This document shows, one piece after another, positions 1-64,000 of a DNA stretch of 64,000 nucleotides; the first letter of the stretch is position 1, and the number at the start of each line of letters is the position of its first letter. The translations under genes and the position numbers were made by a program. Source of the DNA: an uncultured delta proteobacterium (GTDB taxonomy: Bacteria > Myxococcota_A > Polyangia > Haliangiales > Haliangiaceae); contig CAWKDB010000004.1 in assembly GCA_963848295.1 (NCBI GenBank), positions 160,001 through 224,000 of the forward strand. Direction: 5' to 3'. The notes beneath the pieces are model-generated. The model did not search any database. It saw only the letters and a list, made by a program, of their open reading frames with translations, and had not been told where the DNA came from.

Positions 1-2011
1 CGAGCTCGTACATGTCGCGCAACGAGCTCTGGATCAGCGCGAACCGCAGCGGCGTGAACTCGACATCGTCGACCGGCGCCGCGGTGACCGAGTAGATCCG
101 CGCGGCGCTGTCGTAGAACACCGCCTGCATCCGGTCGAACACGGCGATCGCGCGGTCGCGATAGCGAACATCGCCGGTCGCGAGGTACGCCGCGAACAGC
201 CCGCGGATCGCCGCGGCGTGCGAATCGATGACGTCGCTGTCGTCGACGGCCGCGCCGGTCGCGACGTTCCAACCGGCGTACGCGCGGCCGGTGTCGTCGG
301 TGAGGTGGTCGTACAGCAGGGTCGCTTGCGCGAGCAGCATCTGGTCGACGCGATTCGCGAACGTCAGCGTCGCGTCGCCGGGGTATGCGAGGGCCAAGCC
401 GTCGAGCGCGGTCGCGATCCCCGCGCTGTCCGGCGTGTTGTTCGAGTACAGCTCGAGCTTCGAGCTCAGCGCGCGATGCACGGTGCGCAGGCCGATGAGC
501 GCGTACGCGAGCGACGTCGTGGCGACCGTCGTGCCGCGGGTCGGCGTCGCCCCCGCGAACGTGACATCGTCGACCAGCACGCCCGACGCCGGATCGGTGT
601 GCAGCCGATCGAGATCGACGATCGCGACGCGGATCATCGCGAGCGCGCGGTCGTGCAGCGTCGCCTCGCCGTCGGCGAGCCCGTTGTCGGCGGGGAACGG
701 ATCGCCGTCGAAGAACACCGCCGCGGTCTGAGCGCCGCCGACATCGGCGTTGCGCGCATCGGTCAGCGCGAAGAACTCGGAGAACCCCATGGCGAGCCCG
801 ATCTGATCGAGCAGCGAGCTATCCGCCGATGCCAGCGAGTACGCCGGCATCGGGAACACGCCGCCGTCGTCGCTCTCGGTCACCGCGATCTTGCCCGGGA
901 ACCACCGCAGCGGCGAGCTGTACCCGTACGCGAGCGCATCCGCGATCGACGCGAAGCCCGACAGCGTCGTGCCGTTGGTCGTGGTCAACGACTTCAGCCA
1001 ATCCTCCGCGCGATTATCGGCCATCGCGACGAACATCTGCGATTGAAAGCCCTCGATGTCGCTCGAGCCGAGGTAGGTTCCGGCAGCGGTCGGCATGCCG
1101 GTGTCGTCGGCGCCTACGATCATGTTGCCGGCCGTGCCGACGGTGTCGAGGTCGCCGACATCGACTGCCGCGACCGCGGCCTCGGTCGAGTCGTGCATGA
1201 CTTGCAGGTAGTTCAACGTCCACAAGCCGTACTTCCACAGCGAGAAGCCATCAGCGCCGGGCGTGATCGTCGGATCGATCTGCTGCGCGCGATTCGGCAG
1301 CTGCAACGATCGGGCATCGCATTCGTAATCGGCGCAGCCTACCGCGCCGGTCGCACCTGGATCGTCGTCGGAGCTGATCGCACACTGCAGCGCGACCGTG
1401 CCGACCGGTGCGATCGCCGGGTCGAAGCTCGCGAACACGTGGTTCGTCGGCCAGATCCCGGGCCAGCCGATCGGGTTGTCGGCGGCGTGGCTGATCGCGA
1501 GCGGGTAGGTGCCGGCCGGGAACACGAACCGGCCGGTCGCGTTGCTGCCCGCGGCGAAGTGCTGGACCGTGTCGATCAGATGCGCCGTCGCGGCGGTGCC
1601 GTGCGCGGCGTCGGGGTTGACGAGTGGGCCGTACGCGAGCGAGGTCCCGGCGCCCGCCTCGAACGCCAAGTTGTTCATCGGCTGCTTCGAGTATTCGTAC
1701 GATTCGACCGCGGTCGAGAACCCGGCGAGATCGATCCACGCACCGGCCGACCACACCGACGTGTCGAAGTAGAGATCCGGCGGCAGGTGGTCGCGGCTGT
1801 AATTGCCGAGGTTGCGGCCCATCGCTTCAGCGAGTGGCTCGCCGGAGATCTGCATCTCGCCGGCGGCGATCATGTGCTCGCGCACGACGAACCGCGTGCT
1901 GCCGACGCTCGAGGTCACGACGATCGGTTGTGCGGCCGAGCCGGCGTCGGGGCCGGGCGGCGCCGGCGTCGAATGGCAAGCGGTGAGCGCGACGAGGGCC
2001 ACGCGCCGCAT
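1..2011 (-). CDS. Large uncharacterised lipoprotein (3' end beyond window), with a possible six-hairpin glycosidase/AGE-like helical region
   Basis: Absent from the ORF track because it runs off the window; translated by hand. ATG at 2011-2009 overlaps the TGA of the upstream gene. Reads MRRVALVALTAC|HSTPAPPG... (lipobox) and stays open to position 1, including IRGLFAAYLATGDVRYRDRAIAVFDRM. GC3-biased codons. Confidence 0.8.
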   Translation of the reverse strand, partial: MRRVALVALTACHSTPAPPGPDAGSAAQPIVVTSSVGSTRFVVREHMIAAGEMQISGEPLAEAMGRNLGNYSRDHLPPDLYFDTSVWSAGAWIDLAGFSTAVESYEYSKQPMNNLAFEAGAGTSLAYGPLVNPDAAHGTAATAHLIDTVQHFAAGSNATGRFVFPAGTYPLAISHAADNPIGWPGIWPTNHVFASFDPAIAPVGTVALQCAISSDDDPGATGAVGCADYECDARSLQLPNRAQQIDPTITPGADGFSLWKYGLWTLNYLQVMHDSTEAAVAAVDVGDLDTVGTAGNMIVGADDTGMPTAAGTYLGSSDIEGFQSQMFVAMADNRAEDWLKSLTTTNGTTLSGFASIADALAYGYSSPLRWFPGKIAVTESDDGGVFPMPAYSLASADSSLLDQIGLAMGFSEFFALTDARNADVGGAQTAAVFFDGDPFPADNGLADGEATLHDRALAMIRVAIVDLDRLHTDPASGVLVDDVTFAGATPTRGTTVATTSLAYALIGLRTVHRALSSKLELYSNNTPDSAGIATALDGLALAYPGDATLTFANRVDQMLLAQATLLYDHLTDDTGRAYAGWNVATGAAVDDSDVIDSHAAAIRGLFAAYLATGDVRYRDRAIAVFDRMQAVFYDSAARIYSVTAAPVDDVEFTPLRFALIQSSLRDMYEL

Positions 2012-2550
2012 CAGAAGCTCCCCAGCTGGAGCTCGGGCGAGCACACGTAGTCGTTGTAGTACCCGCAGCCGACGTGGCACGTGTTGCAGTCGCCGCTCGG
2101 GATGCCGCCGTACGACGTGCCCGACGGCGCCGCGGTGCCGCGCCACGTGATCGAGACCGCCTTCGAGTCGGGATCTTCGGCGAGCTCGAACCACTCCCAG
2201 TCGGCCGCGCCGCCGGAGTTGAAGTTACCACCGCGCTTGGCCCCCGCGAGGATCAGCATCTGCGCGTTCTCGCGCGCCTCGACGATCACCGTGCCGAGCG
2301 GGAACGTCTTCGAGCCCGACGGCGGTGCTTGGTTGATGTACTGCGTGCGCGGCCCGAGCACGACCGGCGGATACGTGCCGTCGTCGGTCGGTCCGAGGTC
2401 ATGGACCGACGGCCACTGGCGGAAATCGGCGAACGTGTCGACGAACGCGACGAACGTCTCGTTGCTGTCGGCGGGCGGGGGCGGTGCCACCGTCTTGTCG
2501 CAGGCCGCGAGCGCGGCCCCGACCAAACTGATACTGAAAACCAATTTCAC
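2011..2550 (-). CDS. Cytochrome P460/c'-beta-fold monoheme lipoprotein
   Basis: Lipobox LAAC; FPLGTVIV, DWEWFEL and a C-terminal CxxCH (CNTCH) in the arrangement typical of the P460 family. Confidence 0.75.
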   Translation of the reverse strand: MKLVFSISLVGAALAACDKTVAPPPPADSNETFVAFVDTFADFRQWPSVHDLGPTDDGTYPPVVLGPRTQYINQAPPSGSKTFPLGTVIVEARENAQMLILAGAKRGGNFNSGGAADWEWFELAEDPDSKAVSITWRGTAAPSGTSYGGIPSGDCNTCHVGCGYYNDYVCSPELQLGSF

Positions 2551-2778
2551 TGCGCGCCAGTCTCCACCTCAAGCGAGGCGAGATCAAGCGCCAAGATTCC
2601 CCCAGTCGACGCCGCGGCGATGACGCTCGGTCTTCACCGACGAACGCTGGCGCGCGAACGCGAGCGCCCGTGGCGGTCTGCCACGCGCGACGGGCGCCTC
2701 TCTCCGGTCAGCGGGTGTTGGCCCGGCGCACGTCGATCTCGTTGGACACACAGCGTCGGCAATGGTGGTCTCGCTGCC

Positions 2779-3981
2779 ATGAGGATCTGGCTGTTACTCG
2801 GCCTCGTTACGGCCGCCTGTGGCGACAACCTGAAGGAAGCACCGGACGCGGGCGTTGCCGGGAGCGATGCGCCGGCCGGGTTCGTCGAAGCGACGCATGC
2901 GGCACCACCGCAGGTCGTGTCGGGTGGCGGCGCGGTGCTCGCGGCACCGACGGTCGTGCCGATCTTCTTCACCGGCGATGACACGACGCAAGCGCAAGTC
3001 GAAGACTTCCTCGGCATGTTGCCGGCGTCGCCCTACTGGACGACGACGGTCAGCGAGTACGGCGTCGGTGCGATCACGATCGCTCCGTCGATCGTCTCGA
3101 CCGATCCCGCGCCGACGACCGATGCCGACCTCGAGACCTGGCTGACGACGAACACCGATGGCACGCACGTGCCATGGCCGGTGGCGGACGCGAATACGAT
3201 CTACGCGGTGTTCTTGCCCGCGGGCGTCGTGTTGTCGGACGGTCCGGGCGACACCAGCTGCGTCGACTACGGCGGATACCACTCGGAAACGACGACGACG
3301 ACCGGGCAACCGCTCGTCTACGCGCTGCTGCCGCGTTGTGGCGCCTCGACGATCGGCACGACCCTCGACAACCTCACCGCCGCGCTGAGCCACGAGCTGA
3401 TCGAAGCGTCGACCGACCCGACGCCGTTCTCGAACCCCGCGTACACGCGCATCGACCCCGATCACTACATCTGGAGCCACACCCCGGGCGCCGAGATCGG
3501 CGACATGTGCGAGTACGTCGACGCCGCGTACCAGAAGCTGGTCGGTCCTTACCTCGTCCAGCGCACGTGGTCGAACGCGTCGGCCGCCGCCGGACACGAT
3601 CCATGCGTGCCGGTGATGGACACTCCGTACGTCGCCGCGATCCCGGAGTTACCGGACGACATCGCGGTGATGTCGCGCGGCGCCGCGACGACGACGAAGG
3701 GGCTCGCGGTCCCGGTCGGTGTGTCGAAGATGCTCGAGCTAGACCTGATCAGCGACGCCGAGACGATCGACTTCACGATCGGTGGCCAGGACGCCGCCGT
3801 GTTCACCGGCGGGCAGCGCACGCTCGATCTGCAATGGGGCACGGTGCTCGGCAATAACGGCACGAAGGCCCAAGTCCTGGTCACCCGCACGGTCGCGAAC
3901 ACGCGCGGCAACGAGCTCGAGATCACCGCGACGGTCGGCGGCAAGATCGTCGCCGTGTGGTGGGCGTTCATCGGCGACTGA
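2779..3981 (+). CDS. Lipoprotein of unknown function (Phi-1/EXORDIUM-like motifs)
   Basis: Start MRIWLLLGLVTAAC|GDN; motifs GGYHS, SHELIEASTDP, EIGDMC, YLVQRTWSN. Confidence 0.7.
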   Translation: MRIWLLLGLVTAACGDNLKEAPDAGVAGSDAPAGFVEATHAAPPQVVSGGGAVLAAPTVVPIFFTGDDTTQAQVEDFLGMLPASPYWTTTVSEYGVGAITIAPSIVSTDPAPTTDADLETWLTTNTDGTHVPWPVADANTIYAVFLPAGVVLSDGPGDTSCVDYGGYHSETTTTTGQPLVYALLPRCGASTIGTTLDNLTAALSHELIEASTDPTPFSNPAYTRIDPDHYIWSHTPGAEIGDMCEYVDAAYQKLVGPYLVQRTWSNASAAAGHDPCVPVMDTPYVAAIPELPDDIAVMSRGAATTTKGLAVPVGVSKMLELDLISDAETIDFTIGGQDAAVFTGGQRTLDLQWGTVLGNNGTKAQVLVTRTVANTRGNELEITATVGGKIVAVWWAFIGD

Positions 3982-3983
3982 AC

Positions 3984-5534
3984 TTAGAGCCCGAAGAACG
4001 TCTTGATCCCGGCCAAGATGCGCTCGCGCTCGCTGTCGTGACGGCTCGCGAGCATGGTCGCGTCGACGCCTTCGCGCACCGCCATCAACTGGATCCGGCG
4101 GGTCGCCATCTTCTCGGACATCTCGTTCGCGATCGCGGGGCGCGCGGCGAGTAGCGCCTCGAAAGGCTTGCGGCCGAGCCGGAAGCATTCGACCTCGGTC
4201 GTCGCGACCACGTCGGCGGTGCGCGGTTCGCCGGTCATCAGGCTCATCTCGCCGAAGAAATCGGGCGCGGCGAGCTTCGCGACCGCGACGCGTTGTTCCG
4301 GGATGCCGCCCGCGCCATCGGGATCGACGAGCATCCGGATCTCGGCGTCGCCAGCGGTCAGGATGTACAACCAGTGCGCGGTCGCGCCTTGCCGCGTGAT
4401 CGTCTCACCCGCGGCGTAGATCGCATGGCTCATGTCGCTCGCGAGCGTCCGGAGCTCTGCTTCGGTCATCGACTGGAACAGGTGAACGGTCTTGACCGCG
4501 TCGAGGTGGACATCGCCCTCGCGCGCGATCCGCTTGGCCTTGCGAACGTCGTCTTGGATCTCGACGAACGCGGTGTGCGCCGGCACCGCGAGCGGAATCC
4601 CCGCGCGCTTGAGCGCGGAGTAGATCCGCGTGCGAACGCGCGAGCTCGTCGGGTCATCGGCGGCGAGATCGACCAGCCAGTAGCGCACCGCATAGCTCGC
4701 GACGCTCTCGCGGCCTTCTTTGGTGAAGTCCATGCACACGCAGCTCGGCTTCGGATCGGGCGCGACGTTCTCGATCGGCGACGCGTTCACCCCCTGCAGC
4801 ACGACGTCGATCACGTGCGCGGGCGAGTAGCGATAGTCGACGTTGAACCACACCCACATGCGCAACGGCGCCGTCTCGCCTCCGCGCTTGCCGAGGATCG
4901 TGATGTTGTTAGCCAGGAGCTGCGCATTCGGCACGACGATCGTCGTCCAGTCGCGGGTCTCGACGATCGTATGGCGCCAGCGCACCGCGGTGACTCGGCC
5001 TTGCTTGCCGTTCTCGAGCTGGATCCAGTCGCCCTCGTGGATCGAGCCATCGAGCTGGAGCGCGACGCCACCGAGGATGTTGCCGAGCGTGCTCTGCAGC
5101 GAGATCGCGAGCACCGCGCTGACCACCGCGCCCGAGACCAACGCCCCGGTCGGGTCGACCCCGTGCGAGCTCAAGATCAAGAACGTGGCGACGATGTAGC
5201 CGAGGCCGACCGCCAGGTCGGTCGCGATCATCGGCAGCGTCACGCCGGTGATCGGCCAGAAGACCGTGAACACCAGCACCGCGCCGATATTGACGATGGC
5301 GAAGACGCGGACCAGCTCGGCGGCGATTCGCAGTCCCGCTTGTGCGGCCGGCTGACCCGCTTGTTGACCGATGTAGCTCGCGAACAGCGTCACCGCGTAC
5401 AGGACCGCGAGGATCGCGATCCGACGCAGCTGCGTGCGGTGCGCCGGCCTCAGCCGATTGACCAGCGCCGCGGTCAGGATCCAGCCCGCGAACAACCCGA
5501 GCGCCCACCACAATTCGCTCGCGTGTTCCGTCAT
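3984..5534 (-). CDS. MscS-family channel with C-terminal cyclic-nucleotide-binding domain
   Basis: N-terminal TM helices, LQSTLGNILGG...IHEGDWI MscS core, then FFGEMSLMTGEPRTADV CNB motif. Confidence 0.9.
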   Translation of the reverse strand: MTEHASELWWALGLFAGWILTAALVNRLRPAHRTQLRRIAILAVLYAVTLFASYIGQQAGQPAAQAGLRIAAELVRVFAIVNIGAVLVFTVFWPITGVTLPMIATDLAVGLGYIVATFLILSSHGVDPTGALVSGAVVSAVLAISLQSTLGNILGGVALQLDGSIHEGDWIQLENGKQGRVTAVRWRHTIVETRDWTTIVVPNAQLLANNITILGKRGGETAPLRMWVWFNVDYRYSPAHVIDVVLQGVNASPIENVAPDPKPSCVCMDFTKEGRESVASYAVRYWLVDLAADDPTSSRVRTRIYSALKRAGIPLAVPAHTAFVEIQDDVRKAKRIAREGDVHLDAVKTVHLFQSMTEAELRTLASDMSHAIYAAGETITRQGATAHWLYILTAGDAEIRMLVDPDGAGGIPEQRVAVAKLAAPDFFGEMSLMTGEPRTADVVATTEVECFRLGRKPFEALLAARPAIANEMSEKMATRRIQLMAVREGVDATMLASRHDSERERILAGIKTFFGL

Positions 5535-5594
5535 CGGGTCGGCCTATAAAAATACCGCATTGTGCGGCGGGCCGTCCCGGGCCGGCGCGGTCGG

Positions 5595-6557
5595 TTACAG
5601 GTGACCGAAGCCGATCTGGTCGACGCCCCGCACCGTGCGGCCCACGTTCGGGCCCATCGTCCAGCTCGCGCCCGAGTCATCCGAGATCAACACCTCGCCG
5701 TTGTCGCCGGCCGCGAAGCCGGTCGCGTCGTCCGAGTCCGGGTCCGCGATGTGGATCGCGTGGAGATCCGCGGTGCCGACATGCTGGACGTCGACCGCGC
5801 CGTTGACGTCGATCGTCGCGATCGCGCCACCGGCTCCGACCGCGACCGCGCTGCCGTCTTCGGCGATGCGGACGTCATCGAACACGAGGCTCGGATCGAC
5901 CGCGAGCGACTGCCAGGTCGAGCCCGCGTTCGTGCTCCTGGAGATGCCGGCACCGACCGCGATCACGAGCTCGCCATCGGGAGACACCGCGACCGTGCGC
6001 AGCCCGGCGATCGCGATGAGCTCGACGAGCTTGGTGCCATCGTAGGACCACACGCCTCCGTCGTCGCTGATCGCGAGCGTGGTGGGCGCTTCTTGCGCGG
6101 CGCTCACCGACCGGAAGTTGGTCGAGCCGTCGCCCAGGCTCTCCCACGTCGCGCCCGAGTCGGGCGAGGTCAAGAAGGCGCCGTTGCCCGCGAGGAACAC
6201 CGGCCCGTAGTCCTGAGTCGCGACCGCGCGGAGGTCCGCGGTCGTCGGGATCACCTGCGCGGTCCACGTCGTGCCCGCGTCCTTGGTGTAGAGCAGCGTG
6301 CCGGACGCACCGACGACCCACGCTTCGCCCTGATAGCGGCACGCGATGCCGCTGAGCGAGACGTCCGAGCCGAGGTCGTAGCCGGCGCCGACCGCGCCGT
6401 CGTCGCCGACGTTCTCCATCAGGCCGGCTTCACCGACGAGCCAGCCGCCGCCACCACCTCCGCCGCCGCCACCGCCACCGCCACCGCCACCGCCACCAGT
6501 TTTCTTGCAGCCGGTTGCAGCGAGCGAGGCAAAGAGGACGATCAGAGACGTGCGCAT
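5595..6557 (-). CDS. YCF48/BNR (Asp-box) beta-propeller lipoprotein with poly-Gly linker
   Basis: ATG at 6557 with AGGAG RBS; lipobox ATGC; repeated TxDxGxTW / SxDSGxSW motifs. Confidence 0.85.
   Translation of the reverse strand: MRTSLIVLFASLAATGCKKTGGGGGGGGGGGGGGGGGGWLVGEAGLMENVGDDGAVGAGYDLGSDVSLSGIACRYQGEAWVVGASGTLLYTKDAGTTWTAQVIPTTADLRAVATQDYGPVFLAGNGAFLTSPDSGATWESLGDGSTNFRSVSAAQEAPTTLAISDDGGVWSYDGTKLVELIAIAGLRTVAVSPDGELVIAVGAGISRSTNAGSTWQSLAVDPSLVFDDVRIAEDGSAVAVGAGGAIATIDVNGAVDVQHVGTADLHAIHIADPDSDDATGFAAGDNGEVLISDDSGASWTMGPNVGRTVRGVDQIGFGHL
6444..6497 (-). repeat. Poly-glycine-encoding tract (18 Gly codons, largely a CCGCCA hexamer array)
   Basis: Direct reading of 6444-6497. Confidence 0.9.
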
Positions 6558-6563
6558 GGTGGG

Positions 6564-6598
6564 CTCCTGAAGGGTGATGCTACCGACCCTTCGAGGAG
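6564..6598 (-). promoter_or_regulatory. 5'-UTR hairpin sequestering the Shine-Dalgarno of the BNR lipoprotein gene
   Basis: Minus strand CTCCT-C-GAAGGGT...ACCCTTC-AGGAG: a 12-bp stem with one bulge; its 3' arm is the AGGAG RBS 6 nt before the ATG. Confidence 0.5.
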
Positions 6599-6652
6599 GA
6601 TGGGCGGGAGATGTCGCACGCGGACCTACGCGAATCTCGGAACATCGTGTTT

Positions 6653-7012
6653 TCAAACCGGTAGGACGCCTGGCAACGACGAGATCAGGACGTCGGCTCG
6701 ATCGATCGCCCGCTCGGCCCGGGCGACGACATCGGGTGGGGCGAGTCGCTTCAGCTTCGCGAGCTTGACCACGCGCTCGAGCTCGCGCACCGCGATCCAC
6801 GCTCGATGATGAGCGCGCGAGCGCAGGCGACTACCGGGTGGCGCGGCGAACCCGTGCGCGAGATCGCCGCACGCGATCGCGAGGCCACCGACCAGATCGG
6901 CGCCGGGCATCGCCGGGACGAGATCTGCGAGTGGCGGGCCCGCGGCGAGCACGGCGCGGAACGACGGATGATGATCGAGAGGATGAGGAGGACGGGCACG
7001 GCGAACGGGCAT
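6653..7012 (-). CDS. Small helical protein, four-helix-bundle-like
   Basis: 119-aa ORF from ATG 7012; amphipathic helices (HHRAWIAVRELERVV...AIDRADVLISSL). Confidence 0.5.
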   Translation of the reverse strand: MPVRRARPPHPLDHHPSFRAVLAAGPPLADLVPAMPGADLVGGLAIACGDLAHGFAAPPGSRLRSRAHHRAWIAVRELERVVKLAKLKRLAPPDVVARAERAIDRADVLISSLPGVLPV

Positions 7013-7150
7013 GCGTGCGGTTACTTCACGTGGTGCGCCACCCCGCGCTCGTGCGGACTCGCGGACTTGCGCGGCCAAGTGTCCGACATGGCCGGATTCC
7101 GGCCGGATCTCGGCCAAGCTCGGACACGGCTGCTACAGTCCGCGACCACC

Positions 7151-8962
7151 ATGCAGTATCGCATCGGCCGCGAGCTCGGCGCGGGCGCGCTCGGACGCGT
7201 CGTCGAGCTGATCGATGACGACGGCGCCGTGTGGGCCGGCAAGATCTTGCACGCGAGCCAACAAGGCGACGGCCGCGCGCGCCGCCGGTTCGAGCTCGAG
7301 GCCAAGCTCCTCGCCGGGATCCATCACCCGAACTTGATCGCGGTCGAGGGCCTGGTCGAGGTCCAAGGTCACTGCGCGCTGCTGATGGAGCTCGTGCCGG
7401 GCTCGGACCTCGCTCACCTGATCGCGGTCGAAGCGCCGCTGGCTCCGGATCGCGTGATCGCGCTCGGGGTCGGCATCGCGGCCGGGCTCGCCGAGGCGCA
7501 TCGCGCCGGCCTGGTCCATCGCGATCTCAAGCCCGCGAACATCTTGCTCGGCGCCGACGGCACGCCGAAGGTCGGCGACTTCGGGCTCGCGCGCGCGACG
7601 TCATTCGCCGCGAGCGATCCGGATGCGGTCGCGGTCGCCGGCACGCCGGATTACATGGCGCCGGAGTCGGTCGATCCGCTCGCGATCGACGGCCGCAGCG
7701 ATCTGTACGCGCTCGGCTGCATCTTGTGCGAGCTGGCGACCGGCGAGCCGCCGTATCACGGCGCCACCGCATTCGCCGTGCTCCAGGCGCATCGCACCGA
7801 GCCGATCCCCGCGCTCGAGGCCGTGCCCGCGGGCTTGCGCCGCGTGATCCGCTGGCTGCTCGCGAAGTCGCCGGCCGATCGGCCTCAGTCCGCCGGCGAG
7901 GCGCAAAGCGCGCTCGAGAGTCTCGGCGACACGCATGCGACCACCGCGCTCGCGACGCTCGGCGACCCCCGGGTCGCGGGCGGCCGGCGGTGCGCGAAGT
8001 GCGGCGCGATCGGTCCCGCGTTGGTCCACGTTTGCTTCGCGTGCGGCGAGGCGCAGCTCGAGATCAGCGACGGTCCGGCGAGCGTGTTCGTCACCGGGCC
8101 GGGCGAGCAAGCGGCCAAGCTCGACGCCGCGCTACGGCTCAAGCTGTTGGCGTGGCTCGCCGCGAATCCGGCGCTCGGGTTGCACTCGAAGACCCTCGCG
8201 AAAGAAGTGCCGCGGCTGCCGTTCACGCTGATGTCCGGCATCGACGACGTCTCCGCGATCGCGCTCGTCGCCGCGCTGCGTGGGCTCGGGCTCGAAGCCG
8301 AGTGGTTGGTCGGCGGCCGGTTTGCGTTGCCCGCGATTCGCGGCAAGGGCTGGACGCTCGCGAAGCGAGTCGCGCTGATCGGCGTGAGCGGCGTGTTCTT
8401 CACGATGCGCGGCTCGGTGATCGGCATGGCGGTGGGCGCGATCGGGATCGGCGTCGCCTCGCTGTGGCACGGCTTCGGCGCCGGGGCGCGACCGGTCGCG
8501 AAGCTCGCGAACGGACAGGCGCGGGTCGCGTTATCGTCGGCGCTCGATGCGGCGCTCGCGCGCGTCGCGGCCGTCATACCGGCGATGGTCGCCGCTCGCC
8601 ACCGCGATACGCTGCGCGGCGTCGTCGAACGCGCGCTCGCGTTGCGCGATGCCATCGACCCGGCGCAGCGCGGTTCGCTCGAGCCGCAGATCGCCGAGCT
8701 CGTCGATCACGCCGCGATCGCGGCATCTCGGCTCGACCAGCTCGAGGCGCAGTTGTCGCCCGACGATCTGCGCTCCGACGACGCGGGCAAGCGCGAGAGC
8801 TGGCACGTCCGCGACCGCTGGGCCGGCCGGTTGCTGCAAGTCACCGCGTTCCTCGATGCGATGCGCGCGCGTGCGGTGATGGCGAAGGCCCGCGGCGCGG
8901 CCCAAGGTGATCTCGACGAGCTGCGTTCGCACATCGCGGCGCTCGAAGAGGTGTCGGCGTGA
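7151..8962 (+). CDS. Ser/Thr protein kinase with Zn-ribbon, L7/L12-CTD-like domain, 2 TM helices and helical C-terminus
   Basis: GAGALG, AGK, HRDLKPAN, DFG, GTPDYMAPE; CAKC...CFAC; hydrophobic hairpin near 8370-8470. Confidence 0.9.
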   Translation: MQYRIGRELGAGALGRVVELIDDDGAVWAGKILHASQQGDGRARRRFELEAKLLAGIHHPNLIAVEGLVEVQGHCALLMELVPGSDLAHLIAVEAPLAPDRVIALGVGIAAGLAEAHRAGLVHRDLKPANILLGADGTPKVGDFGLARATSFAASDPDAVAVAGTPDYMAPESVDPLAIDGRSDLYALGCILCELATGEPPYHGATAFAVLQAHRTEPIPALEAVPAGLRRVIRWLLAKSPADRPQSAGEAQSALESLGDTHATTALATLGDPRVAGGRRCAKCGAIGPALVHVCFACGEAQLEISDGPASVFVTGPGEQAAKLDAALRLKLLAWLAANPALGLHSKTLAKEVPRLPFTLMSGIDDVSAIALVAALRGLGLEAEWLVGGRFALPAIRGKGWTLAKRVALIGVSGVFFTMRGSVIGMAVGAIGIGVASLWHGFGAGARPVAKLANGQARVALSSALDAALARVAAVIPAMVAARHRDTLRGVVERALALRDAIDPAQRGSLEPQIAELVDHAAIAASRLDQLEAQLSPDDLRSDDAGKRESWHVRDRWAGRLLQVTAFLDAMRARAVMAKARGAAQGDLDELRSHIAALEEVSA

Positions 8963-10897
8963 ACCCGCCTGCGGCGATCGCCGGGCAACGCGTCGTCAGC
9001 GAGCCCCGGCGGTTGCGCCACGAGCTCGCGTGGTCGATCGAGCTGCCCGATGGCCGGCGCGCGGTGCTCGCCCAGCTCGTGCCCGAGCTCGCCGCCGAGC
9101 CGACTCTGCGCCGGCGCTGGGTCGTCGACATGGAGCGGATCGCCGCGTTGCCGGCAGGGCGGATCGCGGCGACGATCGCGATCGGCCCGCAACCGGATCC
9201 GCGCGCGGTCGATGCCGAGCCGCCGTGGCGGGTCCGGCTCGATCCGCCGGGCCAGACGCTCGACACCGTGCTGCGGCGCGCACCGCTGCCGATCGACGAG
9301 GTGATCGACCTCGGCGCGCGCCTCGCCGACGCGGTGCAGTCGCTCCACGCCGCGGGTGCGATCCTGCGCGACCTCGATCCGCGCAGCATCGTGGTCGGCG
9401 ACGACGGCGAGCTGTGGTTCACCGACGTCGGTCACGCGCGGCTCGCGATCTCTGTCGTCGCGCACGGCGTCGAGCCTCTTGCTCGAGAGCTCGCCGTACA
9501 TCGCCGCCGAAGCGTTGCTCGGCACCGTGATCGATGCGCGCGCCGACGTCTACAGCCTCGGCGTGGTGCTGTGGCGCGCGCTGACCGGCCGCGTGCCGTT
9601 CGAGGCCGCCTTGCTCGCGTCGCGCACCGAGCTGCCGAAGCTCGCGAGCGTGCGCCCCGACGTGCCGGCCGCGCTCGCCGCATTGGTGACGCGGTGCCTC
9701 GCGCACGAGCCCGAGGCGCGTCCGCCCACCGCGCGCGACGTCGCCGAGGCCCTGCGCGGTCGCGGCACCGACGTCGCGCTCGTCGTGACTCGCACGACCT
9801 GCCAGGCGTGCGGTGCGGTGATGCGGGCCGGCCTCCGCCTGTGCCTGACCTGCGGCAAGCAAGCGGTGCGGTTCCATCACACCGCGCCGGGTGACCTCGA
9901 CGGTGTCGCGATCGTGCTCGACAAGGCATCCGACGACGCGAAGTTCGTCGCGACGCTCACCGACTTCTTCGAGACCGTCGGCACCCGCGTGCCGAAGCTC
10001 AACTTCGTCGTCGGCGATCGCCGGATGTACAGCAAGGCCGAGCTCGCGCAGCGCCACGCATTGCCGGCCAAGCTCGTCGCGGATCTCGAGCCCGACACGA
10101 GCGTCGCGCTGGTCAAGCGCCTGCGCGACGCCGGCGTCAAGGTCCGCACGTCGACCCCGCGCGCGGAACGCAAGCGGCGGCGCCGCGTCCTCGGTGCGAA
10201 GGTGGCGGGCGCGCTCAGCACGGTCGGCGGCATCGCGGTGCTCGCGACCGGTGGTCACGCGGTGGTCGCGGCAGGCACGTTGCTGGTCCTCGTCGGTCTG
10301 TTCGCCGTGATGATCGGCGTGATGGGCGGTCGCCGGCTTCGGGGCAACGCGAAGCGCCCGGCGATCGGCGCGTTGCGTGCGGCGCCCGCCGCGTTGCCCG
10401 CGGGCGATGTCCACGTCGCCGCGATCGCGGGGGTGCTCGCCTCGGCAAAGGCCGCCGACGTCCGGCCACGGCTCGAGGAGCTCGCGGTCCTCGTGCAACG
10501 GCTGTGCGACGCCAAGGTCGCGGTCGCCGGTAACGCCGCCGATGCGGCCGAGCTCGAGCACCTCGCCGCGCCGGTCAAGCCGCTCGTCGATCTCGCGCGA
10601 ACGACGGTCGAGGCGATCGACGCGATCGATCATCAGCTCGCGACGCTCGACGAAGGCGCGATGGTGCGTGCGCTCGCGCGGTCCGAGGCCCGCCACGAAG
10701 CGGCGGCGTTGCGCGTCGACCTGCTCGCCGGGCTCGATACGCTGCGCGAGCTCGAGGACCAACGCGCCGTGCTGTTCGGCCGGTTGCTCGAGATCACGTC
10801 GCTCGTCCGCAGCGCGGTCGAGCTCGGGCTCGGTCACGCCGCCGCGGTACGGTCCGACGACCTCGAAGTCGCACACGCGCTCGCGGGCCTCGCGTGA
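8959..10897 (+). CDS. Paralogous membrane pseudokinase (apparent 1-nt insertion near 9450)
   Basis: Frame 8959 gives the N-lobe, LRDLDPRS and TDVG. After about 9450, frame 9356 gives SPYIAAE, ADVYSLG, CQAC...CLTC and 2 TM helices. GTGA overlaps with both neighbours. Confidence 0.8.
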
Positions 10898-11958
10898 CCC
10901 GGTGCTTCGTGATCGGCGACCCGCAAGGGCCGTTCGCGAAGGTGCTCGACGTGCTCGATCGCCACGGCGCGCTCGCCGGCGATCGCTTGGCCGGCGATGT
11001 CGTGCTGGTCTCGATCGGCGACCACTTCGACTACGACCATCGCGACCCGGCGTCCGCGCGGCGCGAGGGCGTGGCGTTGCTGCGCTGGTTGGCGAGCCAC
11101 GATCGAGACCAAGTCGTGCTGCTGTTCGGCAACCACGATGCGGCGCGCGTGATGGAGCTCGCGGCTCTCGACGACGGCGAGTTCGCGCGCGCGCAGCAGC
11201 TCGCCGGCAGCGACGTCGTGCGCTATCGCGCAGAGTTCCCGAGCCTACCGCCGCCGGGAGTCGTCGCGCGCGACTACGCGTCGTTCTCGGTCGAGCAGCG
11301 CGAGCTCGTGCAGGCGTTGCTGTTGTCCGGCCGGTTCCAGCTCGCCGCGACCTGCGAGCTCGACGACGGTCGCGTCGCATTGCTCACGCACGCCGGGGTG
11401 ACGCTCGGCGAGCTGACGCTGCTCGCCCTGACCGAACCGCACGACCCGCGCGCGATCGCTCGTGCGCTGAACGCGCAGCTCGCGCACGAGGTCGACGCCG
11501 TACGCACCGCGTGGCGAGCCGGACGCCCGGTCGCCCTGTCGCTCGAGCCGTGGCACGCCGCCGGCGGCGACGGGCGCGAAGGCGGCGGCTTGCTCTATCA
11601 CCGGCCGAGCAACCCGGCGCGCTACGACGACGCGCGCTACTCCGAGCTGTTCTCGGTGACCCGCGCCCGCCGGTTCGCGCCGCATCAGCTGCCGCGCTCG
11701 CTCGTCCAGGTCTGTGGCCACAGCGGGCACTCGAAGTGTCGCGAAGAGCTGGGTGCGTGGTGCACTCCAGCGGCCACCGCGCGCCAGCATGGCGGATTGC
11801 GCACGTTGCGGGTCGTCGGCGACACCGTGACCTACGACGTCGGCGTGCTCGCCCCGATCACCGATGCGGCCGATCTGATCCTGATCGACGGGGAGCTCCG
11901 CCGGGTGCCCGCGGCCGAGGTCGAGCTGCTGGGCGTCCGCGCCGTGCTCAGCGCTTGA
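10894..11958 (+). CDS. Calcineurin-like metallophosphoesterase
   Basis: GDPQG, GDHFD, GNHD, THAG and GHS motifs. Confidence 0.85.
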   Translation: MTRCFVIGDPQGPFAKVLDVLDRHGALAGDRLAGDVVLVSIGDHFDYDHRDPASARREGVALLRWLASHDRDQVVLLFGNHDAARVMELAALDDGEFARAQQLAGSDVVRYRAEFPSLPPPGVVARDYASFSVEQRELVQALLLSGRFQLAATCELDDGRVALLTHAGVTLGELTLLALTEPHDPRAIARALNAQLAHEVDAVRTAWRAGRPVALSLEPWHAAGGDGREGGGLLYHRPSNPARYDDARYSELFSVTRARRFAPHQLPRSLVQVCGHSGHSKCREELGAWCTPAATARQHGGLRTLRVVGDTVTYDVGVLAPITDAADLILIDGELRRVPAAEVELLGVRAVLSA

Positions 11959-12193
11959 CCACCGCGGCGCCCCAACCGTCGTACGTCGCCGCGTGCTCGG
12001 TCGCGAGCTCCTCGAGGTCGCACGCGAGGTTCGTCAGCTGAAAGATCGCGAGGCTCGCGGGCTTCGACATCGTGAGCGCGCCGGGCTTCGCGTCGCTGCG
12101 GCGGAACCCTTGTTCGGCGAGCACGTGCTCGATCGCGGCGAGGCGATCGGGCTTGCCCCGGAACGCGACCTCGCGCAGCCGCATGTCACCCAT
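11948..12193 (-). CDS. Small protein, RraB-like (C-terminal YDGWG)
   Basis: LEELATEHAATYDGWGA resembles the C-terminus of RraB-family proteins; start uncertain (12193 or 12184). Confidence 0.45.
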   Translation of the reverse strand: MGDMRLREVAFRGKPDRLAAIEHVLAEQGFRRSDAKPGALTMSKPASLAIFQLTNLACDLEELATEHAATYDGWGAAVVKR

Positions 12194-12278
12194 CGCGCAG
12201 GTTGTACCTCGTCGGCACGTAACAACCGTGCGACAGCGTGCTACGCCGAGCATGGGCGTTACGTCGATCAATTTGAAG

Positions 12279-14123
12279 ATGAGGACCATAGCCGCGTTCG
12301 CGTGCGTCGCTGCGCTTGCGGTGCGAGCTCGGGGAGCGCCCGCCGAGGCGAGCGCGCGCGCCGATGCGATCCGGGCCCACGAGGCGGCGCAGGCGGCCGA
12401 CCCCGGGCATTGCGAGGCGCCTGGATGCAGTCCGCAGCTGATCGCCGCATACGAACGAGCGGTCGCCGCGTATGACGCCTATCTCACGAGCTTCGCGAGC
12501 TTGGTGGGTGCGATCCAGCTTCGATTCTCCCGGGCACAGATTCTCTACTTCAAGCTCGGCCGGTACGAGCAAGCGGGCGACGACTACGCGATCGTCGGCA
12601 AGTCGGCCGGCCCGCTGCAGCGCGTTGCGTTGCTCGCCGCGATGGACGCGTTCGATCGTGCGCGCGGCAAGACGCCGAACACCATCGACGCGAAGTTGAC
12701 CGCCGTGGCCGAGGCCTACCTCGCTGCATTCGCAGGCGGACCCGATGCCGATGCGGCGATGTTTCACGTCGCGAAGCTCGCGCTCGATCGTGGCAAGGTC
12801 GGCAAGGCCGTCGATCTGTTCCGCGCCATCGTGACCCGCTATCCTCGCAGCAGGAACGCAGGGCCGGCCGGGGACGCATGGCTCGCTGCGCTCGACGAGA
12901 AGCGCGACTTCGCGGCGCTCGCGGCCACGGCGCGGACGCTGCGTGCGGCGCCCGCGTTCGCAGCCAAGGACCGGCAGGAGCGTCTGACCGGCCTGATCGT
13001 CCAAGCGAGCGAGCGCCAAGCGGCACTCGAGGCCCAGCCCGCGCGCGCGGCCGAGTGGTATCTGGCCGCGGCGGCCGAGCTCACCGGCGATCGCGCCACG
13101 AAAGACGAGATGAATGCCGCGCAGCTGTTCGCGAAGGCGAACGCGCTCGACCGGGCGCTGGACACCTACGTCGCCCTGGCGGCGCGGTTCCCGAGCGATC
13201 CGACCGCGGCTAAGGCGTTGTCCAGCGCTGCCGCGACCGCGGACCAGCTCGCGCAGTTCAGTCGCGCGGCCGAGCTCGCGGAGCAGCTCGCGGACATGTA
13301 CCCGAGGGATCCGTCCGCGCCCGACGCGCTCTTCAACGCGATGATGTGGCGGCGCGCGACCGGAGCACGCGATCGCGCGATCAGCGATGGCGAGCGGTAC
13401 GTTCACCTCGGCACCGGCCGCCGCGACACGGCCGACGTGATGATCGAGATCGCGCGCTGGCACGCGGAGGCGGGCGATCACGCGAAGGCCGAAGCCGAGC
13501 TCGCCGCGGTGGCGCACCAGTTCTCGAGCAGTCGCCAGGCATCGGTCGCTGCGATCGCCGCGGCGCGCGAGGCGATCGAACAGAGCAAGCTCGATGCCGC
13601 GAGCAAGTACCTCGCCGCGGTGACCGCGCCGCCGTTGCGCGGCGAAGCGCGGCTGGTGCAAGGCGAGATCGCCGCGCGCAAAGCCGCCGACCTCCACCTC
13701 GCCGGCCCGATGCCGCGACTCGGAGCCACGCTCGCCGCGAAGATCGCCGCGATGCGCGCCGCGCAGGCGATCTTCGCCGAGGTCGCCAAGGGGAGCGACC
13801 CGGCCCTGGTCGTCGCCGCGCTGGTGCGCAATGCCGCTGTGGCGGAGGGTCTCGCCAAGGAGATCGCCGCGTTCCGGGTGGCGCCGAGCGATCTCGGAGG
13901 CGGTGATCCGAGCGTCGCCGCCGCCGTGGCGAACCTCGTCACCGAGGCGACCACCCTGGACAAGGCCGCCTACGCGAAAGCGCTCGAGCTCGGTGTCTAC
14001 AGCGAAGACACGTTCGCGGCGCGAGCGGCGCTCGTGCGGCTCGGCGCTGCAGCCGCGGATCGCGAAGCGCGGACGAGCGACGATGCGCTGCCGCCGGATC
14101 CGCCGGTGATCGAGCGTCACTGA
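12279..14123 (+). CDS. Secreted tetratricopeptide-repeat protein
   Basis: Signal-peptide-like start; repeated TPR/BamD-like helices (IVTRYPRS, LAARFPSD, LADMYPRD...APDALFNA). Confidence 0.75.
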   Translation: MRTIAAFACVAALAVRARGAPAEASARADAIRAHEAAQAADPGHCEAPGCSPQLIAAYERAVAAYDAYLTSFASLVGAIQLRFSRAQILYFKLGRYEQAGDDYAIVGKSAGPLQRVALLAAMDAFDRARGKTPNTIDAKLTAVAEAYLAAFAGGPDADAAMFHVAKLALDRGKVGKAVDLFRAIVTRYPRSRNAGPAGDAWLAALDEKRDFAALAATARTLRAAPAFAAKDRQERLTGLIVQASERQAALEAQPARAAEWYLAAAAELTGDRATKDEMNAAQLFAKANALDRALDTYVALAARFPSDPTAAKALSSAAATADQLAQFSRAAELAEQLADMYPRDPSAPDALFNAMMWRRATGARDRAISDGERYVHLGTGRRDTADVMIEIARWHAEAGDHAKAEAELAAVAHQFSSSRQASVAAIAAAREAIEQSKLDAASKYLAAVTAPPLRGEARLVQGEIAARKAADLHLAGPMPRLGATLAAKIAAMRAAQAIFAEVAKGSDPALVVAALVRNAAVAEGLAKEIAAFRVAPSDLGGGDPSVAAAVANLVTEATTLDKAAYAKALELGVYSEDTFAARAALVRLGAAAADREARTSDDALPPDPPVIERH

Positions 14124-14146
14124 GACACACATGACACGAGCACGAG

Positions 14147-15769
<1,623 letters not shown>

Positions 15770-15822
15770 CTCTATTCGTTTACCATGGGAAATCTCGGAA
15801 CGGATCTATGCGTTTGCCTGCC

Positions 15823-16464
15823 ATGGTTCGCACCGCCTTCATCATCTTGGCCCTGCTCGCGAGTCGCGCCTACGCCGGGCTTGACTGTGACGATGCGACG
15901 GCGATCAAACAGCTCGAAGCGTTCGCCGCGGACAAGACGAAGGCCGACGCGATGGTGCACGACTACACGTGGATCTGTGTGGACGGGCTCGACCAGCGGT
16001 TCAAGCCGCGGCTCGAGAAGGCGTGCCGCAAGATCCTCGATCGCGACGGCGACGGCAGCGAGTGCGTGACCGCGGTGGCGGCCGTCGGCATCGGCAAGCT
16101 CGGCGACCACGATATCTTCACGCTCGTCACCCAGCTGCCGGAGAATCCGATCGAAGCCTCGGGTGGCATCGGCTACTACAAGGCAGCGCTGCTCGCGCGG
16201 ATCGGCGATCCGCGGGGTGCGCAGGTGCTCGTCGATATCTGGAAGGCGACGATTGCGAAAGCCGATGCCCGCGAGAAGAAGCACTGGGAGATGGCGAGCT
16301 GGAGCGGCTGGCGGCAATACACCGCCGAGGCGCTGGGCAAGCTCGGCGACGCCGACACCAAGACATTTCTCGAAGAGCAGGCCAAGGCGACGAAGGACAC
16401 GCACGTCCGCGACGCCTGCAACGACGCGGCCGCCGCGATCGCGAAGCGGCTCGCGAAGCCATAG
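15823..16464 (+). CDS. Secreted HEAT-repeat-like protein
   Basis: Signal peptide (…SRAYA); AALLARIGDPRG and AEALGKLGDAD repeats. Confidence 0.7.
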   Translation: MVRTAFIILALLASRAYAGLDCDDATAIKQLEAFAADKTKADAMVHDYTWICVDGLDQRFKPRLEKACRKILDRDGDGSECVTAVAAVGIGKLGDHDIFTLVTQLPENPIEASGGIGYYKAALLARIGDPRGAQVLVDIWKATIAKADAREKKHWEMASWSGWRQYTAEALGKLGDADTKTFLEEQAKATKDTHVRDACNDAAAAIAKRLAKP

Positions 16465-16487
16465 AGGTTGCGTGTTATCAACGGCGC

Positions 16488-17780
16488 GTGATCGGCGCCG
16501 CGCCTCCTCGCGACCGCAAGCGTCGGTTCGTCAACTGGGCGCGCACCGTGCGCACGCCGCCGGTGACGTGGCGCGAGCCGACCAGCGAGGACGAGGTCAT
16601 CGCGGCGGTGCGCGAGCGACCGGGCAAGCTGCGGGTCGTCGGCGCCGGGCATTCGTGGTCCGCGATCGCCGCGCCCGAGCAAGTCGCGATGACGCTCGCG
16701 CGACTCGCCGGCGTGCTCGCGGTCGGCGACGGCACGGTCACCGTGCACGGCGGCACGCAGCTCGCCGCGCTCGCCGACGCGCTCGCGGCGCGCGGGCTCG
16801 CGCTGCCGATCGTCGGCTCGATCGCGCAGCAATCGGTCGCCGGCGCGATCGCGACCGGGACGCACGGCTCGAGCCTGGTCCACGGCAACCTCGCGAGCAA
16901 CGTGCGCGGCATGCGCCTCGTCACCGGCACCGGCGACGTGGTCGAGCTCGCGGCCGGCGATCCGCGGCTCGCGGCGGCGCGCGTCCACCTCGGCGCGCTC
17001 GGCGTGATCACGCAGGTGACGCTCGGAGTCGAGCCGGCGTTTCGCCTCGCCGAGACGATCGAGCAAGTCGCGATCGCGGACGTGCCGGCGGCGGTCCAGA
17101 CGATCGCGGCGAGCGCCGAGTACGTGAAGATCTGGTGGCTGCCGCACACGCGAGCGGCGAGCGTGTTTCGCTATGCGCGCACTACCGCAGCGGAGGCGAC
17201 GCCCGGCGCGGCGGCGCGCTGGCTCGACGAACACGTGGTGAATGGCCTCGTGTTCGCGGCGGTGCTCGGCGTCACGCGCCAGCGCCGCGAGTGGATCCCC
17301 GCGATCAACCGCGCGGTAGCGAGGGTCTACTTGAATCGCGCGCAGCGGATCGGTCGCAGCGATCGCATGTTGATGACCGCGATGCCGCCGCGCCACCGCG
17401 AGACCGAGGCGGTCGTGCCGATGGCGCGAGCCGGCGAGGCGATCGCTCGGACGGTCGCGCTGATCGATCGCGAGCGGGTGCGCGTGAACTTCCCGCTCGA
17501 GGTTCGGTTCGTGGGCGGCGACGATGGTTGGCTGTCACCCGCGGCCGGCGGCGACGTGTGCCAGCTCGGCGCGTACATCGGCGAGACCTCCGACACCGAG
17601 CGGTTCTTCGCCGCGTTCTGGCGCGAGCTGCGCGAGCTGCATGCGCGACCACATTGGGGCAAGGAATTCGACCATGCGCCCGCCGAGCTACGCGCGCTGT
17701 ACCCGCGGTGGGATGACTTCGCGGCGCTGCGCCGCGAGCTCGATCCGCGCGGGATGTTCACGCCGCGTTGCCTCGGGTAG
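16488..17780 (+). CDS. FAD-linked aldonolactone oxidase (ALO/GULO family)
   Basis: NWAR, RVVGAGHSWS, GAIATGTHG, LGALGVIT, PLEVRF, RPHWGK. Confidence 0.9.
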   Translation: MIGAAPPRDRKRRFVNWARTVRTPPVTWREPTSEDEVIAAVRERPGKLRVVGAGHSWSAIAAPEQVAMTLARLAGVLAVGDGTVTVHGGTQLAALADALAARGLALPIVGSIAQQSVAGAIATGTHGSSLVHGNLASNVRGMRLVTGTGDVVELAAGDPRLAAARVHLGALGVITQVTLGVEPAFRLAETIEQVAIADVPAAVQTIAASAEYVKIWWLPHTRAASVFRYARTTAAEATPGAAARWLDEHVVNGLVFAAVLGVTRQRREWIPAINRAVARVYLNRAQRIGRSDRMLMTAMPPRHRETEAVVPMARAGEAIARTVALIDRERVRVNFPLEVRFVGGDDGWLSPAAGGDVCQLGAYIGETSDTERFFAAFWRELRELHARPHWGKEFDHAPAELRALYPRWDDFAALRRELDPRGMFTPRCLG

Positions 17781-17878
17781 CGTCGGTCCGCGCTCCGTTC
17801 GGCCTCGAGCCGACTACGCTCCGGTGGTGGTTCAAGCCGGGTGAAGCGCCCATCGCAGCTGTGCTAGATCGAGGAAGC

Positions 17879-18655
17879 ATGGCTTTTCACCTGCACGAGG
17901 TCGTCGGTTATCTCGATGCGACGCTCGAGATCGAGCGGTTTCGCGATTTCGCGCCGAACGGGCTGCAGGTCGAGGGCGTGCTCGAGGTCGAGCGCGTGGT
18001 CACCGGCGTCTCGGCTTCGGCCGAGCTGATCTCGCGCGCGGTCGAGCAGCACGCCGATCTGATCGTCGTGCACCACGGGCTGGTGTGGGGCGGCGGCATC
18101 GTCAAGATCGCCGGGCCGATGGCGCGGCGGCTGAAGCTGTTGCTCGGCAACGACGTGTCGCTCGCGGCGTATCACCTGCCACTCGACAAGCACGCCCGGC
18201 TCGGCAACAACGTCGGGCTCGCCGATGCGCTCGCGCTAGGGCCGGCGCGCGACAGCTTCGGCGACGTTCGCGGCACCGCGCTCGGGCTCGCCGGGTCGTG
18301 GCCGCAGCCGCTGTCGCGCGATGACGCCGTCGGCCGGATCGCAGGCGGGGTGTGCAAAGGCCGCGCGCCGCGGTTCGTGTTTCCGTTCGGGCCGGCGACC
18401 GTGCGCAAGGTCGGGCTGTGCACCGGCGCGGCGTCGGATCTGATCGAGGCGGCGGCGGCTGCCGGATGCGACCTGTTCTTGACGGGCGAGCTCGCGGAGC
18501 GCGCCGGCGATCTCGCGCGAGAGCTGCAGATCACGTTGGTCGCCGCGGGCCACGTCGCGACCGAGGTGTTCGGCCCGATGCGCCTCGCCGACGAGCTGCG
18601 CATGCGGTTCCCCGGCCTCGAAGCGCAGTTCGTCGACATCGCGAGCCCGCTGTGA
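17879..18655 (+). CDS. Nif3-like dinuclear metal-centre protein (YbgI family)
   Basis: PNGLQVEG, VHHG, AYHLPLD, GNN, TGE, AGHVATE. Confidence 0.92.
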   Translation: MAFHLHEVVGYLDATLEIERFRDFAPNGLQVEGVLEVERVVTGVSASAELISRAVEQHADLIVVHHGLVWGGGIVKIAGPMARRLKLLLGNDVSLAAYHLPLDKHARLGNNVGLADALALGPARDSFGDVRGTALGLAGSWPQPLSRDDAVGRIAGGVCKGRAPRFVFPFGPATVRKVGLCTGAASDLIEAAAAAGCDLFLTGELAERAGDLARELQITLVAAGHVATEVFGPMRLADELRMRFPGLEAQFVDIASPL

Positions 18656-19903
18656 CCGCGCCGCCGATCCGCTTGCCTTCGGGGGTGCGCGATTTCTTGC
18701 CGCGCGCCGCCGCCCGCCGGCGGGCGCTCGCCGAGGGCGTGATGACCGTGTTCGAAGCGTGGGGGTTCGCGCGGATCATCACGCCGGTGTTCGAGGTCGC
18801 CGACGTCCTCGAGCGCGGGCTCGGCGCGAGCGCGCGAGCAGATGCGATCCGGTTCGTCGAGCCCGGCACCGGCGAGATCGTCGCGCTCCGGCCCGACATC
18901 ACGCCGCAGATCGCGCGCATCGTCGCGACCCGGATGGCCGACGTGGCCGGGCCGATCCGGCTCTGCTACGAAGGCGCGGTGTTCCGACTCGCCGGCGAGC
19001 TCGGTCAGCGCGAGGTCTTGCAGGCCGGGGTCGAGCTCGTCGGGGCGCCCGCGGCGACCGGCGATGCCGAGCTGATCGCGGTGGCGAGCGCGGCGCTCGC
19101 GGAGCTCGGCCTGGCCGGTGCACGGCTCGATCTCGGCCACGTCATGCCGGCGAACCACGTGCTCGCGGCGGCGCCGGATGCCGACAGTCGCGCTCGGCTC
19201 GCTGCGGCGATCTCGCGCAAGGATCGCGCGGGCGTCCGGATCGCCGCGCGTGCGCTGCCGCCCGCGATCGCGCAGCTCGCGGAGGCGCTCGTCGAGCTGT
19301 GGGGGCCGGCGCGCGCGACGCTGGGCCGCGCGCTCGCGCTGCCCTGGCCAGCCCCGGTGTCGGCGGCGCTGCGCGCGCTCGATGCGACGCTCACCGCGGC
19401 GGCCGCTCATGTCGGCGCGACCGAGCTCGATGCGACGGTCGATCTCGGCGACCTCCACGGCTTCGAGTACTACACGGGCGTGAAGCTCGCCGCGTACGCC
19501 AGCGGCGCGCCCGGTGCGATGCTGCGCGGCGGTCGCTACGACGAGCTGCTCGGCCGCTACGGCAAGCCGGCGGCGAGCGACCGGGTTCGCGATCGATCTC
19601 GAAGCCGCCGCGCAAGCGCAGCGCGCCGCGGGAGTCGCGCCACCTCGAACCGCGCTCGGGGTCGCCGTGGCCGGCGAGCATGCGGTCGCGATCGCGGGTG
19701 CGCTGCGCGCCGCGGGTTTGCGCGCGGTCGTCGAGGTCACGGACCGGTCTCTGGAAGCCCTGCGCGAGGTCGGGCTCGATGCCGCGATCGCGGGCGACAC
19801 GGTGATCACCGCGACCGGCGCGCGCCGGCCGGCGGCGGCTGCGATCGAAGCGGCGCGGGCAGGGGACACCGACCCGCTGATCGCGATACTAAGGATGCCG
19901 TAA
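18652..19903 (+). CDS. hisZ: ATP phosphoribosyltransferase regulatory subunit (apparent frameshift near 19572)
   Basis: LPSGVRDFLP, LRPDITPQIAR, QAGVEL, YYTG, GGRYD; continuation ATGFAIDL lies in another frame and ends at TAA 19901-19903. Confidence 0.88.
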
Positions 19904-21204
19904 TGTCTGTCGTCATCGTCGTCGGCGCACAATGGGGCGATGAAGGCAAAGGCAAGGTCGTCGACCTGTTCACCGAGCGCGCCGATGTCGTCGTGCGCTA
20001 CGGCGGCGGTGCGAACGCCGGCCACACCCTCGTCATCGACGGCGTGAAGCTCGTCACCCACCTCGTGCCGTCCGGCGTCTGCCATCCCGGCAAGAGCTGC
20101 GTGCTCGGCGACGGCATGGTGATCGATCCGCAGACGCTGCTCGAGGAGATCGCCGAGTGCCAAGCGCGCGGCCTGTTGATGCGCGACGAGCTGCTCGTCG
20201 GGCTCGGCGCCCATGTCATCCTGCCGTACCACAAGCTGATCGACGGCCTGCGCGAGGACTACGGCGCGAAGCGCGGGCGCGCGATCGGCACGACTCGACG
20301 CGGCATCGGGCCGGCGTACGAAGCCAAGGCCGGACGGCGCGGCGTGCGGATGCGAGATCTCTTGCGCCCGGAGCGGTTGCGCGCGCTCGTCGCCGCGAAC
20401 CTCGACGAGCTGTCGCCGGTGATCGAGCACCTCGGCGGCAAGCGCCCCGACGCCGCCGAGCTCGCGCGATGGAGCGACGACGCGCTCGCCGCCGGCGACA
20501 AGCTGCGCAAGTACACCGGCGACGCCGGTCGCCACGTCGCGCGCGCGATCGGCGAAGGCCATCACGTGTTGTTCGAGGGCGCGCAGGGCTGCCTGCTCGA
20601 TCTCGATCACGGCACGTATCCGTACGTGACCTCGTCCTCGACGATCGCGGCCGGCGCCTGCCAGAGCGCCGGCATCGGACCGACCCAGATCGACTCGGTC
20701 GTCGGCATCACGAAGGCCTACGCGACGCGCGTCGGCGAGGGCCCGTTCCCGACCGAGCTCCACGGCGAGGTCGGCGAGAAATTGCGCAAGGCGGGCGGCG
20801 AATACGGCGCGACGACCGGCCGGCCGCGGCGCTGTGGCTGGCTCGATCTACCTGCGCTGCGCATGGGCGCGCGGCTGTCCGGCATGCAATCGCTCGCGCT
20901 GACCAAGCTCGACGTGCTCGCCGGCATGCCCGAGATCGCCGTGTGCGTCGCGTACAAGCTCGACGGCAAGGAGCTCGACGAGCCGCCGATCGACCCCGAA
21001 GATCTCGTACGCGCCGAGCCGGTCTACGCCCGGTTGCCCGGCTGGGACAAGCTCCCGGCCGATGCCCACGACGTCACCGACCTGCCCGCGACCGCCCGCG
21101 CGTACGTCGAGACGATCGAGCGGATGGCGGGGGTGCCGTTCTGCTTGGTCTCGGTCGGGCCCGACCGCAGCGAGACGATTCGACTCCACGACCCATTCGC
21201 GTAG
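19903..21204 (+). CDS. purA: Adenylosuccinate synthetase
   Basis: GAQWGDEGKGK, GGANAGHT, GTTRRGIGPAY, EGAQG, TTGRPRRCGW; TAATG coupling to hisZ. Confidence 0.97.
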   Translation: MSVVIVVGAQWGDEGKGKVVDLFTERADVVVRYGGGANAGHTLVIDGVKLVTHLVPSGVCHPGKSCVLGDGMVIDPQTLLEEIAECQARGLLMRDELLVGLGAHVILPYHKLIDGLREDYGAKRGRAIGTTRRGIGPAYEAKAGRRGVRMRDLLRPERLRALVAANLDELSPVIEHLGGKRPDAAELARWSDDALAAGDKLRKYTGDAGRHVARAIGEGHHVLFEGAQGCLLDLDHGTYPYVTSSSTIAAGACQSAGIGPTQIDSVVGITKAYATRVGEGPFPTELHGEVGEKLRKAGGEYGATTGRPRRCGWLDLPALRMGARLSGMQSLALTKLDVLAGMPEIAVCVAYKLDGKELDEPPIDPEDLVRAEPVYARLPGWDKLPADAHDVTDLPATARAYVETIERMAGVPFCLVSVGPDRSETIRLHDPFA

Positions 21205-21314
21205 GCCAGAAACGAGCGAACTGCTCGGACCGTGATACTATTTTTCTCCAAAGCCGAGGGGCACCTGGGGGTCACAGGTCCCAGAGCGCCAACTCGCGCA
21301 CGTAGGAATCGCCC

Positions 21315-23042
21315 ATGAAGATCGTCTGCGATGCTTGCCAGGCCAAGTACTCGATCTCTGATGACAAGGTCCAAGGCAAGGTCTTCAAGATCCGCTGTAA
21401 GAAGTGCAGCAACATCATCGTCGTTCGCGGCGGTGCTGGTGCTGAACAGGCGCCAGCACCGGTCCAAGAGAAAGAGACCCGCGTCTACGACTACGGCTAC
21501 GAAGGCGGTGAGCAGCCGGCCGATGATGCGGTCTGGCACGTCGTGATCAACTCGGACCAAGTCGGCCCGATGTCGGCCGGCGAGGTCCAGCAGCGGTTCT
21601 CCGCCGGCGAGATCGACGCCGAGACTTACATCTGGCGCGAAGGTTTTGCCGACTGGCTGCCGCTCGTGCAGGTCGACGTGTTCGCCGCGCTGGCGGCAGG
21701 CGGCGGCGGAGGTGGGGGGCATCAGGCCGTCGCATCGATGTTCGGCGGCGGCGGTGAAGAGATGGGCACCGTTCGCAGCGATCCAGGCGACTTGTTCGCA
21801 TCGGCCGGTGGCGCCGCGCGCCATCACGAAGAAGATGACGGCGGTGACCTGTTCGGAGCGAAGCCCGCACAAGCGCAACAGCAAGCCGCGGCGGGGAACG
21901 CGAAGCTGCGCGGCGAGCGCAACGAGAACTCGGTGCTGTTCTCGCTCAACAACCTCGCCCAGCTCGCGAGCGACAAGCCGGCGCCGGTGCAGTCCGCGCC
22001 GTCCGGTCACGCGACAGGCGCGGCGGGTGGCGAAGGCTCGGGCCTGATCGACATCCGGTCGATGGCGAGCGCATACCTCGGGGGCAGCGGCGCGCCCGCG
22101 TCGAAGGCCGCGACGTCGTCGGCGATCGGATCGATCGACGACCTGCCGGTGTTCGGCGGCGGCGGATTCTCCGAGCCCGCGGTGATCGTCCCGAGCGCCT
22201 CGCGCGGTCGCGATAACAAGATGCTCTACATCATGATCGCGGCCGTCGGCATGCTCGCGGTCGTCGCGGTCATCCTCATCGTCGTGCTGCTCAAGGGCAA
22301 CAAGACTCCTCCGCCGACCCTCGCGACCAACGAAAAGCCCACGGCCTCCGCCGACACCGCGACCGGCAGCGACAAACCCGCGACGCCGGAGACCGGCAGC
22401 GCCGCGACGCCACCGCCGGCGACGGGCAGCGCCGAGCCGCCGGCGACGGGCAGCGCCACCGTGGTCGCGTCGAACACGCCCCCGACGAACCACACCGCGG
22501 CACCCACTCCGGCGGAGAACACGCCACCGAAGGAGACGCCGCCGAGGAATACCCCGCCGCCGTCCCACCGGGAGCCGACGGTCGCCAGGGCGCCGTCCCA
22601 CAGGGAGCCGGTCGCAAGAAATACGACCCCGAAGGAATCGGCGCCGAAAGACACGGGCGGTAGCTGTGACGAGGTGTCGTGCGTGCTGAACAACTACGAA
22701 GGCGCGTGCTGCGCGAAGTTCAAGAAGGGCGGCGGCCCGTCGAGGTCGCCGACCACGGCGAGGAGCGGCGGCGGCGATCTCCCGGACGCACTCGATCGCC
22801 AGATGATCTCGGACGGCATCGCGAGGGTGAAAGGGCGCGCGCTCGCGTGCGGCGACAGGTCGTCCGCGAAGGGCAGGGTCAAGGTGCACGTCAAGGTCGA
22901 CGGCAACGGTCGCGTGTCGAACGTCAGCGTCGAGAGCTCGCCGGATCCGGGCCTCGGCGCGTGCGTCGCCGGCGCGGTCAGAGGCGCGTCGTTCGCCAAG
23001 ACCCAGAACGGCGGCTCGTTCGGCTACCCGTTCATGTTCTGA
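21315..23042 (+). CDS. GltJ/AgmX-like protein (Zn-ribbon, GYF_2, TM, Pro-rich linker, TonB-C-like domain)
   Basis: MKIVCDACQAKY...CKKC zinc ribbon; W...GPM...YIWREGFADW GYF_2; single TM; C-terminal VKVDGNGRV...YPFMF. Confidence 0.85.
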   Translation: MKIVCDACQAKYSISDDKVQGKVFKIRCKKCSNIIVVRGGAGAEQAPAPVQEKETRVYDYGYEGGEQPADDAVWHVVINSDQVGPMSAGEVQQRFSAGEIDAETYIWREGFADWLPLVQVDVFAALAAGGGGGGGHQAVASMFGGGGEEMGTVRSDPGDLFASAGGAARHHEEDDGGDLFGAKPAQAQQQAAAGNAKLRGERNENSVLFSLNNLAQLASDKPAPVQSAPSGHATGAAGGEGSGLIDIRSMASAYLGGSGAPASKAATSSAIGSIDDLPVFGGGGFSEPAVIVPSASRGRDNKMLYIMIAAVGMLAVVAVILIVVLLKGNKTPPPTLATNEKPTASADTATGSDKPATPETGSAATPPPATGSAEPPATGSATVVASNTPPTNHTAAPTPAENTPPKETPPRNTPPPSHREPTVARAPSHREPVARNTTPKESAPKDTGGSCDEVSCVLNNYEGACCAKFKKGGGPSRSPTTARSGGGDLPDALDRQMISDGIARVKGRALACGDRSSAKGRVKVHVKVDGNGRVSNVSVESSPDPGLGACVAGAVRGASFAKTQNGGSFGYPFMF

Positions 23043-23092
23043 GCTCCGGCGAAAGCTCAAAAGCAGGTGCCGCTTCGCGGGTCACAAGATCC

Positions 23093-23884
23093 ATGAAGCT
23101 GAACCACGCTGTTGAAGGCTCCGGCCGATCGGTCGTTCAGGTCGCCGCAGCGATCGAACCCCCGAGCTTTGCGGCGCCGGCGGTCATCGTACCGACGGCG
23201 GCCATCGCGCGCCCGAGGCGCGCCGTCGTGGTGCTCGCTGGAGTCGCGGCGCTCGAGCTCGTCGTGATCGCGACGTGCTCGGTGTTGATCGCAACGCGCG
23301 AGACGGCGGGCTACGCGCGCAGCACGATCGCGAAGGTCGTCGAACCGATGCCGCCCGCCGTGGCTACCGCACCACCGCGACCGAGTGCGGCGCCGGTCGC
23401 CATCGCCGCAGCGCCCGAACCGCCGCCGCCCGAGCCGATCGCGGGGCCTCCGCCGAGCAAGGCGGTGCCGAGCAAAGCGTCACCGCTCGTCAGGCACTCA
23501 CCTTCCATCAAGCTCGCCGAGCCCGCAGCGCCGAGTCCCGCTCGCGCCGCGTGCGATGAGATCTCGTGCATCGCGGACGCGACGGGATGGTGCTGCCCGC
23601 GCTTGCTCGCGACACCGGCCGCGCCGAGCACGATCGATGCGCACGCGGTCGGCACCGCGATGGCGCAGATCCGCGACCGCGCGATGGCATGCCGCGCGAT
23701 GTCCGGAGCCAAGGGCAAGGTCCGCGTCCACCTCACCGTCGATCCCGACGGCCACATCGCGAACGCCGCGATCGAGAGCACCCCCGACGCGGCGCTCGGC
23801 GAGTGTGTCCTGCATGCGGCGCACGCCGCGCGGTTCAAGCGCACCGACCGCGGCGGCTCGTTCGCCTACTCCTTCGTGTTCTGA
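23093..23884 (+). CDS. Truncated paralog of the upstream gene (TM, Pro-rich linker, Cys motif, TonB-C-like domain)
   Basis: CDEISC...CC and AKGKVRVHLTVDPDG...GGSFAYSFVF parallel the C-terminus of 21315..23042. Confidence 0.75.
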   Translation: MKLNHAVEGSGRSVVQVAAAIEPPSFAAPAVIVPTAAIARPRRAVVVLAGVAALELVVIATCSVLIATRETAGYARSTIAKVVEPMPPAVATAPPRPSAAPVAIAAAPEPPPPEPIAGPPPSKAVPSKASPLVRHSPSIKLAEPAAPSPARAACDEISCIADATGWCCPRLLATPAAPSTIDAHAVGTAMAQIRDRAMACRAMSGAKGKVRVHLTVDPDGHIANAAIESTPDAALGECVLHAAHAARFKRTDRGGSFAYSFVF

Positions 23885-24035
23885 GCCCCGAGGCTGGCAA
23901 GTCGGGTTGCCACGACGTCGATTGTCTCCACCGCGGACCGCCGCCGCGACCCGATTTTCGAGGGTGACGGATGGCACGCGACACGCACTAGCGTTTGTCC
24001 GCGCGAGGCCCCTGCTAGCCAGGCTCCTCCTTCGA

Positions 24036-24067
24036 GCGGCGTCCCCCGAGGACGCCGTTCAACTTTT
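24036..24067 (+). terminator. Putative intrinsic terminator hairpin
   Basis: GCGGCGTCC-CCCGA-GGACGCCGT followed by TCAACTTTT. Confidence 0.5.
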
Positions 24068-24092
24068 CGGCGCGGGCCCGATCGCGGGCGCC

Positions 24093-24728
24093 CTACGGAG
24101 CCTCGTAATCGGTGACGCCGGGCGCCCAGTTGCCGACCAACTCGATCACACCCCTGGTCGGCGACAGGCACAGCGTGCCATCGCACGTGTCGGGGCACTC
24201 TCCGGCACCGGGCTCGGGTCCTTGGCCGAGGCACACCGTGCCGTCGTCGTTGACCTGGAGGTATCGGCCCTCGTTGAGCTTGGTGCCTTCGTACGGCTTC
24301 GGCGGATCGGAGCGCGACGGCTTGCCTTGGAGCATCTTCGCGACCTTGGCGTCGTCTTGCTCGGCCCACAGAATGTAGAGCCCGGCCGGCGTGACCGCGA
24401 CTTGCGTGTACCGGCCGTTTGCGTTGTCGCCGACATCGGTCTTCGTGCCATCGGCTCGGATCAGCGTCCACCGCAAGCGCGCGACCTCGGCGGCGCCGAC
24501 CTTGCGCACGTCGTAGGTCTCGACCGTGATCGTGCTCGGTTTCAGGGTCGGGTCGTAGCTCGTCTGCTCTTCGAGCACCCACTTCGCGTGCGGCTGGACA
24601 AGGATCTTCCAGAACCCCTTCGCCGCGGCGCTCTGCACCGTCTTCTTCTTCGTCCGCTTCGGCTTCTCGGCGAGCGCCGACGACGCGAGGAACAACGCGA
24701 TGACTAGCCCGGGCCAGACCTTGCGCAT
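24093..24728 (-). CDS. Secreted hypothetical protein
   Basis: MRKVWPGLVIALFLASSALA signal peptide; GC3-biased codons; C-terminal Cys cluster. Confidence 0.7.
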   Translation of the reverse strand: MRKVWPGLVIALFLASSALAEKPKRTKKKTVQSAAAKGFWKILVQPHAKWVLEEQTSYDPTLKPSTITVETYDVRKVGAAEVARLRWTLIRADGTKTDVGDNANGRYTQVAVTPAGLYILWAEQDDAKVAKMLQGKPSRSDPPKPYEGTKLNEGRYLQVNDDGTVCLGQGPEPGAGECPDTCDGTLCLSPTRGVIELVGNWAPGVTDYEAP

Positions 24729-24762
24729 GGCACCGAGCGTAACACCTGGGTATGGTGCGCTC

Positions 24763-26304
24763 GTGCTGCTCGCCGAGCTCGTCGCGACAAGCGCCGCGGT
24801 GACCGAGATGTCGGGCCGGCTCGCGAAGATCGATCGCATCGCCGCGCTGCTGCGCGCGTTGCCGCCCGAGGAGCGCGCGATCGGTGCGCGTTACCTGGCG
24901 GGCGAGGTCATGCACAAGACCGGCATCGGCTGGGCGATCGTCGCCGAGGCCGGCAAAGCGATCTCGCCGGCGCGCGAGCCGTCGCTGTCACTCGCCGAGG
25001 TCGATGCGCGACTCGCCGCGATCGCGAAGCTCGGCGGTGCCGGCTCGGCCGGCGCTCGGCGCGATCAGCTCGGCGCGATGTTCGCGCGCGCGACCGAGGC
25101 CGAGCAGCAGTTCCTCACCGCACTGGTCAGCGCCGGGCTGCGGCAGGGCGCGCTCGACGGCATCGTCGTCGAAGCGATCGCCCGCGCGGCGGCGGTGCCT
25201 GCTGCAGACGTCCGGCGTGCGTACATGCTCGCCGGCGAGCTCGGGGCGGTCGCCGCGGCTGCACTTGGCGAAGGCGCGCCGGGCCTGGCGAAGTTCGGGC
25301 TCACGTTGTTCCGGCCGATCTTGCCGATGCTCGCCCAGACCGCCGACGATCCCGACGCCGCGCTCGCGAGCTTCGGCGGCAGCGCCGCGGCACTCGAGCT
25401 CAAGCTCGACGGGTTCCGCGCGCAGATCCACAAAGACGGCGATGACGTCCGGCTGTTCTCGCGCGGGCTCAACGACGTCTCGGCGTACGCGCCGGAGCTC
25501 GTCGCGGCGGTGCGCGCGTTGCCCGCACGGCGGCTGATCCTCGACGGTGAAGCGATCGCGATGGACGGCACGCGCCCGCGACCGTTCCAGCACACGATGC
25601 GCCGGTTCGGCCGAAACGAAAAGACTGGCGCCGCGCTGCAGGCCGAGCTGCCGCTGTCGCTCGCGGCGTTCGATGTGCTGCTGATCGACGATCAGGCGAT
25701 GTTGTCGGCCCCGGCGCGCGACCGGTTCGTCGCGCTCGGCGAGGTCGCTCCGGCGCTCGCGGTGCCGAGGCTCGTCACCGCCGATCCGGCCACCGCGAGT
25801 GCGTTCTACGACGACGCGATCGCCCGCGGCCACGAGGGCGTGATGGCCAAGGCGCTCGATGCGCCGTACGACGCCGGCAGTCGCGGCTCCGCGTGGCTCA
25901 AGATCAAGCGCGTCCATCGCCTCGATCTCGTCGTGCTCGCGGCCGAGTGGGGGAGTGGGCGGCGCAAGGGCTGGCTGTCGAACATCCACCTCGGCGCGCG
26001 CGACGGCGATGGGTGGGTCATGCTCGGCAAGACGTTCAAAGGCATGACCGACGACATGCTGCGCTGGCAGACCGCCGCGTTCCTCGCGCGCGAGGAGGAT
26101 CGCGACGGGCACATCGTCTACATCCGCCCGGAGATCGTCGCCGAGGTCGCGTTCAACGACGTGCAACGGTCGTCGCGCTATCCCGGCAGCCTCGCGCTGC
26201 GGCTCGCTCGGGTCGTGCGCTATCGCGACGACAAGACCGCGGCCGAAGCCGACACGATCGATGCGGTGCGCGCGATCGCGATCGCCGCCGGCGTCATCGA
26301 CTGA
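24763..26304 (+). CDS. ATP-dependent DNA ligase (LigB-like)
   Basis: PMLAQ, ELKLDG (adenylation Lys), LDGE, EGVMAK, WLKIK, ALRLAR; start uncertain. Confidence 0.92.
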   Translation: MLLAELVATSAAVTEMSGRLAKIDRIAALLRALPPEERAIGARYLAGEVMHKTGIGWAIVAEAGKAISPAREPSLSLAEVDARLAAIAKLGGAGSAGARRDQLGAMFARATEAEQQFLTALVSAGLRQGALDGIVVEAIARAAAVPAADVRRAYMLAGELGAVAAAALGEGAPGLAKFGLTLFRPILPMLAQTADDPDAALASFGGSAAALELKLDGFRAQIHKDGDDVRLFSRGLNDVSAYAPELVAAVRALPARRLILDGEAIAMDGTRPRPFQHTMRRFGRNEKTGAALQAELPLSLAAFDVLLIDDQAMLSAPARDRFVALGEVAPALAVPRLVTADPATASAFYDDAIARGHEGVMAKALDAPYDAGSRGSAWLKIKRVHRLDLVVLAAEWGSGRRKGWLSNIHLGARDGDGWVMLGKTFKGMTDDMLRWQTAAFLAREEDRDGHIVYIRPEIVAEVAFNDVQRSSRYPGSLALRLARVVRYRDDKTAAEADTIDAVRAIAIAAGVID

Positions 26305-26710
26305 GCGCGAGAGGATCGACCAGCGCCACACCGCTGTGCCGATAGTCTGCGGTGTTGCGCGTCGCGACCGCGAGGCCGTGTTGGAGCGCGGTAGCTGCGA
26401 TCAGACTGTCCTTGATAGGCATCGCGCGCCCGCGCTTCTTCAGCGAAGCGAGCAGCTTGGCCCACGTCGAAGCAGTCGCAGCGTCGATCTCGAGGGAACG
26501 GACGCGTTGCACGCCTAGCTCGAACCACGCTTCGAGCCGCGCGCGTCGTTTGCCAGCCGAGAGCAGCTGGATGCCGTACTCGATCTCCCCCAGCACGATC
26601 GGATTCACCGCCAGCTCGGATTCGTTTGCACGCAGCCAAGCGATCACCGAGGCGTTCGGAATCGGCTTGGTCGGCTCGCTCAAGACGTCGGCATCGACGA
26701 GGAACTTCAC
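26294..26710 (-). CDS. vapC: PIN-domain toxin
   Basis: FLVDADVLSE, GEIEYG, DSLIAATA, TRNTADY; start overlaps the antitoxin stop. Confidence 0.9.
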   Translation of the reverse strand: MKFLVDADVLSEPTKPIPNASVIAWLRANESELAVNPIVLGEIEYGIQLLSAGKRRARLEAWFELGVQRVRSLEIDAATASTWAKLLASLKKRGRAMPIKDSLIAATALQHGLAVATRNTADYRHSGVALVDPLALSR

Positions 26711-26937
26711 AGCGTGTCGGTCGACTCGGACGCGATCGGGACGAACCAGTCTTTGTCGGGGCACGCGAGCAGCCAATCGACGAGGCCCTCGTTGTCGCCA
26801 GTCGGTTGCTTGGTCAACAAGTAGCGACCGGCCTCGAGCCTCTCGACTTCGAAGCGTTGGCCCGTGCGGATCCGATCGCGCTGGCGCAGCTCCGCTGGCA
26901 AGACGATCTGGCCTTTGCTCGAGACGACAGTCTTCAT
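26707..26937 (-). CDS. vapB: AbrB/MazE-type antitoxin
   Basis: VSSKGQIVLPAELR AbrB signature directly upstream of the PIN gene. Confidence 0.9.
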   Translation of the reverse strand: MKTVVSSKGQIVLPAELRQRDRIRTGQRFEVERLEAGRYLLTKQPTGDNEGLVDWLLACPDKDWFVPIASESTDTL

Positions 26938-26946
26938 GGCGTTCAG

Positions 26947-26963
26947 GTAAGATACCGTCTTAC
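26947..26963. promoter_or_regulatory. Palindromic operator upstream of vapBC
   Basis: GTAAGA-TACCG-TCTTAC perfect inverted repeat about 10 nt upstream of the antitoxin start. Confidence 0.6.
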
Positions 26964-26979
26964 TGCTATCGCGTCAACC

Positions 26980-27999
26980 TCAACCCGCCGCCGCGCGCTC
27001 GATCTCGCCGATGATCATCATCCGCTCTGCCTCGGGCAAGAACGCTGCATGCGCCGCGTTCTCGCACAGCTTGACGATCTCGTGGGCGGTCAGCTTGAGC
27101 GCCTCCGCGGTCTGCCGGAAGTTCTCCGCGATGTAGCCGCCGAAGTACGCCGGGTCGTCGCTGTTGATCGTGACGTGCACGCCCTTGCGGAGCAGGCGCG
27201 CGAGGTTGTGCTCGGTGAGGCTCTTGATGACGCGCAGCTTGAGGTTCGACAGCGGGCAGACGGTGAGCGCGATCCGCTTGCGTGCGAGCTCGTCGACCAG
27301 CGACGGATCCTCTTCGCACCGAACGCCGTGGTCGATGCGCTCGACGTGGAGCTGATCGATCGCTTCGCGGATGTACGACGCCGGGCCTTCTTCGCCCGCG
27401 TGCGCGACGAGGTGGAGGCCGTGCTCGCGCGCCTTCGCGAACACGCGCGCGAACTGGCTCGGCGGATGGCCGCGCTCGCCGGAGTCGAGGCCGACGCCGA
27501 TGAATTCGCTGCGATACGGCAGCGCGGCCTCGAGCGTATCGAACGCGTCTTGCTCGGACAGGTGGCGCAGGAAGCACAGGATCAGATTCGACGTGATGCC
27601 GTACTGCTTGTGGGCGTCGTGCATCGCATCGCGCAGTCCGCCGATCACGACCTCGAGCGAGATGTTGCGCGCGGTGTGCGTCTGCGGGTCGAAGAACAGC
27701 TCCGCGTGCACGACGCCGTCGGCGTGCGCGTGTTTGAAGTACGCCGCCGCGAGCGCCTTGAAGTCGCTGCGATCGCGCAACACGTCGCAGCCGGCGTAGT
27801 ACAGGTCCAAGAACGATTGCAGATCCGCGAAGTCATACGCGGCGCGGACCGCCGCGACCGATTCATACGGCAGCTTCGCTCCGTGCTTGGCCGCGAGCTC
27901 GAACATCAGCTCGGGCTCGAGCGTGCCTTCGATGTGGAGATGGAGCTCGACCTTCGGCAGACGGCGGATCAAGGCTTCGCGGGCGGGGTCGAGCGGCAT
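26980..27999 (-). CDS. Adenosine-deaminase-fold enzyme, probably adenine deaminase
   Basis: LPKVELHLHIEGTLEPE, LQSFLDLYY, HAGEEG, RIDHG, NSDDPAYFGG. Confidence 0.92.
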   Translation of the reverse strand: MPLDPAREALIRRLPKVELHLHIEGTLEPELMFELAAKHGAKLPYESVAAVRAAYDFADLQSFLDLYYAGCDVLRDRSDFKALAAAYFKHAHADGVVHAELFFDPQTHTARNISLEVVIGGLRDAMHDAHKQYGITSNLILCFLRHLSEQDAFDTLEAALPYRSEFIGVGLDSGERGHPPSQFARVFAKAREHGLHLVAHAGEEGPASYIREAIDQLHVERIDHGVRCEEDPSLVDELARKRIALTVCPLSNLKLRVIKSLTEHNLARLLRKGVHVTINSDDPAYFGGYIAENFRQTAEALKLTAHEIVKLCENAAHAAFLPEAERMMIIGEIERAAAG

Positions 28000-28085
28000 G
28001 TAGAGGAGGCTACTACCCCGCTACCCGCTACGACCACCGTCCTACGATGGTTCGTCGCGGACCAAAGGTATAGGCTCGAGTCTGG

Positions 28086-30707
28086 ATGGGGGTTGGGGAG
28101 AAGATTGGCGCTGGCGCTGGACCATCCGGCGCGGAGCGGTCAGGTCATCCGGAGGGCGCCGCATCCGACGGCACCACCGTAGCAGCGGTGAGCGCGTTGC
28201 TCGCACGCAACGGCTCGCCGATGGAGGTCGCCGACATTCTGTCGAGCCATCCGCAGGATCAAAGCGCGGTGATGCTGCTGCTCCACACCACGCGCGGGAA
28301 CAGCTACGTCCAGCAGGTCACGACCGCGATGGGGAGCTCGAAGCGCACCTCGTCCGCTCATGATCCGATCGACGGGAGCCCAGCCGCGCAGCTCGCGCTC
28401 GATCGTCCGCCGCGATCGCCGAACGAACGGAAGCACGAGCACGTCGCTCTCGCCGAGCATTCGATCGAGGCGCTGCGACGATCAGTCACCGGTACGCTCG
28501 GCACGCTGATCCCGGGGTACGTCGCGGCACGCAACAACCTCGATACCGCGTCGGTCGCCGAGCTTGGAGGCCGACTGCTCGGCGCCTTCAATGTCATGCA
28601 CGGCGCCAAGTGCGCGTTCGACAAGCTCGCGCCCGCGCAACAGAGTGTCCCCGGTGGAACTGCGGAGAGCGATCTCGCAGCCGCAGGGCGTGAAACGTCG
28701 TTGCACGCGAACGCCGATGCGATCGCGAACCTGATCGGTCCGACGGACATCGCGATCGCCAGGACGCTCACTCCGCACGTGTTTCGCGGCACTGAAGTCG
28801 CGGGCCACGAGGTCAGCGTTCAGCTCGTAGGCGACATGGGCACCGACACCGCGAAGCTCGCGGGCGAGCTCGAGCGCACGATCGACATGCTGTCACTCGT
28901 CGAGGAGCTGAGCGCGTCGCTGAAAGGCAAAGGTGGTCTCGAGCGTTCGAAGCTGGATGCCGGGCGCTACAAGATCGCCGCGTGGGCCGGGCGCCCGCTC
29001 GATATCGCGTTTCTTCGGGCCGCGCTCGGTCGCGTGTGGGACGTCTACGACGCAACGGCGGAGGGGCCGATGTTGGAGAAACCCAGCGATGCGCTCGAGG
29101 AGGCGACCAAGCACGCCGCGCATACCGGATGGCTCGCCGACACGGGGCGGTTCGACCTCAATACGGCGTGCACGATGATCGAGGGCGGCATGGCCGAGGC
29201 CGCGCTCGGCGATCTCTACACCGCAGATCCGGACACGCGCGCGAGACTGCTGATCGAGATCCAGCAGCGCGGGCTGTTCGACAAGTTCTGCGACGCGTTC
29301 GGATGGCAAGAGCTCAAGCAGCTGCACGACAGCCTCGGCTACGGCTTCTCCGACCTCCGGCACGCGCTCCAGGCGAAGTTCACAGGCAAGGGCAAGTTCG
29401 GACCGACGTACGACAGCGAGTGGGAGAACCATGACAGCTCGCTGCACCATCTCGTCGGGAGCGTTCCCGGTGTCGGCGGTGCCCTGAACTTCGCGCTCGA
29501 TGTCGGCACGTTCGGGTTCAACTCGAGCTACGGCAAGGCGCTCGATGACGAGTCGGAAGGGCTCATCTCGTCCGACGAAGCGCGTGCCGAGCGCCACAAT
29601 GCGTGGGCGCGGATGGCTGCCGTCGCCATGGTCTCGACGATCACCGGTGGCGTCGCCGACAAGTTCGTCCGCGGCGGAGCCGCGACGGTCTCGACCGCTC
29701 GGGCGATCGCCGGCGGCGCGGCCGCGGGCGGCTTCGTCGGGACGAGCGCACTGCTTGCGTCGGACACTTACAACGTCTACGGGGCCGGCACGCAAAGCTC
29801 GCTGTCATCGCCATCGGCCTACGTCGAGACCGCGCTGATCGGCGGCTTGGTCGGCGGCGCGATCGGTGGGGTGACGAGCGGCTTGAGTCGCCGAGCCGCC
29901 GAATACACCTCCAACTCCGAGGTCGGCGCTCGGCCGGACGTCGCAACGGCAGCGCCATCGGTCGGAGCCGAACCGGTTGTGGTTGAACCACGGATCTCGG
30001 CCGCCGCGCGAGCCTCGGGCCTCGACCTCGGTGCCCTCACGCCCGTTCAGCGCACGCTGCTCGAGGCCGCGGACGGAGCGCTCGAGCGCGGCAACATCTC
30101 CGAGAGCGCGAAGCTGTTCGACGAGCTAGCGAACGGGGGTGTTCCGAAGGAGACCGTTGCCACGCTAGAGAACGAACTTGCGCGAACGCTAGGCAAGACG
30201 CCGCCGAGCGTGTACCGGGATCCCAAAGCAACGCTCCCGAACGGCGCGGAGGTTCCGCCGTCGGTTTGGGGCGGCGTCAAATACTACGGGACCAGCGAGA
30301 TTCCTCCAGAGATCGCCTTTGCCGACGGATTTCCGGGGCGAGGCAGCGACACCGATCTCTTGCAGCATTCCCAAGGAGCTCTAGACCGGGCATTCCGCGG
30401 CACCACCGAATACCTTGTCAGTCCCGATGGACAAGCTGGCGCGGGCGCGTGGGCGGAGGAGGGCGGCTGGGTCTACAAGATCGACGGAACGCCGAGCTGG
30501 GACCTGAACGCAGAGCTCGAAGGCCGCGTGCCACAGTCTGACGGGAGCTTTGGCGGGAATCGAATGCACGGCGAACACGAGCATTCAGTTCTTGCGAACA
30601 TCCCGAAGGAACGCATCATCGGAGCGTTCAAGATGACTGTCGATGCGAATGGGACCCTCAGACCCGGCCCGATGATTTCGAATCCGAACTACGTACCGAT
30701 AACGTAA
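28086..30707 (+). CDS. Polymorphic-toxin-like protein with C-terminal ADP-ribosyltransferase-like domain
   Basis: Gly-zipper hydrophobic segments (about 29600-29890); C-terminal YYGTS.IPPEIAFADGF...DLLQH...FRGTT...GWVYKID...DLN...GEHEHSV...IPKERIIGA matches the layout of scabin/pierisin/enterotoxin-A-type ARTs. Confidence 0.7.
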   Translation: MGVGEKIGAGAGPSGAERSGHPEGAASDGTTVAAVSALLARNGSPMEVADILSSHPQDQSAVMLLLHTTRGNSYVQQVTTAMGSSKRTSSAHDPIDGSPAAQLALDRPPRSPNERKHEHVALAEHSIEALRRSVTGTLGTLIPGYVAARNNLDTASVAELGGRLLGAFNVMHGAKCAFDKLAPAQQSVPGGTAESDLAAAGRETSLHANADAIANLIGPTDIAIARTLTPHVFRGTEVAGHEVSVQLVGDMGTDTAKLAGELERTIDMLSLVEELSASLKGKGGLERSKLDAGRYKIAAWAGRPLDIAFLRAALGRVWDVYDATAEGPMLEKPSDALEEATKHAAHTGWLADTGRFDLNTACTMIEGGMAEAALGDLYTADPDTRARLLIEIQQRGLFDKFCDAFGWQELKQLHDSLGYGFSDLRHALQAKFTGKGKFGPTYDSEWENHDSSLHHLVGSVPGVGGALNFALDVGTFGFNSSYGKALDDESEGLISSDEARAERHNAWARMAAVAMVSTITGGVADKFVRGGAATVSTARAIAGGAAAGGFVGTSALLASDTYNVYGAGTQSSLSSPSAYVETALIGGLVGGAIGGVTSGLSRRAAEYTSNSEVGARPDVATAAPSVGAEPVVVEPRISAAARASGLDLGALTPVQRTLLEAADGALERGNISESAKLFDELANGGVPKETVATLENELARTLGKTPPSVYRDPKATLPNGAEVPPSVWGGVKYYGTSEIPPEIAFADGFPGRGSDTDLLQHSQGALDRAFRGTTEYLVSPDGQAGAGAWAEEGGWVYKIDGTPSWDLNAELEGRVPQSDGSFGGNRMHGEHEHSVLANIPKERIIGAFKMTVDANGTLRPGPMISNPNYVPIT

Positions 30708-30709
30708 CC

Positions 30710-31348
30710 ATGGCATCCGCCGACGACCTACTCGCTGAGGCTGCCGAGATCAATGCGAGCGATCCTGATCGAGCGCTAGCGCTTCGCCGTCAAGTCGCGG
30801 CTGGGAATCCCAGTATCGCCTGGTCGAAAGCGCACATGGATCTTGCGTCGAAAGACTTCGACAACGGTGATTATGCCGGTGTGATCGCGCACGCGAAAGC
30901 GGTCCTTAGTGCTCCTGCTTCGGCCGTAGATCCGGGCGCGCAGGCCGTTGCTGGGGTGATGTTGTGTGGCGAGCTTTCGAGCGGAGGCCAGGCGGTCGAC
31001 GAGGCGCTACTCGCAGCAAGCACGACAGCTGCTGAAGCTAACAATCTTCCTTATTACGCGGGGCTTGGATTCAATCACATCGCGCGACTCCATCTCGCCC
31101 GTGGCGAACGCGACGACGCGCGTTCTGCGTTGGAACGCGCTGCCGATTTGTTCGAACGCGCGCGATCGCTGAGTGCGGCAAGTGTGTTGTTGCGGCTCGC
31201 GGAGCTCGATCTCGAGGACAGCAACCGGGAAGACGCGCGCAGCCACCTCGACCGTGGTCTCGCATGGCTGTCGTCGTTTCCGGTTAGCGGCAAGAGCCTC
31301 CGGTTACTGCGCGACAAACTTCAGAAGCTGAGCGCACAGGTTCCGTAG
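30710..31348 (+). CDS. Helical-repeat (TPR-like) protein, putative immunity protein
   Basis: Starts 2 nt after the toxin stop; no signal peptide; visibly more A/T-ending codons than flanking genes; TPR-like helices (ARSALERAADLF, ARSHLDRGL). Confidence 0.6.
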   Translation: MASADDLLAEAAEINASDPDRALALRRQVAAGNPSIAWSKAHMDLASKDFDNGDYAGVIAHAKAVLSAPASAVDPGAQAVAGVMLCGELSSGGQAVDEALLAASTTAAEANNLPYYAGLGFNHIARLHLARGERDDARSALERAADLFERARSLSAASVLLRLAELDLEDSNREDARSHLDRGLAWLSSFPVSGKSLRLLRDKLQKLSAQVP

Positions 31349-31446
31349 ATGTTCGCGCTCACGGGCGCCAACGGTAAGAGCTTCGAGGTCGTCGCCGCGA
31401 CCGGATCGATCGGCCGTCGCGACCCGCGGATGGTATCGCGCTCGGT

Positions 31447-31694
31447 TCACCGTCCAGCGTCGCATAGCTCTGTACGCAGCTCTCCGTGCGCATCGTCGGC
31501 GTCGATCAACTCGACGCGGTTATCGGTGACGTCTTTCATGTGCCGCTCGATTTGCTTCGACCACTCGCGCTCCCATTCCGGATCGAGCGATTCATCGACG
31601 AGGCTCTCGTAGAGCTCGTTGGCCAGCTCTTGCCGCTCCTCAGGAGGAGCGTCAACTCTTCGCGCCGAAGCTCGGGCCCGATCGGCATCATCAT
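31447..31694 (-). pseudogene. Addiction-module antitoxin-like gene (TIGR02574-type), frameshifted
   Basis: ATG ATG ATG CCG... then, after a 1-nt shift near 31648, PPEERQELANELYESLVDESLDPEWEREWSKQIERHMKDVTDNRVELID...GR*; not in the ORF track. Confidence 0.65.
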
Positions 31695-31843
31695 CAGAGT
31701 ACCCGATACCAGAGCCAGGCGATGCAGACGTACTCAGCGCGTCCGCGCGCGGACCGCGTCGACAGCCGCGACGGAAGTGATGCGGCGAGGGCCACTTGTG
31801 CCTTGCCCGGCGCGCGCAGCGCGGCTAGGGTCGCCAATCGCAC

Positions 31844-34631
31844 ATGACCGACGCCGCTCCCGCCCCCGTCTCGTTCGATCCGGTGCCCGCGCTCGTCCGC
31901 GAGCTCGGCTTGCCCGCGCACGGCGTGGCCGCGGTGGTGGCGATGCTGGACGAGGGCAACACGGTCCCGTTCATCGCGCGCTATCGCAAGGAGCGTACCG
32001 GCGGGCTCGACGAGGTCCAGATCCGGGCGATCGAGGATCAGCGCGCGTACGTCGTGGAGCTCGAGCAGCGCCGCGCCGCGATCCTCGCGTCGGTCACCGA
32101 GCAGGGCAAGCTCACGCCCGAGCTCGAGGCGAAGTTGCGCGCGGCCGGCGCGAAGTCCGAGCTCGAGGACCTGTACGCGCCGTATCGGCCGCGGCGCAAG
32201 ACTCGCGCCTCGGTCGCGCGCGATCGCGGGCTGCGAGCCGCTCGCCGACAAGATCCTCGCGCAGGCGGGCGACGGCGATCCGGCCGCCGAGGCCGGCGCG
32301 TTCGTGGCCGAGGGCGTCGCGACCGCGGCCGACGCGCTCGCGGGTGCGCGCGACATCGTCGCCGAGACGATCGCCGACACCGCCGAGGTTCGCGCATTCG
32401 TCCGCGGCGAGCTCGCCGATCACGGCGAGCTGATCAGCGAGGTCGTGCCCGGTCAAGCGCCGACGAGCCGACGAAGTTCGAGCAGTACTATCACCACCGC
32501 GAGCCGGTGAAGCAGATCCCATCGCACCGGTTCCTCGCGATCCGCCGCGGCGAGGCGGAAGGGGTGCTGCGCGCGCACGATCGCGGTCGACACTGCGAAG
32601 GTCGAAGCGGGCATCTGGCGGCTCGCAACGCGCGGCGCGGCCAGCAGCGAATCGCCTTGGGCCGCCGAGCTCAAGCAAGCCGTCGTCGATTCGTTCAAGC
32701 GCTTGCTCGCGCCGAGCGTCGAGAACGACGTGCGCGCCGAGCTCAAGACGCGCTCGGATATCGCCGCGGTCGACATCTTCGCCGGAAATTTGAAGAACCT
32801 CATGCTCGCCGCGCCGCTCGGGCCCAAGGCCGTGCTCGGCGTCGATCCGGGCGTGCGCACCGGCTGCAAGTGCGCGGCGATCGACGCGACCGGCAAGTTC
32901 ACCGGCACGGTGACCGTGTACATCTCACAAGGTGACGCCGAGCTCGCGAAGGCGAAGGACGCGTTACTCGCGGTCGTCCGCGAGCACGCGCCGCAGGCGA
33001 TCGCGGTCGGCAACGGCACCGGCGGGCGCGAGGCGGAGAGCTTCGTCAAGAAGGCGCTCGCCGAGGCGGGCCTGCGCGAAGGGCCCGACGCGCCGTTCGT
33101 CGTCCAGGTCAACGAAGCGGGTGCGAGCGTGTACTCGGCGAGCGACCTCGCCCGCGAAGAGTTCCCCGAATTGGATCTCACGATCCGCGGCGCGATCTCG
33201 ATCGCGCGCCGGCTCCAAGATCCGCTCGCCGAGCTCGTCAAGATCGAGCCGAAATCGATCGGCGTCGGCCAGTATCAACACGACGTCCACCAACCGTTGC
33301 TCGTCAAGCGCCTCGGCGACGTCGTCGAGAGCTGCGTCAATCACGTCGGCGTCGAGCTCAACACCGCGAGCGCGATGTTACTCGGTTACGTCGCGGGCAT
33401 CGGTAAGGCGCTCGCGAAGAAGATCGTCGTCCATCGCGATACCCACGGGGCGTTCGCGACTCGCGCGCAGCTGCTCGACGTCGCCGGCCTCGGGCCGAAG
33501 GCCTTCGAGCAGGCCGCCGGGTTCTTGCGCATTCACGGCGCGCCCAATCCGCTCGACGGCTCCGCGGTCCACCCCGAGCGCTACGAGCTGGTCGAGCAGA
33601 TCGCCAAGGACGCCGGCGTCGCCGTGCCCGAGCTGATCGGCAACCACGAGCTCGTCGACAAGATCGATTTCTCGAAGTACGTCACCGCCGACATCGGCGA
33701 GCCGACGCTGCGCGACATCGCCGCGGAGCTCGGTCGCCCGGGCCGCGACCCGCGCGCCGAGTTCTCGCCGCCGAAGTTCCGCGACGACGTCACGACGATG
33801 GAGGATCTCAAGCAGGGGATGGTGCTCGAGGGTGTGGTCACGAACGTCACGGCGTTCGGCGCGTTCGTCGACATCGGGGTCCACAACGACGGCTTGGTCC
33901 ACGTCTCTCAGCTCGCCGCGCAGTTCGTCAAGGATCCGGGCGAGGTCGTCAAGGTCGGCCAGAAGTTGACCGTGCGCGTGCTCGAGATCGATCACCAACG
34001 CAAGCGCATCGCACTGTCGGCCAAGCCACCGGCCCCGAAGCGCGAGCGCGAGCCGCGCGCCGAAGGTCAGCCACACCAGGGTCCGCGCAACGAGGGTACC
34101 CAGGGTCGTCGCGGTGGCGGTGGTGGCGGTCGTGGTCCGCGGCGCGACGAGGCACACGGTCAGGATCTGCACCCGATCGGTCCGCCACGCGAGCACCCGC
34201 CGCAGCAACAACGCGCGCCGCGTCGCGACGAAGGTCCGCAGCAACCCCGCGGCCCGCGCCCGCAGCACGTCGGCAATGGCAACGGCAACGGCGGTGGTGA
34301 CGACGGCGCGGGCTTTCCCCGCGCCGGCAGTGCCGCCGAAGGACGGCGCGCGGACAACGACGGTCCGCGCCGCGACTATCGCGACCGCGGAGGCAATAAC
34401 AACGGTCCGCGCCGCGACGACAATCGCGCTCCGCAGCACGCGCGCAGCGACGGTCCGCGCAACGACGGTCCGCGCAATGACGGTCCGCCGCGCGACGACC
34501 GCGGTCCGCGGCGCGGTAGTGACGACAATCGCGCGCCGCAGCGGCCGCCCGAAGACGAGACCAAGTGGGGCGTCGCGGGCTTCAAGAACAGTCCGTTCGC
34601 GAAGCTCAAAGGCGACGGGCCCAAGCGTTGA
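31844..34631 (+). CDS. tex: Tex/YhgF RNA-binding protein with S1 domain and long low-complexity tail (3 apparent frameshifts)
   Basis: GNTVPFIARYRKE, EDLYAPY, SHRFLAIRRGE, GVDPGVRTGCK, GVGQYQHDV, S1 (NVTAFGAFVDIGV); shifts near 32233, 32455 and 32577. Confidence 0.92.
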
Positions 34632-35317
34632 CCGCGCACCTGCTCGATCTCGAGCTGATCATTCGCATCGCGGTCGGCACGTTGCTCGGCGCGGTGATCG
34701 GCTACGAACGCGACATCCACGGCCGACCCGCCGGGTTGCGCACGCACGCGCTGGTCGCGCTCGCGGCCTCGACGTTCATGGTCGTGTCGACGCACATGGT
34801 GTTCTTTCAGAACTACCACGACGGCGATCACGTCGAGATCGATGCGTCGCGCATCGCCGCATCGGTCGTGTCCGGCATCGGCTTTCTCGCCGGCGGTGCG
34901 ATCTTGCGCACCGGCCTGACGATCCAAGGCCTGACGACCGCGGCCGGCTTGTGGCTCGTCGCCGCGATCGGCTTGTGCTCGGGCAGCGGCATGTATATCG
35001 AGAGCGTCGCCGTGACCGCGTTCGGCATCGCGGCGCTGACGGTGCTGCGCCGGTTCGAAGACAAGGACGACCGCGTGCGGCGCAAGCTCACGCTCGTGCT
35101 CACCGAATCGGCGGCCGCAACGCAGACGCTCGTCGACAAGCTCGTCGCCGCGGATCTGTTCGCTGCGGTCGAAGGCTGGGACAACGACATCCACGGAGCG
35201 CGGCGCCAGCTCACGCTCTCGGTCCGTTTGCCCCGCGAGAGCGGCGAGCGCACGCTGCTCGAGCTCCTCGAGGCCGAGCCCGGTATCGCGCGCGTCCAAC
35301 TCGATCCGGCGAGTTGA
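34628..35317 (+). CDS. MgtC/SapB family membrane protein
   Basis: IGYER, AGLRTHALV, SRIAASVVSGIGFLAGG, GLTTAAGLW; TTGA overlap with tex. Confidence 0.92.
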   Translation: MTAHLLDLELIIRIAVGTLLGAVIGYERDIHGRPAGLRTHALVALAASTFMVVSTHMVFFQNYHDGDHVEIDASRIAASVVSGIGFLAGGAILRTGLTIQGLTTAAGLWLVAAIGLCSGSGMYIESVAVTAFGIAALTVLRRFEDKDDRVRRKLTLVLTESAAATQTLVDKLVAADLFAAVEGWDNDIHGARRQLTLSVRLPRESGERTLLELLEAEPGIARVQLDPAS

Positions 35318-35345
35318 TCGCGGTCAGCCACCGGCCTACGCTGGC

Positions 35346-37271
35346 GTGATGCGGAGGGGCGTACTCGTCGTCGCGGTGGTCGCGGCATGCGGCAGCAAAC
35401 GCGCGCCAGCTGACGCGGGCAGGCCGACCGCGACGCGCGATGCGGCGGTCGTCGCGCGCGATTCGGCCACGCCGCCTGATGCCGCCGCCGCGGCGACGCG
35501 CGTCGAGCATGCGGTGTGGGACGCGGTCGACAATCGCCACACCGCGCACAGGTTCGTCCATGGCGAGCTCGTGATCGATGGCGCCGACATCGGCTTTTCG
35601 CGCTACACGCGATTCGGCGTGCCGGTCGCGCGCTGGCATCTCGGCCAGACCGTCGCGGGCGAGCGCGCGGCCATCGCGGATCGCCTCGCGTCACTCGAGG
35701 TCCCGCTCGGCGGCGACGCTGCCGCGGCGGCGACCTTGCTCACCGCCCGGATCCACGCCGAAGCCAAGCAGGCGGTCGCGCTCAAGATCAATGGTCGCCG
35801 CGGCGGCCGGCTCGCGAAAGCCGCGCTCGAGCCCGGCTGGCAGACGGTCGCGTTGTCGTTCGATCGCGGTCGGCTCGCCGCGGGAGAGAATCAGCTCGTG
35901 TTCGAGGCCTCGGGCGGCGGCAAGTCACCGATCGCGATCAGCTGGCTGCGGATCGGTGCACTACCGTCCGCTGCCGACGACGATCCGCGGACCGCCGCCG
36001 CGTTCGATGCGAAAGCCGACGCGATCGACCTCGCGAGCGACGCCGGGCTCGCCTGGTACATCACCGTTCCCGATGGCGCGAACTTGCTCGGCGACGTCGA
36101 GGGCCCGGCATGCCGGATCGAAGTGGCCGCGCGGGCGAGCGACGAGAGCTTCGCGGGCGGCCTGCTCGGCGGTGGCACGAACCGCATCGATCTGTCGTCG
36201 CTCGCCGGCAAGGTCGTGCGGCTCGCGCTCACCGCGCACGACTGTCCGCGTGCGCGCATCGCCCACCTCGCGATCACGGTGCACGCGCCGGCCCCGATCG
36301 CGGCGGCTGCGGCCGATCCGCCGCGGTTCGTGATCCTGTGGATCGTCGACGACCTGCGCGCCGATCGGCTCGCGGCGGTCGCGCCGCCGAATTGGGCCGA
36401 GCTCGAGCGCGCGAGCACCGAGTTCCGTCAGTTCTACGTCGAAGGCAACGAGGCGCGACTGTCGACCGCGCTCGCCGCTGCGGGCTATCTCACGATCGGC
36501 GTGACCGGTTCCGTGGACACGGCGCTCGCTCAGCTCGACAAGCATCGCGACAAGCCCGCGTACCTCGCGCTCGCCACCGCCGCGCCGCCGCTGGCGTGCT
36601 CGCCCGGCGGCGACGCCGAAAAACTCCGCGCGAGCTACGACGCGAGCATCGTCGCGACCGATCGCGAGCTCGGCCGGCTCGTCGCTCAGCTCAAGTCGTG
36701 GGCGATCTGGGACCAGACGATGTTGATCGTGACGTCGAACCACGGCGTCGACCTGCTCGAGGACGGCCGCTGCGGTCACGACGACCCGGCGCTGCCCGAA
36801 GCGATCGTTCACGTTCCGCTCGTCATCCACGATCCGCCGCGGTTTCCCGCCGGTGTCTCGGTCGACGAGGGCGTCGAGGGCGTCGATCTGTTGCCGACCA
36901 TGCTCGCCGCGATCGGCAAGCCGCCCCTCGCCGGCGCGCAAGGTGAGGCGCTCGAGCTCCTCGCCGAGGGCGTCGGGCGAGGGTGGGTCCGCCCGGCGTA
37001 CGCGTCGCTCGCGGGCGGTCACACGATGCGGATCGGCCGGTGGAAGATCGTCGTCGACAAGAGCGGCGTCGCGTCGATCGCCGATGTCGTCGCCCATCCG
37101 GACGAAGCGGTCGATGCCGCCGCGACGAACCCGATCGAGCTGCGCATGCTGACCGATGCGCTCGGCCTGTTCCTCGCGCAGCGCGCGCAATGGACGAAGC
37201 CGGCGTGGGGCGTCGTCACCGCGATGACCGCGACCGGTGCGGCGGCGCTCGACACCGCTTCGACCCGGTAG
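35346..37271 (+). CDS. Lipoprotein with a degenerate sulfatase/alkaline-phosphatase-like C-terminal domain
   Basis: Lipobox VAAC; IVDDLRAD, YDASI...D, IVTSNHG, HVPLVI, VDLLPT; no CxPxR motif. Confidence 0.75.
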   Translation: MMRRGVLVVAVVAACGSKRAPADAGRPTATRDAAVVARDSATPPDAAAAATRVEHAVWDAVDNRHTAHRFVHGELVIDGADIGFSRYTRFGVPVARWHLGQTVAGERAAIADRLASLEVPLGGDAAAAATLLTARIHAEAKQAVALKINGRRGGRLAKAALEPGWQTVALSFDRGRLAAGENQLVFEASGGGKSPIAISWLRIGALPSAADDDPRTAAAFDAKADAIDLASDAGLAWYITVPDGANLLGDVEGPACRIEVAARASDESFAGGLLGGGTNRIDLSSLAGKVVRLALTAHDCPRARIAHLAITVHAPAPIAAAAADPPRFVILWIVDDLRADRLAAVAPPNWAELERASTEFRQFYVEGNEARLSTALAAAGYLTIGVTGSVDTALAQLDKHRDKPAYLALATAAPPLACSPGGDAEKLRASYDASIVATDRELGRLVAQLKSWAIWDQTMLIVTSNHGVDLLEDGRCGHDDPALPEAIVHVPLVIHDPPRFPAGVSVDEGVEGVDLLPTMLAAIGKPPLAGAQGEALELLAEGVGRGWVRPAYASLAGGHTMRIGRWKIVVDKSGVASIADVVAHPDEAVDAAATNPIELRMLTDALGLFLAQRAQWTKPAWGVVTAMTATGAAALDTASTR

Positions 37272-37898
37272 CTAACCCTCGAGCGTGACGAACCCGTGCT
37301 TGACCGCGAAGCGGGTAAGCTCCGAGTTGTTGCGCACACCGAGCTTCTTCAGCACGTGACCGCGATGCGTATCGACCGTCTTGATGCTGATCGCGAGCTT
37401 CTCGGCGATCTCGCGGTTCGTCATGCCGCGGGCGAGCAGCTCCATCACCTGAAGCTCGCGGGCGGTCAGGGAGGCCGCGGGGTTGACATCGGACGTGGCG
37501 AGCAAGGGCTCGATGCCGGGAGGAATGACCTGCTCGCCGCGACTGACCGCACGGATCGCCTCGAGCAGCTCTTTGGGCTCGACCGACTTGTTGAGATAGC
37601 CGTGCGCGCCTGCGCCGATCGCACGGGCGGCGTAGCTCGGCTCGGTGTGCCAGGTCAAAACGACGGTGAGCGGAGCGGTCGGGTTCTCGCGCATCTCGGC
37701 CAGCACGTCGAACCCCGAGCGATCCGGGAGGTTGATGTCGAGGACGAGCACGTCCGGGTTGACGCTCTGAACGATCGCGAGGGTTTCAGCCGCGGTGCCG
37801 GCTTCACCGACGACCTCGATGTCGCTCGCCTTGCTGAGCGCCTCTCGCAGCGCCCAACGCACGATGGTGTGATCTTCAGCGAGTACAAGCCTGATCAT
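37272..37898 (-). CDS. NarL/LuxR-family response regulator
   Basis: AEDH, LDINLP receiver; LTARELQV...TNREIA...SIKTVDTHR HTH. Confidence 0.95.
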   Translation of the reverse strand: MIRLVLAEDHTIVRWALREALSKASDIEVVGEAGTAAETLAIVQSVNPDVLVLDINLPDRSGFDVLAEMRENPTAPLTVVLTWHTEPSYAARAIGAGAHGYLNKSVEPKELLEAIRAVSRGEQVIPPGIEPLLATSDVNPAASLTARELQVMELLARGMTNREIAEKLAISIKTVDTHRGHVLKKLGVRNNSELTRFAVKHGFVTLEG

Positions 37899-37928
37899 GA
37901 ACCCCTACCTACTTCACGAAACGAACAT

Positions 37929-37944
37929 AGCAATTCATGCGCCC
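37929..37944 (-). promoter_or_regulatory. Putative sigma-54 promoter of the response regulator
   Basis: Minus strand GGGCGCA-TGAA-TTGCT has exact GG-N10-GC spacing, about 30 nt upstream of the ATG. Confidence 0.45.
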
Positions 37945-38000
37945 AAAGCCAAAGTCCCACCGGGATATCGTCGGGGTTCGGTTCGGGTAGAGTGGCCGCG

Positions 38001-38171
38001 ATGTCATCACCGTTGGTCGTCGGAATCGCTGGCGGAACCGGCTCCGGCAAGCCCACCGTGGCGCGCAGGCTCGCTGCGGCGATGCCGGCCGGGCGACGTG
38101 CCACGATCGAGCCCGCGCGCCACCTGCTCGACGTGTTGCTTGGCCGGCTCGGCCGGATCGCGTTCGAGTAG
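38001..38171 (+). pseudogene. udk: Internally deleted uridine kinase remnant
   Basis: MSSPLVVGIAGGTGSGKPTVAR (Walker A with T>P) joined after about 36 aa to a Udk-like C-terminal helix LDVLLGRL; only 56 aa. Confidence 0.6.
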
Positions 38172-38180
38172 GATCGCGCA

Positions 38181-39131
38181 GTGGACGTGTTTCGCGGATA
38201 TCGCGAGGTTCCCGGTGGGCCGGCCTGGCCTGGTGCCGCGGTCGCGATCGGCAACTTCGACGGGGTCCACCTCGGCCATCGTGCGCTGATCGATCGAGCG
38301 CGCGCGCTCGCGACCGGCGACACCCGCGCGGTCGTGCTGACGTTCGATCCGCATCCTTCGGCCGTGCTGTCGCCGAACGGCGCACCGGCGAAGCTGTGCT
38401 CGCTCGCGCGGCGGCTCGAGCTCATCGCCGCCGGTGGCGCCGACGCGGTCGTCGTCGAGCCGTTCACGAAGGAGCTCGCGGCGCTCGCACCCGACGCGTT
38501 CGTCGACGACATCGTGCTCGGGGCGTTGCGCGCGCGCGCGATCGTCGTCGGCTACGACTTCAACTACGGCGCCGGGCGAGCCGGCACGACCGAAGCGTTG
38601 CGGGCGCACGGTGCGCGCAGGGGCGTCGCGGTCGACGTCGTGGCTGCCGTTGCATCGCAAGGCGAGGTCGCGAGCTCGACGAAGATCCGCGGGTTGTTGC
38701 GCGCTGGTGACGTCGCGAGTGCAGCTCGACTGCTCGGACGTTGGTGGGATGTCGACGGCGTCGTCGTCCACGGCGCGAAGCGCGGGCGTGCGATCGGTGT
38801 CCCGACGGCGAACGTCCAGCCCGACGAGCCCCTGCACGTGTTGCCCGGCATCTATGCGGTGCTGCTCGAGGTCGATGGCCAGCGCCTGCCTGCGGTTGCC
38901 AGCCTCGGGACGAACCCGACGTTCGTCGACGCGGGCGCGCTCGTCCTCGAGGTCCACGTCCTCGACTGGGATGGCGATCTCTACGACCGGCGCGTGCGAA
39001 TCGCGTTCGTCGCGCGGCTGCGCGGCGAGGAGAAATTCACTTCGGTCGATGCGCTGATCGCGCAGATCCAGCGCGATATCGCCGACGCGCGCGGTCCGTT
39101 GCAGCGAGCTGTTACAACGCCGCGACCATGA
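38181..39131 (+). CDS. ribF: Bifunctional riboflavin kinase/FAD synthetase
   Basis: IGNFDGVHLGH, TFDPHP, SSTKIR, GVPTAN, GTNPTF, EVHVLD. Confidence 0.96.
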   Translation: MDVFRGYREVPGGPAWPGAAVAIGNFDGVHLGHRALIDRARALATGDTRAVVLTFDPHPSAVLSPNGAPAKLCSLARRLELIAAGGADAVVVEPFTKELAALAPDAFVDDIVLGALRARAIVVGYDFNYGAGRAGTTEALRAHGARRGVAVDVVAAVASQGEVASSTKIRGLLRAGDVASAARLLGRWWDVDGVVVHGAKRGRAIGVPTANVQPDEPLHVLPGIYAVLLEVDGQRLPAVASLGTNPTFVDAGALVLEVHVLDWDGDLYDRRVRIAFVARLRGEEKFTSVDALIAQIQRDIADARGPLQRAVTTPRP

Positions 39132-39250
39132 GGTGGCCGGGTATCGCGGCTGCCGCGCCGCGGTCTCTGCGCGGACGGCGGTTGTCATGTCGCGCTCGTT
39201 TGCGGTTCGACGGCGAACATGGGCTGATGCGGTCCCCAGGGGAGCACCAC

Positions 39251-42059
39251 ATGCGTTTTCGCACGATAGCGTTGGCGGCCGGAATCTCGGCGGGCTTGAT
39301 CCAGACCGGCGACGCCTTCGCGCCGCGCAAGAAGATCGAGCAGCCGGTGGTCGCGGCGGGTCGCAACCTGCGCTCGCATCGCGATGTCGCCTATCCGGCG
39401 CCGAAACGCATCGCCGATCGCTTCCCCGGTTGGCGCGTGATCTGGGATCACGACACCGACGTGCCGCTCCGCATGTGGGGGCCGAACATGATCGTCGCGA
39501 ACGCGGTGGCGAGTCCGGCGGTGGCCGAGGCCGCGGCGCGGCGCTTCCTCGCGGACAACCTCGACATCCTCGCGCCGGGCGCGAGCGTCGGCGACTTCCA
39601 GCTCGTCGCGAACCAGCTCGGCGGCGCGAACGACATCCGCACGGTCGCGTTCGAGCAGTACGCGAACGGCCTGCGGGTGGTCGGCGGCAGCGTCGGGTTC
39701 GCGTTCAAGCACGATCACCTGAGCCTCGTCAGCTCGACCGCGTTACCGAACGTCTCGGTCGTGATGCCGACCCGCACGCTCGACCCCGGCACGATCGGCG
39801 ATCGCGCGGCGGCTTGGGTCAATCGCGCGCATCAGCGGCCGATGGCGGTGCGATCCACGGGCGGCGCGCGCACGATCGTTCCGCTCGTCTACGGGCGCGG
39901 CACCGCCGGCGTGCAGATCGATTATCGCGTCGCCGAGGTCGCCTCGGTCGAGGAGCAAGGCGAAGCTGGCCGATGGGACGTGTTCGTCGATGCGCAAACC
40001 GGCACGCCGATCGCGCGGCAATCGACGCTGCGGTTCGCGACCGGCCAGGTCGAGTACAACGTGCCTGACCGCTACCCACTGTCGACGCGCGGCCCGCAGC
40101 CCGCGCCGTTCGCCGACGTCACGGTCAACGGCACGAACGTGACGACCGCGCTCGACGGCGCCGTGACGTGGGCCGGGGCGGCCGCGTCGACCGTCGTCCC
40201 CGGGCTCGCCGGCACGTATGCCGCGATCACGAATCAGGCCGGTGCGCTCGTCACCGCATCGCTGTCGCTGCCGCCCGACGGTGCGACGGACTGGGATGAG
40301 TCGGCCGACGCGAATTCCGATGCTCAGCTCGACGCGTTCGTGTTCGAGAACACGCTCAAGCAGTTCGTGCTGACCCGGATCAATCCGAGCCTCGCGTGGG
40401 CGCTCAAGCAAGAGGACGTGTACGTCAACGAGAACATGACGTGCAACGCGTACTCGACCGGCGATGACATTCACTTCTTCATCGCCGGCTCCGACGGCGG
40501 TGACAACTGCGAGAACACCGGCCGGATCGCGGACGTCGTCTATCACGAGAGCGGTCACTCGGTGCACTACAACTCGATCATCCCGGGCCAGGGCGTGTTC
40601 GACTCGTCGCTCAGTGAAGGCCTCGCCGACACGATGGCGGTGTCGATCACCGGCGACCCCGGGGTCGCTCGCGGGTTCTTCCTCACCGACGCGCCGCTGC
40701 GCAACCTCGCGCCCGCGGTACCGAAGGTCTGGCCGAAAGACGCCGACGGCGAACCGCACGACGAAGGCGAGATCATCGGCGAGACGCTGTGGGATACGCG
40801 CGTCGCGCTGCAGGCCAAGCTCGGCGACGACGCCGGCTTCACCAAGTTCCTGTTGATCTACTACAGCGTGATGCAACGCTCGGCCGACATCCCGTCGACC
40901 TATCCCGAGGCGTTGCTCGGCGACGACGACGATGGCGACTTGACGAACGGCACGCCCGACGAGTGTGAGCTCGCGATCGCGTTTTCGACGCACGGCTTGT
41001 TCTCGGGGGCGTCGGCGACCGTGGCGCGTGACAACTACGACGTCTCGCTCACGGTCAACACGCCCGCGACGCTGACCGGCTGCGCGCTCCCCGCCATCGC
41101 CAGCGCAGAGCTCGATTGGACGGTGCGCGGCGGTAGCGGCGGCACGGTGCCGCTGACCGCGAATGGCTCGACGTTCACCGGCACGATCCCGACGCCGTCG
41201 GACGGCTCGGTGATCGACTATTCGATCACGGCGACGATGACGACCTCGGCGACCGTGGTCTACCCGCAGAACCCGGCGAACCCGATCTACGAGCTCTATG
41301 TGGGTGCGGTCACGCCGCTGCAATGCTTCGACTTCGAGTCCGGGTTCGAGGGCTGGACCCACGGCGGGACGCCGTCGGCGAGCGACGAATGGCAAGTCGG
41401 TCCGCCGCTCGGCGTCGGCGGCGACCCGAAGGCCGCGCATGGTGGCTCGAACGTGCTCGGGATCGATCTCGGCGACGACGACGGCGACTACAGCGACTCG
41501 ACCACGCAGTACGCCGAGTCCCCCGAGATCGATCTCCAGGGGCATGCCGCGGTGCGGTTGCAGTACTGGCGCTGGCTCGGCGTCGAGGACGGCGCGTACG
41601 ACCAGGCCACGATCTCGGCAAACGGCAGCGCTCAGTGGACGAACCGCGCGAGTCCGGGTCAGCCGCAGAGCGCGAACGAAGTGAACTTCACCGATCAGGA
41701 ATGGCAGTTCCAAGACCTCGACCTCGCCGCGGCGGTCAGTGGCCAGACCTCGGTGAAGCTGCGCTACTCGCTGGTCAGCGACGGCGGCGTGCATCTCGGC
41801 GGGTGGACGATCGACGACGTCTGCGTCGTCACCACCGATCCCGCGGCGCCTGCCTGCGGCAACGGCATCGTCGACAACGGCGAGGAGTGCGACGACGGCA
41901 ACGCGACGAGCGGCGACGGTTGCTCGGCGAGCTGCCAGCTCGAGACCGGTAGTCCGGGCGGCGGTTGTTGCTCGTCGACGAACCGCCCGAGCGGCGCGAT
42001 TCTTGATCGCGTTCGGGACGCTCGGCATCGTGCTGCGTCGCCGGCGGCGGGCCCGGTAG
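39251..42059 (+). CDS. Secreted thermolysin/fungalysin-like (M4/M36) Zn metalloprotease with Cys-rich repeat and MYXO-CTERM-type anchor (frameshift near 42003)
   Basis: Signal peptide and propeptide; CNAYS, YHESGH, SLSEGLAD; CGNGIVDNGEECDDGN; GGCC followed in another frame by LIAFGTLGIVLRRRRRAR*. Confidence 0.8.
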
Positions 42060-42109
42060 GCGCCCGTTCGCGCTCGCTCTGTCCGTGCGTTACCCTGGGA
42101 AGCGACCGG

Positions 42110-43156
42110 ATGTGGCGCTGCGGATTGGTCGTCGTCGCGAGCTGTGGTCGGATCGACTTCGACCCCGGCGCATCCTCGCGCCTCCACGTCGGGCCGCTGC
42201 CCGCCGAGACGCTCGTCGATTTTCCGCTCCTCGTCGTACTCGATGACACGCGCGCCGATCGCACGCTGATCGCGCCCGACGCATCGGACATGCGGTTCTA
42301 TGGAACCGATGGCACCGTGCTCGCCGACGAGATCGAGCAGGCTGGTTCACCAGGTGGCGCGCCGCTGCTCGCGTGGGTCCGGCTGCCCAGCGTCGCGAGC
42401 TCTATCGACCTCACCGTCGAGTACGGTCACTCCCCGCGGGCGACCTCGAGCGATTCGGCGTGGAGCGATTCGTACGCCGCGGTGTGGCACCTCGACGGCA
42501 GCGGCGATGTTCCCGACTCGACGACGAATGACGTCGGCGGTGTGGCGACAGGGACGACGCCGGTCGCCGGCCAGATCGGCGGCGCGCGGTTGTTCGATAA
42601 CACGGACCCCGACTCGATCGCCGTGCCCGGTGGTAAGACGCTCGCGTTGCCCGTCGTGACGGTGTCCGGCTGGATCAGCCCGACGTCGCTCTCGAGCACG
42701 AACCACTATGCGCTCGTATCGCGCGAATCGTTCGATAGCGGCGATGATGATTTCTGGCTCGCGGATACGATCGGTGGCGTCGCAGGCGACGAGTTCGAGA
42801 CCGACGCGAGCGGCGACGTCGCTTATACGTCGACGTACCCGGTCGATGTCGGCCGCTGGACGCATCTCGCGGCGACTGCCGATGGCGCGCAAGAAATCCT
42901 CTATGCCGACGGCGTCGCGGTGGGCTCGGGGCCGCTCGTCGGTCCGTTGCTATCCGATCCGAATCCGATCTTTCTCGGTGCGGATCGCAACGGCACTGCG
43001 CCCGAGGGTGAGCCCGATATCGATTTCGCGAACGGCGAGCTCGACGAGATCCGGATCGAAACCGTCGCGCGTTCGCAGGCTTGGATCACCGCCGACGACC
43101 TATCGCAGCGCGATCAGCTGATCACCTACGGCCCGGTGCTTTACGGCGCGCTCTAG
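42110..43156 (+). CDS. Lipoprotein with DUF2341-like and LamG/concanavalin-like domains
   Basis: MWRCGLVVVASC|GRIDFD; DMRFY...WVRLP; AVWHLD; WTHLAAT...LYADG; GELDEIRI. Confidence 0.8.
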   Translation: MWRCGLVVVASCGRIDFDPGASSRLHVGPLPAETLVDFPLLVVLDDTRADRTLIAPDASDMRFYGTDGTVLADEIEQAGSPGGAPLLAWVRLPSVASSIDLTVEYGHSPRATSSDSAWSDSYAAVWHLDGSGDVPDSTTNDVGGVATGTTPVAGQIGGARLFDNTDPDSIAVPGGKTLALPVVTVSGWISPTSLSSTNHYALVSRESFDSGDDDFWLADTIGGVAGDEFETDASGDVAYTSTYPVDVGRWTHLAATADGAQEILYADGVAVGSGPLVGPLLSDPNPIFLGADRNGTAPEGEPDIDFANGELDEIRIETVARSQAWITADDLSQRDQLITYGPVLYGAL

Positions 43157-44571
43157 ACCGCGACCGGCAGGACGCGGCGACGCACGAGCTTGATGCTGAG
43201 CAGCCGGTACAGCATCTTGCTGACCTCGAAGCTGCCCATGCGCGAGCGCCGGATGATGTCCTTGACCGTGTTCTTGCCGTTGACCAGCTCGAGCACGGCG
43301 AGCTCCTCGCGGGTGAGCCGGCCGCGGCCCATCTGCGCTACCTGATCTTCGTTGCGCAAGAATACGACGTCGAAGTTGTCGATCGCGCGCTCGATCAAGT
43401 GCCACTCGTCGACGCGGCGGTAGCCCTCCATCAGCACTGCCTCAACGTCGAGCCCGAGCGCGGCGTCGATCACCGCCGGCGGCAGCTCGACACCGGCGCC
43501 GAATCGGAATCGGCCGTGACGCCACCGCAAGATCTCGTAGATCAGCTCGCACGATTGCCGGGTCAGGCACGACTTGAGATCGGCCTCGGCAAGATACCCG
43601 AGCCGGACGAGCGCTTGACCGAAGAGCTTGCTGCCGGTGTGCTGCGTGCGCGATTCGAGGAACGATTCGAAGTCGGGCTTCTGCATCAGCTCGGCATCGA
43701 GCACGAAGCGGCCGAGCAGGAACTCGTCGGGCACGCCCTCGGCGATCGCCTGGTCGACCCGGCCGCGACGGAAATAGATCTCGACCTTGGCCTCGGCGCG
43801 CTCGACCGTGAGCACGCCGGACTGCTCTTGGACGTCGAGGAGCTGCAACACCTCGGCGAGCGGCACGACGCGCAGGTCGCCGCGCAAGCCGGGCGCGTTC
43901 TCGCCGAACAAGCCGAGATCGACCGAACCGAGCATCTCGTGGAGCGCATCGTCATCGAGCGCGGTGCGCACCGCATCGGCGATCGCGGCAGCGTCGGTGC
44001 CGACCTTCGCATCGGCATCGCTCGCGGATTCGGCGAGCTGGAACAGTGCGGCGACGCGCGCGCTGACGACGTCGCTGACCTGCCGGCGCAGATCGATCAG
44101 TGCTGCACGACGGGCGTGCGAGCGGTCGGCGTCGTCGGTCGCCGCCAGGTCTTCGCCGGTGACGAGCGAGGGATTCTCTTCCGACTCGACCGGGCCGCCG
44201 TACTTGCCGATCGTGTGTTGGACGACCGCGGTGATCGCCTCGGGCGAAAACGGCTTCGTGATGTAGTCGACGATCCCCATCACCTTGACGAACCGCTCGC
44301 CGACCTGGTCGCCCTTCGCACTCATGAGAATCACCGGGATGTCACGCAGCTTCGAATCGGCGGTCAACTCGCGACAGAATTGATAGCCGTTCATTCTCGG
44401 CATCACGAAGTCGAGTAGGATCAGATCCGGCCGCTGTGACCGCACGGCGACGAGCCCGGCCTCGCCATCACCCGCGATGTTCACGCGATAGCCCGCTTTT
44501 GTGAGCACCAGCTGCACGACCTTCGTGATCGTTGCGCTGTCGTCGATAACCAGAACGAGCTCGCCAGGCAT
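43153..44571 (-). CDS. Response regulator with DUF4388 output domain
   Basis: VIDDS, LLDFVMP, YITKPF receiver; LRGDL...LAEVLQLL...IYFRRG...EGYRRVDEW. Confidence 0.88.
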   Translation of the reverse strand: MPGELVLVIDDSATITKVVQLVLTKAGYRVNIAGDGEAGLVAVRSQRPDLILLDFVMPRMNGYQFCRELTADSKLRDIPVILMSAKGDQVGERFVKVMGIVDYITKPFSPEAITAVVQHTIGKYGGPVESEENPSLVTGEDLAATDDADRSHARRAALIDLRRQVSDVVSARVAALFQLAESASDADAKVGTDAAAIADAVRTALDDDALHEMLGSVDLGLFGENAPGLRGDLRVVPLAEVLQLLDVQEQSGVLTVERAEAKVEIYFRRGRVDQAIAEGVPDEFLLGRFVLDAELMQKPDFESFLESRTQHTGSKLFGQALVRLGYLAEADLKSCLTRQSCELIYEILRWRHGRFRFGAGVELPPAVIDAALGLDVEAVLMEGYRRVDEWHLIERAIDNFDVVFLRNEDQVAQMGRGRLTREELAVLELVNGKNTVKDIIRRSRMGSFEVSKMLYRLLSIKLVRRRVLPVAV

Positions 44572-44678
44572 GTGTGTGTTCCGCGTACTCCGCAGCACAG
44601 CCGAGGAGATCGACATCTTATGTGCTTCGATCCTGGGGTTCAACGCCACTGCAAACTACTTCCTGAATTGGAGGCGTC

Positions 44679-47993
<3,315 letters not shown>

Positions 47994-48182
47994 GCTGACC
48001 ATAGGGGTTGGCACCGGTCTGGGGTCTCGAGGCCGCCTGATGCGACCACCTCGCAGCGCCGAGGCCTCAGCTCGCAGGTCCGCGGCCTCCCCAGCCGTTG
48101 CGACCGGAAGCTGTCCTACAATGCGGCCCATCGCTTCGCGGGGTTGCACGGTTACCGGCCATGGTCGATCGCTCCACGCAGG

Positions 48183-48198
48183 TGGCGCGACGCTTGCT
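48183..48198 (+). promoter_or_regulatory. Putative sigma-54 (-24/-12) promoter
   Basis: TGGCGCG-ACGC-TTGCT, one mismatch to TGGCACG-N4-TTGCW, just upstream of the NTPase regulator. Confidence 0.6.
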
Positions 48199-48251
48199 GA
48201 AGCAGGGCCCACCGCTAGATGCGCCGCCGTCCCTTCAAGATCACCAACCCC

Positions 48252-51200
48252 ATGACCCCTATTGGACCGGTGCCGTTTGTCGGCCGTCACCAGGAGCTGG
48301 CCGAGCTCAAGCAGCAGCTTTCGATCGTGCCGCTGCTCTCGCTGCACGGCGCGCTCGGCGCGGGCAAGACCCGACTGATGGGCGAGCTCGCCGCGAGCTT
48401 GGGCGTGCCTTTCACCGTGATCGACTGCTATCCCGGCGACCGCGCCTCGGCGCTTCGCGCGCGCGCGGAACGAGCGCTGCGCTGCGCGCCGGGCGCGCTG
48501 AATCAGGTGCTCGTCCAGCAGGCGCGCGTGCTCGTGTTCGATGATTTTCACAACCTGCGGGTCGATGAAGCGACGCCGCTGCTCGGTGAGCTCGTGCTCG
48601 GCGCGACCGCGCTCGGCCGGGTCATCGTGATCGGCCGCGATCCGCTCTCGGCGGCGGTCGGCGATGCGCTCGCGGAGCTAGAGCTCCAAGGGCTCGACGT
48701 CGTCGCGGCCCAGGCGATGTGGACGTCGCTCGCCGAGCAATTCGGCGCGGCGGGAGGCTTCGATGACGGTTTCGGGCGCACGCGCGGCGCTCCGCTCGCG
48801 CTGCGGCGTGAGTTTGCGCGCGCTCGGTTCGGAGCGACGGCATGGGATGTCGCGACCCTCGATGCGCCGGCGCGCGCAGCACTCGATGCGCTCGCGGTGT
48901 TGCGCCAACCGGTCGCGCCTGCGGCGGTGGCCGCGTTGGTTCCCGGCGTCGCGGTCGAGCCTGCCTTGACGAGCTTGGTCGCACACCAGCTCGTCGACGC
49001 GGTCGGCGATGGCCGCCTCGTGTTGCACGAGGTCGTCCGCACCGACGTGCTCGCGCAGATGCCGGCCGAGACCCGGCGGCGGTTGTCGGCGGCGGCGGCC
49101 GATCTCGTCGCCAGCACGGCGGCAGGAACCGCAGGGCCCCGGCTCGCGTGGCAGGCCGGCGACGACGGCGCCTTCGGCGCGCTCGATCAGATCTCGCGGC
49201 TCCGCGAAGTCGTCTGGCACCGGCTCGCCGCGGGCGATCGCGAGGGCGCCGCGGATGCGCTGATCGCAGATCGCGAGCTGTCGGCGCGCGCCGGCGGCGC
49301 GGGCGAGTTCGAATCACTGCTCGATGCGCTCGGCGATCGCCGGCGCAAACGAGCAGGCAGTCACGCCGAGGTCGCACCGCTGGCCGACGGCGAACAGCTC
49401 GATCCCGAACGCGCGCGCCAGCTCGCCGAGCTACGCATCGACATCGCGGTGCGCGGCGGTCGCTATAGCGAAGCGCTCGAGCGCGCGACGGCCGCGCCGA
49501 CCGCGGTATCGGCGTTGGTCGCCGCCGAGCTCCAGCTGGCATGCGGCGACGCGGGCGCGGCTCGCCGATCGTTGCTCGTGCTCGCGAGCAACGCCGATCC
49601 GAGCGTTCGCGCCGGCGCGGCGGCGCAGCTGATCGAGCTCGAGCTCCTCGCCGGCAAGCCCGACGCGGCGACGGCTTACTTGACTGCGCTCGGCGACCTC
49701 GCTGCCGCCGAGCCGCTCGTCCGCGCTCGCGTCCACCTCGCGACCGCGCGACTCGACGAATACGCCGGCCGGGTCGCCGCGATGCGCGCCGCGCTCGGGC
49801 GCGCTCACGGCGCGTGCAAGAGCGTGCCATCGTGCCTCGAATCGACCGAGCTGTCCGCTGTCGTCGATGCGCGCCGCGCGATCGGCCTGGCCCGTGAAGG
49901 GCGGATCGCCGAGGCGACCGCCGCGCTCGATGCCGCCGAGGCGTTGGCGCGCGAGGTCGATGCCGTTACGGTCTCCGACGAAGTGCTCGCGGCGCGCGCG
50001 CTCGTCGCTCGCCGGCGTGGCGATGGCGCCGGTGCCGCGATGATGCTCGCGGGCCTGGTTCGGTCACGCCGGTCACGCGGCGACGAGCTCGGTGCGCTCA
50101 GGGCCGAGCTCGACTACGCCGAGCTCGAGATCGTGCGCGGTCAACCGGCGCTCGCGGCCGAGCTCGCCAGTGCAGCGCTCGCGTCGAGCGTACGGCGCGA
50201 GCTCGGGCACCTCGCGGCGCGCGGCGCGGTCGTGATCGCCGCGATCGACGTCCTCGAGCTTCGCCTCGAGGCGGCCGTACCGAAGCTACAAGAGCTCCAC
50301 GGCCAGCTCGCACTCGACGCCGCGTCGGCCGCCACGGCGGCGGTGTGGCTCGCGACCGCACGCGCGCTGTCCGGGCAGCGTGCCGGCGCGGTCGAGCTCG
50401 CCGCGAATGCCGGGGCAGAGTGGCGCGACGATCTCGATCGCAAGCTCGCGACCGCCGAGGTGTCACTCGCCGCGAGCGACGCCAGCGGCGCCTTGGAGCT
50501 CGCGCGCGAGACCGCCGTGCTCGCCGAGCGCGCCCATCGCACGATCGAGCTCGCGTCCGCGCTCGTCATCGTCGCCCGGCTCGAGCTCGCGCGCGGCGAT
50601 CGCGCGAATGCCCGCGCCGCGGCAAGCCGCGCCGCCCGCGAAGCCGCGGCCTCCGGGCTCGTGCGCGCGCGCGTCCATGCGTTGCTCGCGCTGTCCGCAC
50701 TCGCGCGCGATGACGACGACGGCCCGACCGCGGTGGCCTATGCGCGCGACGCCGCCGAGCTCGCGATGGGCGCCGGGCTGCCGGTCGAACGCCTCGTCGC
50801 GCACGCCGCGCTCGACGCGATCTCGGGCCACGAAGCGGTCGCCGATCCGTCGGCCCCATCGGCGGCCACGATGGCATCGACCGCGATCGAAGGCGCCGCG
50901 CGGCTGCTCACCGACCTCGGCCTGACCGCGCAAAGGCCGTTCCGCGTCATCGATGCCGAGGGCGTGCCGAGCGACGTGTCCGACGCGAATCCGGAGATCC
51001 TCCGCCTGCCGGGGCGCGCCCTCGCGATCGATGGTGTGCGCGAGCAGATCTGGCGCCACGGCCAAGAGCTCGCCGATCTCCGCCGCCGCAGCCTGCTCAA
51101 GCGGCTGCTGTTCTTGTTTGCTTCCGCGCCCGGCAAGGTGTTTTCGAAGGAGTCGATCGTCCAGGCGGTGTGGAACGTCGAGTACCACCCGCTGCGCCAT

Positions 51201-51335
51201 GATGCAGCGCTGTTCACGAACATCATGCGCATCCGGCGCTTGCTCGGCGAGGACGGCTCCGAGATCATCCGCGTGACCGAAGACGGCTATCGGTTCGTGC
51301 CGCCGCGAGACTTCTTGTTCGTGATCCCCCGGTGA
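48252..51335 (+). CDS. MalT/STAND-like regulator: P-loop NTPase, helical repeats and C-terminal OmpR-type winged helix
   Basis: FVGRHQEL, GALGAGKT, VLVFDDFH, GAPLAL, LHEVVR; GKVFSKESIVQAVW...NIMRIRRLL...GYRF; alternative start 48219. Confidence 0.85.
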   Translation: MTPIGPVPFVGRHQELAELKQQLSIVPLLSLHGALGAGKTRLMGELAASLGVPFTVIDCYPGDRASALRARAERALRCAPGALNQVLVQQARVLVFDDFHNLRVDEATPLLGELVLGATALGRVIVIGRDPLSAAVGDALAELELQGLDVVAAQAMWTSLAEQFGAAGGFDDGFGRTRGAPLALRREFARARFGATAWDVATLDAPARAALDALAVLRQPVAPAAVAALVPGVAVEPALTSLVAHQLVDAVGDGRLVLHEVVRTDVLAQMPAETRRRLSAAAADLVASTAAGTAGPRLAWQAGDDGAFGALDQISRLREVVWHRLAAGDREGAADALIADRELSARAGGAGEFESLLDALGDRRRKRAGSHAEVAPLADGEQLDPERARQLAELRIDIAVRGGRYSEALERATAAPTAVSALVAAELQLACGDAGAARRSLLVLASNADPSVRAGAAAQLIELELLAGKPDAATAYLTALGDLAAAEPLVRARVHLATARLDEYAGRVAAMRAALGRAHGACKSVPSCLESTELSAVVDARRAIGLAREGRIAEATAALDAAEALAREVDAVTVSDEVLAARALVARRRGDGAGAAMMLAGLVRSRRSRGDELGALRAELDYAELEIVRGQPALAAELASAALASSVRRELGHLAARGAVVIAAIDVLELRLEAAVPKLQELHGQLALDAASAATAAVWLATARALSGQRAGAVELAANAGAEWRDDLDRKLATAEVSLAASDASGALELARETAVLAERAHRTIELASALVIVARLELARGDRANARAAASRAAREAAASGLVRARVHALLALSALARDDDDGPTAVAYARDAAELAMGAGLPVERLVAHAALDAISGHEAVADPSAPSAATMASTAIEGAARLLTDLGLTAQRPFRVIDAEGVPSDVSDANPEILRLPGRALAIDGVREQIWRHGQELADLRRRSLLKRLLFLFASAPGKVFSKESIVQAVWNVEYHPLRHDAALFTNIMRIRRLLGEDGSEIIRVTEDGYRFVPPRDFLFVIPR

Positions 51336-51907
51336 AGACCAAGCGAAAAACGGCGACGAAGGCCAAGGCCCACAAGGCCAAGGCCCGGGCGAAGCCATCA
51401 CGACGCAAGATCAAGCCCACTGCGAAACCGAAGCGCGTCGCCAAGCCGAAGCCGAAAGTCACGATCGACACCGCCAAGTGGCTCGGATTCGTCAACGAGC
51501 ACGGTGTCGTGCTCGCATCGGCGCGCGGCGCGGTGCCGAACCTCGCCGAGGCGGTCGCGGGCGAGCCGATCATCGGAAGCTGGTGGGCTCACCCGAAGGG
51601 CAACTCGATCTTCGCCGTGCTGTCCGCGATCGACGACTCCGACGAGGTTCGCTGCTTCAAGCTGATCGATCGCAAGGTCACGTTCGTCCATCGCCGGCTG
51701 TGGCCAGCGCTCGTCCGGCTCGCGCAAGACGGCGTGTTACCGGCCGACCGCGTCGCGGCCCTGCGCCAGGAGCACACCCCGGGCGGCCAGCATCGCAACG
51801 TCGTGACGCCGTTCCCCGACTGGGTCGACCGCGGCACCTCGAGAGTCGCGGACGCGCTGACCGCCGCGGAAGCGCTCGCCCAGCTCGGCGTGCTCTGGAT
51901 CAGTTGA
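51332..51907 (+). CDS. Putative winged-helix/AlkZ-related protein with Lys/Ala-rich N-terminal tail
   Basis: GTGA coupling to the regulator; K/A/R-rich first 42 aa; GSWWAHP and KLIDRKVTFVHRRLWP core. Confidence 0.6.
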   Translation: MKTKRKTATKAKAHKAKARAKPSRRKIKPTAKPKRVAKPKPKVTIDTAKWLGFVNEHGVVLASARGAVPNLAEAVAGEPIIGSWWAHPKGNSIFAVLSAIDDSDEVRCFKLIDRKVTFVHRRLWPALVRLAQDGVLPADRVAALRQEHTPGGQHRNVVTPFPDWVDRGTSRVADALTAAEALAQLGVLWIS

Positions 51908-52931
51908 ACCAGCGCGGGTCGTTCGGGTCATGCGCCGGTTGCTCGGGCTCGGGCTCGGCCTCGGGCTCCGGCTCCGGTTCGCGCGCCGCAGCCGCGGCGG
52001 CTTCTTCGCGCTCCCACATCGCGATCCGCGTGCGGTACTGACGGCGGCGCTTGCGCCACGCGAACGCGAGCAAGATCGCGGCGAGCACCCACACCGCGAG
52101 CGCGAGTAGCCCGACCGGCGCGAACAAGTACCGCTTGCCGAGGCTGTCGCGCCACTCGTCGTACAGCGCTCGCATCGGCACGCCGTACGCGCGGATCGCG
52201 GCCTGATCGATCGTCGAGCCGTGCGAGAGCTCGGCGAGCAGCTCGCGAAACGGTCGGCGATCGCCGCGGTCGCTGCCGTCTTCCCACCGACCGCGCATCG
52301 TCAGGTAACCGACGAGGTCGTAGCTCTCGGCGTACGCGCGATTCGCGGGCAGCTCTTCGTCGGGAAATCGCGTCGCGAGCTCGTCGTACGGCACGATCCC
52401 GCCGAACCAGGCCATCCCGGCGAGCGTCTCGGTGCGATCCCACGACCACTCGGGCGAGTGTTGATACGCGAAGCCTTCGTGTAGCCAGCGCGGGGCGCGA
52501 TCGCCGACCGCGGCACCGAGCGCGAGGTGGGCGAGCTCGTGCTCGAGCGTCGCGACCGGATCGACAAAAGTACCGCCGCGGCGCATCGCGATCGACAGCA
52601 CGCCGAGGTCCGGATACGCGACCCCGATCGCGTAGGCCGGAGCGCCCCGGCCTTGCGGCGCGACGTCGGCGAGCTCGCTCGCATCGCGGACGAGCTGGAT
52701 GTGGATGACCTCGGGGGTCGGCAGGTCGCGCAGATCGGCGGAGATGTCTTTCAGCGACTGCTCGGCGGCACCGCGCAGGCGCTCGGCCGTGCTCTCGAGC
52801 CCGTGCTCGTAGCGGATCTCGATCCGGCCTTCGCCCGGCAGCGTCTCGAGCGGCGGCGCTGCGCTCGCCGAGCGGGGCGCGACGACCAGCGCGAGCGCGC
52901 ACTCGAGCACGAGGGCGGCGATGCGCTTCAC
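51900..52931 (-). CDS. Membrane-anchored Zn metallopeptidase (clan MA-like)
   Basis: Signal peptide; HELAH...PRWLHEGFA; AYAES; C-terminal TM followed by a basic stretch. Confidence 0.85.
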   Translation of the reverse strand: MKRIAALVLECALALVVAPRSASAAPPLETLPGEGRIEIRYEHGLESTAERLRGAAEQSLKDISADLRDLPTPEVIHIQLVRDASELADVAPQGRGAPAYAIGVAYPDLGVLSIAMRRGGTFVDPVATLEHELAHLALGAAVGDRAPRWLHEGFAYQHSPEWSWDRTETLAGMAWFGGIVPYDELATRFPDEELPANRAYAESYDLVGYLTMRGRWEDGSDRGDRRPFRELLAELSHGSTIDQAAIRAYGVPMRALYDEWRDSLGKRYLFAPVGLLALAVWVLAAILLAFAWRKRRRQYRTRIAMWEREEAAAAAAREPEPEPEAEPEPEQPAHDPNDPRWFN

Positions 52932-54193
52932 GGGTACTTGAGCTCCAGCCGTTGCGTGTCCGACTGCTGGTCGTGCGCGTAGATCGCGATCGCGCCCGCG
53001 GCGAGCGCACCGCCGACGACCACGTAGACCCACCAGCGCGTGCCCTCCGGTTTCTCACCGGCGGTGCGGTGGCCGTAGCGATCCTCGGTGCCGCTCTCGA
53101 GCAACAACGGGCGATCCGGATCGGGAGCGTGCTCGGTCCAGCCGCGGACGCGATCCGCGGTCAGCGCGAGCAGCCGGTCTATGTCGTCGAGCTTCGCGAT
53201 GCCGTCGGCGCCGCCGAGGCGATGCGCATCCTCGGTGCGACCTGCTTGGCCCCAGGACTCGACGGTGTCGCCCGATCGGATCAACGCGACGCGAGCGTGG
53301 ACCTGCCCGAGTACCCACGCGATCTCGGTCGCGGCCGGCAGCTTGCCACCCCAGCTCGCGACGCGCTTGGCGACCGCGGCCCATGGACCGGTGACATCGG
53401 GCATCGCGATGGCGATGACCGGCTGCGTCTTGACGACCGTACCGGTCACCGCGCCGCGCCTCTCGCCTTTCGCCGCGGCGATGATGTGCTCGCCTGCGGG
53501 CAACGAGACTTGTAACGGCGATACGCCGGCGCGCTGCAGATCGATCCACACGTCGGCGCCCGCGACCTCGGTCGTGATGTCGAGCTCGAGCTGCTCGATG
53601 CCGAGTACGACGTCGGCGGTGGGATAGCGCGCGAGCACCGCGGCGACACCGCTCGCGGCCTGATCCGGCCCGGCTACACCGCTCGATGGCGGTGCGGCTC
53701 CATGGCCGTCGCCGGTCGCGTCGAGCGCGCGCAGCCGCGTGGCGGCGAGCGTCGCTTCGCTCGTCAGCCCTTCACGGTCCGCGCAAAGCAACACATACGT
53801 CAACGCGCGTGCGAGCTCGGGCACGGGCAGGCCGGCGGCTTGGCGAGCGGCGCCGAGCGGCACCGCGACCCGGGCGGCGGCGAGCGCGTCCTTGCACGCG
53901 AGCTCGCCAAACGCGTGCTCGGCTTGCCCGACGGCGACTTGCAGTGCGATCGCGTCGCGATCGATCGCGATCCCGGCGAGCGCGTCCTCGACACCGTCGC
54001 CGATCACCGGCGAGAACCCGGCCGCGACGATCGCGGTCGCGAGCTTGTGGCGGATCACACCGCCGTCGCTCGGCCCCAGATCGATCACCGCCGCGCGCTC
54101 GTGCTGCGCGTTCGGCGCGGCACGCGCGGTCGCCGCAGCCGCCAGCGCGGCTACGACGCCACTAGCTGCTCGAAATACTTGTTGAGCGCCCAT
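52928..54193 (-). CDS. Secreted/membrane protein with PEGA-like domain
   Basis: GADVWID...GVSPL...LPAGEH PEGA-like motif; C-terminal RWWVYVVVGG TM; start uncertain. Confidence 0.65.
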   Translation of the reverse strand: MGAQQVFRAASGVVAALAAAATARAAPNAQHERAAVIDLGPSDGGVIRHKLATAIVAAGFSPVIGDGVEDALAGIAIDRDAIALQVAVGQAEHAFGELACKDALAAARVAVPLGAARQAAGLPVPELARALTYVLLCADREGLTSEATLAATRLRALDATGDGHGAAPPSSGVAGPDQAASGVAAVLARYPTADVVLGIEQLELDITTEVAGADVWIDLQRAGVSPLQVSLPAGEHIIAAAKGERRGAVTGTVVKTQPVIAIAMPDVTGPWAAVAKRVASWGGKLPAATEIAWVLGQVHARVALIRSGDTVESWGQAGRTEDAHRLGGADGIAKLDDIDRLLALTADRVRGWTEHAPDPDRPLLLESGTEDRYGHRTAGEKPEGTRWWVYVVVGGALAAGAIAIYAHDQQSDTQRLELKYP

Positions 54194-54468
54194 ACATCAC
54201 GCGCCCGGAGCCCGTCGAATTGGAGCCCGGTCGCTTTGTCGTCCGACCAGCGCACGACCGCGCCGATATCGATCGCCTCGTCGGATGTCGGAATCGCGAA
54301 CGTGATCTGCACGCGCACGCCCATCGCGAGCTTCGCACCGAGCGTCACGAGCGCACCACCGAGTGAGAGGTTCACCAAACCGCAATTGCGAGGAGCTCCG
54401 TCGATCGCGAGCTTGGCGGTCAGCGAGACGTCGTGGCGAGTAGATGAACGGCGGTTGTCGGTGGTCAA
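54151..54468 (-). CDS. Single-domain PilZ protein
   Basis: RRSSTR (RxxxR), NLSLGG (D/NxSxxG), VVRW, GLQF. Confidence 0.88.
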   Translation of the reverse strand: MTTDNRRSSTRHDVSLTAKLAIDGAPRNCGLVNLSLGGALVTLGAKLAMGVRVQITFAIPTSDEAIDIGAVVRWSDDKATGLQFDGLRARDVWALNKYFEQLVAS

Positions 54469-54568
54469 GGCGCTCTCCGCTCACCATTGTATGCGGACCG
54501 CCTCCAAGGATGACGCTCGCCAGCCGAATTCGCACCTAGCCGTTGGGGCCGGGGCTCCGCGTGGACAG

Positions 54569-55612
54569 CTACGTCAGCTTGATATCGATGTAGGCCTTCT
54601 TACGAAGCTCTTCGACCCACACCTGGGTCTGCTTATCGAGCTCGCGTCGGCGCAGCTCGCGCTGCAGCTGTTCTTTCATCTCGGCGTACGGTTTCAGTGA
54701 ATTCTTCTTGATGTCGGTGACCAGGAACACGTGGAGGCCCTGTGGTCCGGGCACCGGACCGCGGATCTCGCCCTTCGCCATCGAGAACACGATCGGCTCC
54801 CAGGCTTGATTGATGCTGCCGCGTTCGAACCAGCCGAGCTGGCCTCCGGAGTTCTTCGTGCTGCCGTCGTCCGACATGTCGGCCGCGACCTTGGCGAAGT
54901 CCTCGCCGGCCTTGACCCGCGAGATCGCCGTGGCCGCCTTCTCCTTCGCCGCGGCGACCTGCTGCTCGGTGGGGTTCGCAGGCAAATCGAACCTCATGTG
55001 CGCGAGCTGGACGGCGCTGACCGCTTGCGAGCGCTGCGCCATCTGGTCGTAGCGACCTCGGACGTCCTCCTCGGTGATCTGTACCTTCGGCGATACGAGC
55101 TGGTTGATCGCGCGCAGCCGGAGCAGCTGCCGCTTCAGGTCCTGCTTGTAGTTCGCGATCGTGTAGCCCTGCTGACCGAGCGCCTGCTGGAGCCCGGCTT
55201 CGTCGAGGTTATTGTTCTGCTTGATCTCGTCGAGCGCGGCCTGGACCTCCGAGCTATCGACCTCGATCTTCGCTTCGTCGGCGGCCTGGACGATCAGCTC
55301 CTCGCTCACCATGTCGTCGAGCAGCTGGCTGCGCATCTTCGCCTTGCGCCGCTCGCGCTCCGCCGGATCGGTGATCTGCGCGATCTCTTGCATCACCGGG
55401 ATCATCCGGGCATCGAGCTCGCTCGACAGGATGATCGCGTCGTTGACGACCGCGACGACGCGCTCGAGCGATAGCTTCTTGCCCGCGTTCGGCGACTTGA
55501 GCTTGGCGTCGTCGGAGCCGGCGGCGGCGAGCCGGGGCGCGATCGCCAGTGTCAACGCGAGGACACCGACGGCAACAAGCGACTTCGGGGACATGGGGAT
55601 AAGACCTGACAT
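54569..55612 (-). CDS. surA: SurA-like periplasmic chaperone/parvulin PPIase
   Basis: ERVVAVVND SurA N-domain; GEDFAKVAADMSDD...GGQLGWF. Confidence 0.85.
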   Translation of the reverse strand: MSGLIPMSPKSLVAVGVLALTLAIAPRLAAAGSDDAKLKSPNAGKKLSLERVVAVVNDAIILSSELDARMIPVMQEIAQITDPAERERRKAKMRSQLLDDMVSEELIVQAADEAKIEVDSSEVQAALDEIKQNNNLDEAGLQQALGQQGYTIANYKQDLKRQLLRLRAINQLVSPKVQITEEDVRGRYDQMAQRSQAVSAVQLAHMRFDLPANPTEQQVAAAKEKAATAISRVKAGEDFAKVAADMSDDGSTKNSGGQLGWFERGSINQAWEPIVFSMAKGEIRGPVPGPQGLHVFLVTDIKKNSLKPYAEMKEQLQRELRRRELDKQTQVWVEELRKKAYIDIKLT

Positions 55613-55628
55613 TCGTTCGGTTGGTTGC

Positions 55629-56654
55629 CTACGGCTGCGTTCCCGAGCCCGAGCCCGTTCCAGCCGAAACCGGTGGTGGCACGAGGTCTTTGCGGTCGTC
55701 GCCCGGGGCGTTCGAGGTGTCGATCTTGACCTTCGCGAGCGCGCCGTCCATCACCTCGATCTTGGCCTGGGCCTTGAGGTTGTCGACGAAGTCCTTTTGC
55801 GCCTGCAAGCGCTTGTCGCGGAACAGCTTGCTGCGGATCTGCGACTTCGCGTCGTCGAACGTCTTGGTCAACGCCTTGCGCCGGCCGGTCTGCTTGAGGA
55901 TGTAGAACTGGCCGTTGCCGGCATCGATCACGCCCGAGACATCGCCGGTCTGGGCGAGCGCGAACGCGGCCTTGACGACCGCGGCCGGCACGTCCTTCGC
56001 CGGCGTGGTCGCGTTGAAGTAGCGCAGATCGCCGCCGCGCAGCTTGGTCTCCTCGTCCGCCGAGTACTTGCCGACGAGGTCGCGAAACCCTTTGTTGGTC
56101 TTGCCCGCATCGCCCTTGGCTTCTAGCAACACGCGGTCGGCCTGCGCCTTGTTCTTGAGGATGATCGCGGACGCGCGAACCTCCTCGGGCTTGACGTAAT
56201 CGGTGATCGTCGAGTCGTAGTACTTCTTCATCTCGTCGTCGGTGATCGAGTCGGCGGTGACCTTGCTGTCGAACTCGTCGCGCATCAGCTTCTGGATCAT
56301 CACCTGCTTCATCGTGCGGACGACCTCGGGATCCTTGTCGAAGCCGCGGCGATACGCTTCCTTCGCGAGGATCTCGAAGCGCACCATCGACTCGAGGAAC
56401 TCCTTCTTGAGCTCGAGGGAGGTGTAGCGCTGGCGGATGTACGGCGACTGCCGGTTGATGCGATCTTGGAACTCACCGAGCGTGATCGTCACATCATCGA
56501 TCTTCGCGACCGGCGTGTTGAGCTCGTCGTTGCTCTGGCCACCGAGCGCAGTGGCTCTGGCGGTCGCCGCGTGGGGTGCGGGCTTGCCGTCATCGTGCTT
56601 CTGGCAGCCGACGCACAGTGCGAGCGCGCACGCAATTCCGGTAAGCTTCTGCAC
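55629..56654 (-). CDS. Parvulin-type peptidyl-prolyl isomerase lipoprotein
   Basis: Lipobox CVGC; VAKID; EEVRASAI; GGDLRYF. Confidence 0.88.
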   Translation of the reverse strand: MQKLTGIACALALCVGCQKHDDGKPAPHAATARATALGGQSNDELNTPVAKIDDVTITLGEFQDRINRQSPYIRQRYTSLELKKEFLESMVRFEILAKEAYRRGFDKDPEVVRTMKQVMIQKLMRDEFDSKVTADSITDDEMKKYYDSTITDYVKPEEVRASAIILKNKAQADRVLLEAKGDAGKTNKGFRDLVGKYSADEETKLRGGDLRYFNATTPAKDVPAAVVKAAFALAQTGDVSGVIDAGNGQFYILKQTGRRKALTKTFDDAKSQIRSKLFRDKRLQAQKDFVDNLKAQAKIEVMDGALAKVKIDTSNAPGDDRKDLVPPPVSAGTGSGSGTQP

Positions 56655-56660
56655 GGTTAA

Positions 56661-60278
<3,618 letters not shown>

Positions 60279-60324
60279 CGCGGCGCAAGCTAGCATGCGG
60301 GTCGCGGGTGCTACACTCCAGCGA

Positions 60325-61662
60325 GTGCGCCGAGCGGTCGTCGCGATCTCGCTGCTAGTCGCCGGCATCGCGCACGCGGATGCCGACCGAGACGATGCGC
60401 TCGTCAAGCTGCTCGCGCGCACCGACGCGGTGTCGCACGAGGTCTCGAAGATCCGCGGCCTGCCGCTCAAGCACCCGATCCCGAACGAGATCGTCGACAA
60501 AGCCGAGCTGCGCGCCCGCCTCATCGCAGAAGCGAGCGACCGCAAGACCGAGGCCGAGATGCGCGCCGAAGGCCTGGGCCTCGCGCGCTGGGGCCTGATC
60601 CCGCTGGACACGGATTACGAAAAGCTCGTCATCGATCTGCTGACCGAACAGATCGCCGGCTACTACGATCCGAAAACGAAGCGACTGTCGATCGCGCGCA
60701 GCTCCGGCGACGATGCCGACTGGGCGGAGATGGTGCTCGCGCACGAGATCGATCACGGCCTGCAAGATCAGAGTTACGACCTCCAAGCGTTCGAGAAGCT
60801 TCCGCCGGGCGAAGACGACGCGTCGCTCGCGCGCGATGCGCTCGTCGAGGGCGATGGCATCGCGCTGATGATCGAGGTCATGCTGTCCCGGCTACATCGC
60901 GCGCCGCCATGGTCCGATCCGGAAGTCGCGAACGAGCTGACCAAGGCGATGGATGCGCCTGGGGCCGCCGGCGATGCGAGCAGCGCCGCGTTCGATCGGG
61001 CCCCGCTCGCGGTGCGCGAGGCGATGCTGTTTCCGTATCGCGCCGGCCTGGGGTTCGTCGCGGCGCTGCGCCGTCGCCACGCGTGGACCGCGATCGACGC
61101 CGCGTTCAAACGGCCGCCGCGCTCGACCGAGCAGATCCTCCATCCCGATCTCTATCTCGCCGACGATCGGCCGGTGCCGGTGACCGCGGGCGTGCCACCG
61201 GTGCTCGCGGGCTATGCGATCGCGGAGTCGACGGTGTGGGGCGAGCTCGGGTTCGACCTGTTCTTGCGGTCGCACGGGGTCGGCGAGCTCGTCGCGAGCG
61301 AAGCCGCGGCCGGCTGGGGCGGTGATCGCGTGATCACGCTGGCGCCGGCCGCCGACGTCGCGACCGCGCGGCCGGAGCACGCGGTCGGCCTCGCGCGCTT
61401 CGAGTGGGACAGCGAGGTCGATGCGATCGAAGCGTACGACGCGGCGACTCGCGCGATGGCCGACGCCGTGCTCGGTGCGACGGTCGACCACGGCTATACG
61501 CAGACGAGCTGGCTCGCGCTCGACGGCACGTTCGCGTGGGTCGAGCGCCGAGGTCCTTCCCTCGTGATCGCGATCGGCGTGCCGGCGTGGGCCGAGCCCG
61601 CGCTGCTCGATCAGGCGTGGACCGCGACCGGCGTGGCTCGACCCGGCAAGCGCGCGCGCTAG
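60325..61662 (+). CDS. Secreted putative Zn-dependent metalloprotease
   Basis: Signal peptide (…AHA); IAGYYDP, AHEIDHGLQDQ, LVEGDG, FPY, STEQILHP, AAGWGGDR; alternative start 60295. Confidence 0.78.
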   Translation: MRRAVVAISLLVAGIAHADADRDDALVKLLARTDAVSHEVSKIRGLPLKHPIPNEIVDKAELRARLIAEASDRKTEAEMRAEGLGLARWGLIPLDTDYEKLVIDLLTEQIAGYYDPKTKRLSIARSSGDDADWAEMVLAHEIDHGLQDQSYDLQAFEKLPPGEDDASLARDALVEGDGIALMIEVMLSRLHRAPPWSDPEVANELTKAMDAPGAAGDASSAAFDRAPLAVREAMLFPYRAGLGFVAALRRRHAWTAIDAAFKRPPRSTEQILHPDLYLADDRPVPVTAGVPPVLAGYAIAESTVWGELGFDLFLRSHGVGELVASEAAAGWGGDRVITLAPAADVATARPEHAVGLARFEWDSEVDAIEAYDAATRAMADAVLGATVDHGYTQTSWLALDGTFAWVERRGPSLVIAIGVPAWAEPALLDQAWTATGVARPGKRAR

Positions 61663-61724
61663 TCCAGCGCGAACATGCGCGTCATTAATATAGTTCGCGG
61701 TGCCCTCCGGGCGAGCCACGCGAA

Positions 61725-63005
61725 TCAGTCCGACAGCACGCGCGAGTTGGTCTCGCTCATCGGCCACATGATCAGGAGGCCGATGACGCCGTAGATCATC
61801 ACGTAGAACGCGGGGGCCATCGGCACCTCGAGCGCGCGGATCAGCCAGGTCGAGATGAACGGCGCGAGCCCGCCGGCGAGCGCGAGCGTGACGCTGTACG
61901 CGAAGCTCATCGACGTGACGCGCGAGCGCAGCGGAAAGATCTCGACGACCATCGCGCCTTGCATGCCGAGCGCCATCCCGATCGGAATCGCGATCAACGT
62001 CTGCCCGAGCGCGAACGTCACGGGCGATCCGTTCAACATGAAGTCGAGCGCGAAGTAGACGACCGCGAGCATCGCGACCGTCAGCGCGATCATCAGCCTG
62101 CGCCGGCCGATCTTGTCGGACAGCCAGCCGCCGAACGGCTTCGCGACGAGCGCGACGACCAGTACGATCGTGTTCGCGAGCAAGAAGCTCGACCCGTTCG
62201 GCTCGTGCTTGCGCGTATCGACCGCGAACGTGAATGTCACGTAGTACGCGGCGTTCGTCATCGCGACGATCCCGAACGTCTGAACGATCGGCCGCCAGTC
62301 CGCGACGAGCGACGCGAACACCGGCGGGCGTTCGGCCGCCGCCTTGTGTCCCTCGTCGGGCTCGACGATGCCTCGACGTAACAAGTAGCCGACGATGCAG
62401 AACGTCACGCTCGCGATGAACGGGATGCGCCAGCCCCAGCTCGCGGCGGCGCCGGCATCGAGACACGCGGACACGAGATAAGCCGCGCCGGAGCCGAGGA
62501 TGAACCCGATCGTCGTGCCCGCCGCGGTCGAGCTGCTGATCAACCCGCGCAGCCCGGGCGACGCGAGCTCGGTCGTGTACACCATCGAGCCGGTGAACTC
62601 GCCGCCGAGCGAGAAGCCTTGGATCAGCCGCACCACGACGAGCAAGATCGGTGCGGCGACTCCGGCCGTCGCGTAGGTCGGCAACAAGCCGAGCGCGAGC
62701 GTCGAGCCGCCCATGAGGCCGATCGATAACGTGAGCAGCGCGCGCCGGCCGATGCGGTCGCCGACCTGGCCGAGCACGAGACTGCCGATCGGACGCGCGA
62801 CGAAGCCGAGCGCGAAGACCGCGAACGCGAGCAGCTGCTGCGCGGTCGGGCTCGACTGCGGGAAGAACAGCTTGCCGATGTCGTCGGCGAAATAACCGTA
62901 GACCGCGAAGTCGAACCACTCGAGCACGTTGCCGATCAAGCCGGCGAGCGCGGTCCGAACCTGGGATTGCTGAGCGCTCACGTCGTGCCGGGCCGCCCTG
63001 TCCAC
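61725..63005 (-). CDS. MFS transporter, metabolite:H+ symporter (ProP-like)
   Basis: GNVLEWFDF, ARPIG, GDRIGRR, RLIQGFSLGGE, WGWRIPF. Confidence 0.93.
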   Translation of the reverse strand: MDRAARHDVSAQQSQVRTALAGLIGNVLEWFDFAVYGYFADDIGKLFFPQSSPTAQQLLAFAVFALGFVARPIGSLVLGQVGDRIGRRALLTLSIGLMGGSTLALGLLPTYATAGVAAPILLVVVRLIQGFSLGGEFTGSMVYTTELASPGLRGLISSSTAAGTTIGFILGSGAAYLVSACLDAGAAASWGWRIPFIASVTFCIVGYLLRRGIVEPDEGHKAAAERPPVFASLVADWRPIVQTFGIVAMTNAAYYVTFTFAVDTRKHEPNGSSFLLANTIVLVVALVAKPFGGWLSDKIGRRRLMIALTVAMLAVVYFALDFMLNGSPVTFALGQTLIAIPIGMALGMQGAMVVEIFPLRSRVTSMSFAYSVTLALAGGLAPFISTWLIRALEVPMAPAFYVMIYGVIGLLIMWPMSETNSRVLSD

Positions 63006-63093
63006 GCTCGGACGCTAACACGCCATGTTCCAAAAATGAGACAGCGCATTTGGGGAGCCTTTGCGACCGCGATCGGCGTTACCCTAGCCCCGC

Positions 63094-63672
63094 ATGATCG
63101 CACGCAGTGCCCTCGGATCTGTCCTCGTCCTGATCGCGACGGCATGCGGCGGCTCGTCGTCGAACCCGCCCGTGATCGATGGCCACACGGACGGATCTAA
63201 TCCCCCGGCCGTCGATGCGGCGCCCGACATCGGCTACTACGATTTCGGCTGCGGCCCGAATCCCGCGTGTCACCTCAACGACCGATGCTGCGTGACGCTC
63301 GGCGCAACCACGACGTTCACCTGCGAAGCGCCGGCGAGCTGCCCGACGGCGGATCAGCTCGACTGCAATGGCCCTGCCGACTGCAGCGGTAGTACGCCGG
63401 TGTGCTGCGGCGTCGAGGTTCCCGACGGGACGGGAACGTCTCCGAATTGCGGGCTGACGTCGCTCGGCACCTCGTGCACGACGGCGGCCGCGTGTCCGAC
63501 GACGCTCGGCCAGACCTGCAACGACACCAGTAAAGTCCAGCTCTGCCACGTATCCGGAGATTGCACCGATCCGGACAACAACGATTGCTGCACGTTCGCG
63601 TCGGGCGCGGCGTCGCTGACGTTCTGCATCAACTCGACGCTCGCCGGGCTCGCCGGCGCGACTTGTCACTAG
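63094..63672 (+). CDS. Cys-rich lipoprotein
   Basis: Lipobox ATAC|GGSSS; 20 further Cys with repeated C...CC modules. Confidence 0.8.
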   Translation: MIARSALGSVLVLIATACGGSSSNPPVIDGHTDGSNPPAVDAAPDIGYYDFGCGPNPACHLNDRCCVTLGATTTFTCEAPASCPTADQLDCNGPADCSGSTPVCCGVEVPDGTGTSPNCGLTSLGTSCTTAAACPTTLGQTCNDTSKVQLCHVSGDCTDPDNNDCCTFASGAASLTFCINSTLAGLAGATCH

Positions 63673-64000
63673 CCGACCGGCGATAGCGGCGCCGCGAGGG
63701 AGTCGCGGTGCACCGTGCGCAGCTCGATGTGGCCCGGGTGCGGCGCGCTTCGATCGGCTCGGCGCTGGAGGTCAAAGCATGCACCGATCGCGAACCGCGC
63801 GTTGAGATAGGCGGCGAGCTCGGGTCGCGACACGGCACGACCGGTCGCGAGGTGGCGAATGCCGGTGAGCGCCGAGGCTGCGATCGCCCACACCCGCGCG
63901 GCCGCTTCTTCGGCCCACACCGCCGACCGCGCCTCGTCGGCGACGACCGTCATCGGCAGCTTGCGCGCGTGGCGCGAGCGCAACCAATCGAGGTGACCGT
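63669..64000 (-). CDS. C-terminal part of an RmlD-like sugar-nucleotide-binding protein (5' end beyond window)
   Basis: DEARSAV...GIRHLA...VSRPELA resembles the RmlD substrate-binding region. Confidence 0.5.
   Translation of the reverse strand, partial: GHLDWLRSRHARKLPMTVVADEARSAVWAEEAAARVWAIAASALTGIRHLATGRAVSRPELAAYLNARFAIGACFDLQRRADRSAPHPGHIELRTVHRDSLAAPLSPVG

Follow-up and report, generated by a model that had tools for sequence, protein, structure and literature searches.

The 64,000-nt window analysed here, that is, the whole stretch of DNA examined, carries two adjacent genes which, as predicted from sequence and models, very probably constitute a toxin and immunity pair. Same-genus relatives place the host, a soil myxobacterium, in the Kofleriaceae/Haliangiales. 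The tip of the toxin is predicted to be a cholera-toxin-like ADP-ribosyltransferase (ART) with an unusual active site, and the modelled partner covers the active-site face of this tip like a plug. On balance we favor the combined reading of a polymorphic toxin with a rearranged-site ART tip, a plugging immunity protein and tag-based loading into an extracellular contractile injection system (eCIS). The features of the two genes are listed in Table 1.

Table 1. Features of the predicted toxin and immunity genes (positions in the window)
Feature	Position	Strand	Basis
Putative polymorphic toxin gene (873 aa: tag, carrier, pre-toxin helices, ART-fold tip)	28086..30707	+	ORF, homologs
N-terminal tag, residues 26-89; predicted loading or targeting signal	28161..28352	+	profile search
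Conserved carrier, residues 110-605 (core 291-605); no Pfam family	28413..29900	+	homolog alignment
Gly-rich, mildly hydrophobic segments at carrier end, residues 540-601; putatively pre-toxin-like	29703..29888	+	hydropathy
Helical subdomain, residues 635-705, swapped along with the ART tip	29988..30200	+	homolog identities
Predicted ART-fold tip, residues 706-873; cholera/pertussis/Scabin/TreX fold, non-canonical site	30201..30704	+	model, fold search, alignment
Predicted cognate immunity gene, 212 aa, TPR-like, without hydrolase family	30710..31348	+	ORF, TPR matches, complex model

Both open reading frames described in the initial annotation were present, with 2 nt between the toxin stop and the partner start. 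Consistent with the reported lack of RHS, VgrG and PAAR features, the toxin (P0001) matched nothing in Pfam or NCBIfam at E<=1; these databases revealed no recognised trafficking domain, leaving only the unnamed N-terminal tag, and PADLOC returned no match to the toxin either. By simple criteria the toxin was judged to lack a signal peptide, as annotated, and also a lipobox, because residues 1-30 are on average hydrophilic (-0.53) and Cys first appears at residue 176. The proposed Gly-zipper hydrophobic segments were retained as a Gly-rich stretch (540-601) but are weak as membrane helices, with a 19-residue hydropathy maximum of 1.48. The shift toward less GC-biased codons from about 30100 onward was recovered, the best GC3 change point being nt 30126 (interval 29886-30318). 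GC3 was 0.84 in residues 61-605 (458/545 codons) compared to 0.70 in the tip (118/168 codons; Fisher p=1.3e-4) and 0.63 in the second gene (134/212 codons; p=2e-9), while six of the seven neighboring genes tested ranged from 0.85 to 0.90 and the PIN gene reached 0.74. In short-read contigs from a single soil run, which may be the source sample, the tip and the junction between the two genes were matched with 0-1 differences. A search for promoters, terminators and flanking repeats gave nothing above chance.

A homolog search with the N-terminal carrier returned C-termini that differ rather than being invariant. The carrier core was kept in 19 homologs at 37-59% identity, of which four ended in the same tip, four in Ntox28, one in an Ntox10-like domain and nine in other domains, while one was truncated. 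With 14 of these 19 homologs ending in other domains, the combination of constant carrier and variable tips by which polymorphic toxins are recognised was found, as the annotated swappable tip had implied, and the modular layout and tip swapping are evident from the aligned homologs. None of seven more distant carriers had this ART tip. The helical subdomain preceding the tip was 39-55% identical in the four same-tip homologs compared to 0-20% in the other 15, and the swapped cassette of approximately 240 aa consists of this subdomain (70 aa) and the ART domain. For the carrier itself, the Atlas search provided a single lead, a PT-TG look-alike at 0.85.

The initial annotation had described an ART-like C-terminal domain of about 140 aa. 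The fold stood, whereas the size was revised to approximately 168 aa. The tip model (pLDDT 95.8) was built from an 85-row alignment, compared to a pLDDT of just 36.7 for a single-sequence model, and has the split beta-sheet ART fold of the cholera/pertussis type. In the fold search the tip matched Scabin (Z 15.0, rmsd 2.9, 143 aligned), TreX (Z 14.9, rmsd 1.6, 121 aligned) and PltA (Z 12.8), with Z 10-15 for the cholera toxin clade versus Z <=5.2 for DT and PARPs. PF22596 (Scabin-like) was matched by 15 of 85 family members at E<=0.01, while this copy was without a Pfam match. Several short family members start with what appear by eye to be Sec-type signal peptides.

ART enzymes are classed by their catalytic triads. 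The site residues of the tip are Y734, H761, R771-G772-T773-T774, W789 and E830-x-E832, and their conservation was scored on 153 aligned relatives. The strand-1 Arg of the R-S-E triad was not found in the family; its column is occupied by His in 100 and Tyr in 37 of 144 relatives, including Tyr in this copy, and Arg appeared at columns 733-735 in two of 140 rows. By range offsets Y734 falls on R15 of TreX, provided that the first residues align ungapped. The family column pattern matches the strand-1 H-G-[ST] of the H-Y-E type, the His being followed by Gly (137/143) and Thr (86/143). On strand 2 the Ser/Thr of the S-T-S motif was absent and Gly stood in its place (149/150), directly preceded by the near-invariant R771 (147/150). 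The strand-2 Tyr of the H-Y-E type, with Gly at its position, and a DT/PARP-type scaffold were not found in the tip. H761 (144/148), W789 (144/152) and both ExE glutamates (E830 150/150, E832 149/150) were retained, and the non-canonical site is thus conserved across the aligned tip family. The initial annotation mentioned neither this site nor the N-terminal tag.

The missing canonical Arg and Ser could also indicate an NAD(P) glycohydrolase, in which the altered strand-1 and strand-2 residues favor hydrolysis and killing results from NAD depletion. NarE and Tse2-type clusters were among the Atlas look-alikes of the tip, and the ART-fold toxin Tne5, with a divergent pocket, is reported as an NADase (PMC13285283). 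Against this explanation, which we consider improbable, stand the near-invariant ExE glutamates, the first of which is reported to be needed for transfer (PMC11606950), while the Glu of Tne5 is described as dispensable (PMC13285283). The predicted activity is probably that of a transferase rather than of a pure NADase. With two of the three canonical triad residues missing, the tip might even be an inactive remnant of an ART, or a domain that binds without catalysis; this is highly improbable, since the conservation of replacement residues and ExE, seen in the best 150 of 256 clusters formed at 50% identity, together with a dedicated partner kept beside the tip, would not be expected from decay.

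The annotation of the second gene as TPR-like agrees with its matches, which were exclusively to TPR families and all under curated cut-offs (best TPR_12, E=5.9e-5). A search for ARH or macrodomain matches of the Tri1/Imm-ARG type yielded none, only TPR families and TPR proteins, and the proposed non-hydrolase character was upheld, as no hydrolase family matched. The partner travels with the tip, which it is predicted to bind. In the other family genomes it was located directly downstream in four of seven tip matches and, in a further genome, behind the remnant of a tip; it was also present in three further loci with tips 52-56% identical and in none of 12 fetched loci having the carrier with another or unseen tip. 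In G305, DUF4157, another carrier and this tip occur together with this partner gene. The partner was absent beside nine distant tips and elsewhere was seen as tandem copies and, following the tip remnant, as an orphan. In these loci the partner gene is linked to the tip and not to the carrier. A helical ORF after the second tip of genome G286 was compared with the partner family and showed no link to it (HHalign 0.4%).

Modeling of the tip with the partner gave an ipSAE of 0.72 versus 0.00 for the best control; of the 157 solved complexes, 116 attained the mark for a complex, as did 2 of the 215 mismatches. The runs agreed in at least 86% of contacts, the partner had a pLDDT of 92, and the modeled interface includes G772, T774, W789, E830 and E832. 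The toxin might alternatively be aimed at eukaryotic grazers (protists), with the TPR-like partner serving as a folding or loading chaperone instead of an immunity protein. Host-directed toxins are among the nearest solved folds, a phosphatase and a UCH protease are among the proteins sharing the tag, and immunity genes are reported to be absent for many eCIS toxins (PMC8213781, PMC3482391). We regard this as very unlikely, because linkage to the tip rather than the carrier, tandem and orphan copies and a modeled position on the catalytic face form the pattern of immunity genes.

For delivery, which the initial annotation had left as unknown, several lines point to an eCIS, a kind of system already known to deliver polymorphic toxins (PMC3482391). 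The genome contains an eCIS cluster on another contig than the toxin gene (G000:C2:901-934 kb), encoding Pvc16_N, two sheaths, tubes, CIS_tube, GPD, two spike OB genes, gp25, baseplate J, AAA and DUF4157. Six WHD-AAA genes were also found in the genome. Among long homologs, the tip was found on DUF4157 proteins in 19 of 53, compared to three with RHS, and in P0025 this carrier and this tip are fused behind DUF4157. The toxin itself has no DUF4157 and its gene does not adjoin the eCIS cluster; the domain was present in homologs. Pvc16_N was present in all 11 family genomes with the carrier, which is explained by the base rate. Delivery by a T6SS was rejected, as VipB, Hcp and ImpA_N were not found and the toxin has no PAAR or RHS, although in a genome of 85% completeness the absence of these markers is no proof. 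Transfer as a lipoprotein (SitA-type) was rejected for want of a lipobox.

The tag ends in L-[HQ]-x3-G-N-x-[YF]-V and had no match in Pfam or PDB. Ten of this genome's proteins carry it, and 54 of the 138 genomes of the family have it, amounting to about 190 tagged genes in 54 Kofleriaceae genomes; both the tag family and the eCIS cluster are thus present as judged from sequence. In relatives, 32 of 40 tagged proteins were without a Pfam family and two of 40 had DUF4157 directly after the tag. This genome's own DUF4157 proteins were not among its 10 tag matches, and one of 19 DUF4157-bearing tip homologs matched the tag profile and two a loose motif.

We consider it likely that the toxin is loaded into the eCIS via this tag, and rather more likely than otherwise that it reaches its target by that route. 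The same pair could instead be released by lysis, in vesicles or through an unrecognised contact-dependent system, the tag then serving to bind a chaperone or a membrane, with no relation to eCIS. In addition to the missing DUF4157 and the distance from the eCIS cluster, this is favored by the tag being present in four and missing in 15 of 19 close carrier homologs and by the lack of co-variation in the family, where Pvc16_N was as frequent in genomes with the tag (47 of 54) as in those without it (73 of 84), at 87% each, so that the co-occurrence test gave no support. Moreover, at E<=1e-4 and with 30 candidates scored per genome, the tag was found in none of 200 sampled phylum genomes, 92 of which have eCIS-type tube genes. 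Nevertheless, carrier, tip and tag are each fused to DUF4157 in other proteins, the toxin has neither signal peptide nor lipobox, T6SS markers were not found and system-specific loading sequences are reported for AlgoCIS (10.64898/2026.05.27.728243), which leaves a different route rather unlikely.

Under eCIS delivery, a WHD-AAA ATPase of the genome may read the tag, and the unfolded toxin would be threaded into the eCIS tube, as reported for AlgoCIS cargo, before the particle injects it into a rival or prey bacterium. There the tip might ADP-ribosylate an essential protein on an arginine; arginine is proposed because ExE is the hallmark of enzymes that modify this residue (PMC11606950). In NAD binding, the missing Arg and Ser may be replaced by the His/Tyr-Gly strand together with the new Arg771, while the partner would plug the active site and protect as an immunity protein. 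A bolder and tentative proposal is that the tip founds an undescribed ART clade, with a cholera-toxin scaffold, a rebuilt His/Tyr-Gly-ExE triad and the Arg moved to strand 2, and that the tag of 60 residues acts as an eCIS loading signal defined by its sequence, marking the entire scattered Kofleriaceae cargo set. If so, eCIS cargo would extend to all of these tagged genes, mostly of unknown function, and the tag would offer a way to list the cargo of abundant, mostly uncultured soil predators. Reports on eCIS describe no conserved signal sequence (PMC11297309; 10.64898/2026.05.27.728243), a question on which an alignable tag on many unrelated proteins provides a handle. The tip family, with at least 256 clusters, joins the H-G-T strand of one clade to the scaffold and ExE of the other and would be a test case for rebuilt NAD binding, possibly with a new target. 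The pair would also add a predicted TPR-like fold to the ART immunity proteins. The ART motif, the tag and the partner were without description in the literature searched, which included few subscription papers; a review or supplement may mention them.

PVC/eCIS-delivered polymorphic toxins, reported for Haliangium, likewise have a constant N-terminal part and a variable C-terminal toxin, with several per genome (PMC3482391, PMC8213781), and in relatives this carrier and tip are fused to DUF4157. In contrast to them, this toxin is without DUF4157 or PVC-metallopeptidase, in whose place stands a short tag conserved in sequence. Its gene is also remote from the eCIS cluster and is paired with a predicted cognate immunity gene, whereas such genes are reported to be missing for many PVC toxins (PMC8213781, PMC3482391). 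The AlgoCIS cargos Cgo1 and Cgo2 similarly have an N-terminal region before an optional DUF4157, an AAA+ ATPase and a system-specific sequence, and their loading sequences are described as disordered and not conserved between systems (10.64898/2026.05.27.728243), unlike the tag with its aligned core on many unrelated proteins of one family, whose loading role is predicted.

Among ART toxins, TreX-TriX of Xenorhabdus bovienii (PDB 8s2m) has the closest-fitting fold and shares ExE, the polymorphic tip and a downstream non-hydrolase immunity protein, there occluding the active site (PMC11606950). The binding-type immunity of the initial annotation is thus supported here as a kind already known for an ART toxin. 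Unlike this tip, TreX has R15-S54-ExE and sits on a carrier of the Rhs/T6SS type, TriX forms a wedge of mixed beta/alpha structure compared to the TPR-like partner (PMC11606950), and identity between the tips is only about 22-24%. The Scabin/pierisin, pertussis S1/PltA and LT/CT domains share with the tip the fold, the L..H helix and a C-terminal NPxY-type tail, whereas the tip has neither their strand-1 Arg nor their strand-2 Ser, has an extra near-invariant Arg, and no B subunit or ricin-type domain was detected here. In Tne5-Tni5, too, a polymorphic tip of ART fold whose pocket is non-canonical is paired with an immunity protein that acts by occlusion; Tne5 is described as an NADase with a strand-1 Lys and a dispensable Glu (PMC13285283), and, set apart by description rather than by aligned sequences, the present family differs in its His/Tyr, strand-2 Arg and invariant ExE.

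The gene pair was present as the initial annotation had described it, with two bases separating the ORF of the 873-aa toxin from that of its 212-aa partner (P0002) on contig C4 of the source genome (G000). The toxin had no family match in Pfam, NCBIfam or PADLOC, and the partner, which had been called TPR-like, matched TPR families only, all below cut-off. The weaker GC bias claimed from about nt 30100 was likewise recovered, with a GC3 of 0.84 for the carrier, 0.70 for the tip (residues 706-873) and 0.63 for the partner gene, and the best change point at nt 30126. Among the neighboring genes, a PIN-domain gene has a lower GC3 (0.74) and lies two genes upstream of the toxin, an adenosine deaminase gene is divergent from it, and an antitoxin-like stretch with an apparently frameshifted start lies just 3' of the pair, facing it. 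A Tex-like gene is broken across several frames; assembly errors are likely here because contigs covering it differ by single bases at 32235 and 32576.

Coordinates of the gene pair, its neighbors, and tagged and WHD genes of G000
Feature	Coordinates	Strand	Basis
Toxin, 873 aa	window 28086-30707	+	ORF call
Partner, 212 aa	window 30710-31348	+	ORF call
PIN-domain gene	window 26294-26776	-	PF01850
Adenosine deaminase gene	window 26980-27999		
Addiction-module antitoxin-like stretch	window 31450-31659	-	PF09720, E=4.7e-8
Tex-like gene	window 31844-34631	+	
Tagged protein	G000:C4:146747-147754		tag search
Tagged protein	G000:C10:1988080-1991442		tag search
Tagged protein	G000:C10:2896932-2900726		tag search
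Tagged protein	G000:C11:685253-688222		tag search
Tagged protein	G000:C10:2031189-2035973		tag search
Tagged protein	G000:C10:406781-407833		tag search
Tagged protein	G000:C10:597495-598565		tag search
Tagged protein	G000:C10:1585493-1585909		tag search; outside Pfam scan
WHD (PF22977) gene	C10:1010786		Walker A motif
WHD (PF22977) gene	C11:157373		Walker A motif
WHD (PF22977) gene	C10:3497406		Walker A motif
WHD (PF22977) gene	C10:2053793		Walker A motif
WHD (PF22977) gene	C10:113654		Walker A motif
WHD (PF22977) gene	C10:561213		Walker A motif

The proposed ADP-ribosyltransferase (ART)-like C-terminus was borne out by structural comparison. The tip matched PltA in sequence (E=6e-5), its profile matched pertussis S1 and TreX, and its model (pLDDT 95.8, built with an 85-row alignment) resembled Scabin (Z 15.0, rmsd 2.9, 143 residues aligned), TreX (Z 14.9, rmsd 1.6, 121 residues) and PltA (Z 12.8) ahead of diphtheria toxin and PARPs (Z 5.2 or less), a ranking with which Foldseek was consistent. 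Representatives clustered at 50% identity include 256 relatives of the tip with E<=0.001, the best 150 of which were analyzed further. In the 153 aligned tip rows, the strand-2 motif A-F-R-G-T-T (Arg 147/150, Gly 149/150), H761 (144/148), E830 (150/150) and E832 (149/150) predominated, position 734 was mostly His (100/144 rows) or Tyr (37/144), and Arg occurred at columns 733-735 in 2/140. If the first few residues align gap-free, residue 734 coincides with the catalytic arginine in each of LT, pertussis S1 and CARDS; an ungapped sequence match would move the correspondence by one, still without Arg. Arg771 would take over from the lost arginine, or may be structural, since this position is usually hydrophobic in ART alignments. 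By fold and ExE the family is a predicted cholera-toxin-clade enzyme, in which two of the three R-S-E positions differ and the H-G-T strand of the other (H-Y-E) clade appears. With the same gap-free proviso, aligned structural ranges place residue 734 on TreX R15 (numbering from the accessible text of PMC11606950). The pattern is absent from the clades named in the accessible text of PMC13617354, PMC13285283 and PMC3482391 (H-H-h, H-Y-[QED], R-[ST]-E, R-H-h; Tox-ART-RSE, PARP, HYE1, HYD1, HYD2).

Many members of this ART family are short stand-alone proteins that lack a partner gene and, judged by eye, start with a Sec-type signal peptide (P0039, P0040, P0056, P0063, P0067, P0077, P0092; L007-L009, L011). 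Distant stand-alone members at L012-L016, three of these loci being near identical, are followed by ORFs that look pentapeptide-repeat-like by eye, possibly a second partner type.

Prediction of the tip-partner complex, one of the suggested checks, gave a score of 0.72 versus 0.00 for the best control; the runs shared at least 86% of contacts, and the pLDDT of the partner was 92. The mark for this score, roughly applicable to this pair, was reached by 116/157 solved complexes and 2/215 mismatches. In the PDB, the partner profile hits TPR proteins and nothing else, so this result is unlikely to reflect memory of TriX, the immunity protein of TreX. The predicted interface includes G772, T774, W789, E830 and E832, and the model supports the view that the partner may act as immunity protein by occluding the active site.

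The N-terminal search for homologs with differing C-termini (toxin residues 1-620, among 8000 scored candidates) returned 19 carrier homologs, all retaining residues 291-605 (37-59% identity). Four share the tip (55-60% identity) together with helical subdomain 635-705 (39-55%); the remaining 15 show 0-20% identity in that subdomain and end in Ntox28 (n=4), an Ntox10-like domain (n=1), other unnamed domains (n=9) or a truncation (n=1). By these alignments, the carrier is constant and the tip is swapped. The carrier was present in 11/138 family genomes, and none of seven further copies fetched had this tip. In G000, a second tag with a distant carrier copy is split over two ORFs (C9:64926-67721, L018); its C-terminal end resembles DUF2380 (E=2.8e-5, which does not pass the cut-off), and short ORFs follow it. 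At L003:10097-11729, L106, L094:125-1519 and L102, small paralogous genes stand in tandem, two or three together, downstream of a carrier or tip gene, a pattern typical of accumulated immunity genes.

A P0002 homolog was directly downstream in three of 14 tip loci examined (tips 52-56% identical; E 1e-22 to 1e-39, P0002 query); one locus stops at a contig edge, another could not be assigned, and the nine distant tips had no such homolog downstream. A five-row profile of these homologs and P0002 found seven matches outside G000 in the 138 family genomes, five immediately downstream of a tip (G114, G305, G286 and a tandem pair in G326), one after a short remnant of a tip (G274) and one at a contig end. 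The seven tip matches outside G000 comprised four with the partner, one with unrelated-scoring helical ORFs, one fragment without partner and one at a contig end. Of 12 fetched loci in which the carrier has a different tip or one that was not seen, some with incomplete downstream DNA, none had the partner. By this distribution, the partner gene follows the tip.

The N-terminal tag (residues 26-89) was found on ten G000 proteins, and its core motif, searched genome-wide, recovered nine of them plus one unrelated ORF. It occurs in 54/138 family genomes (191 matches counting G000), lies inside the first 200 residues in 42/42 ORFs examined, and is carried by only 4/19 close carrier homologs. Among 40 tagged proteins scanned, 32 had no Pfam family and two had the tag preceding DUF4157, a domain of eCIS (extracellular contractile injection system)-associated toxins; other ends were WHH nuclease, Ntox28, PLD and VanY. 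Among the eight tabulated G000 proteins, one is a dual-specificity phosphatase and the others scanned lack a Pfam family; in one, annexin-like repeats and an HExxH-like tip can be made out by eye, and a small gene lies behind it. A recurring tagged family of 510-680 aa without Pfam match (L051, L053, L054, L056, L058, L062, L063) has an aromatic C-terminal residue after beta-rich segments and looks by eye outer-membrane-barrel-like, which would be odd for tube cargo. The tag was not found in 200 sampled phylum genomes, though 92 have tube genes, and was not enriched with Pvc16_N (47/54 tag-positive versus 73/84 tag-negative family genomes, including G237 and G238, flagged unpublished).

G000 encodes DUF4157 proteins and an eCIS cluster (C2:901000-934000; L108, L109) with genes on its flanks for FHA-domain proteins, an AAA ATPase, a DUF1257 protein, a free-standing DUF4157 protein and a pentapeptide-repeat protein; VipB, Hcp and ImpA_N were not found in this 85% complete genome. 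Six scattered proteins of the WHD-AAA type, which is linked to eCIS loading, are candidate cargo-loading ATPases. The 53 long tip homologs, picked by length from the best 150 of 256 relatives, carried DUF4157 (19), RHS (3) or marginal PT-TG (1). The homolog P0025 unites DUF4157, this carrier and this tip, and a G305 protein unites DUF4157, another carrier and this tip, accompanied by this partner. Against eCIS delivery, the toxin itself lacks DUF4157, its gene is not linked to the eCIS cluster, and the tag is on few close carrier homologs, was not found in the sampled phylum genomes and is not enriched with Pvc16_N. According to the accessible text of PMC11297309 and 10.64898/2026.05.27.728243, cargo enters eCIS particles by means of N-terminal sequences and an AAA+ ATPase, does not need DUF4157, and has no loading sequence conserved between systems; the family-restricted tag would be compatible with this as a candidate loading sequence. 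We consider eCIS delivery of the toxin somewhat favored.

Precedents exist for polymorphic toxins that use the PVC/eCIS route (in Haliangium among others), for ART tips and for immunity proteins that act by occlusion (accessible text of PMC3482391, PMC8213781, PMC11606950, PMC13285283). This tip family is not described in the accessible text of 10.1101/2021.10.19.465003, and the literature searched, mostly without subscription papers, yielded no description of the tip's active-site pattern, its carrier, the TPR-like partner or the tag, features that, within this search, are new relative to these systems.
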